Source: Antechinus flavipes
Taxonomy: Eukaryota
DNA: 64,000 nucleotides
Reading direction: 5' to 3'
Assembly: GCF_016432865.1 (NCBI RefSeq)
Contig: NC_067400.1
Span: forward strand, 619,256,001 to 619,320,000
The notes below the pieces were generated by a model. That model had not been told where the DNA came from. It saw only the letters and a list, made by a program, of their open reading frames with translations, and did no database searches. Shown here piece by piece: positions 1 through 64,000 of the stretch (positions are counted from its first letter, which is position 1; the number at the start of each line of letters is the position of its first letter). A program made the position numbers and the translations under genes.

Positions 1-19
1 AGCGTGGTTTGGGTGAAAA

Positions 20-460
20 ACTGTAAACTTGGTCAGAGAACCCAGGTTAAAGTCCTAGCTTGACAATTTCATACCTATAGCCTCCCATCTCCTCATCTGT
101 AAGATAATGTTGAACTAGATAATTTCCAAAATCCTTTCCCATTTTAATCCACCAATCAATGCCATTAGAATCTTGGGTCCTAACAAATGTGCTGGCCTGA
201 ATACCCTAGAATGGAACTAAATTTAGAGATTCCCAAAGTGACAGATCTTTTGTCTCATGACAATACATGAACCATATGACATTGTGATGAGTCACCCACA
301 ATAGAATACATATAAAGGAGACAGGGCACTATATTTGGAGTCAGAAGACCAGTGTCACTAATTACCTGTGTGATCTTGATCAAGTCACCTGAATGCTCAT
401 CAGTAAAATGAAAGTTAAACAAGATGGCCTCCAAAGTGCCTTCTAGATCTAACTCTCCTG
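20..460 (+). mobile_element. MIR/MIR3-like SINE fragments
   Basis: Core motifs ctcatctgtaagataatg..ttgaactagat and ctgtgtgatcttgatcaagtcac..gtaaaatg..gatggcctcc. Confidence 0.55.
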
Positions 461-809
461 GTCCATGAAATATGCACAGGGAGTCTAAGTAAGTCAAAAG
501 TCCCTAAGGAGCCTGAGTACAAATCCCCTGAAGTTTTCTCCTAATGGGGTACCTCCTTATGGGGTAAAAGAAAGTGTGACCTGGTCCTTGGAATCCAAGC
601 TCTGGGAATGCAATGGGCACCGGCCAGTCAACTTATTATAGGTTGCTGATTGTAGAGATGCTCACCCTCAAAAGTTGATCCCCCAGGGAGTATTGCTTGG
701 TGGCCACAGTTACCTGTGGCCCTTGGAGGTTGTTAACTGCCATCCTGATGAAATTATAGATTCTTTGAGTGTCAAAGAGAGGTTGTATGACATCAATGGT
801 ATGTCCATG

Positions 810-2000
810 AGTCAATTAGCTTTTAAATGCATACCATGTGAGAAATGTGCTAGGTGCTGGGGACACAAAGAAAAGCAAAAAAAAAAAAAAAAAACAGACC
901 CTGATCCCAAGGTGCTCCCCATGTAATAGGGCAGACAGCGTGCTCACAGCTATGTACAAACAAGATAGAGATAGGATAGTATAATGGCTTCTCTCTATTC
1001 ACTATTTCTAATTTACCCTAATATGTAGCAGTGTGAGAGGAGAGATGTTATGAAGGTAAAATTGACAGGCTTTGGCAAGAGATTCAATGGGGGAGTGGGT
1101 ATCAGAGCAAAGAGTTAAAGATGACACCTAGGCTTCAAGATTGTCTGACTAGGAAGATAATGATACCCCTGATGGTAAAAGGGAAGTTAGAAAGAAAAAT
1201 TGGGGGGGTGGGGTGAGAAATAATAATGAATTCTGTTTTCCATATGTTGACATCCAGTTTGAGATGTCCAGTAGGCAGGTGGAGATGTGAAGGTTAGGAG
1301 ATAAGTGAGGGCTGGATAAGTACATCTGAGAATCAACAGAGATGATTACTGAATCCATGGAAGCTAATGAAATCACCAAATGAAACAGTATGGAATGAGA
1401 AAAGAAGAGGACTCGGGCAGAGTCCCGTGAGACACCTCTCATTAGCAACTTGGATGAAGACCCAGCAAAGGAGACTGAGAAGGAACTGACAGAACCAGAG
1501 AAAACCTAGAGAAAAACTAGGATCAAGAAAGAGGGAGCAATATAGAGTGTTAATGGCTCCAGAAAAGTCAAGGATGAAGACTTTAAAAAGTCCATTGGAT
1601 TTGGCAATAAAGAGAGCATTCGTAACTTTGGAGGAGGCAGTTTAAGTTGAATCATGAGGTAAGAAGCCAGACTGTAGAATTAAGAAGAGAGTAAGAGGAG
1701 AGGCAATGGAAGCACTAAGCGTAGATGGCTTTCTCAAGGTGTTTACCTACAAAAGGGAAGAGAGATGGACAGATCAAGTGAAGGTTTTTTAAGGGTGAGG
1801 AAGACCCGGGCATGTTTGTAAGCAGTAAGAAAGTAGCCCTTAGACAGGGAAAGCTTGAAGATAAGTGATAGAGTGAAGATGAAAGTGAGAGAGATTTGCT
1901 ATCCCTTGAACATATTATAGCAAGTGATAACCCTGGTGATGAAAACAGCCAATTCTATAAGTGAAAGAGTAGTGAAGGAGGAGATAGTGGCAGAATGTAC
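810..2000 (-). mobile_element. LINE-2 (L2) fragment including its 3' end
   Basis: The L2 3' end in antisense (gtgctaggtgctggggacacaaag...) and the typical gagatgtccagtaggcag block are present. The minus-strand translation DSQMYLSSPHLSP..CLLDISNWMS resembles L2 ORF2. Confidence 0.8.
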
Positions 2001-2984
2001 AGCATTCTCCTCCTAAACCTTACTGACTGCTGGTGATCTACCTGATCTTTCACCCAAGTTTTCAAGGCCTAGCTTGACCACCATGACTATGGTCATTGGA
2101 CAGAGCACTTAATTTGGAATAAGAAGGACTTGGCGTGAAGCTGAGGAATACCTTTGTTGCAGAAGCAAGTACAACCTAAATGTGGCTTTTTGCCCAGCTT
2201 TTGAATCCTGACTCATTGCCTTACCAAGAGCTCTCTCCTCTCAGAAGCCTCTTCTCCCCTGGTTGACCAGAATTGACCAGATTGATTATTGATTAATAAA
2301 AAAATACAAATATGAAGTCATAGATGATGAGCTATAATGGACCCAGAAGCCACCTAGATCAACATCCCCCACTGCAGATAAGGAAACTGAGGCCCATATA
2401 GGATAAGTGATTCTTCCAGAATCACAAAGTGTTAACCAAAAACAATATCACAAGTCCATGAGACATTTAATAAATAAAAGTAGATGTGAACTTGTCTTCT
2501 GACTCCAAAACTGACTCTACTGCCTATTATGCATTCCTCACCTTCCTCATGATTCTACTATTTTCCCCAGTTAATTCCCAGAAGTCACTAAAAATTGTTA
2601 TTACAGTGGGGTAATACTGACTCTGAAATTTACTAAAATGAGATAATATATGTAAATTGTTGGGCAAATCTTAAAATTCAATCAAATTCATTCAACTCCT
2701 CTACATTAGGCATTGAATTCTCCTTGCCCTTTAAACTGATAGGTTTAGTCACCTAAAATTTCAGTATCATTTCTTCAAGTTCATCCCCAAAGTTTACAAA
2801 AATAAAAGCTATTTCTTATGCTTCTTTTACCCCATCTTATATTTCCCTCTCACTCTCTCACCTGGCCAAGAACTAGCCAGTTCTAGGCTGAGCTTTGCCC
2901 CTAACGTGCTGCTCTGTGACTTTGGGTAAAGTACGTTACTCCTCTAGACTTCAAACTCAAGGTCAGGAGGATCAGAGCTGGGAG

Positions 2985-3200
2985 GGACATTAGAACAGCG
3001 AGTGTCCAGGTGGTGGGAGGGTTAGAACAGGGGATGTCAGAACTCGGGAGGGGGAATTAGAACAGGGAATGTCAGGAGGAGGGGCTTTAGAACAGGGGCT
3101 GTCAGCTGGGGGGGGCTTAGAACAAGGGATGTCTGGGAAGGGCCTTAGAACAGGAGGTGTCTGGGAGGGACCTTAGAATAGGGAAGGTTAGAGCTGGGGG
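2985..3200. repeat. ~30-bp minisatellite, about 7 copies (GGGxxTTAGAACAGGGxTGTC)
   Basis: TTAGAACA recurs at roughly 30-bp intervals. Confidence 0.85.
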
Positions 3201-3334
3201 AGCCCTTGGTGCAGTCAGGGTCAGGCCATGGAAGTGACTGGGACATAACATCTAACCATTGCTCCCTCTCTTTCACCGATCTTCTGAACTTGACTCTTCA
3301 GGAACTCTAGCTCTGTTCTTACCATCCTTCTCTC

Positions 3335-3645
3335 AACTGGCCAATAAACAAGCGAATCCTTCTCTGGAGGCCACACCTCCTCCAAATTAGACCAATAGAG
3401 AAAGGTCATCAGGCACCAATGGGGCGTCGACCTTCTCCGACCAGAAAGAGGCTGGTCCCGCCCGCAACGCCTAAATCAGAGAGCAGAAGAGTAAGGGAAA
3501 AGAGGAGGAGCCTGGGCCAGCTTCCGTCAGTTGGGGGCGGGGCCTATCGCGGCTCCTCCAATAGGCTGAACGAGTCTGGGGCAGAAGGGAGGAGGGTCCA
3601 GCGGAGGCCTCGCCTCCTAGAGTGGGGCTAGAGGCCTGAGGTGAC
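3335..3645 (+). promoter_or_regulatory. Multi-CCAAT promoter of the TEX101-like gene with a probable non-coding first exon
   Basis: CCAAT at 3341, 3392, 3416 and 3558, a GC box (GGGGCGGGGC) near 3534, a donor GAG|GTGACG near 3641, and an acceptor at 3991-3992 just before ATG 4010. Confidence 0.6.
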
Positions 3646-4009
3646 GAAGGGGTTGGGACTCCGAGTCCCCCCCAGGAGGGGACTGACAGGAGGTCGAAGG
3701 GAAACTTCTTGGTCCCGTGGGGGAGGGCATCCCCAGAATTACGTGGGGGAGGGGATGACCCCAGGGTTACGTAGGGGAGGGGGCACGTGGATCTCCCGAG
3801 GAAAGAGATGATCCCAGGATCCCGTGGGGGAGGGGATGATCCCAGGGTCCGGATGGGGAGGGGATGCCCGCATCCTTCTATCAGACCACAAGCATCTTCC
3901 CCCCTTTTCTCCCCTTCAGCACCCTCCCTCTCCCGGGCCCTCCTCCCCGGCGGCATCACAGACGGAGCAGTGGCCGCCACCTCCTGCTGCAGGTCCCTGA
4001 TCGGGGACC

Positions 4010-5419
4010 ATGGCCCCCGGGTGGACGAGGATCCCACTGCGCCTCTTTCTCCTGGGAGCTGCCCTGGCCCTCACGGGTGGGTGTTTGGGCCGAGGCTCCG
4101 CGCTGGGACCCTGGGTGGGAGCTGGTCCCCAAGGCAGGGCCAGCGTCTCCTCCCTGCTGCTTTCCCCGCAGGAGCCCTCTTCTGTCACCGGGGCATCCTG
4201 ATCCGCCTTGGGAGAATCCCCACCCAGTTCCTGGCCAACTGGACGCTATCGCAGGAGCAATGTGATGAAGAGGACATGTGTCAGGACACCATTCTGATCT
4301 TAGAGACAGGTAGCCCGGAGGAGGAGCCCCTCCCCCCCAGCCTTCCTTCCTTTGAGCCTCTCTGCCTTCTGAAGATCCCAGTCTGAGAGCCGGCAGGGAC
4401 TCATAGTCTGCTGTCAGCCTTTTCCTGGGCGCTGACCTTCCCTGGTCTAGATTGGTTCCTAGCTCTGACATTCTCGGTTCTAAATTTGCTCCCAGTTCTG
4501 GCGTTGATGCTCTAAGATCCTCCCAACTTTGCCATGTCCGTTCAAGGTAGCAGCAACATGCGGAGTTGGAAGGATTGTTAGGCGATGTCCAAACTGTCTG
4601 GTTTTACTCCCGACCCGGAAACACAACTCGCTGCGGCGGAGGCTGCCCAGCTCCCTTTGGGGCGGCGCTAATTGGCAGGACATTTTGTTTGAAATCTGCT
4701 TCCTGTGACCCCCATTGCTCCCGTTTTGAACCCAATACATTTTGTTACCAGCCTGTCCTGCAGGACCCTGCCCGGCCCTCGTGGTGAGAAAAGCAGGTCT
4801 TTTATGAGAAGGTAGCACCTGGCCCCAGGCAGCTTCCGTCTTGGGGGGGTCTGGCCCTGCCCCAGAATCGTCTGGCACCGGGAAGGGGGCCAGTCCCCTG
4901 TGCTCCAGGAGAGTGTGACCAGGAGGAGCTGAGAGGAACTGAGAAAGGCTCGGGGGCAGGGGGCAGCCGAACTGAGCTTTGAGAGAGGAGCATTCTGGGA
5001 GGAGGAAACAGACTGCGTGGGAGGGCCAGAAGAATAGACATCCGGCCACCGAGCTGAATTTGAAATCTTGTGGGGATCAACGTAAACTCTTGTTCTCAGG
5101 CCCAAAAAATCAATTTCCAGTCTGAGGCAGAGCTAGTTTGACTAGTGAGGACTCAGGGATGCGCAATAAGCCCAGAAAGGCACATTGGAGCCAAACTGCG
5201 AAGAGCCTGCGATCCTGGGCTGAGAAAGGGGGAAGTGTCCGGGATGTCCCCGGGCCGGGCAGTTAGAAGGAAGTGACCTTTTGCCCCATTCGATTCTAAT
5301 CCCATTCCACATTGCCTTCTAGAACAGCTGTATCGATTCACAGCTCCACCAACAATGTACTGATTTGTTTTAGAAGACTTTCTAAGATTCTGCCAAAGGG
5401 GAAAGAGGAAGAGAGAGAC

Positions 5420-5452
<33 letters not shown>

Positions 5453-8400
5453 AAACAGGAGCGGGGGAGAGGAGGAGAGGGAAGGAAGGAGGGAAAGAGA
5501 AAACAGGGGGGAGGGAGGGAAAGAGAAGGAGGCAGAGAGGGAGAGAGTTTAAAGGGATGGCAGGTTCAAGGCAAGTTTTTTCTCTTGCTTTTTTGGGTGG
5601 TTTGGTGGGCTTTGCTTTTGCTTTTTTAGGATAGAGAACACCTGCCTATATTTTAAGCAGCAGTGAACAGGCCAGGAGAGAACAGGACATTGAAGACGTG
5701 ACCAATGAACAAGGTCCTGAAGGAACTGGGAGGGACAGAAACACGAAGACCCACAGAAGAGCACGTTGGGGAGAAGGGCACCTCATCCTCAGGCTGGAGA
5801 AGAGGAGAGGACGGATGGAGCTGGGCTGAAGGGGGAGCAGCTGCTGTGGGCAGTCCGGTAGGGACCAGAGAGAGGAGCGCCCAGGCCAGGAACAGGCCGT
5901 GGTCTCCTAAGGGAGCCAACCCATGGTTCGATGGCCTCCTCCAGCCTTTGGTTTTCCTTTGTTTGGAAGCAGGAGCAGAAAGGGGGGAGGGAGCAGCTGT
6001 GAACAGCAGGAACAGATGGAATGGAAGAACTCGGGAGTCCGGATGGTGGCGAGCAGTTAGCCGGAGCCTAATGGAGACGGAAGGGGTCTGGTGTACGCCC
6101 AGCACTTCATACACAGCCCTGGCGCAGAGGCTGTCGTCTCCCAGACAAGAAAAGTAACTTACGGGTTAAGGGCCCAGAGTCACTCTGGAAGGAAGCGTCC
6201 AAGGCAGGATTTGAACTCGGGTTTTCCTGGTTCAGGTGCCTCCTAAGCCGCCTCTCCCGCACTGTGGAGAGAGGAAAAGGAGGTCAGTATGGAGGTGATG
6301 GATTGGGGGAACAGGGAAGGATGAAGGAGCCAGAGACGGGAGAGCAGGAAAAGCAAGTGTGAGAGGAGGCAGGTGCAGGGAGAGACAAGAGAAAGGATAA
6401 ACCTGAGATTGAAGCTGGAACCCTGGGGATCACCTAGACCCCCAGGCTTCATCCAGCTGCCAGGAAACTGAGGTCCAGAGAACCTTAGTCCAGAATCACA
6501 GGGTCAGAGTCAGAAAGGGGCTCGGGATGCAAGATGGTGGGCCGCCCCCCGGTGCCCTAGGGTAGAGGAAATGGAGGGGGGACCATAGGCCTGGGGGTCA
6601 ATGGTCATTGGTGTGAATACAGAGGGGCCAAGCTGGGCCCTACACTCCTCCAGGAAGGGAGGCCCTGGAGAGGAGGGTTCCAAAGGGGGTCCCGGGCTGG
6701 GGGCTCCTGCCTAGAGAGGCTCCGAAGGCCTGGAGTTTCTCTCTCCCCCTCCCCCCAAGGCGTAAGGTGGGAAAAGCCTAGAAGAGGGGGAGACGGGGAG
6801 CCCCAGAACAGGGACCGATGGCAGGAGGCCCCTCGGGAGCCAGGTCCCTTCCCATTCCAGGCCTGCGTCGCTGCCCGTGTTTGGGCCAGGGCAGGATTTG
6901 AAGCCGGGCCTTCCGGCCAGTGGGGCCTACGGCTCCCGCCCTGAGGAGCTCTGTCTTTCAGAACTGCAGGGCATCATCATCGCCACCAAAGGGTGCTTCC
7001 GCGAGACCCTGCAGGAGCCCACCGTCGTCAAGTACACGCAGCCCCCCGGCGTGGCGGCCACGTCCTACACGCACTTCTGCTCCACCGACTTCTGTAACAA
7101 TTACACTGACCCGAAGCCGCTGACGAAGCCCCCCAGAGGGGCAGGTGAGAACCAGAGCGGCCCAGCCTTGGAGCAGCATCTCTGACTCCTGCTGTGCGCT
7201 CAAGCAGGGCCCTTCCGCTCTCCGGGCCTCAGTCTGCTGCTCTGCATGGTGGGCCCGTCCCAGACGAGGTTCCGTGGAGCTCCATGGACCAGATGGGCCC
7301 TAAATCCCACGGAGACCCTGACATTGTCCCAGCCCAATCCTTGTGACCCACCTGGGGTTTTCGAGCAAAGTTTTCAGAGGGTTTGCTGTTTCCTTCCCAG
7401 ATGAGGAAACTGAGGCAATTGCCCAGGGTTCCAGGGCCGGACAGCTAGTAAGTACCAGAGGCGGGATTTGCACTTGGGTCCTCCCGAGTCTGAGCCCGGG
7501 GCGCTCTCTGCTGTACTACCCAGCTGCCCGCTCTGATGACTGGACAAGGTTGGGTAACAGCTGGATTATTGGAGATCTTGGGGGAGAGTCCATATGGGTC
7601 AATATGGAAGGAAATGGCTGATGGATTCGGGCAGGGAGAGATGGGAAGGACCCCGCGGGGTGGGAACGCTCCCTGGATTTAGAGCCAGTGGGTCTGGGTC
7701 CATGTTGGTGACCAGCTTGTGATCCCGGGGTCTCGGTGGCCTTCTCCTTAGGATCCGACCTCCAGGGTCCCTTCCAGCTCTGCTAGGTTGAGCCAGGCCC
7801 TAGACCCATGGATGTGGCAGCTGGGTGGCAGGGCCTGAGGGCCCACCCCTCCCCTGTCCCCCAGTCAAAAGTTGGCCGTCCCGGTCAGTCAGAGCAAAGG
7901 GCCTTGGGTGGGGGCCCACAGAGCTTGGGCTTCCCCACGGGTTCTAGGCGCTGGGCCCTCCCGCCTCTGAGAGCCTGGGGACACAGTCCCCAAGTTGGGT
8001 CTGCAGGGGCCCCGCTGACGGCCTTTCTCCTCCCCTTCCAGTCAGCCCCCACCAAGAGGGCCTCATGTGCCCCACCTGTGTCTCCCTGGGGCCCTGTGTC
8101 CCCGGCTCTCCGGTCATGCACTGCCCTAAGCTCACCCTTTCCTGCTACAGCGGGACCATCATGATCAAGGGAGGTAGGTGGGAAGTCAGACGGGCTGGGG
8201 AGGGCTGCCCCACCCCGCAGGGCCGGCTCCCAGAGGACACGGGGTCCCCAGGGCTGTGGGGAGCCCCCCGGGTGGTGCCTGGAGACAGAGACCCCCTGCT
8301 GAACACCCTCCCCCCTCCCCAGGAGGCATCTGGACTCCAGTGGACCTGGAGGGCTGCATGGGCGAGATCAGCTGCCGCCTGCTGAACAAAACGCACACCA

Positions 8401-8531
8401 TCGGGCCCCTGGAAGTGAACGAGCTGTGCGACCGCAGCAGCTTGTTTGATAACTTCAGGATGGACGGGGCCAGCGGCCCGCTCCCCGCCTCTGTGTGGGC
8501 TCTGGGCCTGGGCTCCCTGCTGCTCCTGTAG
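4010..8531 (+). CDS. TEX101: TEX101-like GPI-anchored Ly6/uPAR protein with two LU domains, 242 aa, 5 coding exons
   Basis: Exons 4010-4076 (signal peptide MAPGWTRIPLRLFLLGAALALT), 4172-4309, 6962-7144, 8042-8173, 8323-8531. All introns are GT-AG phase 1 and the exons total 729 nt. Motifs LFC..NWT..C..CQDTILI, ATKGC..PPG..TSY..FC..FCNN and CPTCVSLG.C..CY.G..KGGGI..GC..CRL..GP..E.C resemble TEX101, and there is a hydrophobic GPI tail. Orientation opposite to LYPD3 matches human TEX101. Orthology versus CD177/Lypd10/Lypd11 needs a tree. Confidence 0.8.
5410..5550. repeat. GA-rich microsatellite / low-complexity tract
   Basis: Runs of gagaca, gaga and ggga. Confidence 0.85.
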
Positions 8532-8599
8532 CCTGGAGGGGAGGCCAAGGGCCCCCTGGTGGGCCTGTCTAGGGCCCCATGCCCCCACTGAAGTCAGCT

Positions 8600-8945
8600 T
8601 CTGCCCCTTGCTGCCCCCTGCTGCTCCCTCCTGTCCTCTGACACTTCCCTCCTGCCTCCTGCCCCCTCCCTCCTCCCTTTTACCACCCCCTTCCTCATCT
8701 TTCCTCCCTCCTCCCTTTTGCCTTCTCCCTCCTGCCTCCTGCTCCTGCTGCCCCCTTCTGTTTCCTCCTACCCCCTCCCTCCTGTCCCTTCCTTTCTCCC
8801 TTTTACCCCCTGCCTCCTCCTCCTCCTCCCTTTTACCACCCCCTCCTCATCTTTCCTTCCCCCTCCTCCTCCCTTTTGCCTTCTCCCTTGTCCCTCCCGG
8901 CCCCCGTCTCTTCCCTTCTCCCTTTGCTTCCTCCCTCCTGGCCCC
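8600..8945. repeat. CT-rich low-complexity tract in the 3' UTR of the TEX101-like gene
   Basis: Runs of cctcct and ctgcctcct, with a duplicated cttttaccaccccct.ctcatctttcc motif. Confidence 0.8.
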
Positions 8946-9397
8946 TCTCACACTCTCTCAGCTCATGGCCAAGGATGTCTGAAGACCAGACTTAGAATCA
9001 TCCCATGAAGTCCTAGCTCCTTCCCAGGACAAGAGCCCGGCTCCAGGAGCCCAGGCAGGCGCTGCTCCAGCCATCACTACGGTCACAAAAGGGACCTTTT
9101 TTTGCTGTAATAGACACAAGGGATAGAAGGTCCCGCTGCCAGTCGTACCTTCACACGCCCGGTTTTCACTCAGATGCTTCCGAATTTGCATTTTGGTCTC
9201 GTCCCCGCCGTGTCAGACTCTCCAGAATCGGCCAGAGCGGCACGTTTGGGTGGTCTTACGTTCACTGTGCCAGGAGCTTTCCATAGACCACGTGCTAGTG
9301 GGCTGCATTTCGGGATCCGCTGGGTGACCTTTTCTTTTGATAGAGGAATTCAGCCCATTTACATTTAAGGTTGTTTGGTTCGTGATTATGTTTTACT

Positions 9398-9406
9398 TTT
9401 ATTAAA
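9398..9406 (+). terminator. Probable polyA signal of the TEX101-like gene (ATTAAA 9401-9406)
   Basis: First canonical hexamer seen after stop 8531, in an AT-rich patch with T-rich flanks. Confidence 0.45.
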
Positions 9407-10833
9407 TTATTTTGTCAAAAAAAATTTGCTGGCACTAAATCTCCCCCTGACCCTCCCCCTCACACACACATGCACTCTTCTTCCCCCTAGTTTTTGGTGA
9501 CCGCCCCTTTCTTCCCCCTCCCTCCAGCCTCGCCCCGACTCTCTCACAATGGCTGCTGACATTTACCCAGGGCTGTGCTCGCCCTTCACACAGATTCCTT
9601 CCGATCCCCACCCACAGGCCGGGGAGGTAGATCCTGTTCTCCCCGTTTCACAATTGCAGAAATTGAAGCAGATGTGAAGTGACTTGCAGGAGTCACGCAG
9701 TAAGGCTGGATTTGAACTCGGGGCTCTCTCTCAGACACACAGTACACTGCCGGCTCCTCCCCTTCTTCAGCTGTGATTCGTGTGATTTAAAGTTCTAGTT
9801 CCCAGTTTAGTCCAAACTTATTTTTTCCCTGAGAAAGCACAAGCCCAAAAGGGTCCAATGACTCTGCCAGGGTCCCAGGGCAGGGTGGGATCGAGCCCGG
9901 GGCCTGTCCCCATTCCAAACTCTGTTGGAGCTGGCTTTCCCCACCCCCCCAGGGGCAACAAGCCTCCCCTGGGCTTCCTGCCCCTGCTGGGAGGGCACGG
10001 GCTCCTAAAGGCCGCTCGGGGCCTGGGTCCGGGTTAGCTGAGACGCTCCTGTCCGAGGAAGGCCTTCGGCTCAAGGCTCCCGGCCAGAATCTCGCTGGGT
10101 CTCGGGCCATTGCCCTGGGCTCCCACCCGGTCTTTCCAGGAGGCGGCCGGGCCATGCAGGAGGGACGGGCAGCAGCCCCCGGCAGCGTCCTCTGCCCTTC
10201 TCAGACAGCGCTTGTCATCTGAGGCTTTTTACTTCTGCCTCGGGGCCCGGAGCTGGCTGGGCCCAGGCCCCGGTTCTTTGGGCCTCATCCTGCCTTCCTG
10301 CACGCCATCTCCCCCGAGAAGGCGACGTCTATGGCGACCAGAGACCGCCTACGAGCCCAGGGAGGCCCCTGTCCCACCTCCGGCCCAGGAGCCAGGGAGG
10401 CCCCTGGAAAGCTGCCGCACACAGGGCAAACTCGTTTGGGCTGCGGGGAAGCTGCCCCCCCGGTGCCCGGCCGTGAGACAGACCTCGGGCCTCTGGCAGG
10501 GGCCGGGGCGGGCTTGGTCAGCCTGCGGGCCCTCCTGGCATGGCACCCACACAGACCGCGCACAGGGGCTGCAGACACCACTTTGTAACACGGAGCCTGA
10601 GGCCCGGGGGCGGGCACCGAGGGCCTAGAGCTGGATCTGGGACTTCCACTCCCAATCTGGGGCCGCAGGGCCGGCAAGAGCGGGACCCCCTCCTAGAAAC
10701 GGGGCCTGGGGAGGGCGGGGGTCCCACCTGAAGGAAGGGTAACAGTAGGAAGGCCCCAAGAAGGGAGCTGTGTCCAGTGATCCACACTAAGGGCTGGCGG
10801 CCGAGAGCAGGGACGGACTAGTCCATTTAAATC

Positions 10834-10839
10834 TTTATT
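10834..10839 (-). terminator. PolyA signal of the extra Ly6/uPAR paralog
   Basis: TTTATT on the plus strand, about 180 nt past stop 11016. Confidence 0.7.
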
Positions 10840-11015
10840 TGGTATCTGTGCGGCAGGCGGCCCCGGCTCGGGTTGCTGCACTTTGGGTGCATCTCCTGCC
10901 CCTGGGATCCCGGGGCCACCCCCTCTGCCGGCCCCAGGCAGCCCCCGGGCCTGGGGGGGCCCCTCTGCCCGGCTCCCCGGGGGACTATGGGACGTCCAGC
11001 CGGGGAAGCCTCGGC

Positions 11016-14000
11016 CTACAGAGTGACGAGCAGTCCCAGCCCGAGGGCCCAGAGCCAGCCGGGCCGGGGCGCGCCCCCGCTCCTGGGCCACAGGACGCTG
11101 TGGTGGTCCAAGCACTTCTCGCTCAGGGTGAAGGAGCCCACCGTCTCCATGCCGAGAAACAGCTCACAGGCGGGCACCGTGGAGCAGCCAAGCAAACCCA
11201 GCACGTAGGAGGTGCTTTCTACGGGGAGGGAGAGAGCCGTGGGTGCCGGGGGCCGGGGCCTCCAAGGCCCTGCTTCTGCCCCCAACGGGGGTCTCGGGTG
11301 TCCAGAAACTGACTTAGACGACCTCGAGGGGCCGGGACCTCCAGCCAGGAACCGAGGCCCTGGGCCAGGGGGTCTGCGGGGAGAGCCTCCTGCGGCGGGA
11401 GCTACCCGGGCCAGGGGCCTCCTGCGGTGGGAGCTACGTGGGCCAGGGGCCTCCTGGGGTGGGAGCTACCCGGGCCAGGGGCCTCCTGGTGGAGGCCCTG
11501 GAGTTTGCATTCTAGCAGCCCACCTGGTGGGAGGTGTGGGGGGGGGGCAGCCCTGCCTGCATGAACTCTTCCGGGCTCACAACGGCCTCAATGGCCGAGG
11601 GAGCGGGCCGAGCCTTTCCCAGAATCCCCCGCCTGTCGGGCGGCCCGAGCCCAGCGTTCCCTCCCACCACTCGGGCCCCACTCTGTCCAGCCAGCGGCCC
11701 AGAGGGCACCAGAGGTCAGAGGCAGCGCCGGGGCTCCAAGGCCCGTCCTTGCCCCCCATGCCCCACATGACCACGGAACCAGGGGCCCGGCTCCAGAGGA
11801 CGCCTCTGCCCTCCCGTGGGACGGGGACCGCTCCCCGCTGCGGCCCGGCCGCACTCACCTCCCTTGATGCTAATGGTTCCGTTGTAACAGCGGAGCGCCT
11901 TCTCGCCGCACGGCCGGAAGCGGACCTTGGTGGGGCAGGAGTACAGGGCCAAGCAGGTCGGGCACCGCAAGGCCTGCTCGGGGTTTCCGATGGCTGGAGG
12001 AAGGGAAGGGGCGTGGCTGCGGCCGTGGGCCCTGGGGGAGGAGTGCCGGGGAGAGGGGGCCTGGGGTCCCCGGGGGCCCCTCTCTGTGGGCAGCCTCTGC
12101 CCAGCGGCCTCTCATCCAACCTCTCGCTGCGGCCCCCCCAGCACTGTAGCGGGCCCGCCGCCTCGAGGACGTGGGCCTTCTGCCTGCCCCGGGACACTGA
12201 CCGGCCCCCCGGAGCACCGGCCCCCTCCCTTCCCGCACTGCCAGGGAGAGCCCGGCTGCCCATCAGGTACCCGGGCCCTGGCCGCGGACCGCCCATCCCC
12301 CGCCCGGCGTCCTGCACTTCCCGGGGGGCCTCCTGCTCCCACCGCCGCCACCCTGGGCTGCGGGTGGGCCCCGGCTCTGCCCTGGCTGAGAAGCTGGGAC
12401 GCAGCCCCCACTGCCCGAGCCCGGCTCCTGGGACCCCCGGGGAGGCCACGTCGGTTGTGACGAGTTCTCTGGGGAAGCTGAGCGACCCACGGGGTGACCA
12501 GCTGGGGATCCGGCCAAGGAGCCCCCACGACCCTGGGCCCAAGCCCGGACACCCGCCGGAGGCTGGTCTGGGAGGCAGTCGGGGGCCTGGGCGTGGCTGA
12601 GGGCTCTGCCCCGGCCTGTGGAGACCAAGGGGGAGTTCCCTCGTGGATCCTGATCCCCCATCTCCAAAAACCAGCTGGAAAGCAACACTCCACAAAGGGA
12701 AATGTCTGGGGGCCTCTGGCCAATGCACCGAGGGAAGGCCAGGGGGAAGGCCAGGGGGAGGGAGGAAGGGAGGGGGGAAGGGAGGGAAGGCCGGGGGGCC
12801 ACATTCCCAGGAATGAGCATAAAAGAAGCATCGGGAGGGGTGGTCTCGGGGTCCCTCCCTATCAGCAGCACTACATGGGGGGGCTCTAAGGGGCGGGGGC
12901 AGAAGAGGAGCTCCGGAGAGCCGGGGGGAGTCAGGCACTCTGAGAGGTCAGCAGACGAGGTCACGGGGATCCCGAGAAACGCCGTGGGGAGGGAGGCCAT
13001 GAGACAGTGAGGGAGGCCCCGGAATACAATAAAAAGGGGGCAGGGGCTGAGAGGCAGATCCGAGAGAATGGGAGGGGGAGAAGTTAGGAGGAGCGTTAGG
13101 CAAAGGGAAGGTCGGGGCGCTCTGGCCACCGAGGGGCAGGGGGCGCGGAGAGCGGGCTGCGAGCCCCGGCCCCGGGCTACCTAGGTGGGCCTTGGGTCTC
13201 AGCACCGGGGCCGTGCTGCTCGAGTTGTTACAGTAGTTGACATTGCAGAAGCGGACGTAGGAAGTGACAATAATTCCTGGTGGGCCCAAGTGTTCCGTGA
13301 CCCCCGACAGCCGGTTCCCTGCTGGAGTGCAGCCTTTACTGCCCATGATCAGTGACTGGGGCCCTAGGAGAGGAGCAGGAGATTGGCAGAGGCTGGAACC
13401 CCCCGGGGGCGGAGGGGCCCGAGCCTCAGGTCAGGTAGAAGGGAGCACAGAAGCCTCGGGACTTCGGCCCCCACCCCCTCCTCTCCCCGCTGCGGGCCTC
13501 AGCCCCTTTTTACATGTTGGCACGAGCCAGACAGATACCCCAGGGAAGGCAAGGACCCGAGCAGGAGGGAGGGGAGGGAAGGGAGGGAAGAGAGGGAGGG
13601 AGGGAAGGGAGGGTCCTCGCTGCCTTCCCCTGGCTTTTAACAGTGGCCAGAAAGGAAACTGAGGAATTGAGCGCGCTCTCTCGTCCAAGAAATTCTTGGG
13701 GGGGGGGGCAGAGTCCTTGACATCCTGGATTAAACGGGACTTCTTTCCCCTGAGTCAGAGCGTCCGGGACGATGGGCTGAGGCGGCCGGGACATGGGGGC
13801 GCTTTGGGCGCTCCTGGCTGGGGAAGTGGGGGCCCCGAGCTCTGCGCCCCGAGAACCGTCGGCCAGCTCTGCCGGGAAGCGGCGCCTCAGTAAGCAGGGT
13901 CCCGGCGGAGGAGGGCGCAGAGCGGCTCGGTGACCACGGCCGGCCGGAGACAGGGGGCACCCTGGCAGGGCCCGGACGCTCAGCTACTCCCACATCTCCG

Positions 14001-15625
14001 GGGCCTCCTCACACGGGGCCGTTACCCATGTAGCCCCTTTTCCAGCTTTTGCGCCATGCAATAGCCTGTGGGAGCCCGTGCATCCCAGGGCACAGGGCAG
14101 GGCCTTTAATTGTCGCCTTTTCTGGGGCATTTGAGACGCCATCTTTGGATCTGACCCAGTGGCTCACCCCTAACTGCGCTACGAGTTTTAGCGGCGCTGA
14201 CCCGCAGAGGACTCTTAGAGTTTTCCTGAGAGCGGCACATGTCGGGGATGACCCCGGAGGGCATATATGGAAGAGAAGACTGGGGTTCAGAGAGGGCAGG
14301 TGAATCATAAATCACGGGTTATAAAAATGGGGAACACTCTGGCAATCCTATAATAACCCCCCTTAATGTTCTAGACAAGTACGCGGGCTGAGGAGTTCTC
14401 TAAAGCAGCCGGATTCAAAGCCACTGTCCCCTCCTCCCCCCGCCCCACTCCGGCTGCCCTCAGTTACCTGTCTCCAGCATCAGCAGGGTCTCCTGACACA
14501 CCTCCCAGTTCTCACAGCGCCGGGAGTGCCGCAGGCTGGAGCTCCAGAGCTCGGGCTCCGAGTTCAGCTTCCGCCCCAGGTACAGCATCTCCGTGTGGTA
14601 ACAGGTGATGGGGGGCAGCAGTGGGAAGATGGGGTGCATGGGGCGGCTCCCTGCAAAGGGAGGGAGGGGCCCGTCAGCCCCTGACCTCCCGCACGGAGCC
14701 GGACTCCCGCCCCCGGGACTCCCGCACGGACCCAGGCTCCCCCGCACGGACCCGGGCTCCCACCCCCGGGACTCCCGCATGGACCCAGACTCCCGTCCCT
14801 GACCCTCCCGCACGGCCCCAGGCTCCCCCGCACGGACCCGGACTCCCGCCCTGAGGACTCCCGCACGGACCCGGGCTCCCGCCCCGGGGACTCCCCGGAG
14901 ACTCCCGCACGGACCCGGGCTCCCACCCCTGACCCTCCCACACAGACCCGACCCCGGGGACTCCCGCACGGACCCGGGCTCCCACCCCTGACCCTCCCAC
15001 ACAGACCCGACCCCGGGGACTCCCGCACGGACCCGGGCTCCCGCCCCCGGGACTCCCGCACGGACCCGGGCTCCCGCCCCCGGGACTCCCGCACGGACCC
15101 GGGCTCCCGCCCCTGGGACTCCCGCACGGACCCGGGCTCCAATCCCCGGGACTCCCGCACGGACCCGGGCTCCCACCCCTGGGACTCCCGCACGGACCCG
15201 GGCTCCAATCCCCGGGACTCCCGCACGGACCCGGGCTCCCACCCCTGACCCTCCCGCACGGACCCGGGTTCCCGCCCCTGACCCTCCCGCACGGACCGGG
15301 CTCCCGCCCCCGGGACTCCCGCACGGACCCGGGCTCCCGCCCCCGGGACTCCCGCACGGACCGGGCTCCCGCCCCGGGGACTCCCGCACGGACCGGGCTC
15401 CCGCCCCGGGGACTCCCGCACGGATCGGGCTCCCGCCCCGGGGACCCCCGCACGGACCGGGCTCCCGCCCCTGACCCTCCCGCACGGACCGGGCTCCCGC
15501 CCCCGGGACTCCCGCACGGACCCGGGCTCCCGCCCCCGGGACTCCCGCACGGACACACACACACCAGTCTGGGCGAGGGAGGCTCCCACGAGTCCGAGCA
15601 GCAGCGGGAAGGCTGGACAGCCCAT
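11016..15625 (-). CDS. Additional TEX101/CD177/LYPD4-family GPI-anchored Ly6/uPAR protein with two LU domains, 254 aa, 5 coding exons
   Basis: Exons 15625-15565 (MGCPAFPLLLGLVGASLAQT, Kozak gcgccATGG), 14650-14468, 13363-13181, 11993-11859, 11218-11016. All introns are GT-AG phase 1 and the exons total 765 nt. Motifs ITCY..CENWEVCQETLLMLETG, MGSKGC..VTEH..PPGIIVTSYVRFCNVNYCNN and LRCPTCL..CYNG..KGG..GC..C..EKC, with GPI tail WLWALGLGLLVTL. AATAAA on the minus strand at 10834-10839. Confidence 0.88.
11385..11490. repeat. ~32-bp minisatellite, about 3 copies
   Basis: gggagctacccgggccaggggcctcctg repeated. Confidence 0.85.
14690..15555. repeat. GC-rich ~31-bp minisatellite filling intron 1 of the Ly6/uPAR paralog
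   Basis: ggactcccgcacggacccgggctcccgcccc(c)g and variants, more than 25 copies. Confidence 0.95.
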
Positions 15626-16404
15626 GGCGCGGGGTCTGCGGTCGTCCCTGGCCCCTGGGACCCAAGAAGAGAGCGGGGCAATGAAGGGCCCCTTGCTAGG
15701 ACGCTACTGTCCGCTCCTCCCCCAGACCCCGCTCCGGGGTCTTCTCCACCGTCAGACCCCGAGTCCTCCCCGCGTCAGGTCCCTCCCATCATCGCTCCCA
15801 CCCAAGGACTCCCCGGGTCACTCCCGCCTAAAGCTCGGATTTCTAAAGCTCCGTGCCCCCCACCCCGTCCCAGCGAGAGGAGCCTCCAAGGGGGCGCTCA
15901 GACAGAGAAACCTCCACTCCCAACCCTCCCCCACACCCGAGCCCCACAATCCCTGCTTCCTTCCCTCCCAATCAACGAGCATTTATGTGCCCCGGCCACG
16001 ACCCCCCACAGTCTCCCTCTCTCCAACACAGAAAGCTCCGTCCCTCAAACTCTAAGCCCCTCCCCTCCCCACAAGCCCCGCCTCATCCTAAAACGAGCCC
16101 CGCCCCCACCCTCCCCATAACCCAAGCCTCGCCCATCCAATCCTACGTCCCTCCCCTAGTCCACAAGCCCTGTCCTTCCCCTCCCCCACAGCACAAGTCC
16201 CGCCTCTTTCCCTCTCCCACATCAGGGCCCACCCCCAAAGGCCCATGCCCTTCTCGGGCCTCGCCTCTCCCTCCCCGCCCCCTCAATCAAGCCCCTCCTC
16301 CCTCCCTCCAACGGCCCCTCCCTCGAGCCTGTAGACAGGGGGCGGGGCCAGTCTGCCCCGTTCCCCCCCTTCCCCTAATGTGGGGAGGTTAGGGGGAGAA
16401 GAGT

Positions 16405-16690
16405 CCTTGCCCCATTGGTCAGCCAGCCTTTACATCCCTCACCATCCCCATCCCATCCCCCACCACGTTCCATTGGCTAAAGTCTTGCAAAAGGGTGGGT
16501 TCCTATTGGCTATTTTAAGGGAGGGACGAGATGTTCTTCGGCATTGGTGGAGAGATTGGCTCCTGGAAGGGGCTTCTCTCCCATTGGCCGGTGGGGGGCG
16601 CGTGATCGACATTGTTCCCACGTGCGCCAGGTCCTGTGCCTTCCCTTCTTCGCACCTTCTCCTCCAACCTATGCAGCACCAATAGGAGAG
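16405..16690 (-). promoter_or_regulatory. CCAAT-box cluster, probable promoter of the minus-strand Ly6/uPAR paralog
   Basis: Six ATTGG (CCAAT on the minus strand) at 16414, 16472, 16505, 16543, 16555 and 16583, plus one CCAAT at 16679. The acceptor at 15655-15656 shows that the ATG exon is preceded by a 5' UTR intron. Confidence 0.6.
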
Positions 16691-17439
16691 TCCCTTACAA
16701 AAATGGACAAGAAACGTCCAAGCAGAGCAGACCCTGCAAAGTTGAGAGGGGGACAAAACAAGGAAGCTGTAGTTTAGCTCCCGTATTTTCTGCTTCCCCA
16801 TCTCTTTCTGTGGTATCTCCCCAAATGCCGGGGAGGTTCAGAGAGTGGGCGATACCACGACGGAGAGATGGGGGGAGACATCTGCCTCACGCCGAAGTCT
16901 CAGGTGTTACTAAGGGGATTCGAATGCCGCCCCTCCCACCCAGCCCCCTTTCCATGTGTCCTGGGGGCCATGACGGGGCAGCTGGCTTGTCAGAAGCTCT
17001 GCCAAGTTTCCTATCTTCTCCGTAGGGTGGCTGAGAGGGAGAGGTGGAGTGCTGTTAGCAACCCCATTGTGCAGAGGAGCAAACTGAGGTTTCCCAAAGT
17101 CCCGCTGCCGTTAAAGGCCAGAGGCAGCATCTCGTCCCCAGTGTGCCCTGGTCGCACGCCCTGCCCACTACACCATCCTGCCTGTCTGCCTCAGGAAAGG
17201 CCACAGGGACCTCCCGTTCTAAAGGTGTATTTCGGATGCCAGGGTTCTGGTATTAACCTCTCATTTTATCCTCACAACAAGAATAGCAGGTGCCGTTATG
17301 ATTCCCGTTTTGTGGCTCTTGTTCCGCAGGGCCAGACCCTTCCTGGCCCCATCTGCCGCTTCCTTGGCCCAGGGGAGTGGCTTGCTGGTTTTCTTCTTCA
17401 GCTCATTTTACAGATGAGGGAAACTGAGGCTCCCGTAGA

Positions 17440-18245
17440 GTCAATCATTTTTTCCAGCCCTAACCTCTCTCTGATTTCCAGTCTCCCCTCTCCAACTACT
17501 GGTCACACAGGTCATACTGAATGTCTTGTAAACTCCTAAACTCTCCACATCCCAAATTGACCTTTTCCTCCCCGAAGCGCCTTTCTCCCTAACTTCCTTG
17601 TTACTTCCGAGGGCACGGCTATCTTCCGGTTACCTTAGGTATCCTCCTCCAATCCTTCCTTTCTCTCCTTGCCGGCCCCCACCGCTCCCTCCCATTACAT
17701 CTGCTCCATCTCTCCTGCTTAACTTCTCCCTCCCTCCTCCTCCTTTGCTCTGACACTGACCTCAGCCAGGTGAAGACCTGGCACCTGGATTACTTAATCA
17801 CCAACCAGGGCTGTGCTGTCCCAGCTCCCCCTTTCTGCTGTCCATGAGGGCTTCCTAAAGTGCCCTCTGACCCTCCTCTCTGACCTTTCCAGTTCTCCCA
17901 CGCTCCCTCACCCCCACCCTTCCCAACACCCAATGATTCACCAGCTGCTCCTTGAACAAAAATAGGCCGTTCTCTCCTCCCTCGTGTGGCCTCTTGGCTA
18001 AAATCTCCCCCACTCGGAGCCTTGCCTGGTCCCTCTCCCCAGCACCGATGTCTGCCTCTTGAGACCATCCGATTTATCCTGCATGAATCTTGTTTATATG
18101 CGACGGCTCCCATGTTGTCTCCTGTTAAACCAGGGGTTTCCTTGGAAGTAGGAACCATTTTTTTTTTGCTTTTCTCTTTATCTCCAGGGCCCAGTTCATA
18201 CCTGACACATAGTGTGCGCTTTAAAAGGTACTTGAATGACAATAC
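17440..18245 (+). mobile_element. LINE-2 fragment with 3' end
   Basis: Pyrimidine-rich L2 body ending in cctgacacatagtgtgcgct...tgaatga. Confidence 0.65.
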
Positions 18246-18883
18246 AGAAATAATGTTTTGAATGACGTACAACTTAAAACTATCAAAGTTCTTGCTTTTC
18301 AAGGAGGAGGACGGGGACAGAGGGTGGGAGAGAACTGGGAACTCAAAATTGTTTTGGGAAAAGGTTTAAAAGGATTTTTACATGTAATTGGATTTTTTTT
18401 AAATTTAAGTGCTTGGGGACTTCCAACCACTAATGAAACTCAAGTCCCTAGCCTTCCATTTCGTAGCATTTCCCAATCTTTTTCCCCCTCTGCCACCTGC
18501 TACTCCCACTACTTTCCCCTCTCCCTACTACGCTTTCTCTTCTCCCCAGTATCTACAGTATCTACATTTTCCCTAATGGAAAACTGTAACTACAGCCGAG
18601 GCTTTGACCCGGGGCTGACACGGGGAGCGTCTTCACGGGGCCCTGACGGGAGAAGCAGGTTGGTTCTCGAGCGGGAACAGGCCTGGACATATCTGCTAGA
18701 AGCTTGATGATGGGGATGAGTGACTCATGGAAACAGAGCCCACACCGCTGGAAAGGTGGAAAGGAGCCCTGGAAGCTTCCTCCTCCGGGCTGAAGGTCTG
18801 CTTCTCCGAAGGGCTTTCTGCCTGGGGGGAGGAGGCATTTCAGGAGTCCTGGGCACCCCAAGCCCAGAAAGATGGGCAATGGG

Positions 18884-19025
18884 CCCCCCAACCTGGCAGC
18901 ACACCCTCCAAACCTGGCAGGGCACTCCCAAACCTGGCAGCATGCCCCCAAACCTGGCAGTGCACCCCAAAACCTGGTAGCGCACCCCCAAACTTGGCAG
19001 TGCACCCCAAAACCTGGCAGGGCCT
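18884..19025. repeat. ~21-bp minisatellite, about 7 copies
   Basis: ccccaaacctggcagtgcac repeated. Confidence 0.9.
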
Positions 19026-19652
19026 CCAGTTGCTATCCACAGAGGAGAGGGGGAGACAAGGACTCCAGGAGCCAGTCCAGAGAGTGGGAATGTCTCTAAA
19101 GGAGGCTGGCTAGGCTAGGGAGCCATTCCCATCCGCTCAATGAATCTGGGTCAGGTGACAGAGGCTGCGGCCCACTGCTGTCACAAGGGCTTCTCCTCCT
19201 GGTGGAACCTCCCCCCTTAGGGGGGAGCGCCGCCAGTGGAAGGGCCAGGCTCCCGGTGCTCCCGTTGGTGGGGTGCTGGGAGCCGCCCTTAGGGGGGAGC
19301 TGCCCCACGTTGCTCCGGTCGCTGTGGCCGACGGCCCCAATTCTGCCTCCCTCCCCGCTGACCCCCGAAGTAGCCGCCTCCCTGTGACCCTCCCCCGCCA
19401 CTGACGTCACGCTCCAAACCCTCCCTCACCGCGACCGGGCGAGTTCTCCGAGCTCTAGGAATAAACAACTCGGGCGAGCACTTAAATACACGGTGGTTTT
19501 ATTTTTTAGGCCGTGAGACCTGCTCGACCTGGCGGGGCGGGACGAGGAGAGGCTGGCTTGGGGTGGGACCGGCCCAGCCCGGGGAAGAGAAGGGAGTCTG
19601 TGTTCCGGGAAGGGTGTCCCAGGGCCACGAGGAGGGAGGAGGGGCGGGGGGA

Positions 19653-22600
19653 TCACGGGAGAGCGCTGGCGGCCAGGGCCGCCAGGAGCGCCGCCAGCGG
19701 CAGGGCCAGGGTCCCGGGGCTCCCGTTGGTGGGGTGCTGGGAGCCGCCCTTAGGGGGCAGCTGCCCCACGTTGCTCCGGTCGCTGTGGCCGACGGCCCCC
19801 CTGCCGGCCCCTCCCTCCTCGCGCAGAGTCTCCACGGGGGTCTCGGAGCGAGAGGCCGGCTCGGTGGCGGGGGCCTGGAGGGTGGTGGATGGGGGCCGGC
19901 GGGTGGAGGGGGCCGGGGTCGCGGTGGAAGCGGGGGTGGGTGCCGAGGGCTTGGTGGCCGTGGAATTGGGGCGGGCGGTCGTGGGCGGGGGCAGCACCAC
20001 GAGGGGAGGGATGCCGGGAGCGAAGTAGGTCTTGTTGCGGAGGTCGGCGTTGCAGCGCGAGCCTTCGCAGCAGGAGCCGCTGAGGGAGAAGCCGGGGCCC
20101 GTCAGCCCGTCTCTGGTGCAGCTCTCGTCCTGGACGCAGCCTCGGACCGGCAAGGACACGGTCACGTTGGCTGCGGGAAACCAAGCGGGGCGGGACAGTG
20201 GTTAGAGCCCCGGGGGGGGGGGGGGGGGAGTGGGTCAGGGAGGGGGAAGCCCCCGACCCTCTGGGGCCTCAGTTTCCAAATCTGTAAAAAGATCCCACGA
20301 TTTGGGGGTTTTCAAGGCAAGGTTACTGAGCGATTCGCCAAATCCTTCTCCCCAAGGGACTGTAGTCCCCCGGGAGGGGGAAGGGAAGGCTGAGGGGGCT
20401 GGGACGCCATTTCCCCCACGGAGTGGGAGGGGGTTCTTCGCCGAGGGGGAAAGGAGGCGAGGGAATCTCGGGAGCATCTGCAGGCCTTCTCTGCCCCCAC
20501 CCCACACTGTTGCCCCTCTCTCTCTCCTCCGGGGTACATGCTGAGCGTGTCTCCCCCTCCCCCCACCTCCGGAAGTCTCCTGAGGGCAGGAACCATTTCT
20601 CTGTTTGCCTGAGGCTGGGGTGGGGGGTGCCCTCGGGCCCTGCTTCCCAGAAGGCTCTGGGAAGAGGGGCGGTGCCCCCTCCCCCACCCCTCCCCTCCCC
20701 CCTCACCTGCGGTCAGGGTGACATTCCCGTCAAAGCAGCCCTTGTGCAGCCGGTCCCCCGCGTTGTAGCACTGGGCCAGGGGGGGCTTGGAGCCCGCGCA
20801 CGCCTCCCGGCTCAGCCCCACGCAGCTGTAGCACTCCACTCCGTTGGGCTCGTGGGCACTCTCGTTCCCTGCGTGGGCGGCGGAAGGGGGCCGTGGGTCA
20901 GATGTTCCGCGGGCTACACTGAGTCTCGGCGCCCCCCCCCCCTTTTCTCAGTCTCGGGCCCAGGCCCCTGCGGAATCCAGTCCCACACCCGGCCGTGGGC
21001 TTCGCCAGCCTTTGCCGGAAGCCCCCCAAGAGGGGAAACCGAGGCAGGCCTGACTGGGCAGCCTGCCTTCCCGGCCCGGTTCCTAGCTCTGGGTTAGGGC
21101 CTAGTCAGGAAACCTCATCTTTGGGAGTTCAAATCCGGCCTCTGACACTTAACCCTTCTTAGCTGGGTGACCCTGGGCAAGTCACTTAACCCCCACGGCC
21201 TCAGCAAAAAAAAAGTCATCTTAATATTTTTTGATGAAGCATTTTGCAAAATTTAAAAATGCTACATGAATGTGAACTAATATTAAGTTTTATTTTCTAC
21301 TTGTTTCTCAATTGGGACAAAATGGGTGGGAGGGATTAATTAAAATGTATTAATTAAATTATTATGCAAATCAACAATTAAGCCAATTAATTGTTGTTAA
21401 TTAACACTTATTTTTACTATTTTATGTGTATTGTGTAGCATGTGTATAGATAGCTGTATAGAACAAAGCTAAGGAAATAAAGTTTATTTTTACAAAGACG
21501 ATCTCCGGATGTACTTACATACATAGCCAAAGCAAGGACTGTTTTTAAAATAAAAATAAAAAGTGTCATCTTATTGGGGCTGCCCCAATGTCCCATCATG
21601 CTACAGTCTTTGGGAATCCGGACAGTTACCCGGAGAATCACTGCTAACCCCGAGCCATTTGTCGGGAGGTACTAACTCTCTTTGTTAAATAGCCCAGCTC
21701 CGAGCCCGGTCCCTGGGGCTCCTCTAGAGCCTCCCGGGGGAGACCAGCCCTTACTGGCAGCTCCTCGAGCCCGTGTCACCCATTCCGCATCCACCCGGCT
21801 GCGCCACTGCCCGGCGCGAGGGCATCCTCCGTTTGGCCAGGGATCCCTCCGTCGCCCGCTTGGCAAAAACGCCCAGCGGCGCTCCCGGCCCTGACCACGG
21901 CGACCCGGCCGAAATGGAGCTGAGTGCAGCGCCCTGAGAAAGGGGGGCTCGGCGTTGCCTCCTGGGAGTCACCCAGCCAATCTCTCCATTTCACGGAGGG
22001 GGAAACTAAGGCCGGGCAGGGCTGGCCCTGGACTGGAGAGCAGCGGGCTCGGAATTTGGACCCTCTGGTTTCCGCCCGGAGAAGGGCCCTGCCCCTCCCT
22101 GGACGCCCGGCCCCGCTCACCGCTGGGGTTCAGGCGGTGCGAGGTCAGGTTGAGCTGGTCGTTACACAGGTCCTTGTCGCACTGCTGCAGCTGGTGGAAG
22201 GCCAGGATCCCGTGCAGGTCCAGCCCCCGGTCGTTCTTTCCCGAGAGTCCCGATCCACAGCCGCGGATGGCCAGCGAGAACTGCCCGTGAACTGGAGGGG
22301 AGAACCGGGCCGCGGGATGAGAAGGGGAGGGCCGGACCAGGGAGGAGTTAAGGAGGACCGGGAGAGGGAGGACTTGGGGACTCAGACAGAGGGAGGACTC
22401 AGAGGGAGACTCCAGAGGGGGAGGACTCAGACAGAGGGAGAGCTCAGAGGGAGACTCCAGAGGGGGAGGACTCAGACAGAGGGAGAGCTCAGAGGGAGAC
22501 TCCAGATGGGGAGGACTCGGGGACTCAGACAGAGGGAGGACTCAGAGGGAGACTCCAGAGGGGGAGGACTCGGGGACTCAGACAGAGGGAGGACTCAGAG

Positions 22601-24057
22601 GGAGACTCCAGAGGGGGACAGACAGAGGGAGGACTCAGAGGGAGACTCCAGAGGGAGAGGACTCGAAAGTGGAGAACTGAGAGGAGGAGGACTCAGAGGG
22701 AGGAGCCAGAGAGAAAGGATCCAAAAGGGAAAGATCCAGAGGGGAAGGATGCTGAGACTGGGTGGGTGGGGGAAGTCAAAGAGAGGTTTTAGAGGAAGGG
22801 GATCTCAAAGAGCTCATAATGGAGTGAGCTGAACATTCAGAGCTGGAACTCAAAGGGAGGACTCAGAAGGAGACTCAGAGGGGGAGGACTCAGACAGAGG
22901 GAGGACTCAGAGGGAGACTCCAGAGGGGGAGGACTCAGGCAGAGGGAGGACTCAGAGAGGGGAGCAGCCACATGGGGCGGGGTCTGAGGTCTCTGAGGCA
23001 AAGGTGGGAGTGGAGATTTGGGGCCTCCTGGAGGGACTGTTTGTCCAGGGGCCGAGGTTCCATGTGATAAAGCTTCACGGGCATGTGGTCTCATGCACAG
23101 ATGAGCCTGGAACCTCGGGGAAAGTAGATGAGTCTGATGGGGAAAGGGCTGACTCAGAAACCGCTCCCCTCAACTTCCTGGGGCTCCCTCCATCCCCAAA
23201 TCTTATGGTTAAGCATTTGCTTAACTCCGTTGCCAAGGAGACCCCAGGCCGACTGCCCCCCTTCTCCATCCCCCCAGCCCGGAAGGAAATGGGCCGACCC
23301 AGGGGCTTTGTAAGTCGGGATTTACCCCATGAAGTCCTTCCTCACGATGGGGTCCCCCGCCCTCCACAGGCCGACCCTCCCCCAGGGCCCTTACTCACTG
23401 GTCTCCACAGCCCCCACAGCCTCTGTGCAGACCCCCAGGTCTGCAGGGCAGGTCACCTTCTTCATCTTCTCCAGGGAACATCCTTGGTCGGCTTTCTGGA
23501 TGCAGCTGTAGCATCGAAGAGCCGAGGCACCTGGGAGAGGGTCACGCGCGTCACCTTCTTCCCCTCCCGCGGCCCCATTGTGGCCGGCTGCCCCGGCCCG
23601 GGACCTCCCGCAGGCGGAAGGCCCTCCCCCCCACCATCCCTCTCTCGGACGAGGGGCCCTCACTTGCTGGGGCCACGAGGTCCCTCTGCGGCTCTTTGAG
23701 CCGAGTTGGAGCTTTCAGTCCCTCTCCCGAGCCGGGCCGATCTTCCTGTTTTCTGGCTGGGAGCCGGGCGTGTGGGACTCTTTGCCTTGGAAGCTTGGGA
23801 AGCCCCCCGCCCACCCTCGGGCTCACCCTTCTGAAGGCCCGTGGCCCACAGCCCCTCTCCCCGCGCGGAGGTCTCCCTTCCCTGGGACCCCCCCTCCTGC
23901 CTTCTCCCCTGCCCCCCCCGGGATCTCCCCCTGCCCCCGCCTGCCTTCTCCCTTGCCCTGGGCCCCAGGATGCAGAGCCGCCTGGCTCACCTGGGCCGAG
24001 CAGGGCCAGCAGCAGGACGGCGGCCCCGAGGATCCCTGGGCTGCGCTTTTTCTCCAT
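19653..24057 (-). CDS. LYPD3: Ly6/PLAUR domain-containing protein 3 (C4.4A), 349 aa, 5 exons
   Basis: Exons 24057-23991, 23530-23399, 22291-22121, 20868-20707, 20170-19653 (1050 nt). Motifs LRCYSCIQKADQGCS, GQFSLAIRGCGSG..KNDRGLDLHGIL, ECYSCVGLSREAC and VSLPVRGCVQDE.C..SGSCCEGSRCNADLRNKTYF, followed by a Thr/Pro mucin-like stalk and a GPI tail. PolyA signal at 19498-19503. Confidence 0.96.
22370..22960. repeat. Purine-rich minisatellite in LYPD3 intron 2, in two blocks (22370-22700 and 22850-22960)
   Basis: gggaggactcagagggagactccagagggggaggactcagacaga repeated. Confidence 0.9.
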
Positions 24058-24419
24058 GGCGGCTCCGTCCTGCTTCCTCCGAGGTCCCCCAGGGTGTGTC
24101 GGCTCTGCGCCCCGGCCGGGCCCTCTTACCTGAACCCCCAGATGAGTAATCGCCCCCAGGCCCTGGCTCTCTCCTCCCCCAGCCCAGCCCAGCGTTGGCT
24201 CTGGGGCGGGTCCCCCCTTTCCTTGCGTCACAGCCCGGGGAGAGGGGAGCTGGCTCTGAGAGGGCCCGAGAATCCGGGCCAGGCAGCAGGGCCCTGCCCC
24301 GGGGCGGCCGCTGCTGGGAAGCGACAGGGTGGGGTGGAGGGGCAGGAGCCCAAGCCCATCCCCAGCCTCGGAGCTCTGCGGGGGGCGTCTGGGCCAAGCC
24401 CCGCCTTTGGCAGACGGGG

Positions 24420-24570
24420 AAACTGAGGCCCAGGGAGGCGAAAGTGATCTGTCTGAGCATTTCTCCCAGCCTCAGTTTCCTTTTCTGTAAAACGGGGATA
24501 ACAACACCTGCCTGGAAAGTTGTTGTGGGGATTAAGTGAGATAATCCAAGTGAAAGCATTTGGGAAACCT
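24420..24570. mobile_element. MIR core fragments upstream of LYPD3; similar fragments lie near 2340, 6170, 7390, 9650, 17400, 21100, 27200, 28250, 39000, 54240 and 62880
   Basis: Recurrent motifs aaactgaggc and cctcagtttcc..ctgtaaaa.ggggataa. Confidence 0.6.
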
Positions 24571-26159
24571 CAGAGTGTTGGGAAACGACTGCTTCTTATT
24601 TTCCAGGAGAGTTTCACCAGCCGAGAGTTGGGCATCTCTAGGGACCCCTGGGCCTGGAAGGACCCTCCCGGAGCCCAACGTGAGCTTTTTGCGGGGGCCA
24701 GCGGGGCCTACAGGTTCAGGTCTCCCACCCAATAGTGCAGGGATGCCCCCCCAGGAGAGGAGGCTTCCCAGGCCAGAGCGCCGAGGATGGGGGTCCCTCG
24801 CCGCCCCGGCGGCCCAGGATCCTGAAGGCGAAGCTGTCCCTGAACTCGTCTGCACCCCCCAGCTTTAAACTTTAGGGGCCTAGGCAGGAGGGGGAGCGTG
24901 GGAGCCGGAGTTTCGAGGGCGGGCCCCGACCCGGAGCTCCCTCCCCAAACTGGCTGGACCGGAGAGACAGGCATTGGGGAGCCTCTGTCTGGGCCTGCAG
25001 GACCCTCGGGTGACTCCCTCCCCCCTCCCCCCAGAGAGACCATCTCCATGTGCACAGGTTTGGGAACCGAGGCCCAGAGAGAGGAAGGGATTCGGGGCAG
25101 GTTGGCCCATACTTTAGTCAGGTCCTTTTCCTTGTGGCTCCAATGCCGGATTCGGACGTAAGCACTAAGGGTCCCCTGGGCCCCCCCCCCCCCCGTGCCG
25201 CCTGCTCATCCCCCTGTTCCAAGCAATTCTGCCACATGGCGCCCTGAGGAGGCTAAAATCCCATGGCTCCCAGGCCCGCTCCGCAGAGAACAAAACCACC
25301 CCGAAGGAAGCTTGGGCCGGCAGGACAGCTCAGAGTCTGGCAGGCTTCCTCGGGTCTCCAGGCCCTCGGAAAACCTTTGTGTTCTACCTTGGGAGGGAAA
25401 CATTCCCTTTAGTGTTTAAGTTAAAACAGCCGGAGATGGACGCGCGGAGGGGGGATGCTCTCTCTCCGAGCCGCACGCTCTGATGCAGATGCTTAACTGG
25501 GGCTTCACCGAGAGGTTCCCCGTCTGCGCATGGGAGAAAACCCGCCTTTCTCTCAGAGTTCCTGGGATCGTCGGTAATCGGACGTCTGTTACTCTGAGTT
25601 TTAGGCGTCTCTTGGCTTAAGCGGGCTGTGAAAAAGGCCCCTCCCCCCCAGTACGCCGGTCAGAGCCCCTGCCCTTGACCCCTTGAGGACAATCCTTTTG
25701 CTCTCCCGTTTGGGTTTTGGATGGAGTGAAAGGATGCGGGCGGGAGGGGGAGGGGGAGGGCGTGCGGGGAGAATTAGCGCAGAGGATCGGTGCTTCCTTC
25801 CTAAGGGTGGGGCTCGAGGCTCCCTGCGGGTCATGGGAGGAGAAGGGGGACGCGAGGCTCCCTGACTCAGACCCGCTTCGGAGCCCCAGCGCCCTCCTCA
25901 AGCTCCCAGGGTGTATCTGCCCAGCGCTCTCCCCGAATGCCCCCCAAAAGAAAGGCTGGGAGAGCCAGGACGCCTGGTTTCCCTGAATCGTGAAAAAGGC
26001 TCAAAGGCGAGGGGCCCCTAGGGGTAAGAAATGGGGCTCAGGACGTGGGGGTCCCTGGATGAAGATGGGGGTGGGCGCTCCCAGGACTCTGAGGAGGCGG
26101 ATGGGGGGAAGAGGGGGTCCCGAGAGGAAGGCGCTTGGAGAAGCAGCTCGCCCGGGCTG

Positions 26160-26235
26160 GGGGCGAACAACAACAGCCACCATTGTTTTTCCACAGTGTT
26201 TAATTTAACCCCACGTGTGCATCAATAAATAAACC
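26160..26235 (-). terminator. Probable PHLDB3 polyadenylation site
   Basis: On the minus strand, U-rich TTTATTTATT is followed by ATTAAA (26204-26199), a CA about 15 nt later and a GU-rich element TGGTGGCTGTTGTTGTT. This is the first canonical hexamer I found downstream of the stop at 27308. Confidence 0.6.
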
Positions 26236-26399
26236 TCCCGCCCCCGCCCCCGGAGAGTCCGCGGGGTAAAGCCGGCAGCCGCTTCCTCCGGGGCACTCGG
26301 GAAGCCGAGCTCGGAACCGGCCGAGCAGAGGCGGCCCCCCGGGCGGAGGAGACCGTTTCGGGGGACTGGACTTCCCGGGCTGGGGGAGAGCAGCGGGGC

Positions 26400-27095
26400 T
26401 ACGAATGTCGGGAGTTACCTGGGAATACGAAAGCTCCCGGGAAAGTTACGAGCAACAGAACACTGGGAGGTGCTAATACTCGAGAGAGGGCGGGGCCTCG
26501 CGGGAAAGTTACAAGCAACAGAACACCGGGGATACTAACGTTCCACCGAGAGCGGGACCTCCCGAAAAAGTTACAATGGAACACTGGGAGTAACGAACTC
26601 AAGTGGAGGCGGGGCTAGTTACTAGCAGTTGGACACCGGGGTACGAACGTTCGGCGAGGGCGGGGCCCCCGGGAAAGTTACTTGCAATAGAACACTGGGG
26701 TGACGAACGTTCGGCGAGGGCGGGGCCCCCGGGAAAGTTACTTGCAATAGAACACTGGGGTACGAACGTTCCCTCGAGAGCGGGGCTTCGCGGGAAAGTT
26801 ACAAGTCATAGAACACGAACTCGAGGGAGGGCGGGGCCTCGCGGGAAAGTTGCAAATTATAGAACACTGGGGGTACGAACGTTCGGCGAGGGCGGGGCCC
26901 CCGAGAAAGTTACTAGCAATAGAACACTGGGGGGAGGACCGTTCGGTGAGGGCGGGGCCCCCGAGAAAGTTACTAGCAATAGAACACTGGGCGTACGAAC
27001 ACTCGAGAGAGGGCGGGGCCTCCCGGGAACGTTACCAGCAATAGAACACTAAGAGTAGGAACGTTCGGCCGAGGGCGGGGCCTCCCGGGGAACTC
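26400..27095. repeat. ~60-bp minisatellite, about 11-12 copies, in the predicted PHLDB3 3' UTR
   Basis: Consensus gagggcggggcccccgggaaagttactagcaatagaacactgggggtacgaacgttcggc. Confidence 0.92.
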
Positions 27096-27307
27096 TGAGA
27101 GGACTAGAATGCCCGAGCTATAAGCATTGGGCATCTTTTAACGCTGGGGGCGAATTCATAGCATCTGGGACCGAGCTGGAAGGACCGAGCTTGTCTAGCC
27201 TCGTTTTACAGAAGGGGAAACTGAGGGCCAGGCTAGAAAAGCCCGGGCTGTGTTACTACTAGGCTGTGGGCGGAGGCGGTCGGGGCTTCTGGGGAGGTGG
27301 AGCCCGG

Positions 27308-35027
<7,720 letters not shown>

Positions 35028-37240
35028 GTCTCCGGCTTCCCGGACTCCTCCGGCCCAGGCAGGGGGACTGCGGGGGGAGAGGGGGCTGTGAGCAGAACTC
35101 CACAGACGCTCTGGGGGCGGGGCCTGAGGGACTTGAAACCAGAGTCTGGGGGCTCCGAGCTGATGGAGCAAGGGGGCTCAGGGATTGGGTAAGGGGCTCA
35201 AGGGGCGGGACCTACGGAGCCCCGAAGAGGAAGAGAGGGCTCGGAGCGGGGGAGGGACGGGGGGGTTCGGAGGGGCTCGGGGAACTAGACCCGCGAGAGC
35301 CGAGCACAAGGGCACTCAGGGGGTGTGGCCTAAGGGACCCGGAGAAGGACTGGGGAGCCCAGGGGCAGGACCTGGAGGGGCTCCGGGATTGGGTAAGGGT
35401 CTAAGGCGAGAGGGGGCTCGGGCGCTCCGGGCGGAGGGCTCAGGGATTGGGCAGCGGCTCGGGGGTGGGATCGGACGGACTCGGGAGCCGAGCCCGAGCT
35501 GGGGAGGCGGGCTCCGAGATGAGCTCGGGGCGGGACCGAGGCTGGGAGAAGCCTTTGGGGGAGGGACTTTAGGGACTTGGGGAGTGGGATCCCGAGGCGC
35601 TGGGGCTCGGCGAGCTGGGCTCAGGGGGTGTTCGGGGCTCAGATCGCGGATCTTGGGGCCCGGAGTTCATCCTTCCAGCCCCGCTCCCCTTTTCCTCTCC
35701 CCCAGCCCTCGGCCTGGGGAAATGCCCGGGAAGCCCCTTTCCCGGGAGCCAAAGCTTCCCTAACCCCGACCTTTACCGACCCAGAGATCTAGTCCCCAGG
35801 GCTCTCTCCGGAGCCCCGGCGTTCTGCTCCACACGGACACCGACCCGCTCGCACACACTCCTCCTTCGGGACCCGGGGCCCTCCCCCTCCCCCCACCCGT
35901 GGGGGTCTCGGGCGCCCCGCTCCTTCAGCCGCCCCCTCCGGAACCCGGGTGTCTCAGTCCCCGGCCCCCGCAGCCTCCGAGCCCAGGTGCCGGCCCCCTC
36001 ACCTGCTCCGTCTCCTCCGCAGGCCTCTCCCTGTTCCCAGAGCCCGGGCCTCTGCCCACGGGACAGGTGGCGGGGGAGGAGGGAGGGGCCGCCCCCCTGC
36101 GGGAGCCCGGATGCGGGGTGGTGGGAAGTGGGAGGAGAGAAGGGAGGAGAGAGAACAGGTCTGACAGCTCCGCAGGGAAGCAGGTATCTGGCCCTTCCAG
36201 TGCACACACCCTGGGAACCAGGCGTCCTGGTCCCCCTCCCCGGGGGAGGGGGGACACTTCAGGCCCCACCCAAAACCCCGAGCGCCTGGTCTTCAGGACG
36301 CCCTCCTCAGGGACCCAGGTGTCCTGCCGCCCCCGAGCCCCCAACCCTGAGGGACAGAAGCAGCCACTTTTCCACCTTCAAAGCCCCCGGTTCTTGTGTC
36401 CCAGCCTCACTTCCGGCCCCCTTGGGCCGCGGGCTGCAGGTGCAGGGGTGGGGCGCTTCCCCTCTAATGACCCCTTTGGAAGGGCTGGGACCGGTTTGGG
36501 GGCCTGGGGAGGGGACCCCACGGTGAGTCATGGGAGAGCCGGCCGAGTCCCTACGGCACAAGGGGGTGGGGGGCCCTGGCGGGAGGAGCCCAAGGTCACG
36601 CGGCCAGACCCTTCCTCTCGGGGCAAAACAGGAAGCTGGGGTGAAACTTTCCAGCTCCCTCCTCCCCAAACATCCCAGCGCGGCCGCCTGCCGGAGGGCC
36701 AGTCTTCTGGTCTGAGTGCCCTCGGCCCAGCGAGTCCCCCACGTGCTCCCCCTAGTGGCCCTGGTCACCAAGAGCACCTCAGACCCAGCCTCCCAACCTC
36801 TGCCTGTCCTGAGGTGGAGAGCAGGGACATAACATCACCCCCATCCGGGACAGGTGAGATGCTATCATCGCAGAGCTGGCCGGGCCGCAGGCAGAGTCAG
36901 GGCTCCAAGGGGGGCCACCCCTGCCTCCTCCCCCAACCCTGGCACCCCAGCCTCCGGCTTCCAAGCCAAACCAGGCCCCGTGGCCGGGGAGCTCTCAGAT
37001 GGGACGGGTCCAACTCTGCCTGTGACCACAACCCCAGAAGAGGAGCCTGGCAAAGTAAAGTGGGGGCCCAGGGCGGCGAGCGAGCCCTCCCGGAGGCGCT
37101 GGGGAAGGCGCCTAACGAAGGAGGGCCGGGACGTTAGGCAAAAACGTTTATTAACGGAATCCAGAGGGGGATGGGGCTCCTCCTGTCAGAGCCCCGTCCC
37201 AAGAACGGAGGTGCTGAGTTGTGGGCTGCCCGGAGAGAAG

Positions 37241-40200
37241 TCAGCTGGGGACCTCCTGAACGCCGCAGCGCATGTTGGCGGGGACGGCGACATCTGGAGA
37301 GGGAGGAGGAGGGGAGATAAGGGGGGCGACCGCGAGGGACCCCGTTTCCCAATGCCAGACCCCGGCCGTCCTGCCCTCCTCGGCAGGGGACCGCCGGCTC
37401 GGCCCCAAAGCCAAGTCTTCCTGCTTCTCACCGATCTGCTTGGGCTTGGGCAGGTTGAGGTTGTTCATGACCTTGACGAAGTCCTCGCAGCTGAGTGTCA
37501 GGCGAGGGTTGAGGGTCCGCTCCTCCTCCACCGTAGATACTGTGTGCCCTGTTTGCCAACAAGCATCGCCCCATGCGTCCGTTGGGTTCCCAGAGCACCT
37601 CTCTCTGGCCCAGACACCCTCAAGTCAGCCTCGGGCTTCCCCCCAACCCCAGGAGTAGGGACTTTGCTTCTGAGTCTTATCCCACTTCTCTGTGGTGCAA
37701 CTGACATTTTGCACCTCCAGCTGTCCTGGGCAGGCTGATCCAGGCTGGACTACATATCCCATCAGCCCTTGGAGTGAATGTGGCTGAGCCCAGGTGCCTT
37801 TATGGGCAGTGGCAACAAGGCTGCCTCCCATGCTCTCTGGTCTGTTCCATCTCTACTGAGAAGAATGAAGTCCTCATCCTGATGCTCTCTGAGAACTCTA
37901 CTGCTCCCTCCATGCTAAAAACACAAGGCCTGAAGGCCTCTGGGAGCTGTAGTTCTGAGTCCCAAAGAGCTTTGGGAACTGTGGTTCTGAGTTCTCAAGG
38001 GCCTCTGGGAACTGTAGTTCTGTGCCCATCCCAAAGACCTGTGGAAACTGTGGCTCTGAGCTCGCAAGGGCCTCTGGGAAATGTGATTCTAAGCTTCCAA
38101 GGGCCTCTAGGATCCCTGAGTCTGAGCACACCCCCAAAGGCCTCTGGGAGTTGTGTTTTTGGGTCCCTAAGGAGCTTTGGGAGGTGTGGATCATCTGTGT
38201 GTACACTCCAAGGGCTTCTGGGAGTTGCAGTTTCCTCATGTCCACAATCTACTAACCAGCCTTCCCTCCCCCCAGACACCACCTCCGGGAAGCCCCCACA
38301 CCTTGGTAGTCATGGGCTGGGTAAACCAGGCAGTCCCCGGGAAGGGTGAAGATCTTCTCGTGGACTGAATGGTACAAGGTCTTAGCACAGCCTGGAGGGA
38401 GAGGGAAGAGGAAAGGAGGTCCGTTCGTGAGGGCGGGGTTGCCCAGGAACAAATAACACTGAACACGGAGGTGCCATATTAGTGCTTATTCCCACCCAAC
38501 CTCCCTGGAAGAGCCAGAATCCCGCAGCAACCTCACCCACCTCCCTACCTACATAGTGGGGGAGGGGAAGACAAGGAAGGGAGACGAGAGGGGGCTGTGG
38601 CTGAGGAGGAAGACGTCTAATCTTGGGCTCCCTGCCTGCCTCTCGGTGCCATCTCAGGGGAACGCCTTGTCCTCTTTGGGCCTCCATCCGCAGAGGACCC
38701 CCGCGAACCCCGGGCTCCCCCTCGGGCCTGCCCATACTGCCCAAGGCGGAGTGCTGGGGGAGGGCGCAACGTTCTTAGAGGGGGAGGGCCCGGACCTTGC
38801 TGGAAGTCGGTGCGGCCGCATCCTCGGATAAGCAGGGCGTCCCCCGTGAAGGCTACGCTGTGGTCACTCAGGACAAAAGTCAGGCAGCCGTCCGTGTGGC
38901 CCGGGCTGGCCCGGGCCTCCAGGGCCTGAGGGGGGAAACGGAGATCAGAGCAGGCCCGCCTGGCCCCACCTCACCTGGGCTCGAGGGCCTGCAGTTAGGG
39001 AACTCTGCCTTTGTTTCCAGCCTCAGTTTCCCCATCTGTAACAAGCGGGTCAGACGGAGGTCCCTGCCACTGCTTAACTGGCCGCGTGACCTCCGGAGAG
39101 AGTGGGCTCCTCTGGGGCCTCACTTCCTTCCTGGAGAATTTCAAAAGAACTACTCACTTTGTTCCTCTCCGCAGACTGCCCAAAGCCTGCCCCTCCTTGG
39201 CTGCCCGGAGGCCCTCGAGTCTCATGTTAAGTGACTTGTTCGGAGCCACAGACATGGGGGAGCAATGGCATTTATCCAGTCACCTCAACTGACCCCAAGA
39301 TGGGGGCTTTATGGGGAAAGTCACGTGTGTGTGTACATGCAGACGTACTTATGCACACAGAATGGGACCTAAGGAACACATCGTCTCTCTAAAACCCCGT
39401 GTCCCTGACGGCGCGTACTGTGAGGTGACACACACACACACACACCTGTACAGACGCACGCGCTCAGACACACAGGTCAGAGCGGGATGTGATAAGCACC
39501 GTCTCTACAAGGGGCCCATGTGTGTGCGTGCCCACGGACACAGATGTAACACACATGTACGTGACATGTAACCCCCCTCTTTATACACGTGATAAGCACT
39601 GGCTCCACAAGGGGCCCATGTGTGTGTGTACCCACGGACACAGATGTAACACACATGTACGTGACGTGTAATCCCCTTATACATGTGATAAGCACCGTCT
39701 CTACAAGGGGCCCACGGACACAGATGTAACACACATGTACATGATGTGTAACCCCCCTCCTTATACATGACGAGATCAGCACCGGCTCCACAAGGGGCCC
39801 AGGTGTGTGCATAGGCCACAAGCTCGGGTCCCCACCTCTGTGGGACACACAGTCCCTACACAGCCCATCCTCGCAGCCGGGCGGGAACTGCGCCACCTCC
39901 CGGTGTCCCGGGGCGCCCGCTGCAGACACCGGCCGCCACTTCCTGCGGCCCGCCCCTCCCCCGCCCTGGGGCCAAGTCCGGGCCACTAGCCCGCGCGCCC
40001 TGTGAGTCACTGCCCTGTCCCCGGCCACACCTGCCCTTCTCACCCAGCGCCAAGGTGTTTATGGCCCCTGCAGCCGTGCCCCAGGAGCCCGGCTTCAGAC
40101 CCCTGTGCCCTGGGCAACTCACAAATCGCCCAAAGGTGAGGATGTCCCCGTCCTCCAGGAACAGGTCGGCTTTGGCCCCGCTGAGGCGGGAGATGACCGA

Positions 40201-41025
40201 TTTGCAACCTGGAATCATGGACCGGAGGAGCCCGGTGCCCGTGACATGGTCCGCATGGCAGTGCGTGTTGACTGTTGGGGGAGGGGGGAGGGGTGGTCAG
40301 GGGCACGGCCCTCCCCCAGGCCCTCGGGCGCCCTCTGGCCGGGAGAGCCCGCAGCCCCCCCTCCTCCAGGGCACGCTTCCTCCCCGGCCCGCAGCCCCCC
40401 CTCCTCCAGGGCACGCTTCCTCCCCGGCCCGCCCCCCTCCTCCAGGGCACGCTTTCTCCCCGGCCGCCAGTGGGGCGAGGCGGATGGCCGCCTCCACCCG
40501 CCCCTCCCCGAGCAATTAGCGTAACGCCCCCTGCGGACAGCGCGCCTCCCGGGGGTGGGGAGGGAAGGGCGGCCGCTTCTCCTCCGGGTGCCGGGACAAG
40601 CTCAGGGCGCCCGCGGGTGCAGCGCCCCGCCCCCAGCCCCGCCGCCCCCGGGCCCAGGCTCACCTGCGTAGCGGAGGTGCAGGCCGAGCTCCCGGACGAG
40701 GCGAGCATCCCTGGCGGCCGTCTCCAGCACGGGGTCGATCAGCACAGCCTCCCCGGAGCTCCGGTCCCCCAGCAGATACGTGTACGTGCAACTGTTGGCT
40801 TCGAAGAGCTGCAAACGGGGGAGACGCGGGGTGAAGGGGGTCCCCGCTCCCAGCCCGAAGCCCCCTGGGCGCTGCCCCGCTCCCCCTCCCCGCGCCCGCC
40901 CGGACCCGCACCTGGCGCAGCAGGAGGCCGTCCCCCCGCGAGCTGAGCGCCCTGGGGGCCGGTCCCCGGCGCAGCCCCGGAGCCCGCAGCAGCCGGCACG
41001 CGCGCAGCAGCCGCCCCGGCCCCAT
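37241..41025 (-). CDS. ETHE1: Mitochondrial persulfide dioxygenase ETHE1, 265 aa, 7 exons
   Basis: Exons 41025-40912, 40808-40664, 40271-40123, 38925-38796, 38391-38302, 37548-37432, 37293-37241 (798 nt). Metallo-beta-lactamase motifs [36 protein letters not shown] and YPAHDY, with terminus PANMRCGVQ. PolyA signal at 37147-37152. Confidence 0.97.
39485..39805. repeat. ~80-105 bp tandem repeat, about 3.5 copies, in ETHE1 intron 3
   Basis: gataagcaccgtctctacaaggggccc...cacggacacagatgtaacacacatgtac repeated. Confidence 0.9.
40338..40465. repeat. ~35-bp repeat, 3 copies, in ETHE1 intron 2
   Basis: cccccctcctccagggcacgcttcctccccggcccgc repeated. Confidence 0.85.
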
Positions 41026-43600
41026 CCTTGCGACAGTCAGAGCGGCCGGGGCGGACCCGGGAGGCGAGGCGGGGGAGGGGCCGCGCCCGCCCCGGGGCGG
41101 AGTCTGGACCCGCCGGGGAGGGAGGGGCCTTAAAGGGGCCGCGCGAATCCCTTTTGGACTCCGGGCAGGTTCGAATCCGGGCTTCCGGGCCAGGTTCTCA
41201 CCCTGTCTGAGCCTCAGTCTTCCAGTCTATAAAAAAGGATCTGCTAATTTCCTGCGCAGAAGCGTGTTTGGGGGAGCTCGAAGCGCCGAGGAAATGGGGA
41301 GGGGAGGAACTCACATGAGCGAAGCGCTGATAGAAAACCGAGGCTCCGAGTGGACCACGGAGAAGCCCCGAGGCTAACCCGCTGACTCCCGAGTCTCCGT
41401 TCCTTATTGGGTGCTTGGCCTTGTGCGGCAATTCTTCACAATCATAACTGCTGTTCTCGTCACCGGACTCCGGACACCCGGGTTCCAATCCCGCCTTTGG
41501 CAGGGACTCAGTCCCTCTCCCCGCCAGTGCTCATGGGGTGTGGGGAGGCAGGGTTTAGTAATGGAACCGCTCTCCCCCAAAGGCAGTTCCAAGGGACGTT
41601 GCCTGTAGCGTCTTACCCCGAGGCAAGACTCCGGGGCCCGGGACTCTTTTTTTGGCAGACTAGGACCTGAGTTCAAGTCTCCTGTGTGACCCTGGGCGAG
41701 TCCGTGGGGCTCTGTAGGCGTCAGTTTCCTCCCCAGGCCTTGTCCAGTCGCCCAGTAGCCCCAGAGGCCCCAGCAGAGGCGTGCACGGATGCACGAACGG
41801 ACGCATGAATGGAAGAGTGGATGGATGGAAGGGTGGATGAATGGCGTGATGGATGGATGGATGATGGAAGGGTGGATGCATGAACCGAGTGGTGGATGGA
41901 TGGATGCAAAATGAATGGTAACTGGAATGTACCCGAAGGCCCGGAAAGTGAGTAGTGTGAGGCGGTTGGGGGGCAGGGGCCAGGAGACAGGCCTCGGGGT
42001 CCTAGGGCTCAGCTGCCAGGCTCCCCCCACCGCGGCCGGGGCATTCCGATCTAGCGGCGGCAGAGAAGACTTCGGCCTTGCCGGTTCAAGATCAGTGCGC
42101 TGACAGCAGGGCAGGAGGCCAGTCCTGGTTCCTGCCGGGACTGGGAGGAGAGGGGGAGGGGAGGGAGGGGGCGATGGCTGAGGAACTCCTCTTTATGGGA
42201 AGTTTAGAGAACTTGGGGTTGGGAGGAAAGTGCACAGTCACTGTCCTGGGAAGGAAGCCAGAGAAAGCCATCCTCCATCTTCATCCCAAAGTATTCCCCC
42301 GGTTTGCGGGACCCCAGCCCACATCCTCCAGGTTCCGGGTCCCCCTGCTCCTTAGTTCCCCAGCCCGCAACCTCCAGGCCCCGCGTCCCCTCATCTGCCA
42401 GTTCTCGTTCGGGCTCCAGCTACCAAGCAGCTGGCACCTCTTCTCTCCGCCTGTACGGCCCTGGGGCACCCTCAGCTCTGGCTCGGAGGCTCTATGTGTC
42501 TGTCTCGGTGTCTCTGATCAGAAATAAAAGCCTGCAAAGAAACTCAGGAGTCTTTGGGTCAGCCCCGTCATTTTACAGAGAGGCAAACTGAGGCACTGAA
42601 CGAAGTGACTTTGCAGGCAGTATGTATGGGCGGGCCTGGGGGCTTGGGCAAGACTTTTCTCTTTGGGCCTCAATTCCCGCTCTGTGCAAGGAAATCCAGA
42701 CAAGAGCTAGGAGGGATCCTGAGAAAGCGAAGCTGTCTCAAAAAACGATCTTGATCCAGGGCGGCCACTGTAGCATCGCTTCCCCACGTTATCCCGCAGA
42801 TTTTTTGTATCTGCACCATTCTCTCCGGATCGCCTCCCTCGGCGCATGCGCCCCTTCTCCCTTAGCATCAGAGCTGCGCGCGTGCCCTGCGTTTTGTGCT
42901 CGCTCCCGTTTTCCTCGGTAGAAAAAGTAGTACGCAGGGCGCGTGCGCGTGGCCCCGTCCCCGCCCACTTCTCGGGCACGCGCTCAGAGCTGCAAGCCCC
43001 CGCAGAGGCCCAGGAGCAGCGCGGCAGCAGCTGGCGGTGGCGGCGGCGGCGGAGGGGCGGCAGGAGGGGCCGGAGCCCCGCCCCCAGGGAGGGGCTGCCC
43101 AGAGGTCAGGGTGAGGGCCCGGGTCCCAGACCCTGGACCCCGAGCAGGGTGAACGGGGCTGGGGCCCGACTCTGGGCTTGTCAAGGGGCCGAGGCCGGAC
43201 GCCTGGGTCCTCCTCGCATCGTTCGATCCAGCTGCTTCCCCTTCCAGGTTTCCTTGCGCCCTTCCCCGCCAGGCGCTGGCGATGCGACGCGACCACGGGC
43301 ACGAAAGGGTTAACGAACCCTCCATGGACCCGGAGCGAGCCTGAGCCCCGGAACCGGGTAACTCCGCCCCCAGGCTTCTCGGCCACGCCCCCAGAGCGCC
43401 AGGCCAGTCCCCGATCATCCACTACCCCGCCCCCGGAAAAACCGCGCCCCTCTACCTCCCAGTCAACTATGGCCCCGCCCCTGACCAGCCTCCCGGAGAT
43501 CCTAGGCCCCGCCCCCATCCAGGTTTCCTGCTTCTGCCAGGAAAGCGGAGCCCCCTGCCGCGCTCCCCCACCTTGTGCCCGCTGGGGTAGACATGGCTGG
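40850..43600. promoter_or_regulatory. CpG-rich divergent promoter region between ETHE1 and ZNF575
   Basis: CpG-dense at both ends, with GC boxes, an NRF1-type GCGCATGCGC near 42842, and a probable ZNF575 5' exon ending at the donor near 43106. Confidence 0.6.
41790..41910. repeat. (TGGA)n-like microsatellite
   Basis: Runs of atggatggatgg. Confidence 0.8.
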
Positions 43601-43650
43601 CCTTGCTGAGTGCCCCTCTGTCCCCTCCCAGCTCCAGCCCCCCTGGCATC

Positions 43651-44642
43651 ATGCTGGAGCGAGGGGAGCAAGGGCCTGGGGGCAGAGGCAGGAGCCCTTC
43701 TGCAAAGGAATCAGTTACCAACGGAGGGGGTGAGAACCACTGGGCACCGGCTGGGGGCTCCCCACCCCGGGAAGAGGGCGGGGATCCCACGGAAGCTTGG
43801 CGAACAGAGGCATGAATCCTGCGGGCAGCCCCCTAGAAAAGGCACGGGAGGGACCCATTGGAGGGAGGGGAGCCCAGGAGGGGCATGGGGGCCCCGGGGG
43901 GCCTCTGTGGCCCGGGTGGCAGCCCCAGGGCACCGTCTGATCCCCCTCCTCAGCCTCCGGCAAAGCCTCCAAGCCAAAGCGGAGCCCGGCAGCTGCGGCC
44001 GAGCGCCCCGGTCCGTCCAGGGCCCGCCGCCCACCGCCCCTCCAGCGCCCGCACCGCTGCCCGGACTGTGACAAGGCCTTCTCCTACCCCTCCAAGCTGG
44101 CCACCCACCGCCTGGCTCACGGCGGTGCCCGCCCACACCCCTGCCCTGACTGCGACAAGGCCTTCTCCTACCCCTCCAAGCTGGCCGCCCACCGCCTCAC
44201 CCACAGCGGTGCCCGCCCCTTCCCCTGTCCGGACTGCCCCAAGGCTTTTGGTCACCGATCCAAGCTGGCTGCCCACCGCTGGACCCACTCGCCGGCCCGC
44301 CCCTACCCCTGCCCAGACTGCCCCAAGTCTTTTTGCTACCCCTCCAAGCTGGCCGCCCACCGACACACCCACGCTGGCGGCACTCGGCCCTACCCCTGCC
44401 CACAGTGCCCCAAGTCCTTCTGTTACCCCTCCAAGCTGGCAGCCCACCAGCGGCGCCACGCCCCCACTGCCGCCGGAGCCCCTATCCCGGCCGCCCCCAC
44501 GCCCGCCGCCCCAGCAGACCCTCAGCACCGCTGCCCCAGCTGTGACCAAACCTTTGGCCAGCGCCGCCTCCTGGCCCTTCACCAGCGCAGCCACCGAGGA
44601 GAAGGGAAGGCTGGGAAGGGAGGAAAGGGGGAGCGGGCCTGA
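43651..44642 (+). CDS. ZNF575: Zinc finger protein 575 with six C2H2 fingers, 255 aa, 2 coding exons
   Basis: Exon 43651-43729 (MLERGEQG...) is spliced in phase 1 to 43954-44642, which reads PHRCPDCDKAFSYPSKLATHRLAHGGARPHPCPDC... through HRCPSCDQTFGQRRLLALHQRSH. This frame is absent from the ORF track because the large exon has no start codon of its own. AATAAA at 44671-44676. Confidence 0.95.
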
Positions 44643-44977
44643 ACCCTGCCCCAGGCCCTCGCCTGCTGCCAATAAAGAGACGCTTTCTACACCCGGGGTC
44701 CTGTGCAAGCACTTGGGGCACTCGGCACTGCTGCCGTGGGTGGCCCGGAGGGAGCAGTGTTAGGTGGAGCGTCCCCCCAGAAGGGCTTCTCCACACCTCC
44801 CACGGCCCGAGGCGGGACAGCTCCCCAGAGGCTCTTCCGCTGAGAGTGACCGGGGCCAGGAGAGCAGCGGGGATCCGGCCCCCTCAGGGTCCTCAGAAAA
44901 GGGCAGGCAGGGGCTGCTCCAATAGTGACATTTATTAGAACTTGGGGTGAAAGGGGAGCGCTCATCTGCGCGAGCCT

Positions 44978-47900
44978 TCAGGCCTGGGGGACCACCCCAT
45001 AGAGCTGATAGGGCAGCAACCTCTGCTGCTCGTTGCAGCTGTAAATCCACCGGGGACGCACGAAGGCCAACGACGGGTTGTCCAGCAGGGCCTGGGGAGG
45101 ACGGCACAGGCTGGGGCTGGGGCTATGTCCCAGCCCTGCCTCCCCCTCCCCTTCTCCCCGGGGCGGGCAGCAAGGGGCCCTCACCTCCTCAAAGCTGGGG
45201 TCCCACTCTTGGGCCGTGATCACAAACTGGACCTGATCATTCATGTAATCTTCTATCTCCCTGCGGGATTGGGGAGGCAACACGTCAAAGGGGAGCCCCT
45301 GAAAGCTCCCGACTGCCACCCTCACTCCTCCCTGACTCTGCCGCTCTCACTCCTCCCTGACTGCCGTCCTCACTCCTCCCTGACTCTGCCGCCTTCACTC
45401 CTCCCTGACTGCCGTCCTCACTCCTCCCTGACTCTGCCGCCTTCACTCCTCCCTGACTGCCACCCTCACTCCTCCCTGACTCTGCCGCCCTCACTCCTCC
45501 CTGACTGCTGCCCTCACTCCTCCCCGACTGCCGTCCTCATTCCTCCCAACTCTGCAGCTCTCCAAACCCCCACCGCTCTCCTCCTCCCCTCAGTGCTCCC
45601 CTTATCCCCCTTTGGTACCCGCCCCCCAGGAGTCTGACCCGTTGAACGCAGTAACGTAGCGGACAAGCTGCCGTCGCTCCTCACCAGGAAACTCTCCATA
45701 GAAAAAGAAGTGTTTGCCCTGGAAAAAATCTGGGGAAGGGGAGGGGAGGGGAGCAGGGAACAGGACAGTAAGGGAGCTTGGAAGCGCCGGGCAGGCAGGT
45801 GGTCCCAGGGCATGGGAGCTGGGAGGCAGGGAGTGCCCCCAGGGCATGCTGGGAGGGCCAGGGAGGGGGCGGGGACGCCACCTGGCAGCTCGGGGATGGG
45901 CTGGTCCGGGGACTCGGGGCTCTCATCCTCCGTGTTCTCGTCCGTGGAGCCAGCATAGGGGTCTTCTCCGTTCTCTCCTGGGTCTGGGGGCTGCTGCTGG
46001 TCCCTCGGCTTGACCACCCTGGGGAGGTACAGATTGGGGCCCGGTGACTGCGGGGCCCTCGCCCCACCCGGCCGGGCCCATCTCGGCTCACCCACCTCCT
46101 CAGCTCGTCCTCCGTGTCCCCAGAGTCTTCGGTCCCGTGGTCCTGAGCACCTGAGGGCAGAAGGCACCGGCTCGGACCTGGGCTCCCGGGGCTCCCCCCT
46201 GCCTCACCCCCCCCCCAGCTCTGGGGCCCACCTGCCGACTCCTCCTCTGGGTCTGGGGCGCGCTGGGGCTCTCTGTGGGCCGGGCCGGCCTCCTCGGGGG
46301 ACGGCGTCCTGGAGCCTGACTTGGGCCCCGCTGGGGGAGCCTGGTGGTTAGCCTTGGGGTGCTAAGAGAGAGCCAGGGTCTCAGCATCTCACTTTGGGGT
46401 GGTCAGTCTGCCCCCCTCCCTCCCCCTTCTCCCTCTCCCCCATTCCTCCTTTTCTCCCCCCCCCCCCCTGCTTCCTCTCCCCTAAGCTCTTCCCCCTCCC
46501 TCCCCACTGGTCCTCCTCCTCCCCTCCCCCTCAGACCCAGTGCCCCCCAGCTGCCCCTCATCGGGTCTGGCTCCCTCTTGCTCTGGCCCCAGAGGGAGGA
46601 GGGGCCTGGCTGGGCCTTACCTTGGTGGCGGGAGGGGGCGGCGTCTCCTCGTCGCTGCTGGAGTCCGGGCCTGCCATGAGGTAGCTGGGGAGGGGCACAG
46701 GGGAAAAGGTCAGGCGCGGAGGCGGTCAGAGGTCAGAGCCCCCCTCCCCCGCCCCTGAGGGGCGCTCACCGCCGACAGGGCAGTCTCCGCCGCATGCAGT
46801 GGCAGTCCAGCACCCACTCCTTGCGCACGATGCGCCCGCCCCGGCTCAGGACCGCGCTGTACTTGGGCGTGTTGGCAAAGGCACAGCTGAGGGCAAAGGG
46901 CAGAGGTCAGGAAGATGCCTGGCCCCCGGAGGGGACAGGGAGGGAGTGGGGGGCGGCCTACATGAGGTGGGTGCTGTCCGAGGTCCAGTCTGGCCGGTAC
47001 TTGGCGCCGAGCTCCAGGGCCTTGTCCCGAAGCTCCGAGCGGAAGGGGTTCTGGAAGCCGCTCAGGACCACCACGACGCCCTCGAGGATCCTCCCCAGCT
47101 CCGCGGGCCCGACCCCGGCCTTCGGCCCCTTCTTTTCAGCTTGGGGAGGCCCCTGGGCCGGGCCCGCGGCAGGCCCTGAGAAGGCAGAAAACTGTGACTC
47201 TGAGTCCTGGGGGCCCCCGGCCCCGGCCCCGGCCCCGGCCGCCTCACCTTTGGGCTTCTTGGGGGCTGGTAGCTTGGGCTGGGCCGGACGGGCCTGGGCT
47301 CTGTTTCCTGGTTCATCCTGGCTTAAGTCCAATTTCCTCTTTCCCTTGGGAGACTCTTGGGGCTGGAAGGGGAGGGGCGGATGGGGCACATCCGGGGATC
47401 TGGTCGCCCCCCAGTTCCCCGCCCGGCCGAGGGGACTCACCTTGCCGGGGGCTTTGCTTGCGGAGGGGGGCTGGGGGGACGACGAGGGAGGAGTCTGGGG
47501 GGTCACGCCCTCGGAGGCCTGCAGGGTGGCGGCTGCGTAGCTGGGGCCCGGCTGCTCTCTGGGGGGGGCTGGGAGGAGAGCCAGCTTCCAGGAGCCGCCC
47601 CCGAGGTCTCCCAGGGACGCGGCCTCCCGAGGGCCCCCGGCTCCCCCAGCCTCAGAGACATCCTGACCCCCCCGGCCCGACCCCCCTGAGGAACAAGGAC
47701 CCCCAACCCCCGGCCCCGGGGGAGCCAGGCCGACCCCTCTCGGGCCCGGTCCTACGTCACCTGGGGGAGCCTTGCCGGCCCGGCTGAAGAAGAGGGAGCC
47801 GGGTCTCAGGGAGCTGCCGGTGCCCTCGTCCTCCTTCACTCGGAAGGCTCCCAGCTTGGTCACCTTCTGTGAAGAAGTGGGGTCAGGGGGGGCGCGCCCC

Positions 47901-50900
47901 ACGCCCGAGGCAGCAGAGAGACAAGGGGGGACACTCACGGGGCCGGGGCTGGCCTCGGGCGCCTCCTTCTCCGGGGGGCTGTGCAGCCTTATAAAGCTCA
48001 GGCCGTAGGCGGAGTCCTGGGGGCCACAAGAGGGGAGAGTGCCAGGCTCGGGGAGCCCTGTGCCCCCTGCCCGGCCCCCCGGGAGCCCGCCGGCCGCCCC
48101 CGACCTTGCTGTAGGGCTGGCTGCACACGATCTTGACGCGGTCCCAGCGCTTTTCAGCGGTGGCCCGGACCAGCTTGTCGGCGGCAAACAGGCGGACCCG
48201 GTTGGAGTTCGTCCCGCTCCGGCTCTCGGACGGGGACATGAAGGACGAGGTCACCAGGAGGACCTGAGAGCAGAGACACAGGCAGAGACAGACCCAGCTC
48301 TAACCTCGTGGCATCTTGCCCCGGGCCTGTCCCGCAGCCCCCCATCCGGGGGTCCTTTTCTCACCTCGTAGTCGTGCTCCCCGGCGCCCCCCGCGGAGCT
48401 GCCCGCCAGCACCTCCACGAAGGCAGAGCCCTCATTGCCGATGTCTATGCTGTGGATCTGCTCCTCCTTCTCCAGCTGGGGGCGGGGGGAGAGTGCGTCA
48501 GGGCGGGGACCCCGCACAGCAAGAGCCCCCGGGCAGCGGCCGCCCCAGATGCCGGAGGGGGATCCCGCGCCCGCCCGGAGATGGGGTCCAGGGCGGGAGG
48601 GGCGGAGCCATGAGACGGGGGGGGGGGGGGCTGCCTGCAGGGGGGGGTCTCAGAGGCCGGGGCACCTGCAGGATGACGGAGATCTGCTTCTCCCCAGCCT
48701 TGGCGGAGCGCCATTTCCGGTAGGTGTCGGCCTTCAGGAGGTTTTCTGCGCAGTGCGTCTGCAAGGGAACAGCCCTTACTAAACACCTCCTGGGTGACAT
48801 TGAGCCTGGCAGCCCTGGGAGGGGACTCCAGTCGCCCGCCTGCCCAGCTCTCTCCACAGAGCCTCAAGTGTGGAAAGGGTGCAGGGAGGGGAGCCAAAGC
48901 TCTGAGGTCAGCCCCCCTCGGCCCAGACCCTCAGTCCTCTAGAGCCGGTGGGTGGGCAACGAGAGCCATCTCTGGCCCAAGGGGCCCTGGCAACGCCCCC
49001 ACTTTGCCAAGGGCTCTCTCCCTGGGGCCTCCCCGCCACGGGCCCAGCCCCGCTCCCAGATGGGCAAACTCCCAGAAGCCCTCCTGGGCACTCCTGGAAT
49101 CACCGCTTCGACGCTGCTAGAGACGATCACGACAAACACCCGGGGAAACCCCCCCAAGAAAGCTTTGGGGGCTCCCCATGCTCTTCCTGGGGAGTAGCTC
49201 CAGGACGCCACCTAGAGACAGTTTCCTAAACCTACAGAAACCCCCAAGACAAACCTGAGAAGCCCCAATCACCGTCCCCTGCAGAATGTCCCTGTGTCTG
49301 CTCCCCCACCCCCGCCGGGGCCAGATGAGGAAATATCTGTCCTGGTGGCTTCCCAGTCCCCCCCGGGGCCACGTGGGTCTGGGGGAGCCCTTGGGGGGCC
49401 TGCAGTTCAGCTTCCCTCTGGGGGAAGCTCCGGGGCCCCAGGCGGAGGGCACCACACAGAGCATTCAGAAAAGCTGCTGCCCGGCACGTGCCCTCCAGGA
49501 TCCCCGAAGGCCGCAGGGGCGACCCTCTTAAGTCCATTGGTAAAGACAAGAGTGTCAGCTGCTTGTGAGAGGAGGAGGTTCCTTCTTTCCGTCTGCGTCC
49601 TGCCTGGGACCTAACAGACCTGGCAGAAATGGGCAGGACTGGCCCTGGGCAATGCCAGCTTTGGACTCGGCTCCCTCCTAACGGCCAGCCCGGTGGGTGC
49701 GCCCGCCAGGCCCTGCCCAAAGCCATCGCTGCAATGCTGAAAGAACACGGTCCTGGGTCTCCCTGGGTGCCAGGCTGCCCCTTGTGGGCGCGGGCGCTCC
49801 GGGCGGAGGCTTTAGTGAAATCCAGTCTCTGGTCTACACCCGGCAAACCCCCTACTCCTGGTGGGGCCGGGCTTTGTGATCCCCACGTGAGAGGGGGCAG
49901 GGAGCCCGCAGAGGTCCCCAAGCGTTACCGCCAGGCCCCGGGGAACCTCCCACGGACAGTCCCGGGCCTCTGCGACCGACACCCAGAGCCACTCCCCAAG
50001 GCCGAAATGTCCCCCAGGGGCTTCACTCCCAGAACGAGGACTTAAACGGCCCTTCCTGGGACCTCAACGGGACGAATGTCATCCATACGCCCCGGGTGGT
50101 CTCCAGGCACCCCGAGATGCTTCTCCGGAGACTTCGGGCACCTCCCACAGACCCCAGAGAAACTGGTGCTTCCCACTGACATCCCCTCCTGTCCCGATCC
50201 CCGAGGTGCTCCGAGACACCCCCAGGTACTTCCTGTATTCTCACAGACACCCCCCGGGGGGCTCCTAGAGAGACCCTCACAGACACCCCCCGGGGGCTCC
50301 TATAGAGACACTCACAGACACCCCCGGGGGGCTCCTATAGAGACCCTCACAGACACCCCCCGGGGGGCTCCTATAGAGACTCTCACAAACACCCCCAGGT
50401 GCCTCCTATAGAGACCCTCACAGACACCCCCCGGGGGCTCCTATAGAGACACTCACAGACACCCCCGGGGGGCTCCTATAGAGACCCTCACAGACACCCC
50501 CCGGGGGCTCCTATAGAGACCCTCACAGACACCCCCCGGGGGCTCCTATAGAGACCCTCACAGACACCCCCCGGGGGCTCCTATAGAGACACTCACAGAC
50601 ACCCCCTGGGGGGCTCCTATAGAGACTCTCACAAACACCCCCAGGTACTTCCTGTATTCTCACAGACCCCCCGGGGGGCTCCTATAGAGACCCTCACAGA
50701 CACCCCCCGGGGGGCTCCTATAGAGACCCTCACAGACACCCCCTGGGGGGCTCCTATAGAGACTCTCACAGACATCCCCAGGTGCCTCCTATAGATACCC
50801 TCACAGACACCCCCTGGGGGGGCTCCTATAGAGACCCTCACAGACACCCCCGGGGGGCTCCCATAGAGACCCTCACAGACACCCCGGGGGGCTCCTATAG

Positions 50901-52307
50901 AGACCCTCACAGACACCCCCCGGGGGCTCCTATAGAGACCCTCACAGACACCCCCCGGGGGCTCCTATAGAGACCCTCACAGACACCCCGGGGGCTCCTA
51001 TAGAGACTCTCACAAACACCCCCAGGTACTTCCTGTATTCTCACAGACCCCCCGGGGGCTCCTATAGAGACCCTCACAGACACCCCCCGGGGGGCTCCTA
51101 TAGAGACCCTCACAGACACCCCCAGGGGGCTCCTATAGAGACCCTCACAGATACCCCCAGGTGCCTCCTATAGAGACCCTCACAGACACCCCCGGGGGGC
51201 TCCTATAGAGACCCTCACAGACACCCCCGGGGGGCTCCCATAGAGACCCTCACAGACACCCCGGGGGGCTCCCATAGAGACTCTCACAGACACCCCCGGG
51301 GGGCTCCCATAGAGACCCTCACAGACACCCCTGGGGGGCTCCTATAGAGACCCTCACAGACACCCCGGGGAGGCTCCTATAGAGACCCTCACAGACATCC
51401 CCAGGTGTCTCCTATAGAGACCCTCACAGACACCCCCTGGGGGGCTCCTATAGAGACCCTCACAGACACCCCGGGGAGGCTCCTATAGATACCCTCACAG
51501 ACACCCCCTGGGGGGCTCCTATAGAGACTCTCACAGACACCCCCTGGGGGGCTCCTATAGATACCCTCACAGACACCCCCTGGGGGCTCCTATAGAGACC
51601 CTCACAGACACCCCGGGGGCTCCTATGGAGACCCTCACAGACACCCCCGGGGGGCTCCTAGAGAGACCCTCACAGACACCCCGGGGAGGCTCCTATAGAG
51701 ACTCTCACAGACACCCCGGGGAGGCTCCTATAGATACCCTCACAGACACCCCGAGGTGCCTCCTATAGAGACCCTCACAGACACCCCCTGGGGGGCTCCT
51801 ATAGAGACCCTCACAGACACCTCCTGGGGGGCTCCTATAGAGACCCTCACAGACACCCCGGGGGGCTCCTATAGAGACCCTCACAGACACCCCGGGGAGG
51901 CTCCTATAGAGACCCTCACAGACATCCCCAGGTGCCTCCTATAGAGACCCTCGCAGACAGCCCCAGGTGCCTCCTACAGGCACTTTCATAGACACTCCTA
52001 ATTGGTTTCCTAAAGACCCTCATGAGACACCCCCAGATGTTTCCTATAAACGCCGCCATGTGTTTCCCAGAGACCCTTATACACCTCCAGGTGCCCCTTA
52101 TAGACACGCTGCAGGTGGCTCCCCGAAACACCCCCCAGAACACCCAACATAGACACTCCTGGAACCTTAGAGATAGCCGGAAGTCCCTCCCGCAGGGCTT
52201 CCCTAACCGGAAGTCTACAGAAACCCATGGCCCTCCCTCCCCTCCGCTTCCCTCACCGCATCCTGGCTGCTGCACGACACTACGTGGCGGAGGCGGATCT
52301 CAGGCAT
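44978..52307 (-). CDS. XRCC1: DNA repair scaffold XRCC1 (NTD, BRCT1, BRCT2), about 612 aa, 17 exons
   Basis: Exons 52307-52257, 48758-48666, 48475-48365, 48263-48105, 48016-47939, 47866-47761, 47568-47441, 47362-47248, 47175-46962, 46886-46770, 46684-46621, 46361-46232, 46150-46096, 46018-45882, 45729-45639, 45260-45185, 45091-44978 (1839 nt). Motifs MPEIRLRHVVSCSSQD, GVVVVLSGFQNPFRSELRDKALELGAKYRPDW, YAGSTDENT and FVRPRWIYSCNE..LLPYQLYGVVPQA. PolyA signal at 44931-44936. Confidence 0.98.
45305..45560. repeat. ~48-bp minisatellite, about 5 copies, in XRCC1 intron 15
   Basis: ctccctgactgccgtcctcactcctccctgactctgccgccttcactc repeated. Confidence 0.9.
49530..49870 (-). mobile_element. Possible degraded CR1/L3 reverse-transcriptase fragment in XRCC1 intron 1
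   Basis: The minus translation VDQRLDFTKAS...GRAWRA...GPVLP...KQLT aligns by eye to the CR1 RT motifs VDxxYLDFSKAF, GRAQRV, GPVLF and KFADDT in the right order. Confidence 0.35.
50240..51960. repeat. ~1.7-kb ~33-bp minisatellite in XRCC1 intron 1
   Basis: gggctcctatagagaccctcacagacacccccc repeated about 50 times, with variant units. Confidence 0.97.
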
Positions 52308-52309
52308 AG

Positions 52310-52900
52310 CGGGGCCAAGGGCCAGGCAGGATGAGACCTTAAAGTCCGAGGCCTCTGGACCAGGCCAGCGCCTGGAAAGGAGGTGGCCGCTCTTTTAGGG
52401 CAGCTCTAGTGCGCAGGCGCGCGGCCTCCCGGGACCTGTTTAAAGTCGAGCGCGCGCGCCCTGCAGCTGCGCAGGCTTACTGGCCCTCTCCCCAGCTTCC
52501 CCCTGGCTCCGCCTCCCATAGCCACTCTAGCCTCCTCTCTCTATGATTCGTCCTGGCTCTAAGCCCGCCCCATGAGTCCGCCCTTCTTCGGCCTGTCCCT
52601 CCAATGGCCAGCTTTTCTGGCCTCTCTACCTGCACTTCTCTCCTAGACCCGCCCCTCTTCGACTCTCCACTCTAGCCCCTTTTCTCTATGGCCACCTTCC
52701 CTTTGCTCCACCCCTTTTTCTAGGCCCTTTCTAGCCCTTCCTCTCGCTGACCCACCCTCAGGCGTGTACCATGACATTTCCCGCCTCCGGACTCCGGAGC
52801 CCATTCCCATTGGTGTCTGCGTTCCCGTTCTCCTTTCCCATTGGATGGCTTGGTCCGAGGGAACCTCCTCCGGACTGCCCAAGTACAATGCTTTTCTGTA
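52310..52900. promoter_or_regulatory. XRCC1 CpG promoter
   Basis: Directly upstream of ATG 52307, with NRF1-like TGCGCAGGCGC, GCGCGC runs, GC boxes, and ATTGG near 52808 and 52841. Confidence 0.65.
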
Positions 52901-54479
52901 CCCTAGATCAACCCAGTTTGAGGGGCTCCCTGCGGGTGGGGGTGGAACGAGCTCCGCAGACCCCTCCCGGGCCCGTTAAAACCAAGCAGCTGCACATCCA
53001 GTGCAGGGACCTGGAGTTGAGCCCGCGTGGTCGGAGGGCATAACTAGAACCCAGGACCCAGAAGTAGGCCCTCTGACTACAGACTTCAGTTAAGAGACCC
53101 TCTATCTCTCACAGCTCCGCGTTTCTCCACCCCCCGAATCTTTCCCTGGGGAGGCTTTTTGTTTTGGGGGGAGGCTGATTGGGAGACCAATCAATACAAA
53201 GTAACGCCGGGGAAGGGCTACGAAAGGCTTCCTGGGGGAGGGGGTGCCCGTGGCCCCCTCTGGGGGACAAATATTGCTCGGCGGGGCTTCAATGGAGAAA
53301 GTTTTAATAACACTGATCAAACTCGGGTCTAAATCGTGTGGTCTACACTTGACTTTATACCTTGTAGACACCTCCCCCATCCCCCAGACCTCCCCTGCAT
53401 GGACTCCGGGAACGGGACGGGGCCACCGCCCGGTACCCGACTTCACCACTTGGGCGAATCCGGGAGGGCCCCCTTCTGGACACTCCTCCGTGGGGGGTGT
53501 TCCCAGTTTTCTGGGGGAACCCCAAATACAAGAGCCCGGGAAACAGCCCGAGGGGAGGAAGGTTTCAGTAGCGGGGAGGGCCGGGACCCCATTGCAACTG
53601 GGAGTGGGTGGGGTTACTCCCAATCCCCCCTAAATCAACCCTGGGGTAAGGCGCGCCCGCGGGCGGTCTGGGTTCACCTCGATGCCCCTGTCCACCTGCT
53701 GGTCCTGGTCTATGTGTCTGCCTGCAGGTGGGGGCTTCAGAGACCCCACCGAGCTTCCGCCTTGAATTTTTAAAAATCTTTGCAATCTGCTTAAAAAAAA
53801 AAAAATAAGACTTCCTCGGGGGTTCTTTTTCTTGGGGAGGTTCCATGCCCCAAACCGGCAAACACGGTGGGATGAACCCAGAATCCAGCGCGCCAGCCGA
53901 TGTTCCGGTGGGGGTGGGGTGGTTCTGGGCTCGGGGCTTGCCTTGGGAGAGAGCTCAGCTTTCCGAAGGGGTCCGAAGGCCACAGGCCCCGGACGGGGCT
54001 CCCGGAGTCGGGGTGACAGGCGCGGGGGGCCTGGCTACGGCTGGCGCGGTTGAACAAGGGGGCTGGGGGCGGGGCTTGCTTCAGGGGCGTCCTCTTCAGG
54101 CTCCCCGTCTCGGAAAAGCCCCCAGAATTTCAGGGCCTCTCCCGTCCTGGCGGCGGTTCCCTTTCTGGATCCGCCTCAGATCTGGGAAGAGGGGCGGCCC
54201 GGGGCTGAGAGCGCCGGTCAGCATGGCCCGAGTTCAAATCCAGCCCCACTCCCCGGGTGCCCCCGTCAAATCACTTCTTCTGTGCAGTTTTCCCATCTGT
54301 AAAATGGAGGAGACAAGAGCGTCTTCCTCCCAAGTTGTGAGAATCAAATGAGATCGTATTTGCAAAGGGTCTGGCTCACATTAATGTTGTATGTTATATC
54401 ATTATTACACGATATATAACATGTTAGGAAATGTAGTTTGCATTAGCTACGCAGTGAAATGTGCCCCTTTGTTCCCCCT

Positions 54480-54960
54480 ACAGTCACCAGGCTGGTGCGG
54501 ACCCTCATCGCCTCCCACCTGGACTATTGCCACAGCTGCTGGGGGGAGGGGGGTCTCCTGCCTGTGAGACTCCAGATCTCATTACTTCCCTCCCCCCCTC
54601 TATAAACTCCAGTGGCTCCCTCTTGTCCGCCTTTGGGTGCCCAATGCTCCCGCGGCCTTCCCTCCTCACCCGGCCCTTCTTGTCCAGCCCCCTCAGACCT
54701 CGCTCCGGACTCTGCAGTCCCGAGACACTGGCTTCCCGTCCCCTCCTCGTGCTTCCTTTAAGCCCCCTCCCCCGAGAACCCTCAATCTCAGGCCCTCCTG
54801 CGGGTGATTGCCTCCTTATGATGTCACTTGCTTTGCAGATTTTCCCATCAGCTTTCGAACTTCTTTAGGGCGGGGCGTTCTTTTACCTCTTTTTGCGTCC
54901 CCAGAACTTAGTACAATGGCTGCCATATAGTAGGCCGATTGACAGATTGAATGAAATAAA
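54480..54960 (+). mobile_element. LINE-2 fragment
   Basis: cacctggactattgc..., agtggctccct..., and a 3' end resembling agaacttagtacaatggctgccatatagtaggc...tgaatgaa. Confidence 0.6.
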
Positions 54961-55272
54961 GGCTGCTTTGTGTCCCCTATAAATCTACTGTTAACCTTGA
55001 GTCCTCGTAAAGGATCTGAGGGAAGTTTTTTTTTTTTTTTTTTTTTTTAACAACCAACCAGGAACCATATTCAGAGATTTCCCGGAATGAATCCTGGGTG
55101 TGAGCAGGAGGTTAAGCCAACTCTCCCCTCCTCCAGCCCCCCTCCCTGCCTCCACCCTCAAACCCAGACCCAGTTTTGGTCCCTTCTTACAAGGACCTGA
55201 CTTCCGATTTCTGCCACTTTCTCAAGAGCAAGGAACAACACTTGAGCCCCCAGAAGTCATGCCCCTGTTTCC

Positions 55273-56095
55273 TTTTTTTATATATATATATAATAACCTA
55301 AAGTTTTTTATTATTATTATAGCTTTTTATTTACAAGATATATGCATGGATAATTTTACAGCATTGACAATTTCCAAACCTTTTGTTCCAATTTTCCCCC
55401 TCCTTCCCCCCACTTCCTCCCCCCACCATGGCAGGTTGACCGATACATGTTAAATATGTTAAAGTATAAATTAAATACAAAATAAGTATACATGTCCAAA
55501 CTGTTATTTTGCTGTATCAAAAGAGTCGGACTCTGAAATAGTGTACAATTAGCCTGTGGAGGAAATCAAAAATGCAGGCGGACAAAAATAGAAGGACTGG
55601 GAATTCAATGTAATGGTTCTCAGTCATCTCCCAGAGTTCTTTCCCTGGGTGTAGTTGGTTCAGTTCATTAATGCTCCATTGGAACTGATTTGGTTCATCT
55701 CATTGCCGGAGAGGGCCACGTCCATCAAAATTGATCATCATATAGTATCATCGTTGAGGTATATAATGATCTCCTGGTTCTGCTCATTTCACTCAGCATC
55801 AGTTCATGTAAGTCTCTCCAGGTCTCTGTATTCATCCTGCTGGTCATTCCTTACAGAACAATAATATTCCATAACGTTCATATACCACAATTTATTCAGC
55901 CATTCTCCAATGATGGGCATCCCCTCAGTTTCCAGTTTCTGGCCACTACAAACAGGCTGCCACAAGCATGTTTGCACATCTGGGTCCCTTTCCCTCCTTT
56001 AAGATCTCTTTGGGGTATAAGCCCAGTAGTAGCACTGCTGGGTCAGAGAGTATGCAGTTTGCTAACTTTTTGAGCACAGTTCCCAATCGCTCTCC
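55273..56095 (-). mobile_element. 5'-truncated marsupial LINE-1 (ORF2 C-terminus plus 3' UTR) with target-site duplication
   Basis: The minus-strand translation ..CILSDPAVLLLGLYPKEILKEGKGPRCANMLVAACL matches the L1 ORF2 tail. The 3' UTR is of dasyurid type, with a T-rich tail at 55273-55330. Flanking direct repeats are ccagaagtcatgcccctgtttc (55250) and ccagaagtcacacccctgtttc (56094). Confidence 0.9.
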
Positions 56096-57236
56096 AGAAG
56101 TCACACCCCTGTTTCTTGCCGGATGGTTCACTTGAAAATCTGCCACTGCCCCCGGTTCTGGCCAACATGGAAACTGAGGCAGGGATAATTGGTCCAGGTA
56201 GAAAATTCAGGTCCATTGACAGCAAATTGCCCGGTGAAGACCTTCAGGTGCTCTTCCATGAGTGAGTGGGCCCTTTCTCCAGTGGGTTACAGACCTCCTT
56301 TTCCCCTCCTAAGTGTTTTTCAGGCACTTGGGGGGGTGTACTACGGGAAGCCCCCAGTCCCTTCAGTCTCTCTAAGGTTACAAGCTCCTTTTCTGAGACA
56401 GCTCTGTGAGGTAAGCATCAATGATCCCATTGTACAGGTACAGAAACTGAGGAGAGAGAATGTGATTTGCTCAGGGCAATGATAGTAGGTGCGTGGGAAA
56501 GTCATCAGAAGGACCAATTCTCCAGCCCGAGTTATCCTCTTGATTACGAGATCGTGGGTGTTGATCTGGTAGGAACTCTAGAATGGGAAAACAGGCCTGG
56601 AGACATGAAGGAATCCACCGAGAGTGAGCTCCATTTTCCCTCTGGAAAATGAGGCGGTTAAAGCTCTGGGCGTCCCCCCCGCTCGGACGTGACGGGTTTT
56701 AGGGTGCTCGGATGGTCTGTTTTCCAGGGAACCGTCCGGCTCTGACCCCGGAGAATCTTCCGGAGAGACTGGGGGACTCCCTCGTCCCTCCCCCCCTCAG
56801 GGACCAGGGTTCTGCCCCCTCCCTGGGAGGGTCAGGTCTGGGGGTGGCAGGGGAAGGAGCCTTCATACAAAGGCAGGAGTGTGAGCAGGCCTTGGGGGAG
56901 GAGGCCCCAGACATGCTGTCCCCCTCAGCAACGTGTAGGAACAAGCTGGGCAAAGGCAAGCTGGGTGGGGAAGCTGGGCAGGCAGGGTGACTCATGGGAG
57001 GCAGCTGTCTTAAGAAAACTGGGCAGAAGAGGAGGGACTCGGGGGCCTTGACCCCTCCCAACACCTGTCTCTTCTCCCCAAGCTTTGCCATCCTTCCCGG
57101 CCGAGATGGAGGAAGGAAGGGGAGGAGAGAGGGAGCCCGAGCCCCAGGCTCAGAGATTATCCCCGTAACTGGAATGGGGCTGGGGGGAGGCGGGGATTAG
57201 CCTGGCCCTGCCCCCCCCACCCCGTCCCTGCCCTTC

Positions 57237-57242
57237 TATAAG
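57237..57242 (+). promoter_or_regulatory. TATA box of PINLYP
   Basis: TATAAG about 35 nt upstream of ATG 57274, preceded by GC boxes. Confidence 0.55.
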
Positions 57243-57273
57243 GCCCGTGGGCCCTGACCTGGGAGCAGACATC

Positions 57274-61190
<3,917 letters not shown>

Positions 61191-61589
61191 GGATCCCCGC
61201 GGAGCCCGTCGCAAACCCGGGCGTCCCCCGGGCACTGGAATCCCCCGGAGGCCAGCTCTGTGGGCGGCTTTCGGGAGTCCCGGTGGGCGGCAGGGAGGGG
61301 AGCTCGGGGCGGCCCCCAGCCTGAGCGCGGATGGTCTGCGTCTGGGACCCTGAGGAGGCAGGAAGCCCAAGAATAAATCCCACTTCCCCCTGGGAGGGGA
61401 GCCTGCTGCTGTTGCCTCAGTTTCGTTTCCAGAGAGAGCGCTCTCTCTAGCTTCCCCGAGCTCCAGCCCTGGCCACAAAGAATAAAATCAACCCGCACAT
61501 CACGCACGACAGCCACACACACACCTCGCCCCCACCTCTGCACAGGAGCATGGAGGGTTGTTTTTTTGGGGGGAGGGGGAGAATGAGGT

Positions 61590-61726
61590 AGCTGGAGTTA
61601 AGTGTTAGGTATTAAGCCCAGGGTTATACAGCCAGGAAGTGTTAAAAGTGTCTCGGGTCAAATTTGAACTCGGGTCCTCCTGATTTCAGGGCTGGTGCTC
61701 TACCCACTGCGCCACCTGGCGGCCCC
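61590..61726 (-). mobile_element. WSINE1/MAR1-type CORE-SINE
   Basis: ccaggaagtgttaaaagtgtc...tttgaactcgggtcctcctgatttcagggctggtgctctacccactgcgccacctggcggcccc. Confidence 0.8.
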
Positions 61727-62324
61727 AGGATGGAGTTTTCAACTCTTCTTGGAGGCCAAATGTGGTCACTATAATTAAACCGAATTGTACGTGGCTTTCT
61801 GGGTTATGGTGTTAAATGGAGGAGGTCCCTTGGAAAGGAAGGCCCTGACCCTCCCCCCCTCCCAAGGGTCAGCGCAGGAGCCCTACAAAGAGAGGCAGGG
61901 GGTGGCAACGGGCGCTGGCAGGCGGAATGCAGCAGGTGGCGCCAGAGCGCACGCAACGCCCAGCCTGGAGCAGGAAGACTGACAGGATGAGTTCAATCTG
62001 TCCCCGGACACTTACTGGCCGTGTGGGCCGAGCAAGTCCCTTCACCCCGGCTGCCTTAGCTCCCCATCCGTAAAATGGGTTGGAGAAGGAATGACAGACC
62101 TCTCCGGCACCTTTAAACCCCAATAGGGAACGACAACAACGGGCCAGCCCCCAACGAGCTAATATTCTCTCAGGGGATGCGACAGAATCATGCAGAGAAA
62201 TGGGGATACTTTGGAAGGTGGGACCGGAGGGGGGCTAGCAGCCTCGGGGAGCTCAGGAGAGACCCTCCCGACGGGCGGCCCAAAGGTTTTTGCAGTTCTA
62301 AGGTGAAGCTAGTTGTGGGCAGAT

Positions 62325-62830
62325 AGAAACTACGTGTGGCTAAGATAGAAACTAGTATGGAAAGTTGTGGCTAGATAGAAACTAGTTGTGGCTAGATAGA
62401 AACTAGTTGTAGGTAGATAGAAACTAGTTGTGGCTAGATGGTTGTGAACAAATAGAAACTCGTTGTGAAAAGTCGTGGCCAGGTAGGAACTAGTAGTAGA
62501 TAAGAGTCGTGGCCTGGTAGAAACTAGTAGTAGATAAGAGTCGTGGCCAGGTAGAAACTAGTAGTAGATAAGAGTCGTGCCCAAGTAGGAAGAGTAGTCA
62601 ATAAGATAGTCGTGGCTACATAGAAACTAGTAGTAGATAAGATAGTTGTGGCCAGGTAGGAATTAGTAATAGATAAGAGTCGTGGCTTGGTAGAAACTAG
62701 TAGTAGATAAGATAGTCGTGGCCAGGTAAGAACTAGTAGTAGATAAGATAGTTGTGGCCTGGTAGAAATTAGTAGTAGATAAGCTAGTTGTGGCTAAGTA
62801 GAAACTAGTTGTGAATTGATAGATAGTTGT
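62325..62830. repeat. AT-rich minisatellite with 21-bp and ~38-bp units downstream of PINLYP
   Basis: tagaaactagttgtggctaga grading into tagaaactagtagtagataagatagtcgtggccagg. Confidence 0.92.
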
Positions 62831-63739
62831 GAATGGTTGTGGGTAAAGAGAAGAAATGGAAAGATTGTCAGGTCTACAGTCAGGAGGACCTGAGTTCAAA
62901 TTCACTCTTAGATATTTACTAGCTGTATGAATCTGGCAAGTCACTTAACCTGTTTCCCTCAGTTCCTGTTGGAACACACAGGAGCCACCTGCCAGTGGCT
63001 GCTGAAGATCCAACCCAGAATGGACCTCCTCTAGTGAGGGGATGACACAAGGAGAGGGAGACAGTCTCTGACTGAGAGGCCGCTGTGTTATCTCCCTCCT
63101 CTTCCCTCTGCCTCCAACTTATCTCATTCCCAGTCCCCGAGTCAGCAAAGGCTGCCCCGCAGCTTACTGTGATTCACAGCTGTGAAGGCTCTTGAGGAAT
63201 TGATCTGTCCCTTAACAAGTTCCTCAACTGTAAAATGTTGATATCTCGAAGGCTGGTTGTGAGGATCAGATAAGAGAATAGTTATAAAAAGCACTTCATA
63301 GAGTGGCTGGCACATAGTAGGCATTATATAAATGCCTTAATATTATAAGCAAAGGGAAGAAGGCAATGCATTCTAAACATGAAGGATTCAACTTGTTCAA
63401 AGAAAGAAGATGCAGTGGGCTATGGAACAAAATATAAAGCCTGTTTGTTTGGATTTTACACAGTTTGAAGGGGAGTAATGCTTAAGTCTTGAAATGTAGA
63501 TGGGAACCAGTTTGCAAAGTCTTTAAATACTTAATAGATTATATGGCCCCAGAAGAAATAGGGAGCTACTGCAGTTTATTGAGCAAGAGAGCACCCTGAA
63601 TTTTGGGAATAAAACATTGGCAGTTGTTTAATGGATTGCAGCAATCAGGAAGAAGGAAGGGGGTGGGAGGTTGTAATAGCTCAAAACAGGTGTGATAAGT
63701 TCCCGAACTAGGGTCATGTGAGTCCAGAAGAAACCGGTT

Positions 63740-64000
63740 AGTCAGTTGTCACAGGAAGCGTCAGGAGAGAGTACTGTCACCAAAACCCAAGACTGGAGGA
63801 AGGGGGAGCGTTAGGAGAGGAGGGGGTGTAGGTGAGAGACGCCGCAGAGGCAAAATCCACAGGCTTCAGCCACACTTTGGGCATTTGGGGGAGAGTGGGG
63901 GAGGGAAAGTGAGAATCCAGAATAACTCCAAGGTTGGGAGCCCAAGGGATGGGAAGACAGCGAGACAGTAATAAGAAATAGGGGCGAGGAGGGCTTGGGG
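63740..64000 (-). mobile_element. LINE-2 fragment
   Basis: gaggcaaaatccacaggctt...gaataactccaaggtt resembles antisense L2. Confidence 0.5.

Follow-up and report, generated by a model that had tools for sequence, protein, structure and literature searches.

Is the additional gene that lies between TEX101 and LYPD3 in Antechinus flavipes a working gene, and from which member of its family did it arise? Genes of the multi-LU, GPI-anchored PLAUR/LYPD3/TEX101/CD177 cluster have one exon pair per LU domain and phase-1 boundaries (PMC6600238). The locus was analysed within a 64,000-nt stretch of the genome (the window), in which a first-pass annotation had proposed an extra gene of this type. The reading that we consider probable is that of a working gene for a two-LU, putatively GPI-anchored glycoprotein, a marsupial paralog derived from a duplication in stem marsupials and acting as a surface binding partner.

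Exon-by-exon in-frame translation yielded a five-exon, 254-codon gene on the minus strand, with the ATG at 15625 and the stop codon at 11016-11018; the coding exons sum to 765 nt, corresponding to 254 aa. Exon 1 (15565-15625, 61 nt) contains the start codon and signal peptide in 20 codons plus 1 nt, ends in a phase 1 donor, and encodes a protein segment 100% identical to residues 1-21 of the Sarcophilus ortholog P0001. LU domain 1 is encoded by exons 2 and 3. Exon 2 (14468-14650, 183 nt) carries an N-terminal extension, proline-rich and conserved, ahead of the first half of the domain; exon 3 (13181-13363, 183 nt) supplies the second half, with its C-x4-C-N-N end and NNSS sequon, and leads into the linker. 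LU domain 2 is encoded by exon 4 (11859-11993, 135 nt), which carries its first half (C-x2-C-x5-C-x8-C-x6-C, NGT sequon), and exon 5 (11016-11218, 203 nt with the TAG), which carries its second half, a stretch of small residues and a hydrophobic GPI-type tail. All four introns are GT..AG with a polypyrimidine tract and all four are in phase 1, giving phase-1 boundaries throughout. The start codon lies in a strong Kozak context (G at -3, G at +4), and the 3' UTR (10834-11015, minus strand) contains an AATAAA at 10839-10834, 177 nt past the stop. The complete gene of the first-pass annotation, with its Kozak context and AATAAA, can thus be read directly from the sequence.

Intron 1 (14651-15564, minus strand) is 914 nt long, compared with 140 nt in Sarcophilus, and consists chiefly of a GC-rich minisatellite with a 33/66-nt unit at 14741-15554; the contig of one relative omits 307 nt within this intron. 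A block at 16414-16587 (minus strand), 790-960 nt upstream of the ATG, contains six CCAAT boxes with a CACGTG nearby. Sarcophilus keeps 6/6 of these boxes, and the block is ~93% identical between the two species, versus 77-83% for introns. From this arrangement, we infer that the CCAAT cluster is a candidate promoter of the gene.

The encoded protein carries a signal peptide with the hydrophobic core FPLLLGLVGASLA, six Cys in domain 1 and eight in domain 2, N-glycosylation sequons at N127/N128 and N180, and the hydrophobic C-terminal tail WLWALGLGLLVTL, bearing out the signal peptide, LU domains, sequons and GPI-type tail of the first-pass annotation. The tail, judged by eye from the sequence, consists of small residues (S-G-G-A), a brief spacer and a 13-residue hydrophobic end, resembling the tails of TEX101 and CD177, and a GPI anchor is the most likely mode of attachment. 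The domain 1 cysteines C37, C66, C72, C93, C121 and C126 align to Cys 1, 4, 5, 6, 9 and 10, indicating that the domain is without Cys pairs 2-3 and 7-8, the pairing itself being the presumed one.

Database searches were run with individual exons (exon 3 as a region of its own open frame) or with database orthologs, and use of the joined 254-aa model was confined to local scripts (counts, dN/dS and a single tree row). Exon 4 by itself scored 19.3 bits against Pfam UPAR_LY6, below threshold, and gave the sole LU match among single exons; the 96%-identical Sarcophilus RefSeq ortholog P0001 was therefore used for Pfam, and its domain 2 matched UPAR_LY6 (PF00021) with 45.9 bits, well above the curated threshold of 24.8. 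Domain 1 was missed by Pfam, yet aligns with the corresponding domain in the TEX101 and CD177 structures, and an ortholog profile searched against solved structures returned CD177 with E 2e-57 and TEX101 with E 3e-31. The AlphaFold model of P0001, which stands in here for the window protein, has a pLDDT of 82.9 and is all-beta at residues 36-121 and 152-223. Foldseek analysis of this model retrieved CD177 (9igp, E 1e-18) and TEX101 (7bpr, TM 0.88, rmsd 2.3 Å), and the predicted three-finger beta fold matches those of the two solved proteins.

The product is identical to a Sarcophilus RefSeq 'TEX101-like' model at 244/254 positions, with equal length and no gaps; three of the ten replacements fall in the hydrophobic tail. 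Sarcophilus DNA keeps every splice site, and exons are 95-98% identical between the two species, versus 77-83% for introns. The dN/dS comparison suggested in the first-pass annotation gave 0.14 against Sarcophilus (23.5 synonymous and 10.5 non-synonymous differences, dS 0.13), indicating purifying selection. DNA contigs of three related organisms were also compared: among the differences listed, exons 1, 3, 4 and 5 are without indels in a relative ~3.5% diverged, as are exons 1, 3 and 5 in a relative ~4.6% diverged.

Eight or more marsupials from five orders have predicted orthologs, including opossum, monito del monte, bilby, possum and glider besides dasyurids, wombat and wallaby. The gene is not unannotated: RefSeq already predicts it, under the names 'TEX101', 'TEX101-like' and 'CD177 antigen-like'. 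Protein identity among the marsupial orthologs is 67-81%, and 14/14 mature Cys are invariant, as is the NGT sequon; P27, F29 and P30 of the N-terminal extension are invariant in six marsupials, and exon 3 is 79-97% identical to RefSeq proteins of seven marsupials. The database entries are all computer predictions, as would be expected of an annotation artefact, a chance open frame or a pseudogene. Against such an origin, which we regard as having next to no probability, stand a frame and splice sites intact both here and in Sarcophilus, full-length orthologs (236-278 aa) across lineages that split ~80 million years ago, the low dN/dS, the invariant cysteines and the confident fold model. Collectively, these data confirm, at the level of sequence, that the gene is real, well conserved and under constraint in marsupials.

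The gene is flanked by a convergent TEX101 gene (4010-8531, plus strand) and by LYPD3 (C4.4A), whose exons at 19656-22541 (minus strand; PDB 6iom, E 1.4e-26) lie upstream on the same strand. The plus-strand neighbour has five exons (4010-4076, 4172-4309, 6962-7144, 8042-8173 and 8323-8531), all in phase 1, and encodes a 242-aa, two-LU protein orthologous to the Sarcophilus RefSeq 'TEX101' (237/242 identical, dN/dS 0.07). Shared exon phases and a shared 183-nt exon had been noted for the two genes; this holds for exon 3, which matches the 183-nt third exon of the neighbour, with the correction that exon 2 of the marsupial gene is also 183 nt. The last exon of the neighbour encodes the C-terminus VWALGLGSLLLL followed by CTG TAG, bearing out the tail motif and ending described earlier as common to both genes. 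Recent gene conversion at this tail was ruled out, since the codons of the two genes differ at silent sites. In Sarcophilus, a 347-aa gene occupies the corresponding LYPD3 place, and a PINLYP-like LU gene was observed at 59-61 kb of the window.

The order LYPD3, marsupial gene, convergent TEX101 is fixed in dasyurids, wombat and wallaby, the latter two taken from gene positions. In platypus, TEX101 and LYPD3 point towards each other across 1.6 kb of DNA that is free of LU exons. Nothing is entered between TEX101 and LYPD3 in the human and mouse gene orders, which agree with the first-pass placement of the gene at a position empty in human and also place mouse Lypd10 and Lypd11 between Tex101 and Cd177, on the CD177 side as in the first-pass annotation (PMC4839075). 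The gene thus exists in databases as predictions under inconsistent names and is without a counterpart at this position in platypus, human and mouse, its absence from eutherians being based on annotated proteins and published gene order.

To place the gene within the family, 1.84 billion representative sequences were searched exhaustively with HMMER and a phylogenetic tree was built. Two additional two-LU groups of marsupial paralogs were also seen. Only marsupial proteins scored above 380 bits, all others reaching at most 135 bits per unit, and in the tree the gene belongs to an all-marsupial clade with support of 100/100 on a long stem of 1.19. These results fit the earlier description of a marsupial-specific or eutherian-lost member. 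Like the gene, LYPD4 has two LU domains and comes from the wider cluster, and it takes part in sperm migration, but it is the outgroup to the entire TEX101/CD177 set (100/100) and the group least like the gene (70 bits versus 90-107), which rules out one-to-one orthology. Rodent Lypd10 and Lypd11 are likewise stand-alone two-LU proteins of ~245 aa from the common cluster with a single-lineage origin; they differ in nesting within eutherian CD177 D3-D4 (99/96), at 29-30% identity to the marsupial gene, and were ruled out as orthologs. An apparent LYPD3 match through the hyena 'LYPD3' isoforms P0024 and P0028 was rejected, both being CD177-like mis-annotations. The proposed two-LU, GPI-type membership of the TEX101/CD177 group is therefore upheld for an intact gene that is neither LYPD4 nor Lypd10/11. 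The suggestion that it is close to the CD177/TEX101/LYPD4 ancestor is not, since the gene branches within the CD177/TEX101 group, its stem being long and derived, and is least similar to LYPD4.

Within that group, deep nodes all have bootstrap values below 35, and the gene is about equally distant from every other group (31-35% identity). An AU test did not reject it as sister of the plus-strand neighbour (p 0.46). The gene shares with TEX101 (7bpr human, 7bps mouse) two tandem LU domains, a domain 1 with three disulfides only, a GPI-type tail containing W-x-x-G-L, a coding region of five exons split by phase-1 introns, and the common gene cluster; it differs in being 28-34% identical and in its own clade, in its position between LYPD3 and the gene with TEX101's orientation, and in having 18 residues ahead of the first Cys, compared with ~3 in TEX101. 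In wombat and opossum, NCBI labels it 'testis-expressed protein 101', the ortholog profile gives solved human TEX101 112 bits, equal to any CD177 unit, and a clade with eutherian TEX101 has an AU p of 0.25, as might be expected if eutherian TEX101 had its true ortholog in this gene and the plus-strand neighbour were an extra copy. We consider this improbable: the two are not joined in the best tree, and joining them costs 4.05 log-likelihood units, whereas the neighbour can take that place at no cost (+0.11, p 0.52). Eutherian TEX101 also favours the neighbour in BLAST (105 versus 89 bits), the neighbour is named TEX101 by NCBI in Sarcophilus and Trichosurus, and it is the neighbour that holds the platypus-type TEX101 orientation, the marsupial gene running with LYPD3 rather than convergent to it.

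CD177 (neutrophil antigen NB1/HNA-2a; 9igp, 9igo) is the best match in both sequence and fold, with the same two-LU unit and a similar tail. It differs in comprising two units (four LU domains, ~440 aa), and more in rodents, whereas the marsupial gene is a single unit. The gene is not the marsupial CD177, because wombat has a separate 455-aa CD177, a protein whose units are 45% identical to eutherian D1-D2 and cluster with them in the tree; orthology to CD177 overall was thus ruled out. The best non-marsupial profile scores were for eutherian D3-D4 units (110-135 bits), whose alignments begin at profile position 1, and a clade of the gene with these units is as good as the best tree (log-likelihood difference 0.00, p 0.49). 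The AU test also rejected a sister relation between unit 2 of marsupial CD177 and eutherian D3-D4 (difference 23, p 0.016), leaving D3-D4 without an obvious counterpart in marsupial CD177, a mismatch that bears on how CD177 was assembled; the marsupial unit group was named after tree inspection. The gene and the C-terminal half of eutherian CD177 (LU 3-4 plus GPI signal) might then come from one ancestral stand-alone gene, with the proline-rich stretch a former linker, an origin to which we give a low probability. It has no positive node support, the gene and CD177 lie on opposite sides of TEX101, and gene conversion between units of marsupial CD177 would also explain the rejected sister relation. 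A more speculative proposal, which we hold to be doubtful, is that the gene is a stand-alone descendant of the D3-D4 module, eutherian four-LU CD177 being two genes joined and the proline-rich stretch a trace of the linker, and that it is also, or instead, a marsupial sperm-surface fertility factor.

A gain in stem marsupials is the most parsimonious origin because platypus TEX101 abuts LYPD3 with nothing in the interval, and we favour a duplication inside the TEX101/CD177 group on that stem. A paralog dating back to early mammals or therians, with separate losses in eutherians and monotremes, would also account for the long separate branch without a strongly supported marsupial sister and for the near-equal distance to all other groups, as expected of an old split. 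We judge this history unlikely, although the parsimony difference is of one event only (two losses versus one gain): the spot is empty in platypus, human and mouse, and fast change after duplication explains the long stem equally well. Under the favoured stem-marsupial duplication, such a burst of change would have been followed by strong purifying selection.

The predicted product is a glycoprotein of the secretory pathway with two tandem Ly6/uPAR three-finger domains, probably attached to the outer leaflet of the membrane through a GPI anchor. TEX101 captures or escorts sperm ADAM-type proteins, and CD177 binds proteinase 3 and PECAM-1 and presents proteinase 3 on neutrophils; passage of mouse sperm through the oviduct junction requires TEX101, LYPD4 and LY6K. 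By analogy with these solved relatives, the marsupial protein may be a non-enzymatic surface partner whose task is to capture or escort a second protein, membrane-bound or secreted, and a role in male germ cells would be a first guess. Searches of the literature on TEX101 or CD177 in marsupials or opossum, or under the RefSeq name, found no paper on the gene.

The practical gain is a correction of naming. RefSeq has three names for the gene, TEX101 being the one used in wombat and opossum, and cross-species studies of 'TEX101' that rely on names would therefore compare non-orthologs. The marsupial gene is 79% conserved within marsupials, versus 47% for TEX101 within eutherians, and a slowly evolving, marsupial-only member beside TEX101 is a candidate for a lineage-specific step in reproduction or innate immunity.

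Reading of the exon borders and translation of each exon in frame gave a five-exon gene on the minus strand between TEX101 and LYPD3, with coding exons at 15625-15565 (61 nt), 14650-14468 (183 nt), 13363-13181 (183 nt), 11993-11859 (135 nt) and 11218-11016 (203 nt), totalling 765 nt, or 254 codons and a TAG stop. All introns of this focal gene are GT..AG with pyrimidine tracts, and every one is in phase 1; the start codon is flanked by G at positions -3 and +4, and an AATAAA was read at 10839-10834 (-). The product begins with a signal peptide and a proline-rich stretch of 18 residues, followed by an LU domain containing six Cys and ending in C-x4-C-N-N, a linker and a second LU domain containing eight Cys. 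Sequons are present at N127/128 and N180, and the C-terminus is hydrophobic, with small residues just before it. All gene elements listed by the first-pass annotation were found. The joined 254-aa reading was used solely for counts, dN/dS and one tree row.

The focal gene is converged upon by its TEX101-type neighbour, a five-exon two-LU gene encoding 242 aa (4010-4076, 4172-4309, 6962-7144, 8042-8173 and 8323-8531, +), with which it has in common phase-1 introns throughout, an exon length of 183 nt and a W-A-L-G-L-G tail. LYPD3 lies upstream of the focal gene (19656-20201 and 21972-22541, -), the first of these exons matching solved human C4.4A with E 1.4e-26. The exon positions of all three genes confirm the order TEX101, focal gene, LYPD3 proposed earlier.

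Sequence comparisons indicate that the focal gene is under selection. The Sarcophilus ortholog (P0001, 254 aa) aligns with the window product gap-free with 244 of 254 residues identical, and the devil locus (L001) retains all splice sites. By this protein match, the window belongs to a dasyurid closely related to the Tasmanian devil, though of another species. Between window and devil locus, 23.5 synonymous and 10.5 non-synonymous differences were counted (dS 0.13, dN 0.019), giving a dN/dS of 0.14 for the focal gene and 0.11 in its mature part, with 0.07 for the neighbour at equal dS. Identity is 95-98% in exons, against 77-83% in introns. Six full-length orthologs show 67-81% identity to the devil protein, and 117 alignment columns are invariant. 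Every one of the 14 Cys in the mature protein falls among these, as do the NGT sequon and the P-x-F-P motif of the N-terminal stretch. DNA contigs of three related organisms, diverged by ~1%, 3.5% and 4.6%, were also aligned to the gene. Indels are absent from exons 1, 3, 4 and 5 in the ~3.5% relative and from exons 1, 3 and 5 in the ~4.6% relative; coverage of exon 2 came only from the closest organism and from one contig with unplaceable gaps. Among the differences listed, five fall in exon 5, two silent and three conservative within the anchor-signal tail.

A profile of six orthologs matched solved CD177 with E 2.4e-57 (108.7 bits for the C-terminal D3-D4 unit, 95 bits for the N-terminal D1-D2 unit) and solved TEX101 with E 2.6e-31 (112 bits), and Pfam detected domain 2 of P0001 at 45.9 bits. 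An AlphaFold model of P0001, built from a 33-row alignment, has a pLDDT of 82.9 and is structurally closest to CD177 (9igp, E 1e-18) and TEX101 (7bpr, TM 0.88, rmsd 2.3 Å), with C4.4A and uPAR much poorer matches. Domain 1 of the focal product has neither the 2-3 nor the 7-8 disulfide, and absence of the 7-8 bond marks the N-terminal domain in all multi-LU proteins of the cluster (PMC6600238). Neither the neighbour nor platypus TEX101 nor the eutherian TEX101 sequences inspected have an equivalent of the conserved proline-rich stretch that precedes the first Cys. This stretch may serve in binding or may once have been a linker.

When 1.84 billion representatives were searched exhaustively with HMMER, 101 proteins matched; protein names were read for 30 representatives. 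Scores per two-LU unit exceeded 380 bits in marsupial orthologs only, all others reaching at most 135 bits. In a tree of 46 two-LU units with LYPD4 as outgroup, well-supported separate groups were formed by the focal gene (support 100/100, stem 1.19), the neighbour (100/100), eutherian TEX101 (100/99), eutherian CD177 D3-D4 (99/96), platypus 'TEX101' and two further marsupial two-LU groups, together with a weakly supported larger clade of eutherian CD177 D1-D2 and both marsupial CD177 units (87/76). Support at the deep nodes ordering these groups is below 40. AU tests did not reject the focal gene as sister to the neighbour (p 0.46), to eutherian CD177 D3-D4 (p 0.49) or to eutherian TEX101 (p 0.25), a placement that costs 4.05 log-likelihood units; the neighbour joined to eutherian TEX101 equals the best tree (p 0.52). 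Together with a mean identity of 29-35% to each other group, these results place the focal gene in a distinct lineage without a eutherian or monotreme member among the proteins searched. It is no plain ortholog of LYPD4, which is the outgroup, of CD177, or of rodent Lypd10/11, which nest within eutherian CD177 D3-D4.

The order LYPD3, focal gene, convergent TEX101 is identical in devil and wallaby; in wombat, LYPD3 and the focal gene keep this order, and the TEX101 side has no listed gene in the stretch returned. Platypus TEX101 and LYPD3 converge across a gap of 1.6 kb that contains no LU exon, and gene orders published for human and mouse list nothing between the two (PMC4839075). Given these gene orders, a single gain in stem marsupials is the simpler history. 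Two losses would leave the same gene orders and need one event more, so that the gain is preferred by one event only. A guanylate-binding-protein-like gene, not CD177, lies upstream of platypus TEX101 (L002, the platypus locus, 1-2543), so the monotreme cluster is arranged differently.

A RefSeq search with exon 3 within its own open frame returned matches in seven marsupials at 79-97% identity. The focal gene is named 'TEX101' in wombat and opossum, 'TEX101-like' in devil (P0001, 'testis-expressed protein 101-like'), glider and wallaby, and 'CD177 antigen-like' in monito del monte, brushtail possum and bilby; orthologs of the neighbour are named 'TEX101' in devil and brushtail possum. NCBI names for the two genes are swapped or inconsistent across marsupials (P0001-P0011, P0143-P0146). 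Models of 623 aa in gracile opossum and 626 aa in wallaby resemble fusions of adjacent genes. A literature search for the focal gene found no paper, and the gene is still unstudied and inconsistently named. Its family is known to produce lineage-specific duplicates of this kind, and computer annotation had predicted it before; for both reasons it is a modest surprise. The first-pass observation of an extra intact gene stands in its elements and map, and its interpretation is partly supported.

The product has an ectodomain of TEX101/CD177 type, made of two LU domains and under constraint, and carries secretory and anchor-type signals. It would be a non-enzymatic, GPI-anchored surface glycoprotein and, by analogy with TEX101 and CD177, may bind or escort another protein. 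TEX101 binds or escorts sperm ADAM proteins, and CD177 binds or escorts proteinase 3 and PECAM-1. Judged from these family roles and the TEX101 neighbourhood, a role in male germ cells ranks first, as a tentative assignment falling somewhat short of even chances; a myeloid role ranks second and is rather unlikely.

In marsupial CD177 (P0039, P0034), both two-LU units group with eutherian D1-D2. Grouping of unit 2 with eutherian D3-D4 was rejected (log-likelihood difference 23, AU p 0.016, for a group chosen post hoc from the tree), a result that gene conversion could mimic. The two further stand-alone two-LU groups (P0067 / P0034:401-589 and P0057 / P0081) bring the marsupial TEX101/CD177 cluster to at least five genes.

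Intron 1 of the focal gene is 914 nt long in the window and 140 nt in Sarcophilus, the length here being accounted for by a GC-rich minisatellite at 14741-15554 with 33/66-nt repeats in ~25 copies. A related organism's contig omits 307 nt within it, so copy number differs among close relatives. Six CCAAT boxes lie within 174 nt at 16414-16587 (-), 790-960 nt upstream of the ATG and with CACGTG close by. All six are retained in Sarcophilus (L001 9058-9227), where the block is ~93% identical, vs 77-83% for introns; the cluster is likely a promoter or NF-Y-type control element of the focal gene. Elsewhere in the window, a C2H2 zinc-finger open frame at 43941-44639 (+), with six to seven fingers (Pfam E 2.5e-35), occupies the spot expected for ZNF575 in this cluster. 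Three exons of a further LU gene lie at 58991-60700 (+); with a weak phospholipase A2 inhibitor family match (21.4 bits, cut-off 22), this gene is probably PINLYP.
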